A DNA stretch of 61,561 nt, counting the filler, from Basidioascus undulatus (lineage: Eukaryota): assembly GCA_000826855.1 (NCBI GenBank). It is 14 parts of 14 records of this genome, joined end to end, with 100 filler letters (N's around TTAATTAATTAA, not from the genome) between each part and the next. Parts side by side here need not be neighbours in the genome. Positions count along the whole stretch, not along the records: positions 58,740 to 61,561 come from JTLS01002635.1; 13 more parts are not named here. One strand, written 5' to 3'. The notes under the pieces are model-generated. The model did not search any database and was not told where the DNA came from. It worked only from the letters and a program-made list of their open reading frames with translations. A program made the position numbers and the translations under genes. Below, piece after piece: positions 1 to 61,561 of this stretch. Position 1 is the first letter of the stretch. The number at the start of each line of letters is the position of its first letter.

Positions 1-119
1 TTGGGTCTAAAAGCCTCGGAGAGTACTCACGCCATGGTCCGTCGCGGTCGAACAGATAAGCCGAGGAGCAGTCGACAGCCGGAAGCCAAATCGAAGCACA
101 AATGGACGTGGCTGTGCAG

Positions 120-1005
120 GCGCACCCGTCCGGAAATCAACACAATTACTCTTCTTGGCATATATTTCTGGATGAAAATATACACAGCCAGACTAACGTT
201 GCCGTGGATAGCCACCAGAGCTGCACGTCGACCCGGCCCATCCATGCACGTTTGTTCAGGTTCGCGTACGTGAGGAGATGAAGACGCCGCTCAAGCGGGC
301 GAAAATGAGTGGCAGGCGGAGGTGGACAAAGGAAACACCGACTACAAGCGATCGTACGAGGTGCGCCGGCTTGTTGACCTCTCCTCCGTTCCTCCATTCC
401 GCTCCATAACTACTTGATATTGACAATTTCTTTGATGAATGACCGTCTTCACAGTCACTTCGGCTCGAGGAAACCGGCTTCTCCGCCTACTTCCTCCAGC
501 CGCTCCTTGTCGCCGGTCCACGCATGGCGCTAACCGTTTGGGACCCTATCGATGATAACAAAAGAGACAAATACCGCGCAAGCCCAAACAGCTTCGGCAT
601 CGAGCGGCTTAGGGACCACGCGCCCTTCCCCAACCCGTTCCCGGGCAGTGGTCGGAAGTGTTTGAAAATCCAAGCAAAATGTGAGTGAGTGACGGGCGCA
701 GCGTTCGTATGTAATCGCACAACATCGGCGACGCCGCTGTGAACCCGTACCTGCTCGTGCTCAATGCCGCGTCGAAGCTGCGTACGGTGCCCGTATCTGC
801 AGACGAGACGATTATATGCCTCCTGAACGACCATCGGGAGCTCGAGGATCTTATCTACTGGTGGCCAAAGGGCCTCGAGCCGCTGAGACAGCCTGAGCGC
901 TTTCACCGTGCGCACTCTTCCCTTCTCACCAGCCCCAGTCCCACCGGACTGGGGGAGGGAAGGCGCAGTAACTTATGCATCTACGTGTTCGGCAGCGCCT
1001 TCTGA
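120..1005 (+). pseudogene. possible fungal HNH-endonuclease-like gene or relic (fragmentary)
   Basis: Scattered + strand peptides (FLDENIHSQTNVAV, RPIHARLFRFA, AYFLQPLLVAGPRMALTVWDP, VNPYLLVLNAASKLR) recall basidiomycete HNH_2-type hypothetical proteins with an NPxxxxxNAxxK motif. I could not build a clean exon chain. Confidence 0.3.
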
Positions 1006-2399
1006 ACCACGCATGCGCGTGGACTCTTTCGCCAAGGCTGCAGATGGCTCTGTATAGACTGCTGCCGTGTCAAATTCTCTTCCATATGCTTTCAGGAGCT
1101 CCACTTCCCTGACCACCTGTGCCTCAGGGACGCTGCGAGCATGTTCTCTTGAGCTCCGCTGAGGTCCGGTTTCTTCTAGTTCCAGCTCCTCGTTAAACAT
1201 TAGATAGTCAATCGTCCTGGTAAATAAACTACGCTGAATTGCAACCGGTGATCCAAGGCCAACCAAAATGGCTGGCGAAAGGGTATGCCCGCTGCTCGAA
1301 CGTAGGAAGGAGCGTCTACTTATCTTCAGGTTACCGGGCTCAGACAAGCTTTCGTATGAGGTCCCATTGGTGGCAAGATTTTATGTAACTACCGTCCGTG
1401 CATATACGTGATGCTCCCAACACTGTTTCCAATACGACCGGCACGCTGCACTGCACTGCGTCTGCGCCTGAACTGGCAGTTTTTCGCGTAGCGTGCCGTC
1501 TGCATGTCAGAAGAGCTTTTGTCTCCGGCTACCCCAGTTATGGTCTATGTCATAGATATCGAAAGCCTGTATCATTACGCCGTAAACACGTTATATTGGG
1601 CGCCAGCAGCTACCGGCAGCTGCACGCCTGAATTAGGAGACTCGTGGCTGCAAGACCTGCTGCTAATGGTTCATGCTCCATCGTAAAAAAAGAAGCGATT
1701 AAATCGATCTCCTATCCTGCTAACTCTACCAGGGATCACGTCTCAACCTGCGCTCCAAATCTGAGTAGGGAGAACATTGCTGGGCCTCTCTGCCAGCGGT
1801 GTTGCTTAGCCCCTGACCTACCCCTTGTATGGATCCTTCTCCTTCAAATATGAGGACGAGAGAACTGTTCGGAACAGGTAAGGGACAGACGATGTAGCCG
1901 CCTGTATGCGAGCGTGCTTGACGGACGACCGGCAATCGTCGAGAAAGCCCCTCATATTGTTCGTAGCTTACATCCTCCTGTCCACTTGACCAAACAGTGT
2001 CCCTGTCCGTGTGGCAGTTACTCAGTTTCCTTCGAATTTGAGTCCCTTCGAGCACAAGCCATTCCCCTGCCCGCTACCAGTCGCCGAAAGGCGATCGGTG
2101 CCAAACATGCAGTACTAGTGCGAGTCCCAGCATTCCCCCAGTAGTTACGTTGCCGATTCATGCTCCAGCACACAGCTCATGCTTGTCGCGAGTCAAAGTT
2201 TCCAACAAGAGCGCGTCGTGCAGTCGCAATCCCAGGTGAGTCAGGCACTCTCACACCAAGTCCAGCTCAACTCGTGTACCAATTCATCCGCACCCTAAAC
2301 CATAAATTAACCTACAATCACAACCCGCGTGGTCCCGAACCTCTACCTCCACCTGAACATCAACCGTCCCAGACAACACAAGCACACAAAAGAACAGTA

Positions 2400-2810
2400 T
2401 CAAGACACACAGTATCTCTCCGTCACTCCACTCAAATGCGGCGTAACCACCACATTCCTCCTCCCCCAAAGCGGATGCCCCTGCGGCAGCGGCTCCGGCT
2501 CGCTCACATCCAGCGCAGCCCCGGCGATCCGCCCCTCATCGAGCGCCTCAACAAGCGCGTCCGTATCCACCAACCCACCGCGCCCGATGTTGATCAGGAT
2601 CGACGAGGGTTTGAGGTGGAAGAGCGTGGAGCGGGAGATGATGTGTCGGGTTGAGGGCGTCAGGGGGGCGGCGAGGAGGAGGACGTCGGATTGGGAGAGG
2701 AAGCGGTGCAGGGAGGTGGGGGAGGAGGTGGAGTAGTAGGTTTCGGGAAGCCTGTCCGAGGGAGCGGAGGAAAAGGGGAAGAAGGAGGAGGTATAACTGT
2801 GCGAGTCCAA
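2400..2810 (-). CDS. D-isomer-specific 2-hydroxyacid dehydrogenase, C-terminal NAD-binding part (partial, 5' part lost at contig end)
   Basis: DVLLLAAPLTPSTRHII...ILINIGRGGLVDTDALVEALDEGRIAGAALDVSEPEPLP..HPLW...NVVVTPHLSG contains the family R, E and H catalytic motifs. Confidence 0.9.
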   Translation of the reverse strand: MDSHSYTSSFFPFSSAPSDRLPETYYSTSSPTSLHRFLSQSDVLLLAAPLTPSTRHIISRSTLFHLKPSSILINIGRGGLVDTDALVEALDEGRIAGAALDVSEPEPLPQGHPLWGRRNVVVTPHLSGVTERYCVS

Positions 2811-2841
2811 GTGATCACAAAAGAGGAACAGTCAATTCGGA

Positions 2842-2941
2842 NNNNNNNNNNNNNNNNNNNNNNNNNNNNNNNNNNNNNNNNNNNNTTAATTAATTAANNN
2901 NNNNNNNNNNNNNNNNNNNNNNNNNNNNNNNNNNNNNNNNN
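2842..2941. other. artificial contig linker (N44-TTAATTAATTAA-N44), first of 13
   Basis: Identical 100-nt six-frame-stop spacers at 2842-2941, 5780-5879, 8709-8808, 11638-11737, 14565-14664, 17491-17590, 20417-20516, 44018-44117, 46944-47043, 49869-49968, 52793-52892, 55717-55816 and 58640-58739. Confidence 0.99.
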
Positions 2942-4060
2942 ACCTAACCAGGGGGCTGAGAGAGGGGGTGGAGTGAAAGCTGCTAGAAACTGTGGCAATA
3001 GTGTTGCTGGCTTGGTTCATGGCACGCAGATCGGTTCCAAGCGGATTCCCAAGCACATCAGGGCATCCGCTAGCCCATCCGAAAGCAAGCCACGACACCG
3101 CGTTGATGAAGTTGCCCATCGTGGATGTCTGTTGAGCGAGAGCGGGGGAGTGCGATGATGAGATTGGTGGAGGAGAGCGGGATGGAAGGGCCGTGCCAGA
3201 CCTAAGAGAAAACGAGAGTAAGAGATAGGAGGTGAAGCCAGTCGGTCAGTCAGGGTAATAATGGACAACAGGGGTGCAAAGGCACAGGGGAAGGGGGGAG
3301 GGGTCAGTCCGCTCATGCTGGTCCGGATTCATACAGGCTGGCACACGACCGCGTGGGTGAGAGAGCTCGCTGAATGGCCCTTGCAATGCAGGTCTCTGCA
3401 AAGTCTTCGAGCGGAAAATATTCCCAACACCCCAAGAAAGCAAAAATGACTCAAATCTGCTCAAAGACATGTACGCGTTTGATGCGGCCTTGTCTGCCTG
3501 GCAACATTTCCTAGCTCCTCTGACACATTCGCACATTCCGCAAAGAGATCTAAGGTGGTACTTATAGGTTTTATATCTGTTTTTCAACTGATTGTGGTGA
3601 CGCAGATACTACGGCGGAAGCCGGCAATCAGGACGGCCTGCCGTAGGCAACCAGAGCCGATTTGTCTTGCATGTTTTAACAATCTTCACTTCGGTCTTCA
3701 ACAGGGGCAGTCAATTCGTTATTCCATCGTTATTTGTGCTTTTCTGTGGAGTGGTCACCGCCCCTCTGACAGCCGCAGGCCAATGTCTGACATTCTACTC
3801 TCAGCTACGGAAAGTCCGTTACAGATTCGTGCTTTGAGTGTTGCACCCAAACCAACTCACTAGTCAACAAGCTGCTGGCAGCCCTGAGTAGACCCACCTC
3901 AGCGCTCAGCGCACAACACCGCTTCCGCTCACCACGTTCCACGTCCACCCACATCGTCTTCCCCTCTCTCACTTCACACCCTTAGCATCCCTCCGCAGCA
4001 GTTCTCCAATCATTCCTTTCCTTTTCTGAAGTAGTAATAAATGGACAGTAGCTTACGTAA

Positions 4061-4168
4061 GACCAGATGGCCGAGTGGTTAAGGCGACAGACTAGAACGC
4101 GTTTCTACATGGTTACTTTGGTCATCTGTTGGGCTCTGCCCGCGTAGGTTCAAATCCTGCTCTGGTCG
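4061..4168 (+). tRNA. tRNA-Ser(AGA) with 26-nt intron (4098-4123)
   Basis: GACCAGA/TCTGGTC acceptor stem, TGGCCGAGTGG A box, ACAGA-CT-AGA-A[intron]A-TCTGT anticodon arm, long variable arm GGGCTCTGCCC, GGTTCAAATCC B box, T5 terminator just downstream. Confidence 0.96.
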
Positions 4169-5170
4169 AATACTTTTTGCCTGTACGCTCTGGTCGCATG
4201 GAAGAACTGACTTTTGTTGTTCAGTGGTCCTCACCTGTTTCTTGGCCCTTTCCAGGCGTACACGCACGGCTTTGAACGCTGGCGTCCGTACCCTTAAAAG
4301 CGCTCATACACGAGTTTCTTTGAGGGTGGATAAGTGAACGCGCAAGTTATGCCGTCTGGATCCGAGCAAGCTTTCGCGGAACACCCCCGACCGGAGTCTT
4401 GTGGGTAATCTAGTGAGATTCACTGACAAGCATGGGCAGGGCATTCCACCTTCGCTTACGACGAACGCCACGAAGCTCAGTTGAGTGAGGTTGTCCTTCA
4501 GATTCTCATCCGGTGAGAAAGTCGTGGGTACCATCAGGTCTGGAGACTTTCGACTCGGAGGCTCGAAACCTGCATGCGGTACACAGCGAGAGCGCATGCA
4601 CCGCTGCTTTGGGCTCTGGTGCGCACACACCACGAAGCTATTGGAAGGAACAAATTGAACCTAGATGATTTCTTCGGAAGCCAAGAAGCAGAAAAGTGAG
4701 GAATTAGACGAAGAAAGAGTGCGGCGACGCTTCGTTCCAACTTTGCAGGAAGCAGTGCTTCAAGTGGGACCTTTTCCCAGTTTTCTCTTCCCGTCACAAA
4801 TACACAGCCTAAGATTATACTTCAACTCTCAATTATCCTTCAAATCTCTGAGAATCGGCATACCGGAGACCACACTCTACTGTGCCACTGTGCGGTGGCC
4901 AAGTTGTCTGGGCGAGAGTGGGCGAATCTGAGAGGACGAGAACTGACCAGCACATGCCGCTGATTCTCACCGTAAACTCGCTTTGGAATGAATAGAATAA
5001 TTCCGAATACTTGACTCCAAGCATCCTGCGACTGTGAAATGGAAGACCCTGCGAGTGAGAGGTTAGGGTTACGCGGCGCCATTCCCACCGCGTCGGGCCC
5101 CGAAGCCGGCGCCTTCTCCCTTCCCGTCCCTTCTCCCACGCCCAGCTCACTTCGCCTCCTCAACCGCACG

Positions 5171-5779
5171 ATGGCGCACCCGCAAGAGCCCACGACGTTC
5201 CAGAAGCGTGCGCCCTCATCCTCTCCTGCACCACAGCTCGGAAATCGGACTGACAGCCCCCCCCCCCTTCCCCCGGTGCAGTCAAGGTCCGTGTTTGGGG
5301 AGGGGGAGGTGGAAGAGGGATGAGGGTTGCTGACGGGCCGAGAGAGAACAGATGGGCGCGCTGATGGGCGGCTCGGTCGGGCTGACGATCGGATTCATCT
5401 TTGGCGGGTTCTCCATTCTGAGGTGAGTTGGTCGCGGGCGGAGCTCGGTGAACAGGCAGCGATGACACTGTTCTTTCATTTTCTCGCTCGTGAAGAGCCG
5501 GCCCCGGCCCGCGCGGCGTGCTCGCAACGCTCTCGCAGTACATGCTCTCCTCCGCAGCGACCTTCGGCTTCTTCATGTCCATCGGCTCTGTGCGTCCTTT
5601 CTACCTCCCTTCTCTCCCCCATCCACCCTATCCTGTCCTCCTCTCCCACTCTCGGCTAACCATCACCCTCCCCTCCCTTCGAATACCTTTCCCCCAACCC
5701 TCATCCTCTCGGCGCCGACACCCCCTACCTCCCCTTCCACGCATAGGTAATCCGCACCGACTCCCCCCTCGCCCTCCCC
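5171..5779 (+). CDS. MGR2: Mgr2/Romo1 subunit of the TIM23 mitochondrial translocase (3'-partial)
   Basis: Exons 5171-5207, 5282-5286, 5352-5422, 5496-5589 and 5747-contig end splice to [74 protein letters not shown]. Confidence 0.93.
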
Positions 5780-5951
5780 NNNNNNNNNNNNNNNNNNNNN
5801 NNNNNNNNNNNNNNNNNNNNNNNTTAATTAATTAANNNNNNNNNNNNNNNNNNNNNNNNNNNNNNNNNNNNNNNNNNNNTCCAGGTGCGCTTCCTTGACT
5901 CCCCCTTCAGTAAGACACCGTTGACGCTCAACTCTGTTTCGTCCCTCGCAG

Positions 5952-6444
5952 ATGCACCTCACCTACCAGCAGACCCTCTTCCGCTCCTCCCTCACCTCCC
6001 TCCGCCTAGCACAACTCACGACGGGCCATCCCTCCGTTCGTCGACCCGCCTCCACACCAATTGCACCCGCAACGGCCCCTGTACCCGCACCTGCGCCAGC
6101 ACCCGGCCCCGCCCCCGCGCTTCCGGCCGCAGCCCTCTCCTTCTTCCAGCTCTCCACGCTGCAGGAGGCGATCATCGGGCTCTCGCTCCTCCAGCCTACG
6201 GCGCAGCGCGACGCAGCCGTGCGCCAGAGCCCGGCGATCGCGGTCCTTCTGCCGCTGTGCGAGCTTTATGACTCGCATGAGAGCTTCCGGGCGGAGGTGC
6301 AAGCTAGGCGGGTGAGTCGTCGGGTTTTAGTGAAGGGAGACGAGGACTGTGCTGATTGAGGAGAGGGCGAACACGCAGGCTATGTACGAAGACGTCGTGA
6401 GGCGACAGCAGGGGTCGCAGGGGCAGGCTGTGGCAGCCTCGTAG
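5952..6444 (+). CDS. 3' exons of an unidentified protein
   Basis: CAG acceptor before 5952, GC3-rich coding frame, GTGAGT...CAG intron, last exon AMYEDVVRRQQGSQGQAVAAS* (TAG 6442-6444). No family recognised. Confidence 0.55.
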
Positions 6445-7329
6445 GCCTGTTTGCCTGTGCATGGATTTGAACAGACGCGCGTTATAATGCTTCTTGCCGT
6501 CAACATCTGCGTGCGCGCCTTCTTAAGTGAAGATCTCGGTTGACTGTTTCTTTTGCCGAGCAACTTCCCATGAGGTAGGTATCCCGTGTGCTGCCTTGTC
6601 CGTCATATGTCGCTCTGCCGCTCCTCGTCTCGTGCGACTCAGCACAGTCCATCGCTGCCCTCTGGCACAGCTGACTTCACACGCACGTGCAGAAGCCTCT
6701 CGCGCACACACCCACACACCGCGCAAGCAAGTCACTCAAAACACATGCATACACAGGCTGCCAGGCCGGGCGTCGTCGGTTGGGGGGGATCACGTGTAAC
6801 GGCGTAGTGGAGACGACAGCCAAAGAAAAGCAGTATCGGAACAGGCGCCTCGGAGTGCGAGTTTGTCAAACCTCAAGTCGAAAAAGGAGAAACGAGAAAT
6901 GAAAAAGGGTGTAGTAAGAAGAGGAAGAACAAGGAAGAAGAGGACGCGAGCGCAGATGTAAAGCGGAACCGGACAGGCGGGAACGGGGAACAAGATGGCG
7001 TATCACGATCATGACTAGAGAGGCGGGGGAAAGGGGTATGCGGAGAGGAGAAAGTTGCGAGGACATATGGTTTGTTGGTTTGTGTTGTGTGCGTGTGTGC
7101 GAGCTGAGCTGCCGGGACGAACGCGAACGAGGGAGCGCGCGAGAAAAGGGAGTGCAGAATCCTCGACGAGCGGTAACGGGGGGGTGTAAAGAGGGGCGTG
7201 GGAGAGGGGACGCGGCGTGACAGAGACCTAAGCAGCCTGCAGCGGACGGAAGGAAGGGGGAGAGAGCGCGAGCAGCAGCACAGAACGGGGGACGAGAAGC
7301 GACGGGTAGCAACTATGCGACCGCGGCGT

Positions 7330-8604
7330 CTAGAGGACGACACACTTGCTCTTCCGGCGGCTGCCGCCCTTGGAGAGGAGCGCGGCGCGGGTCGCAACCT
7401 GGAAGACCTCCCGGACGCCCTCGTTCGTGCGCGCCGAGCACTCGATGTAGTGCTTCGCGCCGATCTTCTGCGCAACGGCTTGGCCCTGCATCAATCCCCC
7501 ATCCGCAAATGCCCCATCAGCGACCGCGACTTTTTGTAATTGAGTGGAGGGAGAAGGCGGGAAGGGAGACGCACATCTGCGGGCATGACGGGCCGCTGGC
7601 TCGTCTTGCGGAGCTCCTCGATCGTCTTGGGGTCGCGCCGGAGGTCCATCTTGCACCCAACGAGGATGATCGGCAGGCCCGCGCAGAAGTGCATCACCTC
7701 CGAAATCCACTGTGCACCACCGCCCCGCGCATGCCCGGGTCAGCATCAACCATCTCTCTCTCTCTCCGCGCCCCCGGGCCAACCGACACAGCGTACCTTC
7801 TCCTGGACGTTGTCGAGCGAGTCGGGCGAGTCGACGGCGAAGCAGATGAGGATAACGTGGCTGTCCGGGTACGACAGCGGGCGCAGACGGTCGTAGTCCT
7901 CCTGACCCGCGGTATCCCACCTAGTCCGCCCCGACCGAGTTCTCAGCATGCGTTGCGGACCTTGAGAGAGGTTGAAAACAGTACTCACAACGCAAGCTCG
8001 ACGTGCTTCCCATCTACCTCAACATCCGCAACGTAGTTCTCGAAGACGGTCGGGACGTAGACCTGATAGGAGGCGCGCGCCGTGGTAGGTCAGCTTCCAG
8101 GGTCTTCCGACGGCGAGCTCGGAGCTGCGGTCCACGGCGCCTGAGCCTCGCATGTCTAAGAAAAGACACAGCATTCCGCTCCATATCGTCGTCTGGGGCG
8201 CTCAGTCCTGCGCAGTCCTCTCAACCCTCTCATGCTAGTGATCGGGGCGGCCTCCACTTGGCGGCGCGGCGGACGGGACCCTTCCGTCCGTACGCGCCTG
8301 CCCCAACGACGATCACTTTCGCCCAATACCGACGTCCGGTTGCGGAGAGATAGGAGAAGGGAATGGGCAGGAAAGAGGGAGATGGGAACGCACCTCGGGG
8401 AAAGTACCTTTGGAAAAGACGATGAGGAGACAGGTCTTTCCGCACGCACCGTCACCGACGATGACGAGCTTGCGACGGATCTCGGACCTGCAAAGCAGCA
8501 CCAACAACACCCAGACCCCGAAGCAAAGATGGACCAGACAAGGGCTGCGTCAGCGCTTGCACTGCAGGGGGAGAGGCCAGCAGAAGTGGTCTGACGACGC
8601 ACAT
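7330..8604 (-). CDS. RHO1: Rho1-type small GTPase
   Basis: Spliced product [45 protein letters not shown].../[22 protein letters not shown]...ECSART...KSKCVVL* (CAAX). The start codon is split AT|G by intron 8602-8488. Confidence 0.97.
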
Positions 8605-8808
8605 GGCGGCGGAGTGGATTGGCTGGGGGGGTGGTCGCGGGGGATAGCGGTTCGAGGGTGTCTGGCGATGAGGACGACGGCGGGTGCGGCGGGTACAGCG
8701 GCGGGGCGNNNNNNNNNNNNNNNNNNNNNNNNNNNNNNNNNNNNNNNNNNNNTTAATTAATTAANNNNNNNNNNNNNNNNNNNNNNNNNNNNNNNNNNNN
8801 NNNNNNNN

Positions 8809-9962
8809 GCATCAAGAGCGAGGCGCTGCGGCTTTTGGGGGTTCTCGCTTCCGCAGATGCAGAAAGGGGGGGGGGTGTGGGAATGGGGATAGGAATAGGG
8901 GGAGGAGAGGGAGGGGAGGAGGGGGAAGCAGCAGAGGGAGAGGAGGGGAGAAGAGGACGAACCGATCGTGAGATTCCCGCCAAGCGCGAAGGCCTTGACT
9001 GCGTCTTCAGAGTTGAGGACTACGACAAAGTCGGAGATGCTGTGATACGTATCTGGTCAGCCCCATCTTCGTCCTCAGTCCTCCGTGAGGGAATGAACAT
9101 GTACTCTGCGCCAACTTGGAGGCCCCATCCGACGCCCTGTAATACCGAAAGAGGACCGAGTTAGGTAAAGCAAAAGGGGAGATACGGGAGCAAGGGAATT
9201 AGGGGCGCTGGAGAGGCGGAAGGGGAAGAGGGAAGAGGGAAGACGCACGCCGGTCGCGATGCAGCTCGGGGCGGACCACGAGCCGTCGGGGAGGCGGGCG
9301 ATGACGATACCCGAGCCAGCCTGGTAGGAGCAATTGAAAGCGCAGGGATGAGGTCGTTCGGGGCGGAGTCGATCGGGGCGAGGGATTGGGGACGGAAGGG
9401 TTAGGAGGGGGAGGGGGGACGAGTCAGGGCCGAGGGGAACAGATGATTGCAGAGGGCAACGCACCTTGCCAGAGAAGATGAACCCAGCCTTGATGATCCT
9501 GAACACGGCGAGGCCCTTTGCGCGCTGGAGGACGGCCTTGGGGATGGAGTTGAGCGCGGACTGGGGGTCGTCAGGGTTGGCTGGTGACGCGCCGCGCCGT
9601 CAGGTCACACGTCTTCAGTCCATAAAAAATGGGGGAAAGCACACACCGAGGAAGGAGCGGAGGATTTCTGCGCTCTTGCGGCACTCTGTCGGGAGGCTAA
9701 AGTCGAGCTCTGGGCGCTGGGAGACCTCACGCGCGAAGGACTCGGCGGAGGAGGCGCCGCTGAGGGGGGGTTCGCGGTCAGGGTACGGAGGTATAAAAGA
9801 GGGAAGAGAGAGGAGGGGTGAACACACGTCTTTGCGAATGCCGTCGCCTGCACGCCTACTTTCCGGGCGGTGTCTTGGAACTGATGTTGAGGGCAAGGGG
9901 GAGATTGGTGAGTGCTGCGCGTAGAGCTCGAGTCGGGCGCGCACCTTGGAGAGGAAGCTCAT
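8809..9962 (-). CDS. SYLF (Ysc84/Lsb3 actin- and lipid-binding) domain protein, 3'-partial
   Basis: Exons encode SLPTECRKSAEILRSFL, SIPKAVLQRAKGLAVFRIIKAGFIFSGK, AGSGIVIARLPDGSWSAPSCI, GVGWGLQVGAE and DFVVVLNSEDAVKAFALGGNLTIG, which are typical Ysc84-domain motifs. Confidence 0.9.
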
Positions 9963-10267
9963 TGTGCTCGCGGGTAGTTGTTGGCTGCGTGTGGATGTGT
10001 GGACGCTTGTGCGAGTGATGAGAACGAGAAAGGCGAGCTGCGGGGCGAGCCAAGTCGAGCATGCGAGTTCGTGCCGACTCTGACGTCGACTCTGGGGACC
10101 CGGGATTCGACAAGTAAGTTAGTATGGAATCCCGAACTCCGAAAGGACAATCATGCATAGCAGACTTTCCCACGCTCATGTTCTTCTCCCTCGAGCGCCT
10201 TCTCGCTTCCCGTCCCTCGAGAATCTACAGAAACTACCACCACGTTCCCCATTGCACACGTCGCACG

Positions 10268-11637
10268 ATGTTCCCCACGCACCGGCTTATCCAGCCGGGC
10301 GACCTCGTCATCGTCTGGATGGTCCGTCCTCCCTTCCTGCCTCCTTCCCTCTGCCTCTCCTCGCCTCACCTTGCCCCCGCTTCCAGACGCGCGAGAACCT
10401 GCACCCCCTCATCGTTACCCCGGGCGAGGCGCTGAACAACCGCTTCGGGCACTTCAAGCACGCGGACATGGTCAACCTCCCCTTCGGCTCCAAGATGCCC
10501 TCCAAGAACCAGCGCGGCTTCATCCACCTCCTCCGCCCCACCCCCGAGCTCTGGACACACGCCCTCCCCCACCGCACACAGATCCTCTACCTCCCTGATA
10601 CGGCGTTCATTGTCTCGCACCTCGATATTAGACCGGGGAGCAGGGTTATTGAGGCGGGTACTGGGTCAGGGAGCTTCACGCATAGTGTTGCGCGGACGGT
10701 CGGGAGTAAGGGACGGGTGTGGACGTTCGAGTACCATGAGAGTCGGGCGGAGAAGGCTAGGTGCGTGCGAGACTTTCTGGGGCGATAAGGAGGGATTACA
10801 TTCCCGCTCACCCATTCTGGTGCGATTGCAGAGCCGAGTTCGCATCACACAACATGCTCGACCGCGTCGTCCCCGCGCACCGGGACGTGTGCAAAGATGG
10901 CTTCGGGGGGATCGAGAACGAGGCGGATGCGGGTGGGTCCTTCTCTCCCATTTCCTCTGCCTCCCCACTCCCTCCTTCTTTACTCCCGCTTTCCCGCCCC
11001 CCCCTCCCGCCTTTCCCCTTCTGAACCACTCCTGCCCGCGCCCGCAGTCTTCCTCGACCTCCCCATGCCGTGGGAAGCCATCCCCGAAGCGAAGCGGGCT
11101 TTGCGGGTGCGTCGCCCTTGCCTCTTCCTCTCCGTACCCTTGCGACCTCGCAATCCAACCTCACCCCACCCTCGCCTAACCACAGACCGACCGCATCTCC
11201 CGCATCTGCTGCTTCTCCCCCTGCATCGAGCAAGTCCTGCGCACCGTGTCCGCCCTGAACCTGCACGGCTTCTCCGGTGGGTCCCACCCTCTCTCTCCCT
11301 TCTTCTCCCATCTCCCTCCTCCATCCACACCAACCTCCCTCTCCCTCCCCTTCTCCTTCTCTCCACCGCCTCCCCCCCTCCTCGCTCACACTAAACCCGC
11401 TCAAACCCCAGAAATAACGATGTACGAAATCCTCTCCCGGTCACACGAAGTGCTCTACGCGCCCGTGCCCTCCGTGCTCGACGCGAAGGCGCGCCTGCGG
11501 GAGGTGGAAGAGCGCAAGGAAGCGCGGCGGCAGGCGCAGATGGTCGAGAGCGAGCGGCGCCGCGCGGGCGGGGCGGGGGAGAAGCGGAAGCGGGACGAGG
11601 AGGATGGGGAGGCGTCTCCGGCGCCGAGCACTGGGGC
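10268..11637 (+). CDS. TRM61: tRNA (adenine-58-N1)-methyltransferase catalytic subunit, 3'-partial
   Basis: GFIHLLRPTPELWTHALPHRTQILY..D, VIEAGTGSGSFTHS, TFEYHESRA, HRDVCKDGF, AVFLDLPMPWEAI and CCFSPCIEQV are Gcd14/Trm61 motifs. Confidence 0.95.
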
Positions 11638-11737
11638 NNNNNNNNNNNNNNNNNNNNNNNNNNNNNNNNNNNNNNNNNNNNTTAATTAATTAANNNNNNN
11701 NNNNNNNNNNNNNNNNNNNNNNNNNNNNNNNNNNNNN

Positions 11738-12394
11738 CCGCTCTCTCTCTCTACGCCCCGCACTTCACCAAGCGCGCAAAAACTCCCCCCGCCCTCCTCC
11801 CAACTGTGCCCGTCCTCTCTCACGCCCTCCCAACACCACCCCACCAGCACCGAACGACGCCCTCGAAGGCCGGTTGGCGCCCCGCCCTTCACCCTCTCCT
11901 ACCTCCGCCGTGTCCCCGAGCTGCGCGACCTCGCGCGGCGCGTCGTGCGGCAGGTGGCAAAGGCGAAGGAGCGTGAGCGGCGCAGGCGCGCCAAGGCTGG
12001 GCTCCCTGCTCCTCCCCCCACTTCTGCTTCGACAGGCACATCCGGCGCGCCGAGGGAGAGGCTGGGCGCCAAGGTGCGTCGGCTGTTTGAGTGGGCGACC
12101 CGCACGCTCGTCGAGGAGGGAAGTGTGGTCGTTTCTTCCACGCCTGCCCCTCCCCCGCCCACGTCATCTCAGGCTCAAGAGAACTTCGACCTCTCCTACG
12201 CCTCCACGTTCTCCACTTTCTCTCAGCCCTCCGTCTCCCTCTCCTTCTCCCTCTCCTCCTCCGCCCCATCCCTCCTGCTCTCCTCCGACTCCGACGACCC
12301 CCTCTCCCCGCCCGACTCATATACACACTATGAGCTCCCGCAATTCCTTCCCCCAGTCCTGGGCCCTGGAGGCTGGTCTCGGCGTCGGCGGTGA
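11738..12394 (+). CDS. C-terminal part of a probable Stn1-like (CST complex) basidiomycete protein
   Basis: FTLSYLRRVPELRDLARRVV...KVRRLFEWATRTLVEEGSVVV resembles, from memory, the C-terminal region of basidiomycete Stn1-like OB-fold proteins. The N-terminus is not in this contig. Confidence 0.4.
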   Translation, partial: PLSLSTPRTSPSAQKLPPPSSQLCPSSLTPSQHHPTSTERRPRRPVGAPPFTLSYLRRVPELRDLARRVVRQVAKAKERERRRRAKAGLPAPPPTSASTGTSGAPRERLGAKVRRLFEWATRTLVEEGSVVVSSTPAPPPPTSSQAQENFDLSYASTFSTFSQPSVSLSFSLSSSAPSLLLSSDSDDPLSPPDSYTHYELPQFLPPVLGPGGWSRRRR

Positions 12395-12904
12395 TGCTCG
12401 TCGACGAAATTGAGCCTGAGCTCACGCTGCCCTTTCTTGGGTTTGTTATTGCGGCCGTGGTGCTTTGGGTCATAAATGAAGTTAACTTGAGTATCTTTGC
12501 TGCGATGGAGGAGGAAAACGCGAGAAGATGGGCGAGGGATTCTGAGATTACGAAGACCCAGCCTCCTCGCACCATGGTCCGCATTTTTCAGGAATTTTGA
12601 ACGATAATCGCATCGGCGCGGTTGGACAATTGTCAGAAACAGATGGGCATCCAGCTAATTCAGCAGCTGTGACGCCGATCTACATAACGTGAGTCAATAT
12701 CACGTGAGCCGACGCGTCTCTGCATGCGGCGCGTTTGCTTTCCTCGTCTGCCCACCTCTTGCTGCTCCTTTGCTGCTCCCTTGCTGCTTTCCATAGCTCA
12801 TAGAATCCGCCCACAGCTCCAGCTCGTACCTTACCCCCGTATTTTGCCCTTTTCAACGCACATACCCCACACCAGCGTTTCCCCTCTACGGCTCTCCGTC
12901 GATC

Positions 12905-14564
12905 ATGCTCTCCGTACCGGGCGGCAACCGCGCCTGGTCCCGCGCCCGCACATCGCCCGCCGACACGACTCGGGTCAACAAGGCGCTCAAGGCTGCGGAT
13001 GTCAGGCGCTACCAATATGAGATGGATGAGGAAGTCAGAGGGAAGGATGAAGGGAAGGATGTCTCGGATGGCGAGTCTGAGGACGAGGACGAGGATGCGG
13101 AAGACATTCCGCCGCACCATGCTGTGAGTTTATCTCTCCTTTATCGCGACAAGCGAAATACCAACACCCCATGCTCGTATGGACTCGGCACAGCACTCCC
13201 CATTTTTGACCCCGCAATCTGCAAGCCGCGCAAATGCTCAACCTCTGAACCGCCGCACGACCTTCGACTACGTCCAGCCTCTTCCGCCCTCGTCCTCTTC
13301 CTCATCTTCAGAGTCCGAGGAGGACGACGCGGAAAGCAGCAGCGACGAAGAGCCCGTCCCCGTCCAGATCCAGGTAGTGTTCTACTCTCCCAAAACCGCG
13401 GTCCTCTCATCGTGCTCATTATCGCCCGCTTCTCAGAAATCGCCTCGCCCCGCCCCGCGCACCTCCCTCGGCCGCCGCCGCTCGAATCCGAACGCCCTCC
13501 GCAAAGCCATCCTCATCCGCTCGGCGGCGAAGGCGATGCTTGCGCTCGAGCAGCGCGAGAAGGAGCGCGGGGAGGAGGAGGCTGAGGTGGAGTCGGTGCT
13601 CAGCGCGGAGGATGAGGAGGAGCAGGAGGGGAAGGAAGAGGAGGTGGGCGTGGTCGCGACACCTGGCGGCTCGGTCAGTCCTTTGCGCTTTGGTGAGAGT
13701 CGCACGAATGCTCACTGAAATCTGGTGTCTCCGTGTCAGATCACCGCCAGCGATCGCGCGGCTCGTAGGAAGGGTAGCTCGCCCGGCTCTCTTCAGCCCA
13801 TGGGCGGCCACGGAGACGATCAGGGGCCACAGGAGCTGAGCTTGGACTCGGATGAGGATGAGGACTCGGATGAGGACGAAGTGCAGGTCATCGGTTCGCC
13901 TAGCAAGGTGCGTAAGGCATTGCCTTCCGCGCGCACAGTCAGTTAAGCACTCCTCACCTCAAACATCTCCATATTTTGCCAGGCCAAGGTGGAGCATGAT
14001 GATAGCGAGAGCAGCAGTTCCGACGATGAGGTCCACCTGCCTAGGAGCCCAAGCAGGACGGTACGTACCGCCAGCTTGCCTTGCCCTCATTTCCCGTTGG
14101 ATATTTCATTGACGAAGACGGGCATTCTGACGACACAGCCAGAAGAGGAGCTCTGCCGCAGCGAGCGGCGTCGGACGAGCTCTATCAGGGTACCGCTGCC
14201 TCCCGTCGAGTTCGCCGTGGACTCCTCCTCTTCCGAATCCGACGAGGACGTCCCGCCTGTCCACGCCTCGCCCTCGCCCTTCACATCCCCACCCGCACGA
14301 CAGGTGCATCTTCTCTTCGCCTCCCCCAAACCTCCCTCTCCAAGCTGACTGTTCTCTTTCTCTCCTGCCCCAGCGCTACGAGCGCTTCAGCACCTCGCAG
14401 CGCCCCGCGCCGCGCCACTCGCTCGGCGGGGCGCTCCGCCCTGCGGAGGGGTACAGGCCTGATGCGGCGCAGGCGGAGCGGCTGAGGCCGCGGCTGAGCG
14501 TGAAGGGCGGGACGCGAAGAAGCATGGCTTCCTCGAGGATTGAGGTGCGCTTCCTCCCCCTTCT
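12905..14564 (+). CDS. multi-exon acidic/Ser-rich low-complexity protein, 3'-partial, function unknown
   Basis: Linked D/E/S-rich ORFs (12905-, 13179-, 13989-) separated by GT..AG introns. One conserved-looking helix, NALRKAILIRSAAKA. Confidence 0.55.
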
Positions 14565-14664
14565 NNNNNNNNNNNNNNNNNNNNNNNNNNNNNNNNNNNN
14601 NNNNNNNNTTAATTAATTAANNNNNNNNNNNNNNNNNNNNNNNNNNNNNNNNNNNNNNNNNNNN

Positions 14665-14801
14665 CGGGTGGAGGCGGAGCGGTGGGAGCGGGTCGGCGGC
14701 GTGGAGTCCGGGGCCGGCTCCGTCTCGATGGGCTGGGCGGCGTCGGCCAGGGCGGGGACGGCGGCGGGGGCGGGAGCGTCGTTGGATGTGGGTTCGGACA
14801 T
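14665..14801 (-). CDS. N-terminus of an unidentified protein (runs into contig end)
   Basis: AATCATG start context, then MSEPTSNDAPAPAAVPALADAAQPIETEPAP with GC3-rich codons. Confidence 0.45.
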
Positions 14802-15790
14802 GATTGATTTTTTGTTCTGTGGATTGAAGGAAAGAAATGGGACGATGGAGGTGTTTAAGAGCGAGCGCCGAGCGGTGGACGCGTCCCGGGCCGGAACCGC
14901 GTCATTTCGGCCTAGAGAGTTCAGAGGAGGCCCGATTGCGACATGGGAATCGTTGTTACTGTTATGTAGTATATCGGCAAGCAGTGGCACAGTGCAGTGC
15001 CTTCGATTCATACAAAGTCTGCCTGGATTTGGATAATGAAACAAGTGCAGATTCTGTGCAGCATGCACACCAGGGGAACATTCCCCACGTTCTTTTGCTC
15101 GATGGGTCCCAGGCTTGGGCCCGTGAAGAACAGATCTACTGCGCAGCCTGGCAGCGCAGCACGCAGGCAAGCATGGCAGACGCGCGAGGAGAAAATGTGA
15201 TGAGACGCGGAACATAAAAGTACTTTCATTTAGACCGAGCAAGATAGAGTACACTGAAACTTGAGAGAGGACGGGACGTGCGGGCAATGAGTTGGAGAAT
15301 GAGGACTGCGAAATGAGAGGGGTGGTGATGCAACAGAACAGAAACAACGATAGCAATGACACAACACAAAAGAAGACGACTGGAAAGCGGGACTGCACGA
15401 TGAGCGCACGAGAAGAATCAAAGATGAAAGTGGGCAGGGACGAAGAGCTGAGGCGGGTGCGAAGAACACGATGCAAGCGGAAGAGTGTTACGATAGCGAG
15501 AATTGTTGAAGAGTGCGCGAGGTGGTATTGAGATCCCACGGATGCTGCGAGATGGGGAGGGACGGAGGGGCGTGGAGGATCGATGCGATGCGGGTGCGGA
15601 AGGTAGGGTGGGATTGGAGGATGGAGAGAGTACTGTACAGTCGGAGGGCGTGTGCGCATGCGTGTGCGTGACGGACGTGGGTGCAGATGAAGGATTGGCG
15701 GGGGACTAGAGGTGATGCGGAGTTGAGTGGGGGTCGCAGGATGGCGTGCCGCTGGAAGGAAGACGCGAAAGACGGCGCGCCGCCTACGCC

Positions 15791-16623
15791 CTAAAGGCTA
15801 ACGAGCAGGACGTCGAGTCCCCAGCCCTTGACCTTCTCCCTCGAAACCCTCCTCCCCCTCCCACCCCCGCTCCCGCGCTGGAGGTCCTTCCGCAGGGCCG
15901 CCTTACTGCCATACACTCGAGGCAGGGGCACCTTGTCCACGCCCGCGCCGGCATCGAGGAAGCGCGCGCAGTCGCCCGCGTTGATGTACAGCGTTGATTT
16001 GATCAGGCGCTTGCAGGCGGTGATGCTCTGCGGGAGGGGCGCGTTGGGGCTCGGGATGAGGCCTGGGGGTGGGGGAGGGGTGAGTGGGTAAGTGAAAGAG
16101 GCGAGGGTTAGGGAGGGCCGAGGAAAAAGAACGCACGGAAGAGGGTGATGAGCGTCTGGAGGAGCGCGAGCTTCGCGTGCGTCGCCTCAAGGCTGGGAAC
16201 GGGGCTCGGCGAGCGGCGCAGGAGGGTCGCGAACCTCTCCGAGGCAGTTGCGAACGATGCCCAGTCATCCTCGTCCTCCTCATCCTCCTCTGACTCGGAC
16301 TCCTGCACCCCCCGCCGCGCGCGCCGCTGGACAAGCACGACCTCCCCGCTGACATCCGAGCACGCGTCAACGCTCTCCGCGTCGGCGAGGGAGAGGCACG
16401 CGAAGCTGTCTGTGAGCGAGGGCGGGGAGGGGGAGGGGGTGGCCTGGCGGCGGAGGCGGCGCGCGCGCGCGTAGCGGGAGGTGCCGCAGCCCCAGGGTTT
16501 GGGTGGAGGGGACTGGGAGTGGGAGAGCATGGAGGAGGAGGTGCTGGGGAGGAGGATGAGGTCGGATTCGGACGAGCAGGTGGACGAGGAGGACGGCGTC
16601 GAGACGCGGTGCGAGCACGACAT
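15791..16623 (-). CDS. conserved hypothetical basidiomycete protein (2 exons)
   Basis: Ser/acidic N-terminus, then LALLQTLITLF/LIPSPNAPLPQSITACKRLIKSTLYINAGD...SKAALRKDL...KVKGWGLDVLLVSL*. This resembles a fungal hypothetical family with a P.S.TA.K.L.K...NI motif. Confidence 0.7.
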
Positions 16624-17408
16624 GGTGGGCGTTCGGCTGTGCACTGGACGAATATAAGTATTTCTGGGAGCGTAGGTTATTAGCAGAGTAACGTAGAGCG
16701 GATGGTGGTGTCCTGGCCAGAGTGTGAAGTTAGTGAAAGAAAGAGGGAGAGCAACGAACGAAGGAACGAGGCAACGAACGAGAGGGGTGCGGATGCTTTC
16801 GGGAGGGCGTGCACTGCGCTGCGGGCGAGGGTCTCCAATAGTCTTAAACGAGCGCCGGGGATGGCGCAACTGGGGAGTCGTCGCAGACTGACGTCAAATA
16901 GAGATCTCCGTTGCGGACTTGGTCTTCGGGATGGTGTGACTAACGGTCCGGCCAGAAAGAACGAGAAATGTGTCCGGTGTGCGGTGAGGCACACAGCATG
17001 AGCGAAGCTTTCAAAGTTGGCGGGCTACCTTCATTCGTGCAAGCCCCTATGCGACCGAGCATGAGCTTCGTCACTGAAGCCTGGGCCAAAAGAGTGAGGA
17101 GACTTCGCGCTGGACATGGGACAGCTGAAGGGCAGGAGACCGAACAGCTTGCCAACAGCCAATGCAAGTCTACACTGCTGCACTCAAGCTGCCTCTCCGG
17201 TTGCTGTGTACGACTTGTACTTCTAATCTTAGTGCAAGTAATGCCAGATATTTCAAGTTTCCCGTGCCCCATTCCACGTTGCACTACCGCCATCCTTCCC
17301 ATCCGCTGACTAGTACCCCATCACCCTTTCCTGCAGGTACCTATTTAAAAAAGGGCAAAGGCCTGGCAATTAGTGGGCAATGCGTGCAGGTGGTTGCTCA
17401 AAAAAATC

Positions 17409-17482
17409 CTCTTCAGGTGAGACTTGAACTCACAACCTCCCGATTAACAGTCGGACGCGCTAACCAATTGCGCCACCGAAGA
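17409..17482 (-). tRNA. tRNA-Asn(GTT), no intron
   Basis: Minus strand TCTTCGGTGGCGCAATTGGTTAGCGCGTCCGACTGTTAATCGGGAGGTTGTGAGTTCAAGTCTCACCTGAAGAG folds into a full cloverleaf, followed by a T-run. Confidence 0.96.
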
Positions 17483-18224
17483 CGATGGCANNNNNNNNNN
17501 NNNNNNNNNNNNNNNNNNNNNNNNNNNNNNNNNNTTAATTAATTAANNNNNNNNNNNNNNNNNNNNNNNNNNNNNNNNNNNNNNNNNNNNAAGGAAGGCA
17601 AGGAGGTGGACATGAGGTGGCAAGGTTTGACAGTTGACGAGGATTGAATAGTTGTTAAGACGTTCATGACACACGAGCTGAATATGAGCTCCTAGAGGTA
17701 CACACATTCACATGCCGGCAGAGATAAGAAGGAAGCAGACCACAGCGATGCTGCACTCAGTCATCTGAGATACATTTTCAATCAACAATTGCATACCACA
17801 AGCACTCCCAGAGACTGCACTGGGTGTATGGGGCCCAGCACCATTCAATATTTACAAAAATGAAGCTCATTGGTTTGCGGCAAGCTGCAAGTTCGCAACC
17901 TTTGCCTTTTGAGCACAGCACCTGTAGCAACCAATATTGATTCATTTGGTGCCTTAATACACTCTTCCAGTCTCTTTTTTGCAGCCAAATTATGTTACCT
18001 TACAGCTTGGCCTGCAATTATCTCTCCACCTGCTGGCAGTCAGCCATTGCAGTTTGTTGCAGCAACCTCATGCTCGCAAAAAAAAAAACTACCACAACTG
18101 GGCATACTCCTCTGAGTCATCTGAACTATCAGACCCACACATAGCCCCAAGTAAGGAACCCACAAATGATACCCAAAAGCAGTTCATGCCCACCTCCCTG
18201 CTGGGTGCATCACTCCATTTCCAT

Positions 18225-18790
18225 CATGGAATGCCAGCCCCATCTGCCAGGTACTTGCCACTCATTCCCCCACTGGCCCTGAAATCACTCTGACTGAGCC
18301 AGCAGGCAAGTGTTGCACACAATTTATTGTTGCCCCAACAGCAAGAGGAGACATGTGAAGCTCTAGAGGTCTGGACTGACTTCTTATTCCACACCTCAGG
18401 ACTGCCCAGCACTGGACACTTCATGAAAGGGAGGAGTCTGAAGGACTCACAGGTGGGCAGGGGATCTGTCATGAATACTCTCCCTCCCTTCACCAAGGAC
18501 ATTTACACCCTCGCCCTATTGTCACCTTCCTTTGTCCTATTGTCCTCCTGTCCACCTCCTCACCTTCCTTTGTCCCTTCCATCAAGCTATTGTCCTCCTG
18601 GCCTCCCTTTGTCTCTCACAGTATAAGAACCCCCCTCCCTTCTTCCCCTGTCCCTCATCCGGTCTTGTTCTCTCCTATCCCACCCTTAGCCTTGTCCTCT
18701 ACTCCTTGCCCTTTCTTCATCCATCTTGCATCTCGACAACCCTGTTGGTAGTCCCCGCTGCGGTCTGTCTTACCCAGTCAAGTCCTGACA
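18225..18790 (+). mobile_element. decayed 3' end of an LTR retrotransposon (Ty3/gypsy-like): chromodomain-like relic, purine-rich tract and putative LTR 18467-18790
   Basis: TGTCA (18467) ... TGACA (18790) inverted termini, internal TATAAG at 18622, purine-rich GGTGGGCAGGGG just before the TG. Upstream frameshifted peptides TQFIVA...LD*LLIPHL/DCPALDT resemble a chromovirus chromodomain end. Strong CpG loss. Confidence 0.5.
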
Positions 18791-18799
18791 AAGCAGCAG

Positions 18800-19703
18800 C
18801 ATTTGGAGTCTTGTCAGACTCGATAATTCCCTTCGCCACATGCAATCACTGTCAATGCCAATTAAATTCGGGCCATCTTTACAGGGATATCAAGAACAAG
18901 CAGGATACTCAGCTTGTGCTGGTAAACCACACCCACACAGGGGTTGTTCAGCCTTCCACCTGGCACATGCACCAGAACTTCCCGATGCATTGTTGTCTGT
19001 GTGATTTGGATGTCAGTTGAATAGAGGCAGTATGAATGTTCGAGGATCTTACAATAATGATCTTGGCTGAATATGATATCAAATTGTCAGTCTGATATTG
19101 TGCATGATCACAGAAGTTCCACGTGGGAAACACACCCAGTTCCCAAATGACCCAGCACACTTGATACGATACCACTGACATAATCTCCTCAAATTTCAGA
19201 AGAGGCAATTTGCATAAGACCTTTCAATTGAACACACCCATTGATCATCTTTTTGGTGCACTGCACACAGGATAGATTCTGTGGTGAAACTGTCAGTGTC
19301 CCTTTGACAGTTTGCTATGAAAGATCCATAAACTCACCAACTTCCCAAATATTCTCCTTGTCCTTGATCAGGAGCTCTTTATAGTTTTGACACCCCAGGA
19401 CTTGTTGTATGTGATCTGCCAGGTGGTGAGGATCTTGCTGAGGGAGACAGAGGGTGTGGTGGACAACAGCACTGTTAACACAAAGGTGATGTGTAAGCAT
19501 AAGTTTATTCATTGATAGTCAGGAGATAACTCCACTCACTGGTTTGGTCTGTGGGGAGAGGGAAAGGGGGAAAAAGGAGGGTCAGTTGGCCAGCCCACTT
19601 ACATCACATCCTTGCACAATCCCATTCATACCCTTGCTCCTGTTTTCCCAACCCAGTAATCTCATTAAATAAAACACATAACTTGTTATAGAATGGGGGG
19701 CAT
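18800..19703 (-). pseudogene. CpG-depleted spliced gene relic, possibly transposon-borne, with chromodomain-like fragments
   Basis: Recognisable GTGAGT..CTGAC..CAG intron joins ..KDKENIWEV|ESILCAVHQKDDQW, followed by YQVCW..PTW. In-frame stops are present and there is no CpG between about 19170 and 19810. Confidence 0.3.
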
Positions 19704-20351
19704 GTTGGTCTCAGTGAGGGATGTTCAAGATGATGATGATCAAGAGGAAAAGAGTGGATGGGGTGTGAGGTGCACTTTTATGGACCCCATCATACACATG
19801 GTAGCAATGACCGGAATCCTTCAATAAAGGCCCGGCAGGGATAAAAATGGGTATTCAGCATCGGCGCAATGTTTATGTTGTATGCAGTCAACAGCACTTG
19901 CACCAAGAACCAAGACATATATGATCAGTATCATGGACATTAAACTGGCTTGTGGTTGGGGACATATTAAGTATTGAATAGGTAATTTACATATACTCCA
20001 GATTGGTTATCTGTATAGACAACAGGGTCCATCACATGAGTTGGATGTGTATCAAGCATGATTACAACACAAGGAATCTCATTCATGTTCCAATCACAAT
20101 ACACAGTAAGCTATGGGGAAGTCTGAACTTGTCTGATACTGCTTTTATTCTCTTCCCACAGGTTCTCACCATCATTCACTGGTGCTATCGGATGTGACCT
20201 GGATGTACACTGAAAGGTACATGCGATCTTAAGCTGCGCTGCCCCGGAAAGCCCTTGGAATGGTATGCCCTGCTGTATGAAGAGGTGGTGCTTTCTGTAC
20301 CTTGCAGGGCGAGAAGAGTGATAATGTAAAACTGGAGTGAGGCAAAAGTGA

Positions 20352-20416
20352 AGCCCCACGCGGGGGTCGAACCCGCAGCCTTGAGATTAAGAGTCTCACG
20401 CTCTACCGATTGAGCT
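20352..20416 (-). tRNA. tRNA-Lys(CTT), 5' acceptor strand cut off by contig end
   Basis: Minus strand AGCTCAATCGGTAGAGCGTGAGA-CT-CTT-AA-TCTCAAGGCTGCGGGTTCGACCCCCGCGTGGGGCT. Confidence 0.93.
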
Positions 20417-22429
20417 NNNNNNNNNNNNNNNNNNNNNNNNNNNNNNNNNNNNNNNNNNNNTTAATTAATTAANNNNNNNNNNNNNNNNNNNNNNNNNNNN
20501 NNNNNNNNNNNNNNNNAGATGGTCGGGAGGGTGGAGGAGATCGCTGAGGGAGTGGCGGAGGGGACAAGGGTGAGCGGGCAAGGCGAGAGGAGCAGAGCAG
20601 ACAGACCACGCGCCAGAGATTGACAGGCCCAGCTGCCTGCTCGCACGGGCCTCGCGTCGTTCAACTGACATTTGCATGCAGTCTTGGGTTTCATGTACAT
20701 ATTTTCTTGGTTGTTCTGAAAATGCAATAATTGTCCGACTTTGCAGTAAAATTTAACAGGCACAGTCGTCACAGAGCTATCCCGCGATGGAGAGTAATCG
20801 CCGGTCGTTCGCAGACCCACATCATCGTTTTGACTGCGTCCCTGATCTACACCGCCCAGCAAGTTGCAGTTACCATGCTTTCCGACCGAGGATTCTGACA
20901 TACGCGTACGCCATGAAGTGTGGAAGAAGTGCTCGGGATCGTCGCAGTCTATCTCCTACATGTACCCCCGTAACGACGACAGAAGAAGGTCGCGGATTCT
21001 CGCACCCGGGCCGGCCGTACCTGCCGCTCAAGGCGCCTCTTCGGTAGCCTCCGAGGTCCTGAAACCCAGGCAGGCGTGGCAGGGGATGTTCCCGTGCATC
21101 CTCACTCCCTCAAGGTCGTGCTGGCGATACAGCACGTCGCTTTCTGGGGAGTGTCCTCGGTGAAGAAGCTCAAAGAAAGAGCAAACGGGGCTGTGTACGT
21201 AGGTTTCCCTGATAGAAACGCCCGCAGCGTCAGCAACGTCCTTGAAAGGAGTCGCTGCGGCTTCTAGAACTGCTTCACGGGCGCCGCGCTCTGCATTTCA
21301 GAGTACTGCTCCCTCCTTCTCTTTTTAAGAGCGAGGATGAGGTGAAGAGGGTGTCGTAGTGTTTTTCGAATGCGGCAAGGTTCAGGTCCCGGGGGAGGTA
21401 GGTGGCAGGGCAAGGGTGAGGGGCTCTTGGGGGCTCCCCCCGGAACCCTCGGGATATAACTTGAAGCAGGTACGCTGTACCTTCTTTCGGTCTGGTTTTG
21501 TTTCAAGTGCCAGCCATGTCCAAGAAAGACCTTTCAAACGATCAGACATAGTCAGCTTGTCGCTGACCAGTGGTGACTAGTGAGACCACTGGCACACAGC
21601 AGAAGATGGTTCACGCAGTGTGTCTGTTGGCCCAGTTGTCCACAGCCACAGGCTTTATTACGGATATTCAATAATATCACCAAAACAGGACACAAGAGAG
21701 TCTACTCCAGACACAACCGTCTCCAAGCCTGGGCCCGCACATGATTCCGCAGGTCCGGAGGGTGCGTAATGGATTGAGCACCCCACCTGAGCAAGACCCT
21801 CATCCAAATCAATTTCGAGGACCTTTGCCACCACAGTACAAAATATTCATAACTACCCTTTCTGCCAATGGACAGAGGACACCCAGTGGGAGCCGCATAC
21901 ATTCTCCGCAATAGTCTGGATTCGCCGTGCTGTAGTGGGACACGCGAAGTGGGATGTGAGGCGACGAGGTACAGATTTCTCTAACATATTAAAACCATCG
22001 CCCTTTAGTCAAGAGACACATAAAAAGTGCAGGACAGCCCGCGGGCTTGGTGGGTACCCCAGGCTATGGACCGTTCTGCATTGCCACTTGAGCCTGAAAG
22101 CGGCGCTGCGCTTGGATTAGACAGGCACATCTAATGGGGGGGAAAGCAAATACTCTGCCTATTTTGAGGTTAAACCTGCACAATTTCCGGGTACAATCGG
22201 GTTTAAACAGTAGTGGCTTCAATGAACGCGACGAGCACCTCATCCACGACTCAACACTGAGCCTGTACACACAATTTCTCTCGGCAAACAGCACGATCCC
22301 CATGGGGCAGTAAGACGTCAACATGCCATTGAACAATACTTTAGGAAAAATGCTGGTTATCCATCACTGCATCCAATTCGATCAGCAACAGGGTACTCCC
22401 CCATGAGGGCTCCCAACAAGCGCACCTGG

Positions 22430-24150
22430 TCAGATCGCGCTTCTCCCTACACTGTAACGGTGGCGCAAGATCCCTTGAAGACGCCGCCATGGCGTCGCCT
22501 TCTCAAGATCCTCCTGCTGTACACTGTTAAAATTCTCAGGGGTATCAGAGTCTTCTCCAGCAGCTTTCACTTCGGCGTTGTCCGTCAGGGGAGTGTCCAG
22601 CCAAGAGTCTGAGAACAAAAGTACGCGTTTTCCGCACCTTGACAAAGAGCGATGTGAGTAAACAAAGTCCTGCGACAGGAATGTAGTAGATAAACACGGC
22701 GTGCATGCCGTACATGTATGCATCGAGGATGGCGTTTTGCGTTGTAGCGTCCAGATCCACCGGAAGCTCGAAGCTTGACCGGGTGAGCGACGTGTACAGG
22801 TCAGTTGGGATAGAGGTTGGAAGCTTTGATATGAAGAGAGTGTTAAGGAGTGCGTTCGATATGGCGAGTCCAACTGGGTCTAAGGTGAGAGTCGACTCGA
22901 ATGTGTCAGGAATTTCGGTAGCTCACCGGCACCGCCGGAGGTACGAGCGAAACTGAAGGAGGTGAAGGTGGCCACATAAAACATTAAAAATCTCTTCCCA
23001 TGCTTGTTGGAAGTAACTTGGACCTACTTTCGAGCGCCAGTCACGACAGCGCGATCTGTGGGAGGTGCAGACACCTGTGCCACAACGAGTGCTGGAGAAG
23101 GGCTTGCAGTCAGATCTGCTGGTAGCCCATACCAGCAGCCAGATTGCTGTATAATAAATGCAAGTAAACCTCAGCGTGACTTGACAATCGTCATTAAGGA
23201 GGTGTGCGTACGTTGGGGAGTCGCCACCGCTCCTACACCCTGCATGAATAGCGTGCCAACAATGACGCCGATGCTGGTTTCCAGCCAGAATACGACCTCG
23301 GTTGCTTATCGAGCAGTCCATAAGGCGAATCCAGCCAGAAGGCATGCATTTCCCGGTACGCTGGACAATCAACCCGGTCGAAGGGGTCGCGAAGACCTGC
23401 GTGAGAACCAGCGGAAGGACGAGCACGCCCGACTTGATGGCGCCGAAACCGAGAACATTTTTGAAAGTATCTGGATTGATGCTGTCAGCGGGCGAGCGAA
23501 AACAGGAATGGGAAGGGCACTGTACATCGCAATTTAGTAGATTGTGAAACGAGAGCGTCAGTGCCCACTTCTTCGGAGAATCGAAGCGACACTGTCCGCA
23601 CCATTGGCGAAGAAAATCTGCCCCACGAGCCACGTCTGAACAAAGACGAGGGTGAATGTACCGATTCGGAAGCTATAGGGCATCTGAAAGTCAACAAAGA
23701 ACATCAACAGCGCGGACGAAATTGCTCACAGTCTCAGTGGCAAGAGCGGCAGCACCGCGAACTTGTGCTGCACGAGCAGGAACGCGGCCATTGCCGCAAC
23801 ACCGACCACCAACAGGGCAATGACGGTTGGCGAATCCATGGATACGTCGCACCTTCTCCCGAGATGGGAATCTGTGAACCGATGTCGTCGGCCCCCGGCC
23901 CAACAACACATCACAGGAAAGATTTCTACGACGGACCTGGATCATGTCTATCGCTGCGAGACTAAGCGCGCTCCCAAGTCAATCTATATGCCGCAGCTTC
24001 TCGCGCAGCGAGGACAGCACAAGCGTGAGCGGCAAGAGGAAGAGGATGATGGGGAAGGTGCACGCCGTCAGGGCGGGGTGATCCCTGCCATGTTGAATCA
24101 GTGGCAATGCGAGGTTGACTTGAATAGGTACTTCGTCTCGTGGATGGCGC
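22430..24150 (-). pseudogene. DHA2/EmrB-QacA-type MFS drug:H+ antiporter pseudogene
   Basis: IILFLLPLTLVLSSLREKLRHID*LGSALSLAA (TGA 23979-23981 at the conserved Trp), GATYPW/DSPTVIALLVVG (1-nt frameshift near 23836), PLLPLRL, VLGFGAIKSGVLVLPL, AILDAYMYGMHAVFIYYIPVAGLCLLTSLFVK. The N-terminal half is not recognisable. Confidence 0.85.
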
Positions 24151-25557
24151 GGGCGGCATTCGAATACCGCACTGCATGTGGACCACACGCCCTCGCTGGA
24201 GAGAGGCTTTGCAGGGACTCTCGTAGGTTGCCCCGATAGTCGGTCGGTCGCCTGCGCTGACGATATCGGCCGCCTTTTCCCGCTGCAAGTCGCAGTTTGC
24301 TGCTCACTGTGCACCTCGATCATAAGTTGTTATCTACATTCACTCCTCGAAGTTTTAATGCCATATAACAGACAAGGGCTCGTATACGTGCCGTGTGAGC
24401 GACTGTAGGTGTCCTACCGCACATGAGGTTCGGATGGCGAGCCGGAGTTTGGAGACAACAATTTGGCGTCCTGCACGCGTCGAGCGATGTGCAGGCTCTC
24501 CAAAGCCACAAGGGCCAGAGTTCGCATCAGAACCTCATATATCAAGACGATTCTTTGTCTCTTTCATCTCAAGTTGTACGCGCCACGAATCCTGCACGCC
24601 TCTCCCTGGACGCAGAAGCAAGAGCGTTGGGCTAAAACAATCTATGTGTGAAAATATATGTCTTTAAGGGCAGGGAATGGCAAACTGATCAATGAGGATA
24701 GAGCAGAGGGGTCTCTTTTTTGGCAAGTGCAGCAAAGTGCAATCCGTGGCAAGGCTCAGCGTTTAGACTCGGACGCCTCATTGACAGCCCGCCTCAGCGT
24801 CTCCTGAAAGCAACACCGGTCGTATTTCTCTCTGTCCTCAGTATCCAGCCTCTCATCGAAAGCAAACTCTTCCAGACTGCCAGGGCTGCGATGCGTGTCT
24901 TGAGGACTTGAAAGCGCACGCTGCCTCTCACAGGGCGACAGTGGTGAGTGCCCTGCTATAATATTATAACCCTCTGATTCCGTCGCTATGACCACAACAT
25001 GTCATAGAACCAGCTGAAAGGGAGTTGACGGTGCTGAAGCTGCTGTGGACCAGGTCCAAGGCACCCAGCTGGCCGACTTCTTGTTTTCGGGGTCGATAGC
25101 TGTGACGTCATTCGTTACTTGTCAACTGCAAATGCCCCCAAGCCAGCTGTCGTTCCGATGGGGCCTTTTGGTGCTTTCCGTCCCAAATCTGCTGTACGAA
25201 GGTGTACATGGAGCAATTATTGCGAACAATACTTTTCAACAGATGCGCCCTGAAAATGTTTGGTCAAGTTACAAGCAATCGACAAGGCAAAGGGCATTTT
25301 CTCTAGCGGGCCTTGTGCGAAGGCCAGGCCCTGTCACTGCCCGCTGCGCGAGTTGCTCAGGCTCGCCCGCGTACGCTACGCCGCTTTTCGCTCAACGTCC
25401 AACCCGCCGTCGTCGTCTGCCTCTTACTCGCCTTCATTCCGCCCCTTCCCGCCTAGCCATCACCCCCCCCTTTCCCTTTCCCCGTACGCACTCTACAGGC
25501 GCCATGTCAGGGGCGGGCACACGGGCACTCCCAGCTGATACGCGCGCCGGATAGGAC

Positions 25558-27762
25558 ATGGGTCAAACGCTCTCTGAACCGGTCGTGGAGAAGCATACCG
25601 CCTCGGGCGAGGATGTGGACTTTGCGTATGGCGTCAGTGAGATGCAGGGATGGCGCATCAGTGAGTCTTTGCTTTCGTCACGGCAGCAGCAGCAGGCGGG
25701 AAGGGAGCGTGTCCTCGGGGCGCTTTGATGGAACGCGCAGGCGAAGATCGACTGGGGCAGGGGCGGGCGGTGCTAGCAGACGCCCTACCGCCCCGGGAAA
25801 CTTGATGTCTCCTGCACGCTTTTCACTGGAATATCCGCCTTGCGTGGTATGAATAACGGACCTGACTGACGACCGACCCCTCTCCCATCAGGCATGGAAG
25901 ACGCGCACACGACTCAGCTCGACCTCCGGCCCTCTTCGTCGACCTCGCCCTCGGACCCCTCAGCCAAATCCGCCTTCTTCGCAGTCTACGATGGGCACGG
26001 GGGTAGCACAGTCGCGCGCTTCACGGGCGAGACGCTCTACACGCGCCTTGTGGACGCGGACGCGTTCAAGCAGGGCAAGTGGGCTGCCGCCCTCAAGCGC
26101 GCCTTCCTCGGCACCGACGAGGACCTCCGGGAAAGTGCGTTGCGCTTCCACACGCGCCATCTCCGAAATCAGCTTGCTCGTTCGGAGGGGAGACTGATGA
26201 CAGCGTGGGTGGTCGTGATTGAATAGACCCGGACTTCTCTTCCGACCCCTCCGGCTGCACCGCCGTCGGTGTCCTGATCACCCCGCCCGCGCCCCACCCG
26301 ACCGACCCCAGTCAGCAAGGCCCACGCAAGCTCGTTTGCGCCAACGCGGGTGACTCGCGCGCTGTCCTCGGCCTCGCCGGTGAGGCGAAGCCGCTTTCTT
26401 TCGACCACAAGCCGCAAAACAAGGGTGCGTTCGCTCAACTGAAATTATGAGGCGCGTCGTGGACTGACGAGGAGTTCGTGGATGATTAGGCGAGAGCGCC
26501 CGAATTGTCGCTGCGGGTGGCTTCGTGGAGTTTGGGCGTGTGAATGGTGCGTCATTCTACTTCGCAGAGGGCGAGGGAGAGGGCACCAGGGCTGAGCTGC
26601 GTGATCGCGTCTGCAACAGGCAACCTCGCTCTTTCCCGAGCGATCGGTGACTTCGAGTTCAAGCAGAACGTGAGCCTCGACGCCGAGAACCAGATCGTCA
26701 CGGCCGACCCGGACGTCACCGAGCACGAGTGCACAGGCGAGGAGGAGTTCATTGTCGTTGCTTGCGATGGTGCGTTTCCGCTTCGGCTTCTGGGAAAGGT
26801 GGAAAACGGGCAAGGATTAACTGACGTCACGACGCTTGTTCAGGCATCTGGGACTGCCTGACGTCCCAACAAGTGATCGACTTCACCCGACGGTCGATCG
26901 CGCAGCGCGTGCCGCTGCCAGAGATCTGCGAGCGGCTGATGGATAAGTGTCTTGCGCCGGACTCAGAGCTCGGCGGCGTTGGGTGCGACAACATGACTGT
27001 GATCGTCGTCGCGCTCTTCGGCGGGCGGACGAAGGAGGAGTGGTACGACTGGGTCGCGGACCGCGTCGAGCGCGGCGTCGGCTACAACACGCCCGAGAAG
27101 ATCCCCGAGGTCTTTGGCCAGCAGACCGCCCAGCAGGTCGGGGGCCCCGGCCAGGGCGGCGCGGGCAGCCCGCTCGGCCTGTTGAGCGGCATCGCGGGCG
27201 GGCAGGGCGGCCGCGGGGGGCTCGCCCAGGCGCTGAGCGCGGGGGGGATCGTGTTCCAGCCGGGAGGGACGCTTACGGATGAGTGAGTTTGCGTTTGTTG
27301 TCTTCTTTCTCTGTTGTTGTTGTCCGGGGCACGGCGGACACTGGTACCCTTGTGAATTTGGAATGCTGAGAGTGTCGCGTGCGCGGTGCGTGTCGTCGCA
27401 GGGACGGCCATATGGTGTACAGCAACATTTCAGACTCGGACTCTGAGGAGGAGGACGACGACGACGAAGACGACGACGAAGACGACGACGAGACGATGCA
27501 CGACGACTATGCACCCACGGCGAACCACGACGCTGCCTCCGCGTCCTCGCTCGAGGCCGGGAAGGCACACGAGCCGCAGCTCCGGGAAGCGACGGACGCG
27601 CCGCTCGAGGACACGGCCGACACGCCCAAGCCCGCGCCCGAGGCGGACGACGCATTCCCGACGCGCCGGCAGCCCCCGACCGAGGGCGAGATCGCCGCGA
27701 GCGGCGGCCTCACGGACAAGAGCGAGGACCCCGCGGTCGACCTCGCAAAGTCGACCTCATGA
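25558..27762 (+). CDS. PTC2: protein phosphatase 2C, Ptc2/Ptc3 type
   Basis: MGQTLSEPVVEKHT..GVSEMQGWRI/SMEDAH..FFAVYDGHGG..SGCTA..CANAGDSRAVL..PLSFDHKP..GNLALSRAIGDFEFK..ACDGIWD..GCDNMT, with an acidic tail. Confidence 0.96.
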
Positions 27763-28300
27763 TCGTCCAAAACCGAACACTTATCTCTTCTCTTCTCTGA
27801 CCCCCTCCTTGCCTGGCCGCCCTCGGAGATATTTCCCGCCGTTCGCCCTCGTCCTCATCCCCGTGTGATATCGTTTCCCGCCGTTCCTGTCTACTTTTTC
27901 TATTACTCGATCTTCCCCTCTTTCACTTTCTTTTGTGTGATGCGATGAGATGCGATGATGTATACCCCCCACCCACTGCAGCGGCACTCACGAAATGCAA
28001 GCCTGATGGGAGCTGAAGACTGCCTGGCTACTTCCGTCGGAGTCGCGACTGTCTCGCTTCATCGCTCGCGTCCTTCTCTGCTTGCGCTCATGGTCCCTGC
28101 ATAGAATACGCGTACTCTCCGTGGAACCGGGATGACGCTGCCTACGGAACTGCTTGAGTTGCCAGGGCCCGACGATTGACTTGCGCGTCGTCTCCGCCCC
28201 TGACACGCGTCGTGGCTGCCTTCTTGCGTCTCGCCTTGATCGCCTTGCCCTTTGGGGTTGCTCACCTACACCTTTACTCTACTCCTCCAACTAACCCGTC

Positions 28301-31300
28301 ATGATGCGCCCAATATCATCCTTGTTTTCATCCTCCTCTTCGAATCAGCCAAAGCAGCCGCGGGCAGCTCCCGCAGCGCGGCCGCACCCCGCTCATCTCC
28401 TAGCGTCCGCATCTCGGTCTTCCATCGCATCCCCCTCGCCGCCATTGCATTCGCGGCCCTTCGACCCGCTTAAACCATCCAAGGCAGCCTCACAGCGCAG
28501 ACCAATCCTCGGGCCCCTGCCCAGGGACGTCGTGGTGCTCGTCCTCGCTTGGGTGCCCGTGCCCGACTTGCCCGCTGTCGCGCTGGGTAGCCGCGCGCTC
28601 GCGGGCGCGGTGAGGGACGATGGGGTCTGGCAAGGGAGGTGGGAGGCGGTTCGAGAACGGGGAGAGGTATTAGAAGGGAAGAAGGCTCGGATGGGGCAGG
28701 GACCAAGGCGGGTGGAGAGCGACAGACGACCACCGGTACCACCCCCGCCGCCAGCAGGCACGACGATACCCAAGCTCCCACCTCCTTCCATAAGCAACAA
28801 CCTCCTCGACTTCGACACCCCAGCGCTCTTCGTTCCCTCCTCCGCTCCAGAATCCCTCCTCGACTTCGACTCCCCCGCGCCACCCCCAGTGCCCTCAACG
28901 CCCTACCACCTCTACCGGATGCACCACCTCCGTCTCCTCCCCCGCGCACGCTCCCTCACCTCCCCGACCCTCCCCGCATTCCTCACCGATCCAAATCCCA
29001 GTAACACCGCACGTGTCTTCCTCCGCCTCGACTCGTTTCTCGCGCCCGCCGTCCAGCCGAGCCGCGACTGCCGCGCACTTCGCGACGCCCTCGAGCGCGC
29101 GAGAACCTGGTTCAGCAGCAGGCTCCTGCGCGAGTTCCAGGCTGCCGAGGAGCGAGTGGAGGGACGCGCGATGCGCGAGATTGCTGAGGCGGCATGGCTG
29201 CTTTGTGGAGAGGATCAGGGGAAGTACGAGGTTGCCAGGGTCTGGATAGCGGGGAGGAAGGTGTTCCAGGAGCTTGAGCAGTGGAATGCATTGGATAACA
29301 TCAGGTGCGTAGCTTCTCACAAATCACTCCACGTCGCTGTGGCAAACGTTTTCCGTCGCGGGAACAGCACCACCACCACCGGTATCCCCACGCTCAACTT
29401 CGAGCCCATGACGACCTTCACCTCGCACGTCACGTCCACGCTCCTCTCCTCGGGCTCACTCGCACGCAAGATCTTCCCGCGCCAAGCGGACGTGCTTCTC
29501 TCCCTCCTCGCCCGGATCTCCACGGACGTCCTCGCCGCCTACGCTGAGCCGCTCCTCAGCCATGCGCGCACGCTCTCACCGCTCACCCACGCCCGCGCCA
29601 CGGCGGCCGCGTTCGCCCAGAGCTTGACGCTCGTCGATGCTGTGATGAAGATCGCGGATGACGAGCATGTGCCGCTGGGCGAGCGCGGGAGGGTCACGAG
29701 GACCAGGGCGGAGGACGTGCTCTATCGTATGGCGGAGCCGTGGATGGACCCCTACCTTTCGACTGAGGTGGAGGGGCTGCGGGAGGCACTGGAGAGCGTT
29801 TGCGACGAGTGGAATAAACTGGTGCGTGCATAACCTTCTCTCTCTCAACAAATCGCAAGAGAAAAGTCCAGCTGACTTGTGCGTGTTCGAGGACAGATCG
29901 ACACCACCCACGCCCCGACCTTCGTCCCCACCTCTAACCCCGCGACGCTCAAGCGCTCCGCGCTTTCCGGCCTCCAAGCGGCGCTCCTCCTCCCCGTGAC
30001 TATCGTGCCCCTCACCGCGTCGTACACGCTCTCCGCGCTGCGCACGACAGGCAGCGCAACGGTGCAGGGCCTGCAGATGCTCGACCCGCGGCGGTGGCAG
30101 GCGGGCGTGCAGGCCATACCCGCAGGGACGCAAGCGCTGCCGGTCGTCACTGCCGAGGTTGAGGCAGAGGGGGACGTCGTGTTCGAGGCGCCGGAGGAAG
30201 AGGAGGCGAAAGCCAAGGTGGTCGAGGCGCGGGAGGAGACGGCGCGGAGCGCGGAGCCACGGACGTCGAAGGGCTCGACCGAAGGCGACAACGAGTGCGA
30301 CAAGCTCCAGATGCTTGTATCGCTTGACATCGCGCTGCAGCTCATCCACGCTTCGCGCGAGACGCTCAAGCGCGTACAGACGTTTCGAGGGTTTCCAGGG
30401 CGGTATGGGTACCGCGTCAAGGATACGGTGGGGTTTTATTATTCTTTTTCGAGTCTGTTCGCTCGTCTCTCCATGCGCGGGGATCCTGATGCCTGCGTGG
30501 CGGGGCTGTAGATCGAGGAGTGCTTCATCATCCTCCTTCACGCGCTGGGCCAACGCCATCTTGTTCCTGGCTTTGCAAAGTGAGTGGGCGGGCGAGTGCG
30601 AGCGCGCTGGAAGAAGAATGGAAGCGCGCTGACGAGTTGGGGATGACCGCAGGGCGACGGATGAGATGCGGGCGTTCCTGCCGGCAGAGCACGAGCACAC
30701 GGCGACGCACAGCGTTGCGCCCCTCATCCAGTTCTTCGAGCTTACGCATCTCGGCGACACGATTCAGAGCATGGTCCAGGTTTACTTCGATCAGGAGCTC
30801 GTGAGTGCGGGCGCGTGCTGTTCCTTCGTGCTGTGCTCTGCGGTCGCTGATTCGAGCGTCGTGACACTGTGGACTGCAGGTCATCGACAAGACAGACTTC
30901 CTGAACGATGTCGTCCGGGAGAAGAAGAAGTTCGATCTGGGGCTGGACGAGGCTGTCGCGGCGGGTCTGGACGCCGGGATCGGTGCGTCTCTTTCGCTCA
31001 CTCACCCCGCCGTACCGGGATGGCGCTGAGACAGGACAGCGAGCCAGGCGTGCTGATGGCCCAGGTGGAGCACATCATAACACGCCTCCAGGGCCCGCTC
31101 GACTTCTGCCCTGCGCCGGGGACGACGGTGGAGCTTGGCCCGACGCGCGCGTGCAGGGAGGCGATCGAGTGTCTGAAGATGCACTGCGACCTCCTTAGGG
31201 GCGTGGCGGACAAACATGTGGTGTGTCCTCTGGTATCGATACCATTACAACGCGATGTGCTCGTGCTCACCCGTAGGCACGCTGCGTTTCAGCTCGAGGT

Positions 31301-31872
31301 CTTCTACTCGGAGATCGGCGTGCGCTTGCAATCGTACGTCTGCATTGTCCTGCGTCCCAGACCGGCTGACTGATATTCCACGTGCCCGTTCAGTATTGTC
31401 CAGAAACACCTCAAAATGCATATTATCTCTATCGAGGGCGGCTTCCAGGTCATCGCCGATTTGAACGCCTACCACGCGTTCGTCGCGTCCCTTCGCCAAC
31501 AAGTGGTGACCGAGAATTTCTCGGCGCTTAAGATGGTCGGACACGTGTTCATAGTGCGTCTTTCCCTTCACCGTTACTCTCGCTGTGCCTGACGATGGAG
31601 GGGGCGCATCCGCAGGTCAGCGACGCCAAAGACCTCGGCCAGATCGTACGCGACGTCTCGCGCTACCGCGGACAGTTCCCGCCCGATGAGGTGTACGAGT
31701 TCATCAAGCGCCGGGCGGATTGGAAGAGGATCGAGAAGGAGGTGAGTTCACTTAGGGATATGTTGGGACCTGGAAGCCGCGGCGGCGGCTGACGACAGTG
31801 TGAGCGCCTGTTCCCCAGGTGGACAAGGCTATGTATGGGTGGAGCTCTAGGGAGGACTGCGTAATTTCATAG
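28301..31872 (+). CDS. RCY1: recyclin-1 (F-box plus Sec10-like domain, C-terminal CAAX)
   Basis: N-terminal F-box ([21 protein letters not shown]), [73 protein letters not shown]...EDCVIS*. Confidence 0.93.
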
Positions 31873-32558
31873 CTTGGCCTGCACAGCCAGCTGCCTGGAC
31901 ATGCGTTTGAGCACAAGTGAGCGGGCTCGGCAGCACTCCAGGCTGCTGTCGGGCCGGTTGGTACGAGCTCAAGTGCGGCACCACAGGATTGGTCGACGTC
32001 GCTATATCAGTCGTAAGCACACGCCAAGGGACTGATGCAACGTCGATCATGGACATTGCGCCAGGCAACGCGCAATAGCAGCCGACCGAAGCCCCGGCAC
32101 CGTGCCGCACAGTCGGGATAGCGTGGTGCCCAGAGATCAGCACGTTCTTGACCCCTGATCGCGCCGTGAAAGACAGGCGCTCGCGGTCTAGCACCAGAAC
32201 AAAACAGATGAGCTGAATGAAATCTTTTGGGCTTTCGCACTTTTGATTACAGGAGCACGAACGCAAGTACACGCAAACACACGCAAGCAAAACGTGGTCT
32301 TCGTGACGATGCATGCGGAGGAGCGGTTGATGCTCTGAATTACAACAAGTTTTTGTGGTCGATGCGAGGTTGAACAGGACGACGATGAGGATGCGAATAA
32401 CGACGAGTGTACCAATACGAGACAGCAGGATAATGCGGATAGGGTAGGGCGGGTACCGGCAACGTTGAGGCCGGGTGGGGGCGAACGGTTGACGTTCGTG
32501 AGGTAGAGGGGCAATGCGGAGGGAGGAGGGGGACGGAGTTGATGGCCAGCCGATGCGC

Positions 32559-35500
32559 TTACGCGTACGTCTGGCGGGCCCACTTCGCGGCCCCGACGAG
32601 GTTGATGAGCGCGGCCTCCGTCTCCTTCCAGCCACGGGTCTTGAGACCGCAGTCGGGGTTGATGACGAGCTTGTCGGAGGGGATGAGGTCGTCCCTGCGA
32701 GACGAGGCGAAGAAATGGTCAGCCTCGAGAGCTTTGAAGCGATGAGCAGCTTGAAAACGGGGAAGACGCACTTGACCATGTCGGCGATGCGCTGCTGCAT
32801 CTCGGCGACGGACGGGACACGCGGCGAGTGGATGTCGTAGAGACCGGGGCCGATCTCGTTCGCGTACGAGTGCTCCTTGAACGCGCGGAGGAGCTTCATG
32901 TCCGACTTGGACGCCTCGATGGAGATGACGTCGGCATCGAGCGCCTTAATCGAGTCGAAGATGTCGTTGAAGTCGGAGCTGAAGGGAGATCAACGAGTCA
33001 GTATCCCGCCAAGACAAAGAGGAGGAAATAAAAGTAACGATGGAGGTAGACGTACTAGCAGAAGTGCGAGTGGGTCTGGGTGCCGTCCTCGACGCCAGCG
33101 ACCGAGAGGCGGAACGAGTCGACGGCCCAGGTAAGGTAGTTCTGCCAGTCGACTTGGCGGAGGGGCATGCCCTCACGGATGGCGGGCTCGTCGACCTGGA
33201 TGGCCTTGATGCCGGCCTTCTCGAGGTCGAGGACCTCGTCGCGGAGCGCGAGCGCGATCTGCTTCGACTGGATCTCCTTGGAGACGTCGACACGGGGGAA
33301 CGACCACGCGAGGATGGTGACTCTGCGAGCAGACAGAGGTCAGCTTGGCTCGGCGAAAGAAGAGGAGAGGAAGGCGGAAGGACGTACGGGCCAGTGAGCA
33401 TGCCCTTCATGGGCTTGGACGAGACCTTCTGAGCGTACTCGGACCAGCGGACGGTCATGGGCGCCGGGCGCGAGACGTCCGAGACGATGATGGGCGGGCG
33501 GACGTAGCGCGAGCCGTACGACTGCACCCAGCCGTTGGCCGTGAAGGTGAAGCCCTGGAGCTGCTCGCCGAAGTACTGGACCATGTCGTTGCGCTCTGTA
33601 GATCGACAACGGCAATCGTCAGCAAGGCACGCTATGGATGATAAGACAAGGGGGGAAACGGAGACGCACCAGGCTCGCCGTGGACGTAGAGGTCGAGGCC
33701 GACCTTGTCCTGGAACTTGACGACGGACTCGATCTCCTTGGCGATGAAGTCGTCGTACTCTTGCTGGCTGATCTCGCCCTTGGTGAACTTCTGGCGGGCG
33801 ACACGGATCTCCTTGGTTTGCTGCACAAGAGGCGAAAATGAGTAAAGCTTTGCGCAATAAGCAGAAGGGAGACGAACCGGGAAGGAGCCGATGGTGGTGG
33901 TCGGGAACTTGGGGAGGTTGAGCTTGGTGCGCTGGGCCTCGCGACGGACGGTGAAGGGGCTCTGGCGGTTGAGCATGTCCGGGGAGATCTTAGCGACACG
34001 GTCGCGGACGGCGGGGTCCGACTGGGACTCGAAGTCGCGGCGGCGCTTGATAGACGCCTTGTTCTCGTCGAGGGCCTTCTGCTCCTCAGCGGAGAGCTTG
34101 CCGGATGCGGCCTTACCGAGGAGCGCGATCTCGACGACCTTCTCGCGCGCGAACGACAGCCAGTCCTTGATCTGCGCGTCGAGCTTCTTCTCGTTCGCGA
34201 GCGTCACGGGGGTGTGGAGAAGCGAGGAGGACGAGGCGACGATGACGCGGTCGGCGCCGAGGGCGTCGATGGCCTTCTTGACGAGAGCGAGCTTGGCCTC
34301 AAGGTCGGTCTTCCAGATGTTGCGGCCGGAGACGGCACCAAGCGAGAGGACAGTCTTCTTGTCCTTGATCGCGGCGAGTACGTCGTCGAGCTGCTGGGGC
34401 TCACGGTCGACGTCGATGTGGATACCGTAGACGGGGAGGTCCTTGACGTAAGAGAGGTTAGAGTCAAGGCGGCCGTAGTCTGTGAAAAGATTGCGGCAAT
34501 GTAAGCATGATGTTGAGGTAGCAAAGGGAAGGGGAACGTGACGCACAGGACGCGACGACGATGGGAGGCGCAACGGCAACGAGTTTCTCGTACGCGGACT
34601 TGAACTGGGGGCCAAGGTTGGCGACCTTGTCGAGGACAAGGACGGGCTCGTCGATCTGGACGGACTTGACGCCAGCGGCCTTGAGGTCGGCGAGGATCTG
34701 CTCGTAGACGGGGACGAGGTTGTCGAGGAGGGAAATGGGCTCGAAGTCGGGGGAGGACGCGTCACGGCCGGCCTTGCCCAGGACAAGGAAGGAGATGGGG
34801 CCAAGGATGACCGGGCGGGTCTCGATGCCGAGCGCCTTCGCCTCCTGGTACTCCTCGAGCGTCTTCTTACTGCGGTAGGAGAACTCGGTCTTCTCGGACA
34901 GCTCGGGGACGATGTAGTGGTAGTTGGAGTCGAACCTGACAGAAGCGCACGCTAAGCACGAGTCGTAGAACTCAGGAAAGGGGATTGATGAGGATACGTA
35001 CCACTTCTTCATCTCCATAGCGGGCTCGTCGACGTCACCAACCTGGCGGCCACGACCCATGGCGAAGAAGGCATCGAGGTCGGAGAGGTTGTGGCGGGCA
35101 TAGCGGGCGGGGATGGCGCCGACGGCGAAGATCTGGTCCAGGACGTGGTCGTACAGGGTGAAGTCGCCCCTGCAAAACGCAGCATCCACTCAGCTCCTGT
35201 TCGCCTCCGCCTCCGCACCGAACAGAGAAGACATATGACTCACGAAGGAACGAGGTCGATGCCGGACTTGGAGATGTACTCCCAGTTCTGCTGACGGATA
35301 TCCTTGGCAACCTTCTGGAGGTCCTCAGCGGAGGACTTGCCGCCCCAGTACTGCCAGAGTGCGTGAAGTCAGTGGTGAATGTCGAGCGGAGAGAGAAGAC
35401 ACGAGCGGAGGGTGAGACATACGCTCTCGACGGCCTTCTTGATCTCACGGTTGGGCCCGATGCGGGGGAAACCAAGGACAGAGGACTGAACGGTGGCAGA

Positions 35501-35570
35501 CACTGCAGTACGGTATCCAGATAAGCGGTTGCTCGCAGCGAGGGAGCCTGGTTGCCGGCTAACACGTACT
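32559..35570 (-). CDS. MET6: cobalamin-independent methionine synthase
   Basis: [124 protein letters not shown]. The start codon is split A|TG by intron 35569-35503. Confidence 0.98.
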
Positions 35571-37378
35571 TTTCAAGAGGGAAAAGAGATCTGTGCGTGG
35601 CCTGATGGTCAGATCGAGCCCATACGCAAATCGCAGTCAAAGAAGTATACGCACAGCGTCGTTAAAAGGAAGAAACGAAAGAAACAATGCTGCGTGTGCG
35701 AGTGCGGATACGATAGCGACGACGCGGTAGTCGAGGGCGAGGTGCGATGGTCAGGGGAGAAGGGGAGAAGGATGTGGCAGAAAGTTGACCCACGAAGGCT
35801 CGCCGGGCGCTTTTTCAAGGGCCGGCCTTGCGCGGCTCTGGCCTGATCACGTCTTCTCGCTTTTGCCAGCTCACACAGTCGGAAGTTCAAACGCGGGGCC
35901 CCTCGCTTGCATACCCTCGGCTTGGGAGCCTCGTCCAATGACAGCCAATGAGGCGTCTTCTCTTCGCCTCCTGTCTGCCAGCGGCTCAAGCGGCTGCATT
36001 TTTCGAAAGTCCAAGCGGGACGACGACGAACTGGCCAGCTGGAGCAGCTTGAGCAGGCAGACTTGCCATTGCCAGCGGCTCTGGTGCATTTTGTTGAGCA
36101 GCATATCATCATGGATGCAGTGTTTGCTGTTCGGTGAAGATGTATGAGACGACCTGCAGCTGAGCATGCAATTCAAAGCGCAGTGGCATCAGACCACTCT
36201 AGGGAGATCAGGCTGGCTGTGCGGTGACTCACTGTGGCAGTTTTCAGGCTGCATGATTAGGTTTTCTTTTCGATCTTTTCGTTCTGCATCTTTGAACGTA
36301 TTGCCTTGTGACGATGACCTGTTGTATGTAAAGTCCTCGAGCGCAACACCAAGTCTAGTCCGGGCACTGCCAACAAGCATGAAGGTACAGACCTCGAACT
36401 CTGCCGAGCTTGAACGGCCGCTTGACTCTGGGAAATAAGCGATACCCCAGTTTTTTTTGGTATATAGCTAGGCAAAATATCCTGCGATAGGCCAGTGTCC
36501 GCTATAGGGCTGCGAGGACTGCGTGAATGAGACGGTTCAGACGAGCAATGCCGTGCTGCACGGCGCGCACGATGTGATCGCAGCACACCACGGTGAGACC
36601 CAATGCAACAAACCCGAAGATCATTCCCTATCCTTGTAGTGGAGCGCAGTTGAGTTTGAGACAACTCGGTGGAAGCACAGCTTGAGCGAATGGGAAGATC
36701 ATGGAGGACACCTTCAATGCTACTTGAGTAGTGGCCGCTCGTTCGAGCAGCGTAGAGTGCTTGCTAGTTAATCATGTGAGCAGATTTTCAGACTCATTGT
36801 TCCTTTCGGAGCTATTGTTGGAGAAATTATAATCGAAGCTCTTCACAGCTCGCACATGAGCCGATTCGGCGTCTGCTGGATCGATACGGAGCTGTTGGCT
36901 GCCCGACCGGAGGAAACTAGCAGGATACTTTGTATAGATTGACCTTTCTATAGATTCTCTATCCTTTTAGAACCTTCAAGGAAGGAATGAACAAGTGCCG
37001 CTAGACGGTACAGCCCAACATCGCGGGGATGCAATGAGAATCGGGGCTCGACGTTGATTGCCGCTGAACCAGAGATTTTCGAACCTCAGATATTTTCCAT
37101 AAATCATATCTTGGTCCCAAAGAGCAAGAGATGTGTGTGCAGCGAGTGAAAGCGAACAGCGACGCTGCGAATTTCACGTGGGACAGTCCTGAATGAACTC
37201 AACCTTCCCGAAAGGCAAAGCCGAAAGGCACAATTCGAATCTTTGTGGTCGCTCGACTTTCCACTCTCCCTTCCACTTACCCAATCCATTCCTGTGCGCC
37301 GCCAGCGGTTCCGATATTCATACGAAATGATCAGCTGATTCGTATATATCTGGCACACCTCAGTCTCCGCTCCACGCG

Positions 37379-40300
37379 ATGGAGAAGAACAAGAAGAGCA
37401 AGTCTGGGCGCGGCGCGCTCCTGGTCGCCAACCTGCCCGCGCTGCAGTCGCTCATCAAGCGCGACCCTGCTGGCTACCGCGAAGAGTTCCTCCAGCAATG
37501 GAACCACTACGAGTCCCAGCGGCGCATATTTGAGCTCAAGCCTGACCACGGGCTCGACACGTTCGCCGAGCTGGTCGGGTTCCTTGCTCAGGTGCGTGGG
37601 ATGAGCCTGGCGGAGGCGTGGATGGTGACGGGATCGGAAGCGCTGATGCTGGTGTGGATCTGGGATTGGCTGTTTGGAATGCGCAGGTTGCTCCATGCTA
37701 CCCGGCCGAGACCGCTGCACTGCCTGGGCAGCTGTCGACGCTGCTCCTCGAGCACCACGCCACGCTCAGCCCGGACACGAGGAAGACGCTCGTCCAGTCC
37801 CTCGTCCTCCTCCGCAACCGCGATGTCATCCCCTCCGTCGAGTGCGCCATCCCTCCCCCTCCATCTCTTAGCCCATTCCCGCTCACCCCACCCTGTTTCC
37901 CCTTCTCAGGCTCCTCAAAGTCCTGTTCCCCCTCCTGCCCATTACGACCTCCTCCACCCTCCGCTCCTACATCCGATCCACCATCCTCTCCGACATCCGC
38001 AACGCCAATCAGCGCTCCAAGAACCACAAGCTCAACCGCGTCGTGCAGGGCCTCCTGTTCGGCATGGTCGAGCGCGGGATGGACGCTGAGATGCAGGGCT
38101 CCAAGACGAAGAACAAGGCTGCCGCGAGCGCGGCGGGCAAGGCGGGCGCGGAGGCTATGTGGGCCGTCATGCTCACGAAGGAGCTGTGGCGGAAGGGCGT
38201 GTGGTGGGTCGCTCTGAGAGATCTGGTTGATGCTGGTGGGTCGGCTGAAGGCATGACGAGGAACAGGAACGACGCAAAGACAGTCTCGATCGTCGCGCTT
38301 GCGTGTTTCCACCCGACCGCGAAGGTGCAGAACGCCGCGATCCACTTCTTCCTAGGCAGCGAGGACGCAGTGGAGGACAGCGACGAGGAGATCGAGGTGC
38401 GCGTCTGCCGTATTCGCCCTCAAATCTCTCTCTCAATTCACCTCTCCTATCTCCCAGGTCCCGGACGTTAAGAAGCTGCAGCACCAGCGGACGATCAACA
38501 AGACCCGTCGGAGTCAGGAGAAGAAGCTCGCCAAGCAGAAGAAGGACGCGAGCAAGGCGAGTCCCGATGGTTTCTTCTGTTTCCGTTTGTCCGGCCGCAG
38601 AAGGCTGACAGCCTCTGCAGAAGCGCAAAGCGAAGGCCGCGGGCACAACGCCCAACTTCCCTGCGCTTCAGCTCCTGCACGACCCGCAGGGCTTCGCCGA
38701 AAAGCTCTACGCGAACCTCGTTAAATATGGTGCGTCTCGTTTGGTTTCCTTGATACACTCTTCGACCGGGTTGCGCTGAAACTGCAGTGGGGTTCTTCAG
38801 ACAAGCAGCACTCCCTCGACCATAAGGTGCTCATCATGCAGCTCCTGAGCCGAGTCATGGGCTCGCACAAGCTCTGCGTGCTCAGCTTTTACAGCTACAT
38901 CGTCAAGTGAGCCATCTTGCCCTGCTCGCTTTTCTTCCTTCCCTAGACTAAGCCGCTTCACGACCCGCAGGTACCTGACGCACCACCAGCTGCGCGTGAC
39001 GCTGATCCTCGTCTCGCTCGCGCAATCCGTGCACGACCTCACGCCGCCGGATATCCTCACGCCCGTGATCCGCAAGCTCGCGTCCGAGTTCGTGCACCCA
39101 GGCGTCGGCTCCGAGGTCGTCGCGGCAGGGATCAACTCGATTCGCGAGATCTGCCGGCGCCAGCCGTGGTGCATGGAGCCCGAGCTCCTCGAGGACCTTG
39201 TCGAGTACCGCAAGTCCGCCGACAAGGGCGTCACCACCGCCGCGCGCGGACTCCTCCAGCTGTACCGCGAGGTCAACCCGGGGATGCTCAAGCGCCGGGA
39301 GAGGGTAAGTCGCTGGCGGTCTGGAGGGTGGGCGGAGGAAGAGAGGGAGGTACGGAGCTGATTTGTGATGTGGCGGGTGTAGGGCAAGGTCGCGAGTATG
39401 AGCACCGCGGCGGGAAAGCAGCCGCTGCAGTACGGATACTCGGCCGAGGCGCCGCAGGGTATCGAGGGCATCGAAGTGCGTGTCTTTTACCATTCTACAT
39501 TCCTGTTGCCATCGCCCACAAACTGACGCTCGGATCGCTCGCAGCTCCTGGAATCCCACCTCGAGGAGAAGCGCGCTGCGGCGGGATCGGACACGGAAGA
39601 CGCGGACGAGGACGACGAGGGCGCATGGGACGGCTGGGAGGTCGAGTCGTCCGACGAAGACTCGGACGACGAGGGCGGGTGGATCGAGGTCGAGAGCGAT
39701 GGCGAGGACCTCGTCTTCTCCGATAGCGACGACGAGGGCGCGAAGAATAAGGACAAGAAGGGCAAGGGCAAGGCGAAGGCGAAGGCGGAGGAGGTGGACG
39801 ACGATGCGGACAAGGAGAAGGACGGGGAGGATGCGGATGCCCCGACTGCTGCGGAGAGCGCGGTGGAGAAGCCCGGGTTCTCGGCGCTGGCGACTACCAA
39901 GGTCCGTTTCCCTGTCGTTTTGCCGTCGCCTCGCTTCCTGACCTTTGTCCGCCTCGCTGCAGATCCTCACCCCCGCCGACTTCGCGCTCCTCAACGAGCT
40001 GCGTATCAAAGCTGCCACCGCCGAGGTCGAAGCGGGCGGCGGGTCCTCGGCGAAGCGCAAGCTGGCGGAGCTCAACGCGCGCAAGCGCACTTCCGCTGCG
40101 GGCGCCGAAGACGACGACGCGTTCCTGTCTGAGTCGGAGATCCTCGGGCCCCGCAAGAAGACCAAGGCGGACTACGCGGAGCGCATGGCGAGCGTCGAGA
40201 AGGGCCGTGAGGGCCGCGAGAAGTTCGGGAGTCGCAAGGGCAAGGAGAAGAAGGAGGAGTACTCCAGCTCGACCAACCGCCAGAAGGCGAGGAACAAGCC

Positions 40301-40651
40301 GCTCGTGCGTCCTACCTTTTTTCTTTCTTTGATAGATCAGTTTCTTCGAGGAGCGGCGAGGCTGACTAGGACGGGAATGCGCCGGCGTAGATGATGGCGA
40401 TTCATTCAACCAAGATCAGGAGCAAGAAGTCGGCGAGCTTGCGGGACAAGCAGAAGGTGCGTTTCTTGTCGTCCCTGCTCTCTCCCCTCCCATGCTTTGC
40501 AGCGGCTGACCATCGTCAACCATGTGCGTCCGGCAGGCTCTCCAAGCCCAGTACGTCTTTCGCGCTACGGTTGTGCAATGGAGTTCAGTGGCTGACCAAC
40601 GTTCGTTCCCGCCCCTACAGCAAAGTTCGGCAGAAGAAGCAGGGACATTGA
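37379..40651 (+). CDS. SDA1: Sda1, 60S ribosome biogenesis factor
   Basis: NLPALQSLIKRDPAGYREEFLQQW, ELWRKGVWNDAKTV, NFPALQLLHDPQGFAEKL, YLTHHQLRVT, GINSIREICRRQP, LLQLYREVNPGMLKRRERGK, ILTPADF, SSTNRQKARNKP. Confidence 0.96.
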
Positions 40652-40978
40652 GGGGGTGCCCGTGGCTTTGTGTCTTGGGTCGTTACCCGGCCGTTGATGG
40701 ACGTTGCTCTCTTTCTTTACAGCCTCATTGGATTAGACACGCCTTGCGTTTGCTGGAGCCCGTTTGTGCGCCGCTGCAGTTCTCTGTGCTGCGCACTTTG
40801 CGACGCGGCCACGCTGCCGGAAATCTTAATTGCAATGAAGGCCTGGTCTCTGCCGTGTCATTCCCGCGAAAAGGGCCAACTTCGGAATCAGACTGTCTGC
40901 CCTGCTCGGGCGCCTTTCGTTTGCCCCTAGAGTTAATCCCTTTCACCGATGGCTCGAGTTCATGGCAGACAGTCAGAT

Positions 40979-43098
40979 ATGATGAGGCTAGCCACCAGCC
41001 TGCTGGCGGCAGCTTCCTTCATTGGGGCCGCCCAGGCTCACACCCGCATCTACGGTGTCTGGGTCAACGGGAAGGAGGTCGGCGACGGTGATGGGACGAC
41101 GACCTATGTACGTCTTGTTTTCTTCCAGCAGCTGAGACTGGGAAGGCGACTGATGCTGTGCTATATTTCAGATTCGTGAGCCGACCACCAACGGCCCCAT
41201 CAAAGACCTCACGTCCGATGATCTGGTGAGTGCCTCACAAAGTTATTGATCTCGTCAATGTCTCAGCGCTGACCTCGCTTGTTACTGCCAGGCCTGTAAC
41301 GTGCGCTGCACCATTGATCAGTTCGGGCAGGGCACGGTTGACACTCAGGCTTGCTTTACAGATTTACACCAGCGCTCCGAGCGGGTTCCTGAACGTCACC
41401 GCCGGCGATCTACTTCAGCTTGAATGGGTAAGCCTCCTTCTTGTTTGATGGGGTCTCCGAAAGGCGGTAGTGCTCATCCACAATTTCTCCAGTACCAGAA
41501 CACCAGGTAATTTTGGAACAGTTGCCCTTATGGCTACTACAGACCGCTGACTTGAAACTCGACAGGGGCGATGACATCCTTGCCTCTTCCCACAAGGGTA
41601 GGGGAAAACGTTCATTTAGACATAAATACGCGAGACTAACTGCCCGGTAGCCCAGGTCCCATCGTTTCCTAACTCGCCCCCTGCGACTCCAATGGCAAGG
41701 AGTACGCTGCATTCAACATCTCTGGATGAACTGAAGCAGGCTGACTGTTCTATTCAGTGATGTTTGGGTCATGATCGCTGAGGGCTACGTCGACTCATGG
41801 GCCACCGACAAGGTAAGCCTGCTGCTTGCAACGCAGTTAGCAACCTTACGCATACAATGCTGAATTTATGGGCTCTCCTGTTCCCTCAGATGATCGCCAA
41901 CAAGGGCAAGCCGTCAGCCTACCACCACATTCCATGTTAGCCTTCTTCTCCGGCCTCGCAAGCAAGAAACGTACGGGGCAGGCGTCGATCGCGGTGGAGT
42001 TGGGAGAAGCGGCGGCGGCGGTGGTGGTGGAAGGCGAAGTTGAAGAGGCAGCGGAAGAAGTACCAGCGGCGGCGGTAGATCCCTCAGCGGCGTTGCCAGA
42101 CGAGGCGGTCGCAGCACTGGAGGCGGCGGGAGAGGCAGCAGACGAGGAGGCAGTGCCGGACGAGCCACCGGAGCCCGGCAGCCTGGTCAAAGTGGGTGAG
42201 CGAGGGTTGGTGCGTGAATGGGAACGAGAGCTGGGACGTACGGCAGAGCCGCTCGCGTAGACTGCAGTCGAAATGATATCCTCAACCTGCGCAGTGCTGT
42301 CGGTGCTGGAACCCTCCCAGACCGCGGGACCCTGTATCAACCAGGTTAGAGAAGCCGCCGCCGGTGATGACTCGGGAGACGATGAGTCCTGCCCGGCTGA
42401 GGGTGACGACGAGGATAACTCTGTGAGACTGGCTTTCCTCGGCATCCCGTCGATGTTGACGTTGACCGCGTTGTCCTGTGCTCTCCAGACCACTGCGTCG
42501 GCTACCGCTTCTGCTACCTCGTTGAGTCCGGAAAGTATTTATTTTTAGAAGAGGACAACTAAAGAAACGATTGTGTCGACAAGCTGCCCCCTCTTTGTCC
42601 GCTGCGGCTACTGGTGATGTGTAGAGCGCCGACAGCGCCACTGCCTCTTCCGAGCTTCCTCTGCGGCTGCCCCTGCGGCTTCCTCTGCGGCTTTCTCCGC
42701 TGATTCTACTTCTGGGGTGAGTGCAGCTCCCTGTATCTGATCCACCTTCCGTTTCTGACCAAAATATACCTTCTCTTATTCAGGGTGTCGCCGGCGCCGC
42801 CGCCACCGGCACGTCCTCGGGCTCTTCCGCTGCGTTCACCGCGACGGCTTGGAACGGGTGCTACAACGACTCGTTTTCATATTTTATCACCCCATCTCTT
42901 TCCAACCCGTCGTACACATAACAATGTACTGGGACAGAGTGGAACGAGTGCCTCCAGAACGCCAACTCTGCCGCGGCGAAAAATGGCGGCGGCGCGGTCG
43001 ACTTCCAGTCTTGCGATTCCGCCCGGGACGCCTGCAACTCCGCCCTGCGTCGTGTCCGCCGCTCGGGCACCCTCGGTTTTCCGTATGCGCCCTTTTGA
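40979..43098 (+). pseudogene. AA9 lytic polysaccharide monooxygenase pseudogene with Ser/Ala linker and Cys-containing C-terminal module; internal inversion 41911-42583
   Basis: Signal peptide, then His1 (AQA-HTRIYGVWVNG), NGPIKDLTSDDLACN, VTAGD..LEW, DDILASSHKGPIVS*LAP (TAA 41670-41672 at a conserved Tyr), WATDKMIANKGK. GPAVW and the linker are found on the minus strand. Terminal module WNGCYN..EWNECLQ..DFQSCDSARDAC..RRVRRSGTLG. Confidence 0.9.
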
Positions 43099-43560
43099 GC
43101 GGTTCAGCCGCATCTTTTGTGCTTATGTTTTCTGGAATGCATTCCTTGGCTAAGTGCTTCTCGACCGCTTCACTCGGTTCAAAATGGCTTCTGTGGATGC
43201 CTGAGCTGCGTCGTTTGTAGAAAAGCTCGCGTGATGCGTCTCATGCCGGGCCACTAAGGTGGAATGGGCGTCCCACTTCTCGACACGTTGAAGCTTCAGA
43301 GGCTGCTTTGGAAGGTTAGAGAGCCGCCAAACTCGCAGGATCGGTCATGTCTAGGTCCATGAAAACTGTCGCATCATCCCATCCGAGCAAGTGTCTGCAA
43401 GATGCAAAGCTAGAAGCAGCAGCAGAACGAGCGAGAGCTCGTGCTCCTTGAGTGAGGTCTTCAACCGACAGCGGTGACGTAACGAGACCCAGCCGATTCC
43501 CACGACTGCGAGCGTCGATCCTCGATGGCCCAAAGGAAGACGCTTCCGCCAGCCTCGCGC

Positions 43561-43888
43561 ATGACCATCGACCCAAACCTCAGGCGACTTTACGCGCTGC
43601 CAGAGCCCCTCCTCTTCATCTTCCACCACATTATCTACTCGCCAGTCCAATCCCAAACGTCCACGATGTCCCCACCCCCACCAAACCCCGCCAATTCACC
43701 CTACACCTCCCTCCTCCCGACGGTGCTCGCCTTCCCCTCGCACCTCTCCAAGCACCTGTCCTCCCACACGCACCCCTACTCGCTCGACTCGCTCAGGACG
43801 TACTATGAGACTGCGGGAGCGCTCAATGTTGCGTTGCTGATGTGCACTTGGAACGTGCTTTGGACGTGGATTGCGGGAGAGGTCACCG
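43561..43888 (+). CDS. first exon of a probable DUF1295 (steroid 5-alpha-reductase-like) membrane protein
   Basis: YYETAGALNVALLMCTWNVLWTWIAGEVTG followed by a GTAAGT donor. This matches the stretch that precedes GNxSxVDRxW in fungal DUF1295 proteins. The remainder is lost at the contig end. Confidence 0.5.
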
Positions 43889-46800
43889 GTAAGTGGTGCG
43901 GCTTCTTGCGGTGCAGATGGAGGGAGGCTTAATGGGACGCGGGGGCGGGGGGGGGGCGGCGGGGAGGTGCGGCGAACGTCGGCGTCGAGAAGTGTGGGGT
44001 GATGCGGAGGGTGTCGGNNNNNNNNNNNNNNNNNNNNNNNNNNNNNNNNNNNNNNNNNNNNTTAATTAATTAANNNNNNNNNNNNNNNNNNNNNNNNNNN
44101 NNNNNNNNNNNNNNNNNGGGAGCAGGGCGTGGGGGGCGGGGCGTGGGGCGCGGACGGGAGACGGGCGATGGGCAATGGGGGGAGATGAGGGCACTACGAC
44201 TAAATATCGCATGTATATCAGGGTACAGTGATGTGGACCGGAAAGGACAGGCGGATGAGTCTGTGAAGAAGGCGGCGGCGAATGAGGGAGGAAGGGTACT
44301 TACGCTCTCGCAGCCCACGATCAAATCTGCTCTAATTCACGTACGCTATCATTCTCCTAAGTAAAACACATTTGTCTTTGAATCATGCAATCATTCAAAG
44401 TATCGAGATACTAATGTGGCCAGACTCGGAGTGTGTACAGTGTGTATGTTCATGGCTGGCAGTCGTGCAGCTTCGATGGCGAGTTGAACCTGCAAGTTGT
44501 TCATGAAAGTTAGATAGAGAGGGCGAGGGGGCGTGATGCTCAGCTCGAGGAAATTTGCAGTCATTTCTTCCAAGCAGGTGCTCTCATCCGGGAGAAGGAC
44601 GAGTACCGGATTGTGACGGCTCCCGCAGAGGACACCAATCCCCATCAGTGGCGGTGAGTCACACAGTCGACTCTGCAAGGTATTTATTGAGGCGCCGCAT
44701 GTTCAACTTCATTTGGAAATAAAGGTGAGTCCAATCACGAATCACTTTCAAAACGGCAGCGTCGTCATTGGATTCCTTCACTCACGCGGTCATGACCTGA
44801 GCGGTTGCGTCAGCCCTCACTGCCTACCGCACATCTCCCTGCCCTATCGAAACACTGCATCCCACCAGCCCGTGACTGCACGATGTTCTGTATAAGCGAC
44901 CCTGCCTGCATACAACATGGTTCTCTCCAGCAGCTCCGTCACTGCGTTCTGTCATCGCAAAATATCAGTGGCACGGCTCTGAAGTCAGGGGAGCCTAAGA
45001 AGTTGCAGGCACTCATTGCCCACAAGCCCATCAAACGCGACCACAATCTGTAGCGTTGAGGGACGGAAAAGGTTTCCCTTCCCTTGTTTAGGCCTGCATT
45101 TTGAGCTCCTCGGCGAGATTGCTCACGCTAGGCTTGAGAGGTTCGACTCTGACAACGGAGTGGTGCCTTTCGGCGGCAAAGCGGTTGGGTGCAGTTTCGA
45201 CGTGCGCGGCGGCATGTGCGCAAGGCACCGAGAGGGAGTGGACGGAGACAGTTGAAGAACTCCTGTTGGAAGGACAGAGCCACAAAAAGGACTCGGTATC
45301 GCTGCCCGAGCAGTTCGTCAGCCATACTCGAATACGCGCTTCAATATTTGCAGTCGACCTGGTCGTGAGCTCAGCCTCGTCAGGCGGACTTGAAGGAAGC
45401 AGCACGGCTACTCCGAGCCAGGAAGAATGGACGGTCAGCTGGGTAAGCGTCCCAAGTAAGAAATATTAGAAAGCGAGTATTATGAGCGGATGATTACCAT
45501 TCTGAGATTTCGAAGGTGGACGGAATCCCGCGATCGATTTGACTTCTCCTCGCTGACGAGGAGGCAGCAGTCGCAGCAGGGCTGCGTAACGTGGTCGCAG
45601 TAGCTGGAGCAGACTGACGGCGAGATGGAGAGGATGATGATGGCGAAGGCGAGGCTGATGATGATGGGGAGACCGAAAGGACCACGAGGATGCAACGAAA
45701 CAGCCGACCGACTTGGAACATAACCAAGGGTCATCCCCGGCCGGCTGGCCGTGGTTCAAGGGCCGTCCCGCAACGTATGACAAGCAGCTGTTATCCTTCA
45801 CCTCTCCCTCGACAACGCTAGTCTTGCGACCCTCAGCTCAAGTTCCCCAAGTCCTACCCGTCGCTCTCGCGTTCCTGCAATGGGTCTACGCCCAGGCAGC
45901 TCCTCACAGTGTTGCAGCTCGGCCGCGCGGCTGCTCGCCCCCGCCATCCTCAATGCGCTGAAGGCTGGCTGCGTCGCTCAGGTAGTCTCACGTCCTCAAG
46001 AGCGTCGCCAAGCTCGTCGCAGTTTGGTTCGTCGACGTCGTCGACCAACCGCCGCTGCACAGGCAGCACTTCCGCGACGCCGGCGGCGTTGCCGCCGTCC
46101 TAGCCGTGTACGAGTCGCTGTCGCCGACGAGGCGTCCACGCGCGCGACGATCGAGTGCGCTCGGAAGGCCGTTATGGGACAGGGACTGGACACGGTCGTT
46201 AGTGAGTCGCTTCATTTCTCGCACAACTCGTCCCCTCGATCCTCACACCTTTGGTCCCCACCGTCTCCGCTGCAGACACGTATACCTCGCACGTGCGTCA
46301 TGATGCTGCGCATCACCGTTCTCCAGGACACCCTTTCGTATTAACCTTCCTCTTCCCCTTTCTTTTTGCCAGGTCCTGTTTTGCTCTTACGTTCTGCTGC
46401 TTCGTTGAGCCGATGTTTGAGGTGTTTCCTGAGTCTAGCTTTCATTATGTATTGTATTCGTGCGCCTTTCTGCCGCTCATTTCCGTTCGAACTCGCTGCA
46501 AACATCATCTCGTACGAGAGCGATGGAGTGGGGCTACTTGGGGCTACCGACCCGGCGTTACCGACCCGGCGTCCCGAGCGCGCTGCTCCGCGCTGCTCTG
46601 AAAGCGGCTCAAGTACCGGCTTGCGCGGTCTTGAGCGAATGCCTTGTTTTGAATATAATATGCATACCTTGTAGCGCAACAAAATATGAAAGATACAGCA
46701 TCGATCCGCTTCAGCGTCAGCTTGTCCCTTCTCTCTGGCCGGCACTGGGCTTCACGGCACAACTTGCTCCTCTCGCCAACCCTGGCGCGTGTCTGTCACG

Positions 46801-47095
46801 GGATGAAAGCAAAGCGGCCAACCACAGTCCGGTTTCTGCAATTCCATATATTTTTGATTTCTGCGCATGTTGGCTTCCCCGGTTCGAGCTTTCTGAACGT
46901 GATGCGCTGACCTCAGTGGCATGCAAAGTTCCATGCGCCAGCGNNNNNNNNNNNNNNNNNNNNNNNNNNNNNNNNNNNNNNNNNNNNTTAATTAATTAAN
47001 NNNNNNNNNNNNNNNNNNNNNNNNNNNNNNNNNNNNNNNNNNNCGGATCCATAAATCATCAGTCTTGGACGAAGCTCAGAATACAGTACACACAG

Positions 47096-48595
47096 CTCGT
47101 CTTCCTCCCTGAAAGCCCTCGGTGGCTTGTTGCACATGGTCGGCACGACGAGGCGCTCGCTGTCATGGCGGCCCTGGAATCAAGCGAAGCCACCGAGCAG
47201 GATCCGGCAATTCTCTATCGTTATGCTGAGACCCAGCCAGCTATCGAAGTTGAGACGGCAGGTGGACCGCTGAAATGGTCCGAGCTGTGGAGCATGGGCG
47301 AGCTGAAGAACGGCAGTACGTCGCCCCTTTTTTGTAACAAATTTAGTGGACCAGCTTACGTTTGGGATCGTTTCCAGAGCGTGTGCTTCTTGCGGCTGTG
47401 AGTTGATCGTGCGAGTGTGCCGAACTTGTGTGTTGACATTTCGACCTCGGCAGGGCATCAATCTCATGCAACAGTCAGTGTCTCCTATAGCGAAAACAGA
47501 CGGTTTTCCTTAAACCTAGAGTAGGCTATCAGGCTGTAAGTCCTTGATGTATTTCATTCCGGTACTATTACAAGAATCGATCAACATGGACAGGCAAATG
47601 AGCCTCATCATCGGAGGCCTTGTAGGCCTTGTTTTCTTCCTGGCCTCTATACACCCCCTTGTGAGTGTCAATCAGTGCTTATCCTACCTCTGATGCTTAC
47701 GGACTGACTTCTGAGTACAGTTGTTCTTGGACAAATTGGGCCGGCCTAAGCCTTTCATTCTGGCGTCAGCTGTTCAGGTAAGCTGAGCCTACACCTTCCG
47801 AATGGTCTGTATCTGAGGTGCCTCGTTGTTCCTACAGGCAATCAGCATGGCACCCGTTGCTCTTCTTCTAAGCTTGGAAAACAGGATCGCTGAGAAAGTA
47901 TCTGTGGCCTTCTTCTTCATCTACATCGCGTACGTCCCTTCACTGCTCGCCTAAGGCCTCGATCCTCACGGAGCTTCTTTAGCATTTTCGGTGCCTGCTT
48001 TTTGGGCACTCCGTGGCTCTACACGCCTGAGCTCCTGCCCATCCGTTTGCGGGCGCGGGGATCCGCAATCGCTACTGGGTGAGCAGCACGCTCAGTGTCT
48101 CCTTGTGTCTCCGCAGACACCAGAAACTAATCCATAGGCCACAGTATTAACTGAATTTGCAACTTCATGTGAGTCTCACCTTTTTTTTCTAAACTGTGCA
48201 AGATATTCATGTGGCGTGCGACAGCATCGTTCTTATTACGCCAATTGCCATCGACAAAATCAAGTGGCGGGTTTGTGTTTGACCTCTTTCGTGCGCGAAA
48301 TTCATAGCAACTGAAATTACTTTACCCCAGACGTACATCATCTTCGCCGTTCTGGTAAGCATCATCCGAGCACGGCCAGAGGTTTGAAGGCGCCTGTCTC
48401 ACTCCGTGTCTCCAGAACGCCTGCTGGGTCCCCCTGCTCTGGGCCTTCTACCCCGATACGAGCAACCTTACGATGGAGCAGATTGACGACCTCTTCCGGG
48501 ACATCCCCAAGCACGAGGTCACTGCGTCCGAGATCAAGGAGGAGGAGCGGAAGGAATGGACGCCGTCGCCCGAAAACTGGTCTGTAGGCGCATGA
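47096..48595 (+). pseudogene. sugar porter family (STL1-like) transporter, C-terminal half, with one in-frame TGA
   Basis: LPESPRWL, NLMQQLSG, LDKLGR, PWLYTPELLPIRLRARGSAIATG-IN*ICNF (TGA 48152-48154), KWRTYIIFAVLNA, YPDTSNLTMEQID. All introns I traced are GT-AG and in frame. Confidence 0.85.
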
Positions 48596-49196
48596 GCTTT
48601 GTTGGTGATACGATGGGCGGAAACGTGAAATGCTACCGACTTGATGAGAATAATATTTTGCTTGAAAAGTTTGTGGTGTGGGATCGATCGTTCAGAATGA
48701 GCGTTCAGTGGAAGATGTCACGTTTGCATACTACGCAGACGAAGCTGGCTGCAAGCGCAGGTAACAACTGCAAGCGATCTTAATGGACGCGGCCTGGATC
48801 AAGTCTGAACCCTCGAAAAGCTGCTTTCTTAAGACACCTCAATGCTCGACTAGCAACGTTGAAGTCCGTTTGTGGTTGAACCGGGGCTGTTCTTTTCCCA
48901 GAGACGCCAACACCGGTCTTCGCTCACGAACGGGCACTGTGTTCTCCTTGAACCGCCGAAGTCCATCACACGTCGCCTCTTCGGGGACCCCGAAAAGGCA
49001 ATTTGTTTAACATGAACACTCCACACGGACTCCGCTCTCCGGCCCACCGGAGCGGCCGGAAGTGGAGCGGGGCGACACGGGGTCCCCGCGGCTGCTGCAG
49101 CTCGCTGCTCGCTGCGACGCGACTCTTCCTCAACCTCTCATCTCAACTTCACCTTCGCCCTATCCACTTAGGCATACCACACTACTCATCCCGAAC

Positions 49197-49815
49197 ATGG
49201 CTTCTCCATTCACGCTGAAGTGGGGTATTCTCGCTACCGGAGGAATCGTAAACCGCTGCCGCATAACATCGTTTCCGATCATGGACTGAACGTTTCTCTG
49301 CTCGAGCAGGCTAAGCTCTTCTCGAGGGATCTCCTCGTCGACCCGAGCACTCGCAGCGTCGCAGACGTGGCTCACAAGATCGTCGCCGTCGCGTCTTCCT
49401 CCTCTGCCGCCCGCGCACGCGAGTTTGTGAACGACATCACGGAGGGGAAGGGCGACGAGTCGGTCAAGACGTACGGCAGCTATGAGGAGCTCGTCGCCGA
49501 CAAGAACGTGGACATCATTTACATCGCTACCCCTCACTCTCACCACCATGAGAACGCTCTGTTGTGCTTGAACGCTGGCAAGCATGTCTGCTGCGAGGTA
49601 AGGTCCCCTTGGGCTTTTCTTCCTTGAACGCATCATGTTGAATATCGTCCATCCTCAGAACCCTTTACCATCAACTCCAAGCAAGCGAAGCACCTTATCC
49701 GCCTGGCGAAATCTAAGGTGAGGCAGTCATTTATGACTCTCACGATTTTTCCCAGCCTAACCCTTTTGCCTCGCAGAACCTCTTTTTGATGGAGGCTGTG
49801 TGGACCCGTTTCTTC
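49197..49815 (+). CDS. Gfo/Idh/MocA oxidoreductase (dihydrodiol / D-xylose dehydrogenase-like), 3'-partial, apparent -1 frameshift
   Basis: [45 protein letters not shown]/(K)[16 protein letters not shown]. Exon 3 begins AA-CCC-TTT (49659), one base short of the EKP motif. Confidence 0.85.
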
Positions 49816-50242
49816 GTCCGTTAAGCCTTTCGTTCTACCCAGACTTCCGCAACCCTGACCCCTTTGTCNNNNNNNNNNNNNNNNNNNNNNNNNNNNNNNN
49901 NNNNNNNNNNNNTTAATTAATTAANNNNNNNNNNNNNNNNNNNNNNNNNNNNNNNNNNNNNNNNNNNNTTGCTACACACCGCATCCAGCCCAGCCGCACC
50001 TCCCGCCCTCTTCCGGCACCGTCCCACCGACCCTCCAAGCAGCGTACTGGACGCTTCTCCTCTCCCTCCCGCTCCAGCTCGTCGCACCTCTCCTTCCCTC
50101 CACGCACCCCGCACTCGCACTTCTCCCACCCACACAACCCATCCTCCAGACTCAGCTCCGCAACGCCCACGCGCTGAGGCACATCCTTCTCACACCCCTC
50201 TCTGTCGCGCTCCCACCCACCGTTGCGGCATGCCTGGCTCTC

Positions 50243-50707
50243 ATGATCGGCCTGGACGGCGACGCAGGGGGGCTCTTCCTCGCCTCCCTCACCCAGTCGC
50301 CCGAAGACCCCGACGCGTCCCCCTTCCCAGGCCGCTTCATCCTCGGCATCACCCTCCTCCTCCTCCTCCTCGCTTTCCAATTATCTAGCTCCATCGCTTT
50401 CCTCTCCACACCCTTCCCCCCCTCGGAGCTTGCTTTCCGCGCGGATCAACTCAGACTCGAACTCGCACTGCACCACCTTGACCAGTCTGCCGTTCCCGGC
50501 TGGGGGCTTCTGGTCGCTTGGCCGCTGCGGGGGCTGGATCGGTGCCGAGCACGGAAGGATTCGGGGATGGAAAGGCTGGGCTTAGAGCGATGGGTGTGGA
50601 GGGTCATTCTGTGCACGGTATGCGCGCCCGTTGCGGGCGTGCTCTGGGTCGCGAATTGGATGGAAGGCAGGCGGGAGTCTAGAGAGGTTGATTCTCAGCG
50701 TATATAA
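50243..50707 (+). CDS. C-terminal exon of an unidentified membrane protein
   Basis: Open frame with hydrophobic segments (FILGITLLLLLLAFQLSSSIAFL; WVWRVILCTVCAPVAGVLWV). No family recognised. Confidence 0.45.
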   Translation: MIGLDGDAGGLFLASLTQSPEDPDASPFPGRFILGITLLLLLLAFQLSSSIAFLSTPFPPSELAFRADQLRLELALHHLDQSAVPGWGLLVAWPLRGLDRCRARKDSGMERLGLERWVWRVILCTVCAPVAGVLWVANWMEGRRESREVDSQRI

Positions 50708-50856
50708 GTTCTCGAGACTCGGCATTTGATCTTGTGGGGTGGACGTCGAGCTCTCCACTCAGAGAGAATGTATGTACTGTCCAGCACTACCCTAGCTCTT
50801 GCGCGCGCTTGCATTGCGAACAGACGCAAAAGACTTCCGATCGCTGCAGCTCTAAT

Positions 50857-52005
50857 TCATGAAAGCGATTCACTGCTGTCGCCGCTCAGTGAAGCTGGTT
50901 TACGATCCACGACGTCCTCGGGCTGCATGACCGTGATCCCGTCCTCTCCCTCTCCCTCTCCTTCGCCCTCCCCGCGCACGATTCTCCAACGAGGCTACCA
51001 ATCGTCCAGCTCGGGCCTGTCCCTTAGCGCGAGCGACACCCATTGGAGCTCGTGCAGCTCGCGCGCAAACGCCCGCGCCTGCGGAGCCCGCACACGTAGC
51101 TGCGCTCCCCAGTCGTGCGGCGGCCGCTCATGCCCCGACAGCGCGAGGCTCGTCAGGTGCCGCGGGCTCGGCGCGGCGCGGGCGAGGGGAGCGGCGCGCT
51201 CGGCCTGCGGGGGAGGGAGTGCGGAGAGCGACAGTCTCATGAGGGTGGATGGTGAGTGGAGGATTCAGGAACCAACGCACGACGTTGTCCGGCTCGACGA
51301 TCAGTCCGTCATCATACGACGTGAATTCCAGGCTGCGCAGCGTCTTCTGCGCAGGGAGCATGTCTTCTAGCGGGACGCCGGCGAGGAGCCCGCACTCGTC
51401 GACCTCGAGGCGTTCGAGCGGGCAGGCCCTCGCGGCGCGCAGGACAGCCACGACGTGCTCCTCGATGTCGTCCGAGACGGCAAGGCTCGTGAGGCGCGCA
51501 CGCGCGCGAAGGCCGCCTGCAGCTGGAGGATGTCGTTGGAGGGCGGGAGGTGTTGCCCGAAGTAGGGGTGCGTGTGGAGCGTGCGCAGGTCGGGCGTGTG
51601 CGAGAGGAGCGCCAGCGAGCGGTAGAACGCGGACGGGGGGTGTAGACGAATTCTTCGGACATGTGTAGCCGGCTTGCAAGAAGCAAAAAGAAAAAAAAGG
51701 AAGACGATCAGCACACGACTGGAAAACGGAGCGCTCGCTTCTGCACACCGGTTCAGCCTGACCCGTCCCCTCGCATCTGCACACAGGCGCGCCGCCTGCT
51801 CAGCGCTGCCAAAGCTGACAGCGGACCAGATCCACGGCTCTGCGAGCGGAAGAGCTTGCAGACTAGGGAGGCCGCGCAGGTCGGCGGGAACCTCGATCTG
51901 CGCGGAGGGCACGCCCCGGAAGCCACGCTGGCCGAGCCGCTCGTGGTCAAGCCCCAGGTGCGCGACGATCAGCGGGAAGACCTCGTGGGGGAGAGGAGGT
52001 GCCAT
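50857..52005 (-). pseudogene. F-box-like / leucine-rich repeat protein pseudogene
   Basis: MAPPLPHEVFPLIVAHL F-box-like start, ASLVCKLFR in a shifted frame, frameshift between AAFARV and LTSLAVSDD (near 51495), LRSLEF and LTSLAL repeats, and TAG at 50995-50997 before a continuing PRWRIVR... frame. Confidence 0.65.
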
Positions 52006-54173
52006 GCGTGCTGTTTGGGGAGGAGTCCCAGAGGAAAGAGGAAGGTACGGTGAAGGTGGTGGAGATGATGAGAGGAGGAAATCAACTGTCATCTGCAAGA
52101 CTGCTGTACGATTTGCGTGCACAACGACTTAAGGCTATCCATGAGGTCGGCTTTTCTCTTTATACAGAACGAGCGGTAGCAAGCGATGAGGGGCACATAC
52201 AGGCGGCTGGCTGGCGTTGGGAGGCGGGCAGCCGAAAGAGCCCGCTGCGCAGCAGAGACGTGGACGCCAAGTCAGGACGGTGGCAGCTGCAATAATAAGG
52301 CGAGGCAATAATAAGGCGAGGGGCTCGGTTGGGCTGTGCCATTTGACAAGTACCCGCAACCGCCTCTGCGCAGTCGTTCAAATACACGAGGATGTCGTTG
52401 TGTTCAGCGAAAGAGATGCCGATTGAGATGGTTGAAGAGAAAGAAAGCCCGGACGTCACGTCTACACCCGGCATTTTTCTTGCCGATCTCGAGAAAAAAG
52501 ACAAGCGCGAGTGCGATACGATAGCGCGCGCCCAGAGGCTGCGAGCGGCGTCATCAACCAGGGCGTGTCTCGGACCCTGCACAGGGCAATCATCGACGCC
52601 AACGTCGTTCTGTTCTTGTTCGCTTGCATGTGGGAGCCATAGGCCGCAATAATGGACACAGACACGGCTCCATCCCCGTCCTCTCCTTCCTCCTTGCTCC
52701 CCTACCTCTCCTCCGAACCATCACCATCCCAATCTTCATCCTCCTTCTTCCATGTTGCTGAACGGGCGGGAAACGGGCGGTTAGTTGTCAGGNNNNNNNN
52801 NNNNNNNNNNNNNNNNNNNNNNNNNNNNNNNNNNNNTTAATTAATTAANNNNNNNNNNNNNNNNNNNNNNNNNNNNNNNNNNNNNNNNNNNNAGGGGGAG
52901 GGAGGCCGAGAGTAGGAGCGGAGGAAGGAGAGCGGGGAGGAGGGCCGTTTAAGCTTGGGTTTGGGCGGCGAGTCGGGCGGCGTCGCGTAAAGGGACGCGG
53001 AGGACATCCTGAGCGGGGAGCGGGGGGGTCGAGGTCGCTTGGCTGGAGGTGGTTGATGCATTGTGCATGGAAAAAGGGCAAGGGACGTCAGCTTATGACT
53101 TAGAAAAGGCCTGAATGGGTGTGGAAGACCGCGTCCCGCTCGCGCGTACTAGCTGTGTCGCCCTGACCCGTCTGAAGCCCAAGCACCAACCAACGCAGCG
53201 AGCACGGACTGACCGCACGCTCCAGCGCCAGATCCTAGTCCAACACGTCCTCTCCTCTCCTCTCCTCTCTCAGAATCAGACTCACAGCTCAGTTATGTAT
53301 CACCAGCCTGCAGCCCCTCAATCGAGCAATACCCAAGTCGAAGGTGCTTCCTGCTTCTCACGTCCAGCGTCCACCTTTCTCGCCTGGAGGATCGCAAGTG
53401 CAGCGCTTTGAGAAAAGAGGCAGTACGGCTCAAGTCCCGGCGTCGCGATATGATTCGGGGTGTCGAGGGTAGAGGGTATGTAATGCGGAGGAGGAGGCGG
53501 ATGAGACGAGGCGAGACGGGTCGGATCCTTCTCGGTGTGGGATATCGTGGGAATATGTCGGTGCGGACCGGGTATCGGGATATCGAGCGTGAGCAAAGAA
53601 ACAGTCGAGCGTGGTGGAGGGTGAGGTTGAGGAAGCGAGCGGAGTCGGGCAGTCCCCGCCGCGTCGCCGCCGACGATCATCCTGAGCGTGGCAGCCGCCG
53701 CGCACCCCCGGACGCTGCGACACTCCCGCCAAACCTTGTTTGCTCTGCCTGTCTTTTAACAGGCATCGATCGCGGTTCGGTAAACAGCAGACGCGTTAGC
53801 GAGAACTGATACATGAATTCATTTTTTGTTCTTCGACAGGTTCCTGGGTCATCATCCCGGATGAAGATTTTCTGGGGAGGGAGCGGGTGGAGTAGGATGA
53901 CTGAGCGGGCGGTGTAAGATTTGTAGTTGCTCTTGTTTTGCTTGCTCTTCAGTGCCAGACGTTGAATAGACAGCCGGTGGACAGAGAACTGCCGGTTCGA
54001 AGGACGATGCCGCTGCCATATGTGCACATTGTTGCGCAACACACCTTCCCGTCCGTCGCCCGTCACGCGTCGCTGCTACCGCCGACCCTCAAACCCGTCC
54101 ATCAACTCCTTCCCTCATACACTTTAGACTACCGCTTCTCAGCCTGAAAAGTGGACCGTGTCGCCGACAGCCA

Positions 54174-54810
54174 CACGATGCAGTTCGAGGCTCCCCAGGG
54201 GGTAGAGCCCGACGATCGTCGGCCCCTCCGTCTTCTGCCTGAAAGGAAGGAGAAAGGCATTGAAAGGCAATTCCGCCTTTTCGCCGTGTGAATGAACCCG
54301 ACTACTCCGGGGGTGAAGTGAGGGGCACGCAGTTCGCGTTCGCGCAATGCGGCTGCATTGTTTGCGCAAAAGCTGCATTGCAAGTCCATTGCACTCGTCT
54401 GAGGCTTGACTGTCCCTGGGAACCGATCTGCTCTTCCCATTCATTTCTTCCAAGGGGTGGGAGCACACGAGGCGGAAAAGTGCAAGCGAGCCTCGAGTAT
54501 ATACTGTCCGGATGGGGGGTTCTAGGCAGTTGGGCTTCCACGAGGCGCAGATAAATGGAGAGGAGGGGCCGCGCGTTCTGGTAGCAATTTCCTGTTTGAA
54601 TGGATGGGGATCGAGGGATGGCATGTGAGTTAAGAGGGGATATGAGGTACTTCATCAGCATGCAAGCGGAAACCGGGACAGCGAACGATGCAGTTACTCC
54701 GTCCGTCTTCTTTGAAAGCAATTGAAAGGAAAGGCACTACTTCCGCCTTTTTCGCCGTGTGAATGAACCCAACTCCACCGCAGGTGACGAGGGTGCAGTT
54801 TGCGCGATGG
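54174..54810. repeat. degenerate direct repeat pair with near-identical 29-30 nt core
   Basis: TTCCGCCTTTT(T)CGCCGTGTGAATGAACCC at 54271-54299 and 54741-54770, with shared flanks (ACGATGCAGTT, TCCGTCTTCT, ATTGAAAGG). Confidence 0.8.
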
Positions 54811-55831
54811 ATCGTTTGCTCAAACGACATATGGAGGTGCTCAATGCAGCCGGTTGAGTGTTGAATGTCACCCTACAAAGCTTAGAGTGGACCTCGACAC
54901 CGGGACAGCTCCTCATTTATTTCTGACAAGGAGGACGGGACAGGAGGAAGAGGAGGGCGGACCACTCAAGGCAACTCGTATCCTGAGCTTAGTGGATTCT
55001 GCGCTGCGTAAACAGGGACGGTGCCGCGGTGCCGGGAAGTTGGACGTCCACGAGGGGGAGGTCGCGCGGATTTGGGAAGCAACATCATATACTGGAGGAG
55101 TAAGTCGGAATCGAGGATTACAAATGTGGCATGGGAGGGGTGTCAGCCTACAAGCGGAAACAACCGATGAGGCTTGACTGTACTTTCCTGCCTGGCAGAG
55201 CCTGGGGTGCACCTCAACAAGCCATCTGCTTTTCATCCACGAGGCGCAACGGAGGGGAGGGAGGTCGCGCGTGTTTGGGAAGCAATGCCCTGGTCGAGTG
55301 CGTCGGGACCGAGGGATAGGGTTGTGAGGATATGGGGATATGGGGTCATGGGGGGGTATGCAAGGATACGAGGACTTTGGGCGAGGTAGCGGGGGGGAGA
55401 GTGGGGTGGTCTCGGACATGGACTGCTTGGCTGCGCGTCTATTGTGCAGAAAGAGCGAGGTTCAGGATGTATGAGCGGCTCGAGGTGTCTGGGGTGCGGC
55501 GGAGGAACGTGTACGGAAGGTGTGGTTTCGGAAAGTTGGTCAATAACTTGGAAAATCAGGGGAGAGAGGGCTACTTCTCGCGAAATGCGCAATGCGGAGG
55601 GGGCGAGGAGGCACGAGGAAGAGGGTGAAGCGCCGCTCATTGAGCGTCTTGAGGCAGGCTGTCGAACCCGCCGGCTTTCGTGTATAGATCAAGCCCCCAG
55701 AATAATTGGAGGACTTNNNNNNNNNNNNNNNNNNNNNNNNNNNNNNNNNNNNNNNNNNNNTTAATTAATTAANNNNNNNNNNNNNNNNNNNNNNNNNNNN
55801 NNNNNNNNNNNNNNNNTTTGAGCCTTTTAGA

Positions 55832-56338
55832 ATGGCGTTCTTCCCCGAAACCATCCCCCCCTCCAACCCGCCCACGTTCTCCTCTCGCGGCCGCTCCGTG
55901 CGCGTCCGTTCGAAGCGCAACATCCGCATCCCCGCCGCGCTGCTCATTCCGCCGCAGGCCGTCGCAGACGCGATCAACGCCGGGCCGCCGCTCGCGATCG
56001 TCGCCGAGAGCTCCCCGTCCACCGCGCCGTCTTCTCCCACCTCCCCGCCTTCTCGCAAGTCCTCCTTGGACGAACGGACACCTGTTGAACCTGTGCGACA
56101 CTATGCGCCGCGAGGAGCGAGCTTGAGCTCCGCATCTGTCCCAGCGCCCGCGCCCACGCCGAAGCAGCATAATCGCGACTCGACCGTGAGCTCGGATGCG
56201 GACGCGGACGACGAGGCCGGGTATGGGATCCTCGGCGATGTGCTCGACTCCTACGGCGGCGCGACGACAGATGACGAGAAGCGCTTGTCGAAGGCCTCCA
56301 GCATCGCGACGTCGTCGGACTACGGAGCGGCGCTGTGA
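55832..56338 (+). CDS. Ser/Pro-rich ORF, probably the terminal exon of an unidentified gene
   Basis: 168-aa GC3-rich frame preceded by TTTTAG and followed by a T-rich 3' UTR-like region. Confidence 0.55.
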   Translation: MAFFPETIPPSNPPTFSSRGRSVRVRSKRNIRIPAALLIPPQAVADAINAGPPLAIVAESSPSTAPSSPTSPPSRKSSLDERTPVEPVRHYAPRGASLSSASVPAPAPTPKQHNRDSTVSSDADADDEAGYGILGDVLDSYGGATTDDEKRLSKASSIATSSDYGAAL

Positions 56339-58739
56339 ATCTCTTTGGAATCGGACGCACATACTTTCTCGTTAATTGTAGTGATTTTCTTTCGAACTTT
56401 GCACACTGTTTTGGCAGTACTTTCGCTTGTATCATCTTTCTTTTGGGCCGTTCCGCTGCGTCGGAACGTGGTACACTGAGTTTTTTACATTTGTGGCTCT
56501 CTCGGGATGTTTTGGCCTTGCAAGTCTGGACTTGGTTCTTCTATTGCACGATTTGTGTTTCTTTGGAAGTCCGAGTCCGGGCGGTTTGCGCCATTGTTGG
56601 CCAGGTCACTGTCCAACGCCCGACGCATTCGGCAGGGATCAAGTCCGCCAGGGCGTCCGAGCGGCGTTCAAGTTGCCGGCTGGGGAGGACGCGTTAGATG
56701 GTCGCTGGGCTCGCTGGGCTCGTGAGCGAGCGGAGGAAGTTGACGGTCCCTGCCTTCTGGAACATAGTCGTGAGTGGCCCGCCCAGAGGGGTGATGCAGA
56801 AAGGAATGCGAGTTCGAGAACTGACCGTCTTCGTGAGGCGGGGATGCGCTTGCAAGGTGCACGAGAAGAACGGACAAGGTAAGTGTGTGGAACCGTATAG
56901 TCAAGATCGGGACAGGGAGAAAATGTGGTTCAGAGACTGCAGAAGAGAGAATGGGATTACCGCACACCGATTTCATAGAGGCGGCAGAGGAGGAAACACG
57001 GAATGGCAACGATGGCAGCGCGGCGTGCAAGCGCCGCTGCCGCTGCAGTTGCCAGCTCGCTCGGGCAGGCATATGGCATCCCCGAACGACGCATCGCAAC
57101 GTTACCCTACTCACCATGCCATTTGCAAGTTACCCTCAGCCTCTAAAGGCACGCGTGTTATGGCACAATGTTGAACGCTCGAAAGTGCATTTGGGATGAG
57201 GGCAAGCGACCACGGTCGTAGTGTCACACCTGCAGTACTCGTATGCGTTGGCCCGGCACAGGAGCAAGTATATTGACGTACAAAGCACTTCGGATGACCA
57301 TAATGGTATGAGTACCCAGGCAAAGTACAGTTTCACCCGAAAAGGAAATGAGCGAGTCACTTGCCTCTTGCACGTCCAAGCTTCCAACCATGCAGGCTTG
57401 AGGGTCAACACTGTCGACAGCCTTGCCATAGTCCCAGTTCGTGAACGCAGGACCAGTATTTCGTCCGAAATAGAGGGTACAGATATGAGGGAGAGGAGGG
57501 GCCGAGCGGGAGGTTAAAAAAATTAAAACTTGAAGTGGTTGATGCAGGCAGCCTCAGAAGGAAGAGCCAAGGCAGAGAGCTGTGCCAGCCGCAAACGGAC
57601 ATGCGCATTCCTCGCTTTTGGCTTCGTGAGGCAGAGGAGGATGGGAAAAGTTCGAAATGAAACGATGTTGTATTTTATGGTTATAATAGGATAGGAGATG
57701 ACGGTACGTGCGATTATGGTGGAAGGAGGCTGTGGAGGAACCGGGGGCGCCGCTGAGAGCTTCCTCTGGAGGAGGGAGCGCAAGGATCTCGAGTGGGCAA
57801 ATGTCATTAAATCCTAGGAGGCTTCTCAATTTGAGTCTATAAAAGACGGATGGTAAGGAGAGTGGCAATGTTGAGCAAATGAAAAAGGGGGAGCGGGGTG
57901 TCGGGGATCCGACTGCAGCGCGTCCTCTCGTCACGAGGACGAACGAGCTCCAACGCCACAGTCGGAGCTCGCTAAGCAGGCTCAACACGCACATTTATTA
58001 CACTCCCATCCAAATCTTTTTTTGTCAACATAGAGCACCACAACAAGACAAAGAACTCACAACTGTTTATTTGGCCCTCATCCCCAATCCTTGCTACTGT
58101 AATGTTGTAAGACACACTAGCATCCCCAGCATTATAGAGCGTGTGTGACGTCAGTTTCCGTTTCGCGTGGGCGGTCTCGAAGGCGTCGGCTTCGCCCTTG
58201 TTTTGCCGTCGCCGTCGCCGCCGCCGCCACCATCCATCGCATCGCATCGCATGGCCATCGCCATCGCCTGACCGCCCGCCCACAGCCTCGTCGGCCCCTC
58301 TAGCCTCGTTCTCTCTCGCACTTGCATATCACGCACAGCTAGATTGGACACTCGTCTTCTCCTCTGAGGATTCGCGCGCGCGCAGCTAGAAGCTAGACCA
58401 AGAGCGCGCGCGGCTTGAGAAGGAGAAGATAATAGTGGGGTCAGGATGAGCGGTGAGTCAGGGGTGCGGTGGTGTGGAATGCGATGGTGCGGGATGTGAT
58501 GTGATAGGGAGGGTTTGAAGAGGAGGGCGGGCGGGGGAGTGAGCGAAGCGGGAGGAGGGCGAAGCGATGCTCACGCGAGTTGAGAAGACGCTGCTCCTGC
58601 TCGCCCTGCCTGCCTGCCTTGTCCCTTCCGACTTAACGTNNNNNNNNNNNNNNNNNNNNNNNNNNNNNNNNNNNNNNNNNNNNTTAATTAATTAANNNNN
58701 NNNNNNNNNNNNNNNNNNNNNNNNNNNNNNNNNNNNNNN

Positions 58740-58809
58740 TAGTCAGATACTCTACCATTGAGCCAGCCGGCCTTGACCGACGCAGGGATCGAACCTGCAA
58801 CCCCCTGAT
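58740..58809 (-). tRNA. apparent circularly permuted tRNA gene (3' half 58809-58774, 1-nt linker, 5' half 58772-58740); anticodon incomplete, most likely Arg(ACG)
   Basis: Minus strand reads A-TCAGG-GGGTT-GCAGG-TTCGATC-CCTGC-GTCGGTC-A, then A, then GGCCGGC-TG-GCTC-AATGGTA-GAGT-A-TCTGA-CT-A (contig end). The two halves complement each other in the acceptor and anticodon stems. Confidence 0.75.
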
Positions 58810-59612
58810 CTCGACTACCAGCAAGACCAAGCTTACGGTGCGTGATAGTTCTGTTGAAAATTACATATCACTAAAACAGAATAAAAACAAGGTGAAATCA
58901 ATCTGGCTAGTAATGCCGGGCGTTTACCTGATTCACTTTAGTTTGGTCTCTCTTGCCGCAGTTCTTTCTCTCTGACCTTTGTAAATGTTCTTTTTCCTCT
59001 CCTCCACTTCCGATTGAAGTAGTTGATCGACTTTTGCCTTACCTCTTCCGATGCCGCAGCGTATTGCCATGAAGTGCTGGTCAAGGGCAAGAATAGTTTA
59101 TCCCTACGTTCTATGTGTTTCCAATGCATCTTCATGTTCGGGTGCTAAATATGTCATGTTTGTCACGTTACTTGCCATGAGCGGGCGGACAGGGCAAACA
59201 TTGTGCCTTGCAGGTACCGCAGACCTCGCAATCGAGCACAGTTTGCACGAGGGTGTATTGAGAACGGGCGAGAACGTATAGGACGAGATGGGGAAGGGCA
59301 ATGGTGATACAAAGAGCGAAATAGGAGGAAGCTCGTAGCAACCGACAACGAGCCGTGGCGGAAGCGAACAAAGAGGCGAAGAACGGCAGTCAGTATGGCG
59401 AGGGGCGGCACAATTGTATCGGAAGACGGGTTCACAGAGGAAGCCCCATTACGACGAGGGTGGCATGCATGGGTTATCAGCTGAAAGGCAGTCAGGCAGG
59501 TTTCTATGCTAATAAGCTGTATGTGTGGACCCGGCCAGCGTCAAATATATCAAAAGAGGCTCCACCAGGTAATGCGCCTGGGAAGACGGAGGCGCCAAAA
59601 GATGGGCAGGTA

Positions 59613-59648
59613 CGCAGTCTCGCAGTTTCGCAGTCTCGCAGTCTCGCA
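59613..59648. repeat. short tandem repeat (CGCAGTCT) x4.5
   Basis: CGCAGTCT CGCAGTTT CGCAGTCT CGCAGTCT CGCA, about 60 nt downstream of tRNA-Pro. Confidence 0.85.
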
Positions 59649-59707
59649 CTTCGCGTCAAACGACTCTGTCATATCTCCTCGCCTTTCACCGTGCCAAAAT
59701 GCAAAAA

Positions 59708-59805
59708 GGGCCTGACCGGGAATTGAACCCGGGACCTCTCCCATACATGCAGATGCATGGGCTTTGCAACCCGAAGGGAAAATCATACGACTAGACCATC
59801 AGGCC
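59708..59805 (-). tRNA. tRNA-Pro(CGG) with 26-nt intron (59744-59769)
   Basis: GGCCTGA/TCAGGCC acceptor stem, TTCCC-TT-CGG-G[intron]T-GGGAG anticodon arm, CCGGG-TTCAATT-CCCGG T arm, T5 terminator. The D loop has C where G18 is expected. Confidence 0.9.
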
Positions 59806-60656
59806 GACGCAGACCAACTTCAGCTCTTTTTTTCTCGGCGCTGGGCACTTTTAGAGTTAGAAGGGATCATTGAAAGATGGAGACACGGAAGTAAGGAGGA
59901 TATGGGCACAAATGCGAGCCCTGGAAGGCAGGGTGTGCTTGGGAAGTCGTGCCTGTGGGAAGTCGTGTCTGTGGTTCTCGGACGGGGACAGGCCTTGATC
60001 TACGCACATAGGCCTTGGCAGTGAAAGCCGCACTGTCAGATACTATTAAGCACCATACATGAATAAACTTTCATTGAAGAACATGATAGCTCGCCTAAAG
60101 TTGAGAGAACTTGCTGTACAGGTCAGCAAGCGCATTGGGAAAACTTGCCATCCGATGGACAGCAGCACGCATCGCACAAAGGAACAAATGTGTCTGTGTT
60201 GCTCTTCTCTACGAAACATACATTGGGATTTTGAAGATAGGCCCTAGATCAGTCTTATTCTTGCAGTTTTCGGCCAGACTGCAACCCAAATGTCGAGAGA
60301 AGGTGCCGGCCTGCTTGACCAGAAATGAAGAGTACCACCTTCCAAGCTGCACAACATCAGGATGCTACATTCATTCACAGAGTTCATGACTTGTTTGTTG
60401 TCGTTGAAGGTACGGAAAGAAGGTGTACGGTCGCAGTCTTCAGCGGTCCTCACCGCCGAAAGGTCGAGAAGGCACTCGGGGCTCGGGATCTTTCCGTTGA
60501 GCATGCGCGGCCTCGTCAAGATCAGCAACGCGCCCTTTCGACCTCATTCTCATCCTTCAACCGCTCCTCCTCATCATCCATCCCATTATCCACTCACAGA
60601 GAACTCTCTGAATACCTTCGAGATCCTGCCTTTACTCTCCTGCCTGCTCCATTCGA

Positions 60657-61561
60657 ATGGCCCCCGTCCAACTAGCAGTGTACGACCTCTCGCGCGGGCT
60701 GGCCGCCCAGCTGTCGGTGCCTCTCACGGGCAAATACATAGAGGGGATCTGGCATACCGCGGTATTGGTGTGTTCAAAACCTCATCTTTTCCTCTATCTC
60801 ACGTTTCGACTCACCGATCTCGCACGCCCAGGCATTCGGCAAAGAGGTCCGCTGGCTCTTCGTGTGGTGGCTACGCTGGCAGGCAGCTGATCTTTGTACG
60901 GCGCACCAGGTCTTCTTCGGGCAGGGGATCTTCATCACGAAACCGGGGACGACGCACCACGGCCAGCCGATGAGGGTGCATGATATGGGGGACACGGGCA
61001 TCGGTGAGGGTTTGCTCGTCCTCAGCATGTCACACCAGAGGCGGCGGGAGCTGATGGTTTGGCGGGGCGCAAGATGAGGAGACCTTCTTGGAGTACATCG
61101 AAGAGCTGAGGACTGTGTACACTGCGGAAAAGGTGAGAGGGGTTGTTAAATATGGTGGATGAAAGGAGGGCGGGCTCGATGCTGATGCTGGGTGGTTCTT
61201 GAACAGTATCACCTGCTTGAGTAGGTTCTGCCACGTTGGACTATGATCCTTGGAGTAATCAGACTGACGTGCGGTGGCTATTGCAGCCACAACTGCAACC
61301 ACTTCAGCGCAGACGTGATCGGCTTCCTAACGGGCGCTACCATCCCATCCTACATCTCCGGTCCGTCCATCTTCCATTTGATCTCCCTTCCGAAGCGCAC
61401 ATTCACATATGGTCGCCCACACGCACAGACCTCCCCAGCGACTTCCTTTCCACCCCCTTCGGGCAGATGATCCGCCCCCAAATCGACCAGATGTTCCGCT
61501 CGGCCGGTCCCTCCCCCATCCCCACCTCCGCCGCGTGCCACTCTAACGCGCAGCTCCACAA
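60657..61561 (+). CDS. PPPDE/DeSI family desumoylating or deubiquitinating peptidase, 3'-partial
   Basis: [81 protein letters not shown], with catalytic His (WHT) and Cys (NCN). Confidence 0.93.

Follow-up and report, generated by a model that had tools for sequence, protein, structure and literature searches.

In the sections consulted of two reviews, from 2014 (PMC3978253) and 2026 (PMC13578239), circularly permuted tRNA genes are placed only in red and green algae, a nucleomorph and archaea, the known examples being those of Cyanidioschyzon merolae, the Mamiellophyceae (Ostreococcus, Micromonas), the Bigelowiella nucleomorph and Thermofilum pendens. According to the same sections of the earlier review, the intervening sequence of these genes measures 1–74 bp and an AT-rich region usually lies upstream, 37/38 is the commonest permutation junction in green algae, and the tRNAs mature via a circular intermediate that is opened by RNase P and tRNase Z (PMC3978253). 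Tandemly duplicated intron-containing tRNA genes are proposed there as an intermediate stage in the evolution of permuted genes (PMC3978253, section 10). Among the titles and abstracts listed by our searches, including literature from 2018 on, there was no report of a fungal permuted tRNA, in agreement with the two reviews and with an earlier reading of the present locus from its sequence alone (the sequence-only reading), which knew of no fungal example. A literature search with the sequence strings of the unit described below returned unrelated papers only.

The unit studied here lies in a fungal genome, that of Basidioascus undulatus, within a stretch of 61561 bases that was analysed as a whole and that we call the window. 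The window is not one stretch of a chromosome; it consists of 14 unplaced contigs chained by 13 linkers: one contig has 23501 bases, the other 13 have 2822–2841 bases and decrease in size along the chain, and all 13 linkers are artificial sequences of 100 bases made up of 44 N, TTAATTAATTAA and 44 N. Features touching 2842–2941, 5780–5879 or the other linkers are artificial. The tRNA-half unit sits at the first bases of the last contig (58740–61561, 2.8 kb, unplaced) and reads on the minus strand in the order leader, positions 38–73 of a tRNA, a single A, and positions 1–34. Its parts, and the linker beside it, are as follows:

58810..58850, minus strand: leader, whose last 10–11 nt, (T)GGTAGTCGAG at 58820–58810, are common to most loci of the family
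58774..58809, minus strand: tRNA 3' half, positions 38–73, with the B box GGTTCGATCCC at 58795–58785
58773, minus strand: single A between discriminator A73 and G1 (the intervening sequence), also present in multi-copy contigs spanning 58748–58803
58740..58772, minus strand: tRNA 5' half, positions 1–34, cut at A34 by the contig end
58640..58739, no strand: artificial linker (44 N, TTAATTAATTAA, 44 N) joining unrelated contigs

The 3' half (58809–58774) reads A38, TCAGG, GGGTT, a T arm of GCAGG/TTCGATC/CCTGC, GTCGGTC and A73, and the 5' half (58772–58740) reads GGCCGGC, TG, a D arm of GCTC/AATGGTA/GAGT, A, TCTGA and CTA, with positions 35–37 lying beyond the contig end. All four stems are paired (acceptor 7/7 with two G–T pairs, anticodon 5/5, T 5/5, D 4/4), and the 12/12 pairs formed between the halves were equalled by 2 of 100000 shuffles of the 5' half. 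The Rfam tRNA model aligned 58772–58740 with its positions 1–33, cut at the end, at 15.9 bits and E = 1. Upstream of the 3' half, no 5' half was found in the 2.8-kb contig; over the 111 nt upstream, 1134 of 2000 shuffles aligned to the 5' half at least as well as the real sequence, and the D-arm and T-arm motifs did not recur anywhere in the window at ≤2 mismatches; a decayed upstream 5' exon is unsupported in the window, given that the alignment of these 111 nt was no better than that of the shuffles. T runs are present upstream at 58856–58888. These results bear out most of what the sequence-only reading had described at the locus, namely a 3' half followed after one A by a 5' half on the minus strand, four stems that all pair (with two G–U pairs in the acceptor), upstream T runs and no 5' half ahead of the 3' half. 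Its treatment of A34 as the last visible base stood in part: A34 is present, but the break after it is the contig end, followed by the linker.

Compared with the known permuted genes as described in the sections cited above, the fungal unit likewise has its 3' half upstream of its 5' half on one strand, a short spacer, a 37/38 break, AT-rich sequence upstream and no terminator between the halves. It differs from them in its fungal host, in numbering some 20 or more copies where the others are single genes, in having sister units that lack the anticodon arm, and in a spacer of one base without encoded CCA. With the proposed tandem-duplication intermediate, as outlined in the same source, it shares a 3' half that abuts the 5' half of the same tRNA and an intron-like sequence before the 3' half, whereas the fungal window contains no recognizable upstream 5' exon. 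The order of T arm, closed acceptor hairpin and D arm is also that of YrlA (Rfam RF02553), a bacterial Y-RNA-like tRNA mimic, and cmscan aligned 58806–58742 with YrlA model positions 23–88 at 30.4 bits, below the gathering score of 69. This likeness is one of topology only: the host is a eukaryote, and the unit retains the anticodon stem and A34.

Position 58740 is a contig end because the contigs strung together in the window stand almost in order of size and adjoining ones are unrelated, and the stop at A34 is an assembly artefact without biological meaning. Three of the 28 contig ends fall in or beside a tRNA, and the assembly therefore tends to break at tRNAs. Across the linker, at 58600–58639 on the minus strand, the adjacent contig starts with ACG and carries, a few bases on, an AGTCGGA that could pair 7/7 with TCTGACT of the 5' half; neither a T arm nor a T run follows AGTCGGA in that stretch, and given that the contigs are sorted by size, the coincidence, although odd for a tRNA expected to read ACG, is probably due to chance. 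Elsewhere in the window, an ORF of the 23501-base contig resembles a fungal F-box/Sec10-like protein, and its nearest clusters belong most often to Ascomycota, so that a fungal, ascomycete-like source is a reasonable reading.

Read-derived contigs of two sequencing runs from two studies (X1 and X2) were aligned to 58740–59500. Both runs contain 95% of the contig's sampled words, and a further run (X3), from the same sample as X1, contains a small share of them. The unique, single-copy flank had a depth of 49.5 in X1 and 19.6 in X2, while the following contigs crossed the junction between the two halves:

58748–58803 (positions 44–73, the A, positions 1–26): 56 nt, no other letters, depth 472.7 in X1 and 175.4 in X2, about 9 copies
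58762–58803: one other letter, depth 650 in X1, about 13 copies
58751–58803: one other letter, depth 298.3 in X2, about 15 copies

Given a depth of about nine times that of the flank and one-letter variants at 13–15 copies, the junction is genuine genomic DNA and belongs to a dispersed family that numbers roughly 20 copies or more. Summed depth over 58740–58817 reached about 6200–7200 in X1 against 49.5 for the flank, a figure inflated by overlapping contigs. Since the assembly itself may have been built from one of the two runs, these data provide at least one independent confirmation, not necessarily two. Misassembly at GGTCA-A-GGCC, which the sequence-only reading had named as an outcome that would overturn it, is excluded by the presence of the junction in contigs of both studies at about ninefold depth.

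The copies of this family differ in what precedes them. Among the matches listed, 9 of 39 contigs in X1 and 9 of 40 in X2 matched in part, all of them diverging on the side upstream of the 3' half, and the points of divergence per run were 58804 (one contig), 58816 (one), 58818 (one), 58819 (three) and 58820 (three). In eight of the nine partly matching contigs listed for each run, loose ends begin at 58816–58820; at one locus, homology does not begin until position 43/44. Some ten distinct upstream flanks, including the window's own, converge on the leader end (T)GGTAGTCGAG just before position 38, and further upstream only short motifs recur in the leaders (GTAAGC, and TCAC behind an AT-rich stretch). 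No contig among the matches listed (39 in X1, 40 in X2) diverged at 58772–58774, although matches of about 30 nt or less might escape. The same matches included neither a 5' half behind an ordinary flank nor a 3' half before an ordinary trailer; a contig of the latter kind would overlap the reference by only about 30 nt. Across copies the 3' half varies as little as the 5' half, with tRNA parts identical over 42–56 nt in 9–15 copies each and adjoining leaders that differ, and identity of the 3' half and junction alongside differing leaders is what would be expected if the upstream 3' half were itself functional.

On the downstream side, a 45-nt contig of X3 (record 17, depth 60.7) runs from 58781 to 58740 and stops after another 3 letters. 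What many copies have in common thus extends to position 37, the canonical boundary of the exon, and no further, whereas an intron-less ordinary gene would have carried this contig on into a 3' half. Records 1 (18542 nt), 9 (4220 nt) and 10 (3014 nt) extend kilobases beyond 58740; no second 3'-half piece was found in them among the matches listed, and a conserved 3' exon of at least 31 nt should have caused them to break. The copies on these long contigs have diverged (other letters at 5 of 73 and 2 of 41 positions) and could be dead genes. The ends of the junction contig without mismatches fall at positions 26/27 and 43/44, adjoining pair 27–43. Another X3 contig of 93 nt (record 18, mapping to 58752–58814) has first and last 30 letters that coincide, an overlap that indicates a 63-nt cycle, tandem or circular, composed of TCGAG, positions 38–73, the A and positions 1–22 without the anticodon arm. 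Both ends of the missing segment follow TGGTAG, a hexamer found in the leader and in the D loop, and unequal exchange or template switching between TGGTAG sites would make such a 63-nt unit.

A34 is also present in the multi-copy contig of record 17, and we infer that the single other letter of this contig lies within 58762–58781, the site of a common variant. The tRNA is of the A34 type and probably Arg(ACG), as suggested by A34 itself and by an anticodon stem that we take to resemble those of Arg(ACG) tRNAs; the body of the tRNA presumably resembles yeast tRNA-Trp. Ser and Leu are ruled out by the short variable loop, and Ala by C3–G70.

The window also contains four ordinary tRNAs:

4061–4168, plus strand: ordinary tRNA, T run after
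17409–17482, minus strand: ordinary tRNA, Asn GTT, T run after
20360–20416, minus strand: ordinary tRNA, CTT, cut by a contig end, T run after
59708–59805, minus strand: ordinary intron-containing tRNA, discriminator C, T5 after, anticodon read as CGG

All four are real and are followed by T4–T6, as the sequence-only reading had maintained in listing four other tRNAs, each with a T run. One contig ends 8 nt before the Asn GTT gene (17409–17490), and another ends inside the CTT tRNA (20360–20416), cut at model position 9. The tRNA at 59708–59805 lies about 900 nt upstream of the tRNA-half unit on the same strand; a scan of the whole window at gathering threshold missed it, as did ARAGORN, which in bacterial mode found one of the four. 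Two of the four carry introns of about 26–30 nt at 37/38. Given that ordinary tRNAs carry introns at 37/38, the splicing machinery that a permuted pathway would employ is in use in this organism.

In eukaryotic tRNA splicing, a G three bases upstream of the cut pairs with position 32 in yeast-type introns. The leader end of the tRNA-half unit offers a G three bases before the cut, opposite C32. The leader also contains GTAGTC, which is complementary to G30–C35, and the centroid fold pairs UAGUC with GACUA. The fold energy of the unit is unremarkable compared with that of shuffles (z = -0.77). In the MFE structure, leader ACTATCA (58849–58843) can pair with TGGTAGT (58820–58814), a pairing that competes with that between leader and anticodon region. 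On the promoter side, an AT-rich stretch and the shared TCAC motif lie upstream of the 3' half.

The most economical account of all these observations is that the family consists of circularly permuted genes for an A34 tRNA, a reading to which the sequence leads us tentatively and at somewhat less than an even chance. A terminator cannot fit into the single base between A73 and G1, and a transcript of the 3' half must therefore enter the 5' half. In the maturation that we propose, Pol III would start in the AT-rich/TCAC region about 30–36 nt upstream of position 38, and its transcript would span both halves and the A between them. Cleavage by the splicing endonuclease would follow at two sites, ahead of A38 and behind position 37, possibly with help from the leader, whose G could pair with C32 and whose GTAGTC could pair with the anticodon loop. 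Ligation of 37 to 38 by tRNA ligase would yield a circle, which RNase P together with either RNase Z or a 3' exonuclease would open at the A before addition of CCA. That the whole A34 (probably Arg-ACG) family of this filamentous-type fungus, some 20 genes, is permuted with a one-base spacer and passes through a circular RNA by means of the ordinary Sen endonuclease and Trl1 ligase is a proposal that we make with considerable doubt. The sequence-only reading had suggested a permuted tRNA, probably Arg(ACG). This suggestion has gained a real multi-copy unit, an invariant 3' half, an intron-like leader and a stop at position 37, and has lost the break at A34, which is an artefact. Several points count against permuted genes: the 63-nt units without anticodon arm look more repeat-like than gene-like, a two-base loop (A73 and the A) cannot close the acceptor stem without fraying G1–C72, the fold is no better than that of shuffles, and permuting every copy of a multi-copy essential tRNA family is a demanding history.

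An ordinary gene could instead stand behind a conserved 3'-half module, such that leader and 3' half are followed by the A and then by a complete tRNA gene with its own 3' half, a T run and, probably, a copy-specific 37/38 intron. The upstream 3' half would in that case be a remnant of tandem duplication that is kept uniform by gene conversion, or else an upstream B-box or leader element that is removed by RNase P. Such an arrangement, which we regard as unlikely though deserving serious attention, needs no new biology, and the window ending at A34 for purely technical reasons fits it, as do contigs that often break in tRNAs (3 of 28 ends). Introns of 26–30 nt at 37/38 are normal here, and copy-specific ones would also explain the stop at 37; yet a 3' half with a trailer occurred in 0 of 39 and 0 of 40 matches listed (short matches might escape), and records 1, 9 and 10 extend for 3–18 kb without a break at a second 3' half. 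A functionless remnant should, moreover, have decayed in some of the approximately 20 copies, but in contrast to the diverged leader, the upstream 3' half shows no more variation than the 5' half.

The high summed depth over 58740–58817, the 63-nt cycle without anticodon arm in X3, the locus with homology only from position 43/44 and the small, unplaced contig that holds the unit would all suit a non-coding, tRNA-derived repeat family, whether a pseudogene array, minisatellite-like units or a small retroposed element, with the real isoacceptor genes located elsewhere and somewhat different in sequence. Neutral repeats, however, decay evenly, whereas the tRNA parts here are identical (42–56 nt in 9–15 copies) next to leaders that differ; the shared block ends at position 37 and not at a tail, and neither an element body nor a poly-A-like tail was seen. 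On balance we consider a repeat family rather improbable. An assembly or chimeric-read artefact at the contig end, which the location of the structure at the very end of a 2.8-kb unplaced contig might suggest, is scarcely credible against a junction found in contigs from two studies at multi-copy depth and with zero differences over 58748–58803.

Other candidates were examined and set aside. A retroelement primer-binding site does not fit, given that a TGG/CCA complement is absent and the match, by eye, spans 36 nt, and an integrase-type duplication of a tRNA 3' end would leave a remnant preceding the flank of the tRNA, not G1. A SINE is unlikely, given diverged leaders and a shared block that reaches no further than position 37. 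A metagenome scan for a T arm, 8–30 nt and a D arm yielded three loci, all of them bacterial or phage clusters of adjacent ordinary tRNAs and not relatives of the unit. Word-index searches returned no predicted ORFs overlapping the unit past A34 (sense frame at near lengths; antisense at near and longer lengths), and a HMMER match in the second sense frame (P0004), a 1033-aa repeat protein unrelated to tRNA, was a chance match.

If the family does consist of permuted genes, it would extend permuted tRNAs for the first time beyond algae and archaea, with their tiny genomes, and would be without precedent as a multi-copy permuted family. It would follow that an opisthokont that depends on TFIIIC and has standard splicing enzymes can express permuted tRNA genes, and standard tRNA finders would miss an essential isoacceptor in some fungal genomes. 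If the 5' half instead enters an ordinary gene, the conserved 3'-half module would be an unusual tRNA leader, possibly the postulated intermediate stage in the origin of permuted genes. As a host of permuted genes, the fungus would also allow circular pre-tRNA processing with a one-base spacer to be studied in an organism that can be cultured.

Follow-up and report, generated by a model that had tools for sequence, protein, structure and literature searches.

Permuted tRNA-Arg(ACG) genes in a basidiomycete: a dispersed family whose leader may be a relic that restores A-then-B promoter order

Permuted tRNA genes carry the halves of a tRNA in inverted order, and with them the internal A and B boxes; how Pol III transcribes such genes is a question left open in the consulted part of PMC3978253. 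Here, we describe a permuted tRNA-Arg(ACG) gene from the basidiomycete Basidioascus undulatus and ask what its leader is for. The window, i.e., the whole stretch of DNA analysed (61,561 nucleotides), consists of 14 contigs, mostly ~2.8 kb, separated by 13 artificial N44-TTAATTAATTAA-N44 linkers. The gene sits at the extreme end of contig 58740–61561. Read along the minus strand, it consists of a leader, the 3′ half (A38 at 58809 to A73 at 58774), a single nucleotide (58773), and the 5′ half (G1 at 58772 to A34 at 58740), where the contig ends (Table 1). The contig stops within the anticodon loop after A34, and positions 35–37, the trailer, and the terminator all lie outside the window. In total, three contig ends lie in or beside tRNA genes, the others being at 17409–17490 (Asn) and 20360–20416 (5′-truncated, anticodon CTT), a pattern that assembly breaks at multi-copy tRNAs would produce. 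The reading we favour, with a probability of roughly 55%, is that the gene is one of many dispersed copies of a tRNA-Arg(ACG) permuted at 37/38 (type II), with a leader that would be a trimmed relic restoring A-then-B order and supplying a 3′ splice site.

Table 1. Features of the permuted gene, its leader, and the adjoining linker (window positions)
Feature	Positions	Strand	Basis or remark
AT-rich upstream patch; candidate TFIIIB/TBP landing zone	58851..58890	-	31/40 A/T; no canonical TATA; T5 run at 58884-58888
TCAC motif	58842..58845	-	Read by eye; 10 nt before TAAGC here, 12 nt before the T8 equivalent in 4/6 paralog-leader rows
TAAGC, first half of the family A-box-like element	58831..58835	-	Sequence and paralog rows; 7 nt further upstream here than in paralogs
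A-box-like 12-mer TGGTCTTGCTGG	58818..58829	-	Pattern scan and fold; lacks A14; 3′ part family-conserved; 5′ part can fold back on 58813-58806
Conserved leader end TGGTAGTCGAG	58810..58820	-	Sequence, paralog rows, and folds; D-loop mimic (G18 G19 T20 A21 G22) plus 5 nt; GTAG can pair with C32-C35
3′ half of tRNA-Arg(ACG), A38-A73	58774..58809	-	33/36 identical to closest normal homologs; includes B box (G52/G53 at 58795/58794)
1-nt intervening sequence	58773	-	Differs between the two commonest copy types (placed from unitig ends)
5′ half of tRNA-Arg(ACG), G1-A34	58740..58772	-	Own A box at 58765-58755; contig end cuts the gene; 35-37 absent
Artificial scaffold linker N44-TTAATTAATTAA-N44	58640..58739	.	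DNA past the linker is another contig

The junction corresponds to position 37/38: alignment to homologs with introns at 37/38 places the start of the 3′ piece at A38, with the 37 side beyond the window. When the halves were rejoined by script and positions 35–37 were borrowed from the homolog L008, ARAGORN returned a 72-nt tRNA-Arg(acg) cloverleaf. The native permuted gene was reported neither by ARAGORN nor by the Rfam tRNA model, so “missing” fungal tRNAs may hide in the same way. A search with a 5′-half pattern matched 43 metagenome loci, and all 43 have CG at positions 35–36, giving the anticodon ACG; because 35–37 are missing from the window and were taken from homologs, the anticodon is assigned rather than read. 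A B box lies downstream of the 5′ half at 40 of the 43 loci and upstream at none (40 have at least 100 nt of upstream flank). The closest tRNA bodies (L008, L022, L028, L034, and L039) are identical to the window copy at 29 of 33 bases in the 5′ half and 32–33 of 36 in the 3′ half, and have 8–11 nt introns at 37/38. The 5′-half pattern had no match in prokaryote genomes, and patterns for the permuted junction had none in metagenome contigs, viral contigs, or prokaryote genomes.

Two Arg(ACG) loci have unusual structures of their own. In L005 (328–379, minus strand), a tRNA-Arg(ACG) in normal order has its T-loop split by a 52-nt insert of spliceosomal type, with a GTACGT donor, a TACTAAC branch site, and a CAG end; a literature search found nothing obviously on such an insert. 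In L024, no B box lies near an Arg(ACG) 5′ half (401–426, minus strand), and the long sequence downstream of it contains TACTAAC and GTAAGT motifs; this may be a second intron-interrupted or split tRNA gene.

Several other candidates were rejected for the permuted region. The match to YrlA Y RNA (RF02553) scores 30.4 bits against an Rfam gathering threshold of 69, and all snoRNA and miRNA matches likewise fall under their thresholds. A scan for sigma-70 promoters and intrinsic terminators was set aside as inapplicable to Pol III. A long-intron reading, with the 5′ half further upstream, fails on two counts: the A-box scan lists no upstream 5′ half near a B box, and a T5 run lies in the upstream patch.

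The permuted order is not confined to the window. We aligned contigs of two DNA runs (X1 and X2), each with >90% of the region's words, to the region at 80% likeness; the two runs reveal the same loci, and one may be the window's own source. At several loci, the 3′ half precedes the 5′ half on the same strand, and long unique contigs of 4,220 and 18,542 nt carry this order. Among the matches listed, nine of nine partly aligned records in each run diverge from the region at 58804–58820; none diverges at 58809, 58774, or 58772, as would be expected for a normal-order gene, and there are no joints. The nine in X1 have differing upstream flanks and, with the window's own locus, give at least ~10 loci among the matches listed. 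The 3,014-, 4,220-, and 18,542-nt records continue past A34, with the second piece absent among those matches. No normal-order copy of this tRNA body was found among the contigs matched at 80% likeness, a search whose filter drops some records and which a divergent normal gene would escape. X3 covers only the tRNA part of the region; its record 17 extends 3 letters beyond A34.

Sequencing depth points to a higher copy number. The unique flank of the window copy has a depth of 19.6 in X1 and 49.5 in X2, and single-copy contigs have ~17 and ~44, respectively. Short unitigs across the junction of the 3′ and 5′ halves reach 175 + 298 in X1 and 473 + 650 in X2. The ratios to single-copy contigs, 28 and 26, correspond to roughly 25 copies, a rough figure since depth is not copy number. 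The multi-copy, permuted layout is very likely real.

Variants among the copies were placed by unitig ends, on the logic that a branch starts 30 bases from the variant, as checked with record 1 (change at 58782, end at 58812). By this logic, a single base, the spacer at 58773, separates the two abundant copy types. Some family members are degenerate: records 1 and 9 are changed at G1, G2, C65, and the spacer, and records 3 and 10 lack positions 38–42 and the family leader. X3 record 18 (93 nt; window 58752–58814) joins the D-loop TGGTAG back to leader position −5, with a loop period of 63; depth arithmetic on its junction words gives ~2, and it is a rare chimera or a single tandem locus.

What does the leader contain? 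The first-pass annotation described a 12-mer, TGGTCTTGCTGG, that fits TRGYnnAnnnGG except at A14 and lies 22 nt before the B box, with AT-rich DNA further upstream. These observations hold as described, the 22 nt being measured from the last G of TGGTCTTGCTGG to G52, and the flank having no clean TATA. In the window copy alone, the match is weak: A-box matches with at most one mismatch occur at 510 of 120,240 window sites, i.e., with a probability of ~8% for a 20-position search.

For the paralogs, we read 30 upstream letters by eye on the minus strand in 10 rows (five places in each of two runs). The 58804 rows (a single contig in each run) were excluded because they do not show the family leader; the 58816 and 58818 rows are single contigs, identical in both runs, and were counted once each; the 58819 and 58820 rows are consensuses of three contigs each (agreement 0.61–0.93) and provide four of the resulting six distinct rows. 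The register was an 11-nt A box ending at G19 (58818), with the 58816 row offset by one base. T8, A10, A14, R15, Y16, and G19 are kept in all six rows, and G18 in five. The typical family element is TAAGCWAGYGG, followed by TAG; G10 is absent from all six rows and Y11 from four, and the equivalents of acceptor positions 1–7 vary from row to row. Leader conservation among paralogous loci, which the first-pass annotation had set as a test, is therefore found, in the form of an A box aligned with the gene's D-loop. The conserved form is not the predicted TGG..TGG, since the paralogs have TAA or TTA for the first TGG and keep A14. By contrast, the window copy is off the family register, with G at both the T8 and the A14 places. 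Compared with these rows, the window's 12-mer reads as a local variant of a better-conserved family element, the window copy being the deviant one, and it may be a weak copy. Leader conservation may also reflect recent amplification or gene conversion, because the loci share descent, four of the six rows are mixtures, and X1 and X2 reveal the same loci.

The leader-end motif is absent from all 43 metagenome Arg(ACG) loci. In the four paralog rows where TCAC starts 12 nt before T8, the intervening bases vary. Of 36 unique normal Arg(ACG) loci, 9 have TCA at this distance, which is the commonest offset there, as does none of the three normal tRNA genes of the window; TCA(C) may therefore be a relic of the 5′ flank of an Arg gene rather than a general initiator. 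The leader can be aligned with a whole upstream copy reduced to its 5′ flank, a decayed acceptor strand, the D-loop, and five further bases. The TCA offset fits the proposal that the leader is a relic of an upstream gene copy, with the reservation that the window 12-mer is not itself the conserved form, and we consider such an origin probable.

A tandem-duplication model has been put forward for the origin of permuted tRNA genes (PMC3978253). Applied here, an intron-containing gene would have given rise to two head-to-tail copies separated by a single base. Of these, the downstream one would then have lost its 3′ half, and the upstream one most of the sequence between the D-loop and the intron end. 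Speculatively, the latter deletion could have occurred between the D-loop GTAG and an intron GTAG; of 18 distinct introns, 3 have a GTAG close to their end, and these 3 belong to the closest tRNA bodies; the presence of GTAG at both places would offer microhomology. With an A-box-like element retained in the remnant leader ahead of the B box, TFIIIC would meet the boxes in normal order.

In yeast, Pol III starts 10–12 nt before position 1. By this ruler, the start is predicted near 58847–58855, and by the TCAC motif near 58843; overall, transcription would begin around 58840–58857. The distance between the leader's A-like box and the B box is 22 bp in the window copy and 23 in one paralog, against 32 for an intronless body, i.e., about one helical turn less. 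Yeast tRNA genes have A–B distances of 31–93 nt (PMC5356446), 32 being the commonest (PMC11724288), and the leader's gap falls short of this range. Measured against the type 2 A-box set (T8, R9, G10, Y11, A14, G18, and G19), the window copy falls short at A14 and the paralog rows at G10, the latter rows retaining T8, A14, and G19. The earlier suggestion of a restored A-then-B order is supported as to the conserved A-like box upstream of the B box, and qualified by a spacing below the yeast range. There is precedent for promoter boxes in leaders that are removed, as in RPR1 and SNR52 (PMC5356446). We lean toward the leader's A-like box being a working promoter at the level of the family, and hold this with less confidence for the window copy.

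The strongest alternative accepts functional permuted tRNAs and denies the leader box a promoter role: the box would be a recently inherited relic, or would serve splice-site pairing in the RNA, with transcription depending on the B box and upstream AT-rich DNA. Such an arrangement has been proposed for algae, where permuted tRNA genes are thought to use upstream TATA-like elements and the internal promoter is probably dispensable (PMC3978253), and AT-rich flanks are present here. The short A–B gap and the missing G10 are in its favour, as is the window copy, which lost A14 while its tRNA body stayed intact. In addition, an upstream pseudo-A box in a yeast tRNA-His gene could not substitute for the real A box (PMC11724288). 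That case differs from ours in that a real A box was the reference there, whereas here none lies upstream of the B box. Two observations made by eye count against this alternative: T8, A14, and R15 fall upstream of positions −9 to −1, which can pair with the anticodon arm, and they are kept while the adjoining acceptor-equivalent bases vary. We judge it a serious but distinctly less probable explanation than a leader with a promoter role.

The leader was also proposed to give the splicing endonuclease a 3′ splice site, and a review describes the proximal anticodon–intron pair as critical (PMC10485636). As first noted, a G is present three bases before the junction (58812), and the two intron-containing tRNA genes of the window likewise have G at −3 (GTC before A in Ser, GTA before T in Pro); a single matching base at this position is a 1-in-4 event. 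The expected conservation of this G is seen in records 6 and 7, each with one difference, which unitig-end logic places at −2, leaving −3 as G. Among homologs, G at −3 occurs in 13 of 22 unique intron-bearing loci (9 of 18 distinct introns) and not in the closest normal-order ones. The second pairing noted earlier, of GTAGTC (58818–58813) with GACTAC in the anticodon arm, is complementary as described, with the caveat that only GACTA lies within the window and C35 is taken from homologs. The two pairings are mutually exclusive, because C32 pairs with either G−3 or G−6. In constrained folds, the anticodon–intron register gives −19.9 kcal/mol, an unpaired leader −21.3, and pairing to G−6 −23.5 to −23.6. 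A hairpin of the window copy's TGGTCTTG onto the splice junction gives −26.4 kcal/mol and would block the anticodon stem. For the BHB/hBH motif, the 3′ splice side was modelled, the trailer being outside the window, and the anticodon–intron register is possible but not favoured. The splice-site proposal thus stands as far as the presence and retention of G−3, and not as to the canonical register being the preferred fold in silico.

If the gene is expressed as we propose, a precursor of leader, 3′ half, one nucleotide, 5′ half, and trailer would fold as a tRNA. TSEN would cleave at −1/38 and after 37, and ligase would join 37 to 38; RNase P would open the tiny acceptor loop, the extra base would be trimmed, CCA would be added, and the leader would be discarded. 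The unconstrained minimum fold is not a cloverleaf. The 1-nt spacer at 58773 is short and contains neither promoter nor terminator, and G1–C72 must fray because it cannot close a 2-nt acceptor loop. We think it probable that these permuted genes yield tRNA.

A different product is nevertheless conceivable. The family could be a dispersed repeat of tRNA origin, similar to a SINE or TRIM, or it could mimic a tRNA while its acceptor loop stays closed; in either case, the restored A–B promoter would drive a transcript that gives no charged tRNA. The depth-based estimate of roughly 25 copies, the degenerate members (at least two), and the weak YrlA match are all compatible with this, and tRNA-derived TRIMs exist in basidiomycetes (PMC10886601). 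Moreover, no acceptor loop in Table 1 of PMC3978253 is as short as 2 nt, counting the CCA of the archaeal case with a 1-nt spacer. However, the two abundant copy types differ at the spacer base only, the 3′ piece begins precisely at A38, and the matched contigs hold no normal-order copy of this body. All 13 Arg codons in one exon are CGT or CGC, which require this tRNA. The upstream flanks diverge, and the paralog rows share no LTR-like terminus over their 30 letters; neither an LTR pair nor a PBS or PPT was seen at the permuted loci, whose downstream ends are out of view. We consider a repeat or mimic improbable. A merely secondary permutation (through a duplicated orphan 3′ half preceding a complete gene, tRNA genes arrayed head to tail, or misassembly at this contig end) is more improbable still: the window contig stops inside the anticodon loop, with the downstream side outside the window, and one X3 record loops back at the shared TGGTAG, but the same junction occurs at high depth in two DNA runs, three records pass A34 without a second piece, and there is no loose end at 58809 or 58774 and no joint among the matches listed.

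The family differs in several respects from known permuted genes. In the consulted part of PMC3978253, 34 permuted tRNA genes are reported from algae and one archaeon, with spacers of 5–74 nt in eukaryotes and 1 nt in Thermofilum pendens, and most eukaryotes are described as lacking such genes although their machinery should permit them. Type II genes are known from Cyanidioschyzon merolae, prasinophytes, and the Bigelowiella nucleomorph (PMC3978253), and also from Auxenochlorella (PMC12633428). By comparison, the genes described here have a fungal host, are multi-copy (the table of PMC3978253 gives single genes or one pair), have a 1-nt spacer (against a eukaryotic minimum of 5 in that source), and carry a conserved A-box-like leader element, whereas upstream TATA-like signals are invoked for the algal and nucleomorph genes (PMC3978253). 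The permuted tRNA-Tyr(GUA) of T. pendens shares the 1-nt intervening sequence but is archaeal, with the junction at 59/60, an encoded CCA that makes the acceptor loop 3 nt longer, and an external TATA promoter (PMC3218864). The RPR1 and SNR52 genes of Saccharomyces cerevisiae resemble the permuted gene in placing Pol III promoter elements in a 5′ leader that processing removes; they differ in having both boxes there and in not encoding a tRNA (PMC5356446), whereas the permuted gene has its A-like box alone in the leader, the B box being exonic. Helenus (TRIMp3) elements of fungi, with tRNA-derived LTRs, are likewise dispersed, multi-copy, found in basidiomycetes, and equipped with tRNA-derived A and B boxes (PMC10886601); “permut” occurs 0 times in the main text of that paper, and here the halves rebuild a complete, homolog-like tRNA.

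Only algae and archaea are named as hosts of permuted tRNAs in the consulted parts of PMC3218864, PMC4033280, PMC4090602, PMC13578239 (a 2026 review), PMC12633428, and a 2026 O. tauri preprint. No fungal permuted tRNA or leader A box was found in the literature searched (mostly abstracts, with few subscription papers); the upstream alignments of Maruyama 2010, Soma 2007, and Figure S1 of PMC12633428 could already show such a relic. Tentatively, the fungus might make all of its tRNA-Arg(ICG) from ~25 permuted genes, with a disposable leader A box one helical turn closer to the B box and maturation via a circle with a 2-nt acceptor loop. Permuted tRNA genes would then extend to opisthokonts and be able to run on the standard TFIIIC and TSEN machinery, and a visible fossil of their tandem-duplication origin would have been preserved. 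A multi-copy fungal family with a conserved leader A box would be a concrete answer to the question of how inverted boxes are transcribed, testable in yeast extracts or cells. The family would also probe how close together TFIIIC can accept the two boxes (22 bp) and how short a spacer (1 nt) RNase P and tRNase Z can handle.

Other genes in the window were noted in passing. On the same contig, ~0.9 kb upstream of the permuted gene, a tRNA-Pro(CGG) with a 26-nt intron lies on the minus strand (59708–59805); its D-loop has CG where GG is usual. The contig also carries exons of a PPPDE/Peptidase_C97 gene on the plus strand (60612–61467). On another contig of the window, a methionine synthase exon has its top named match in Wallemia ichthyophaga (73%), with Agaricomycetes at 61–67%, among the best 8,000 candidates scored.
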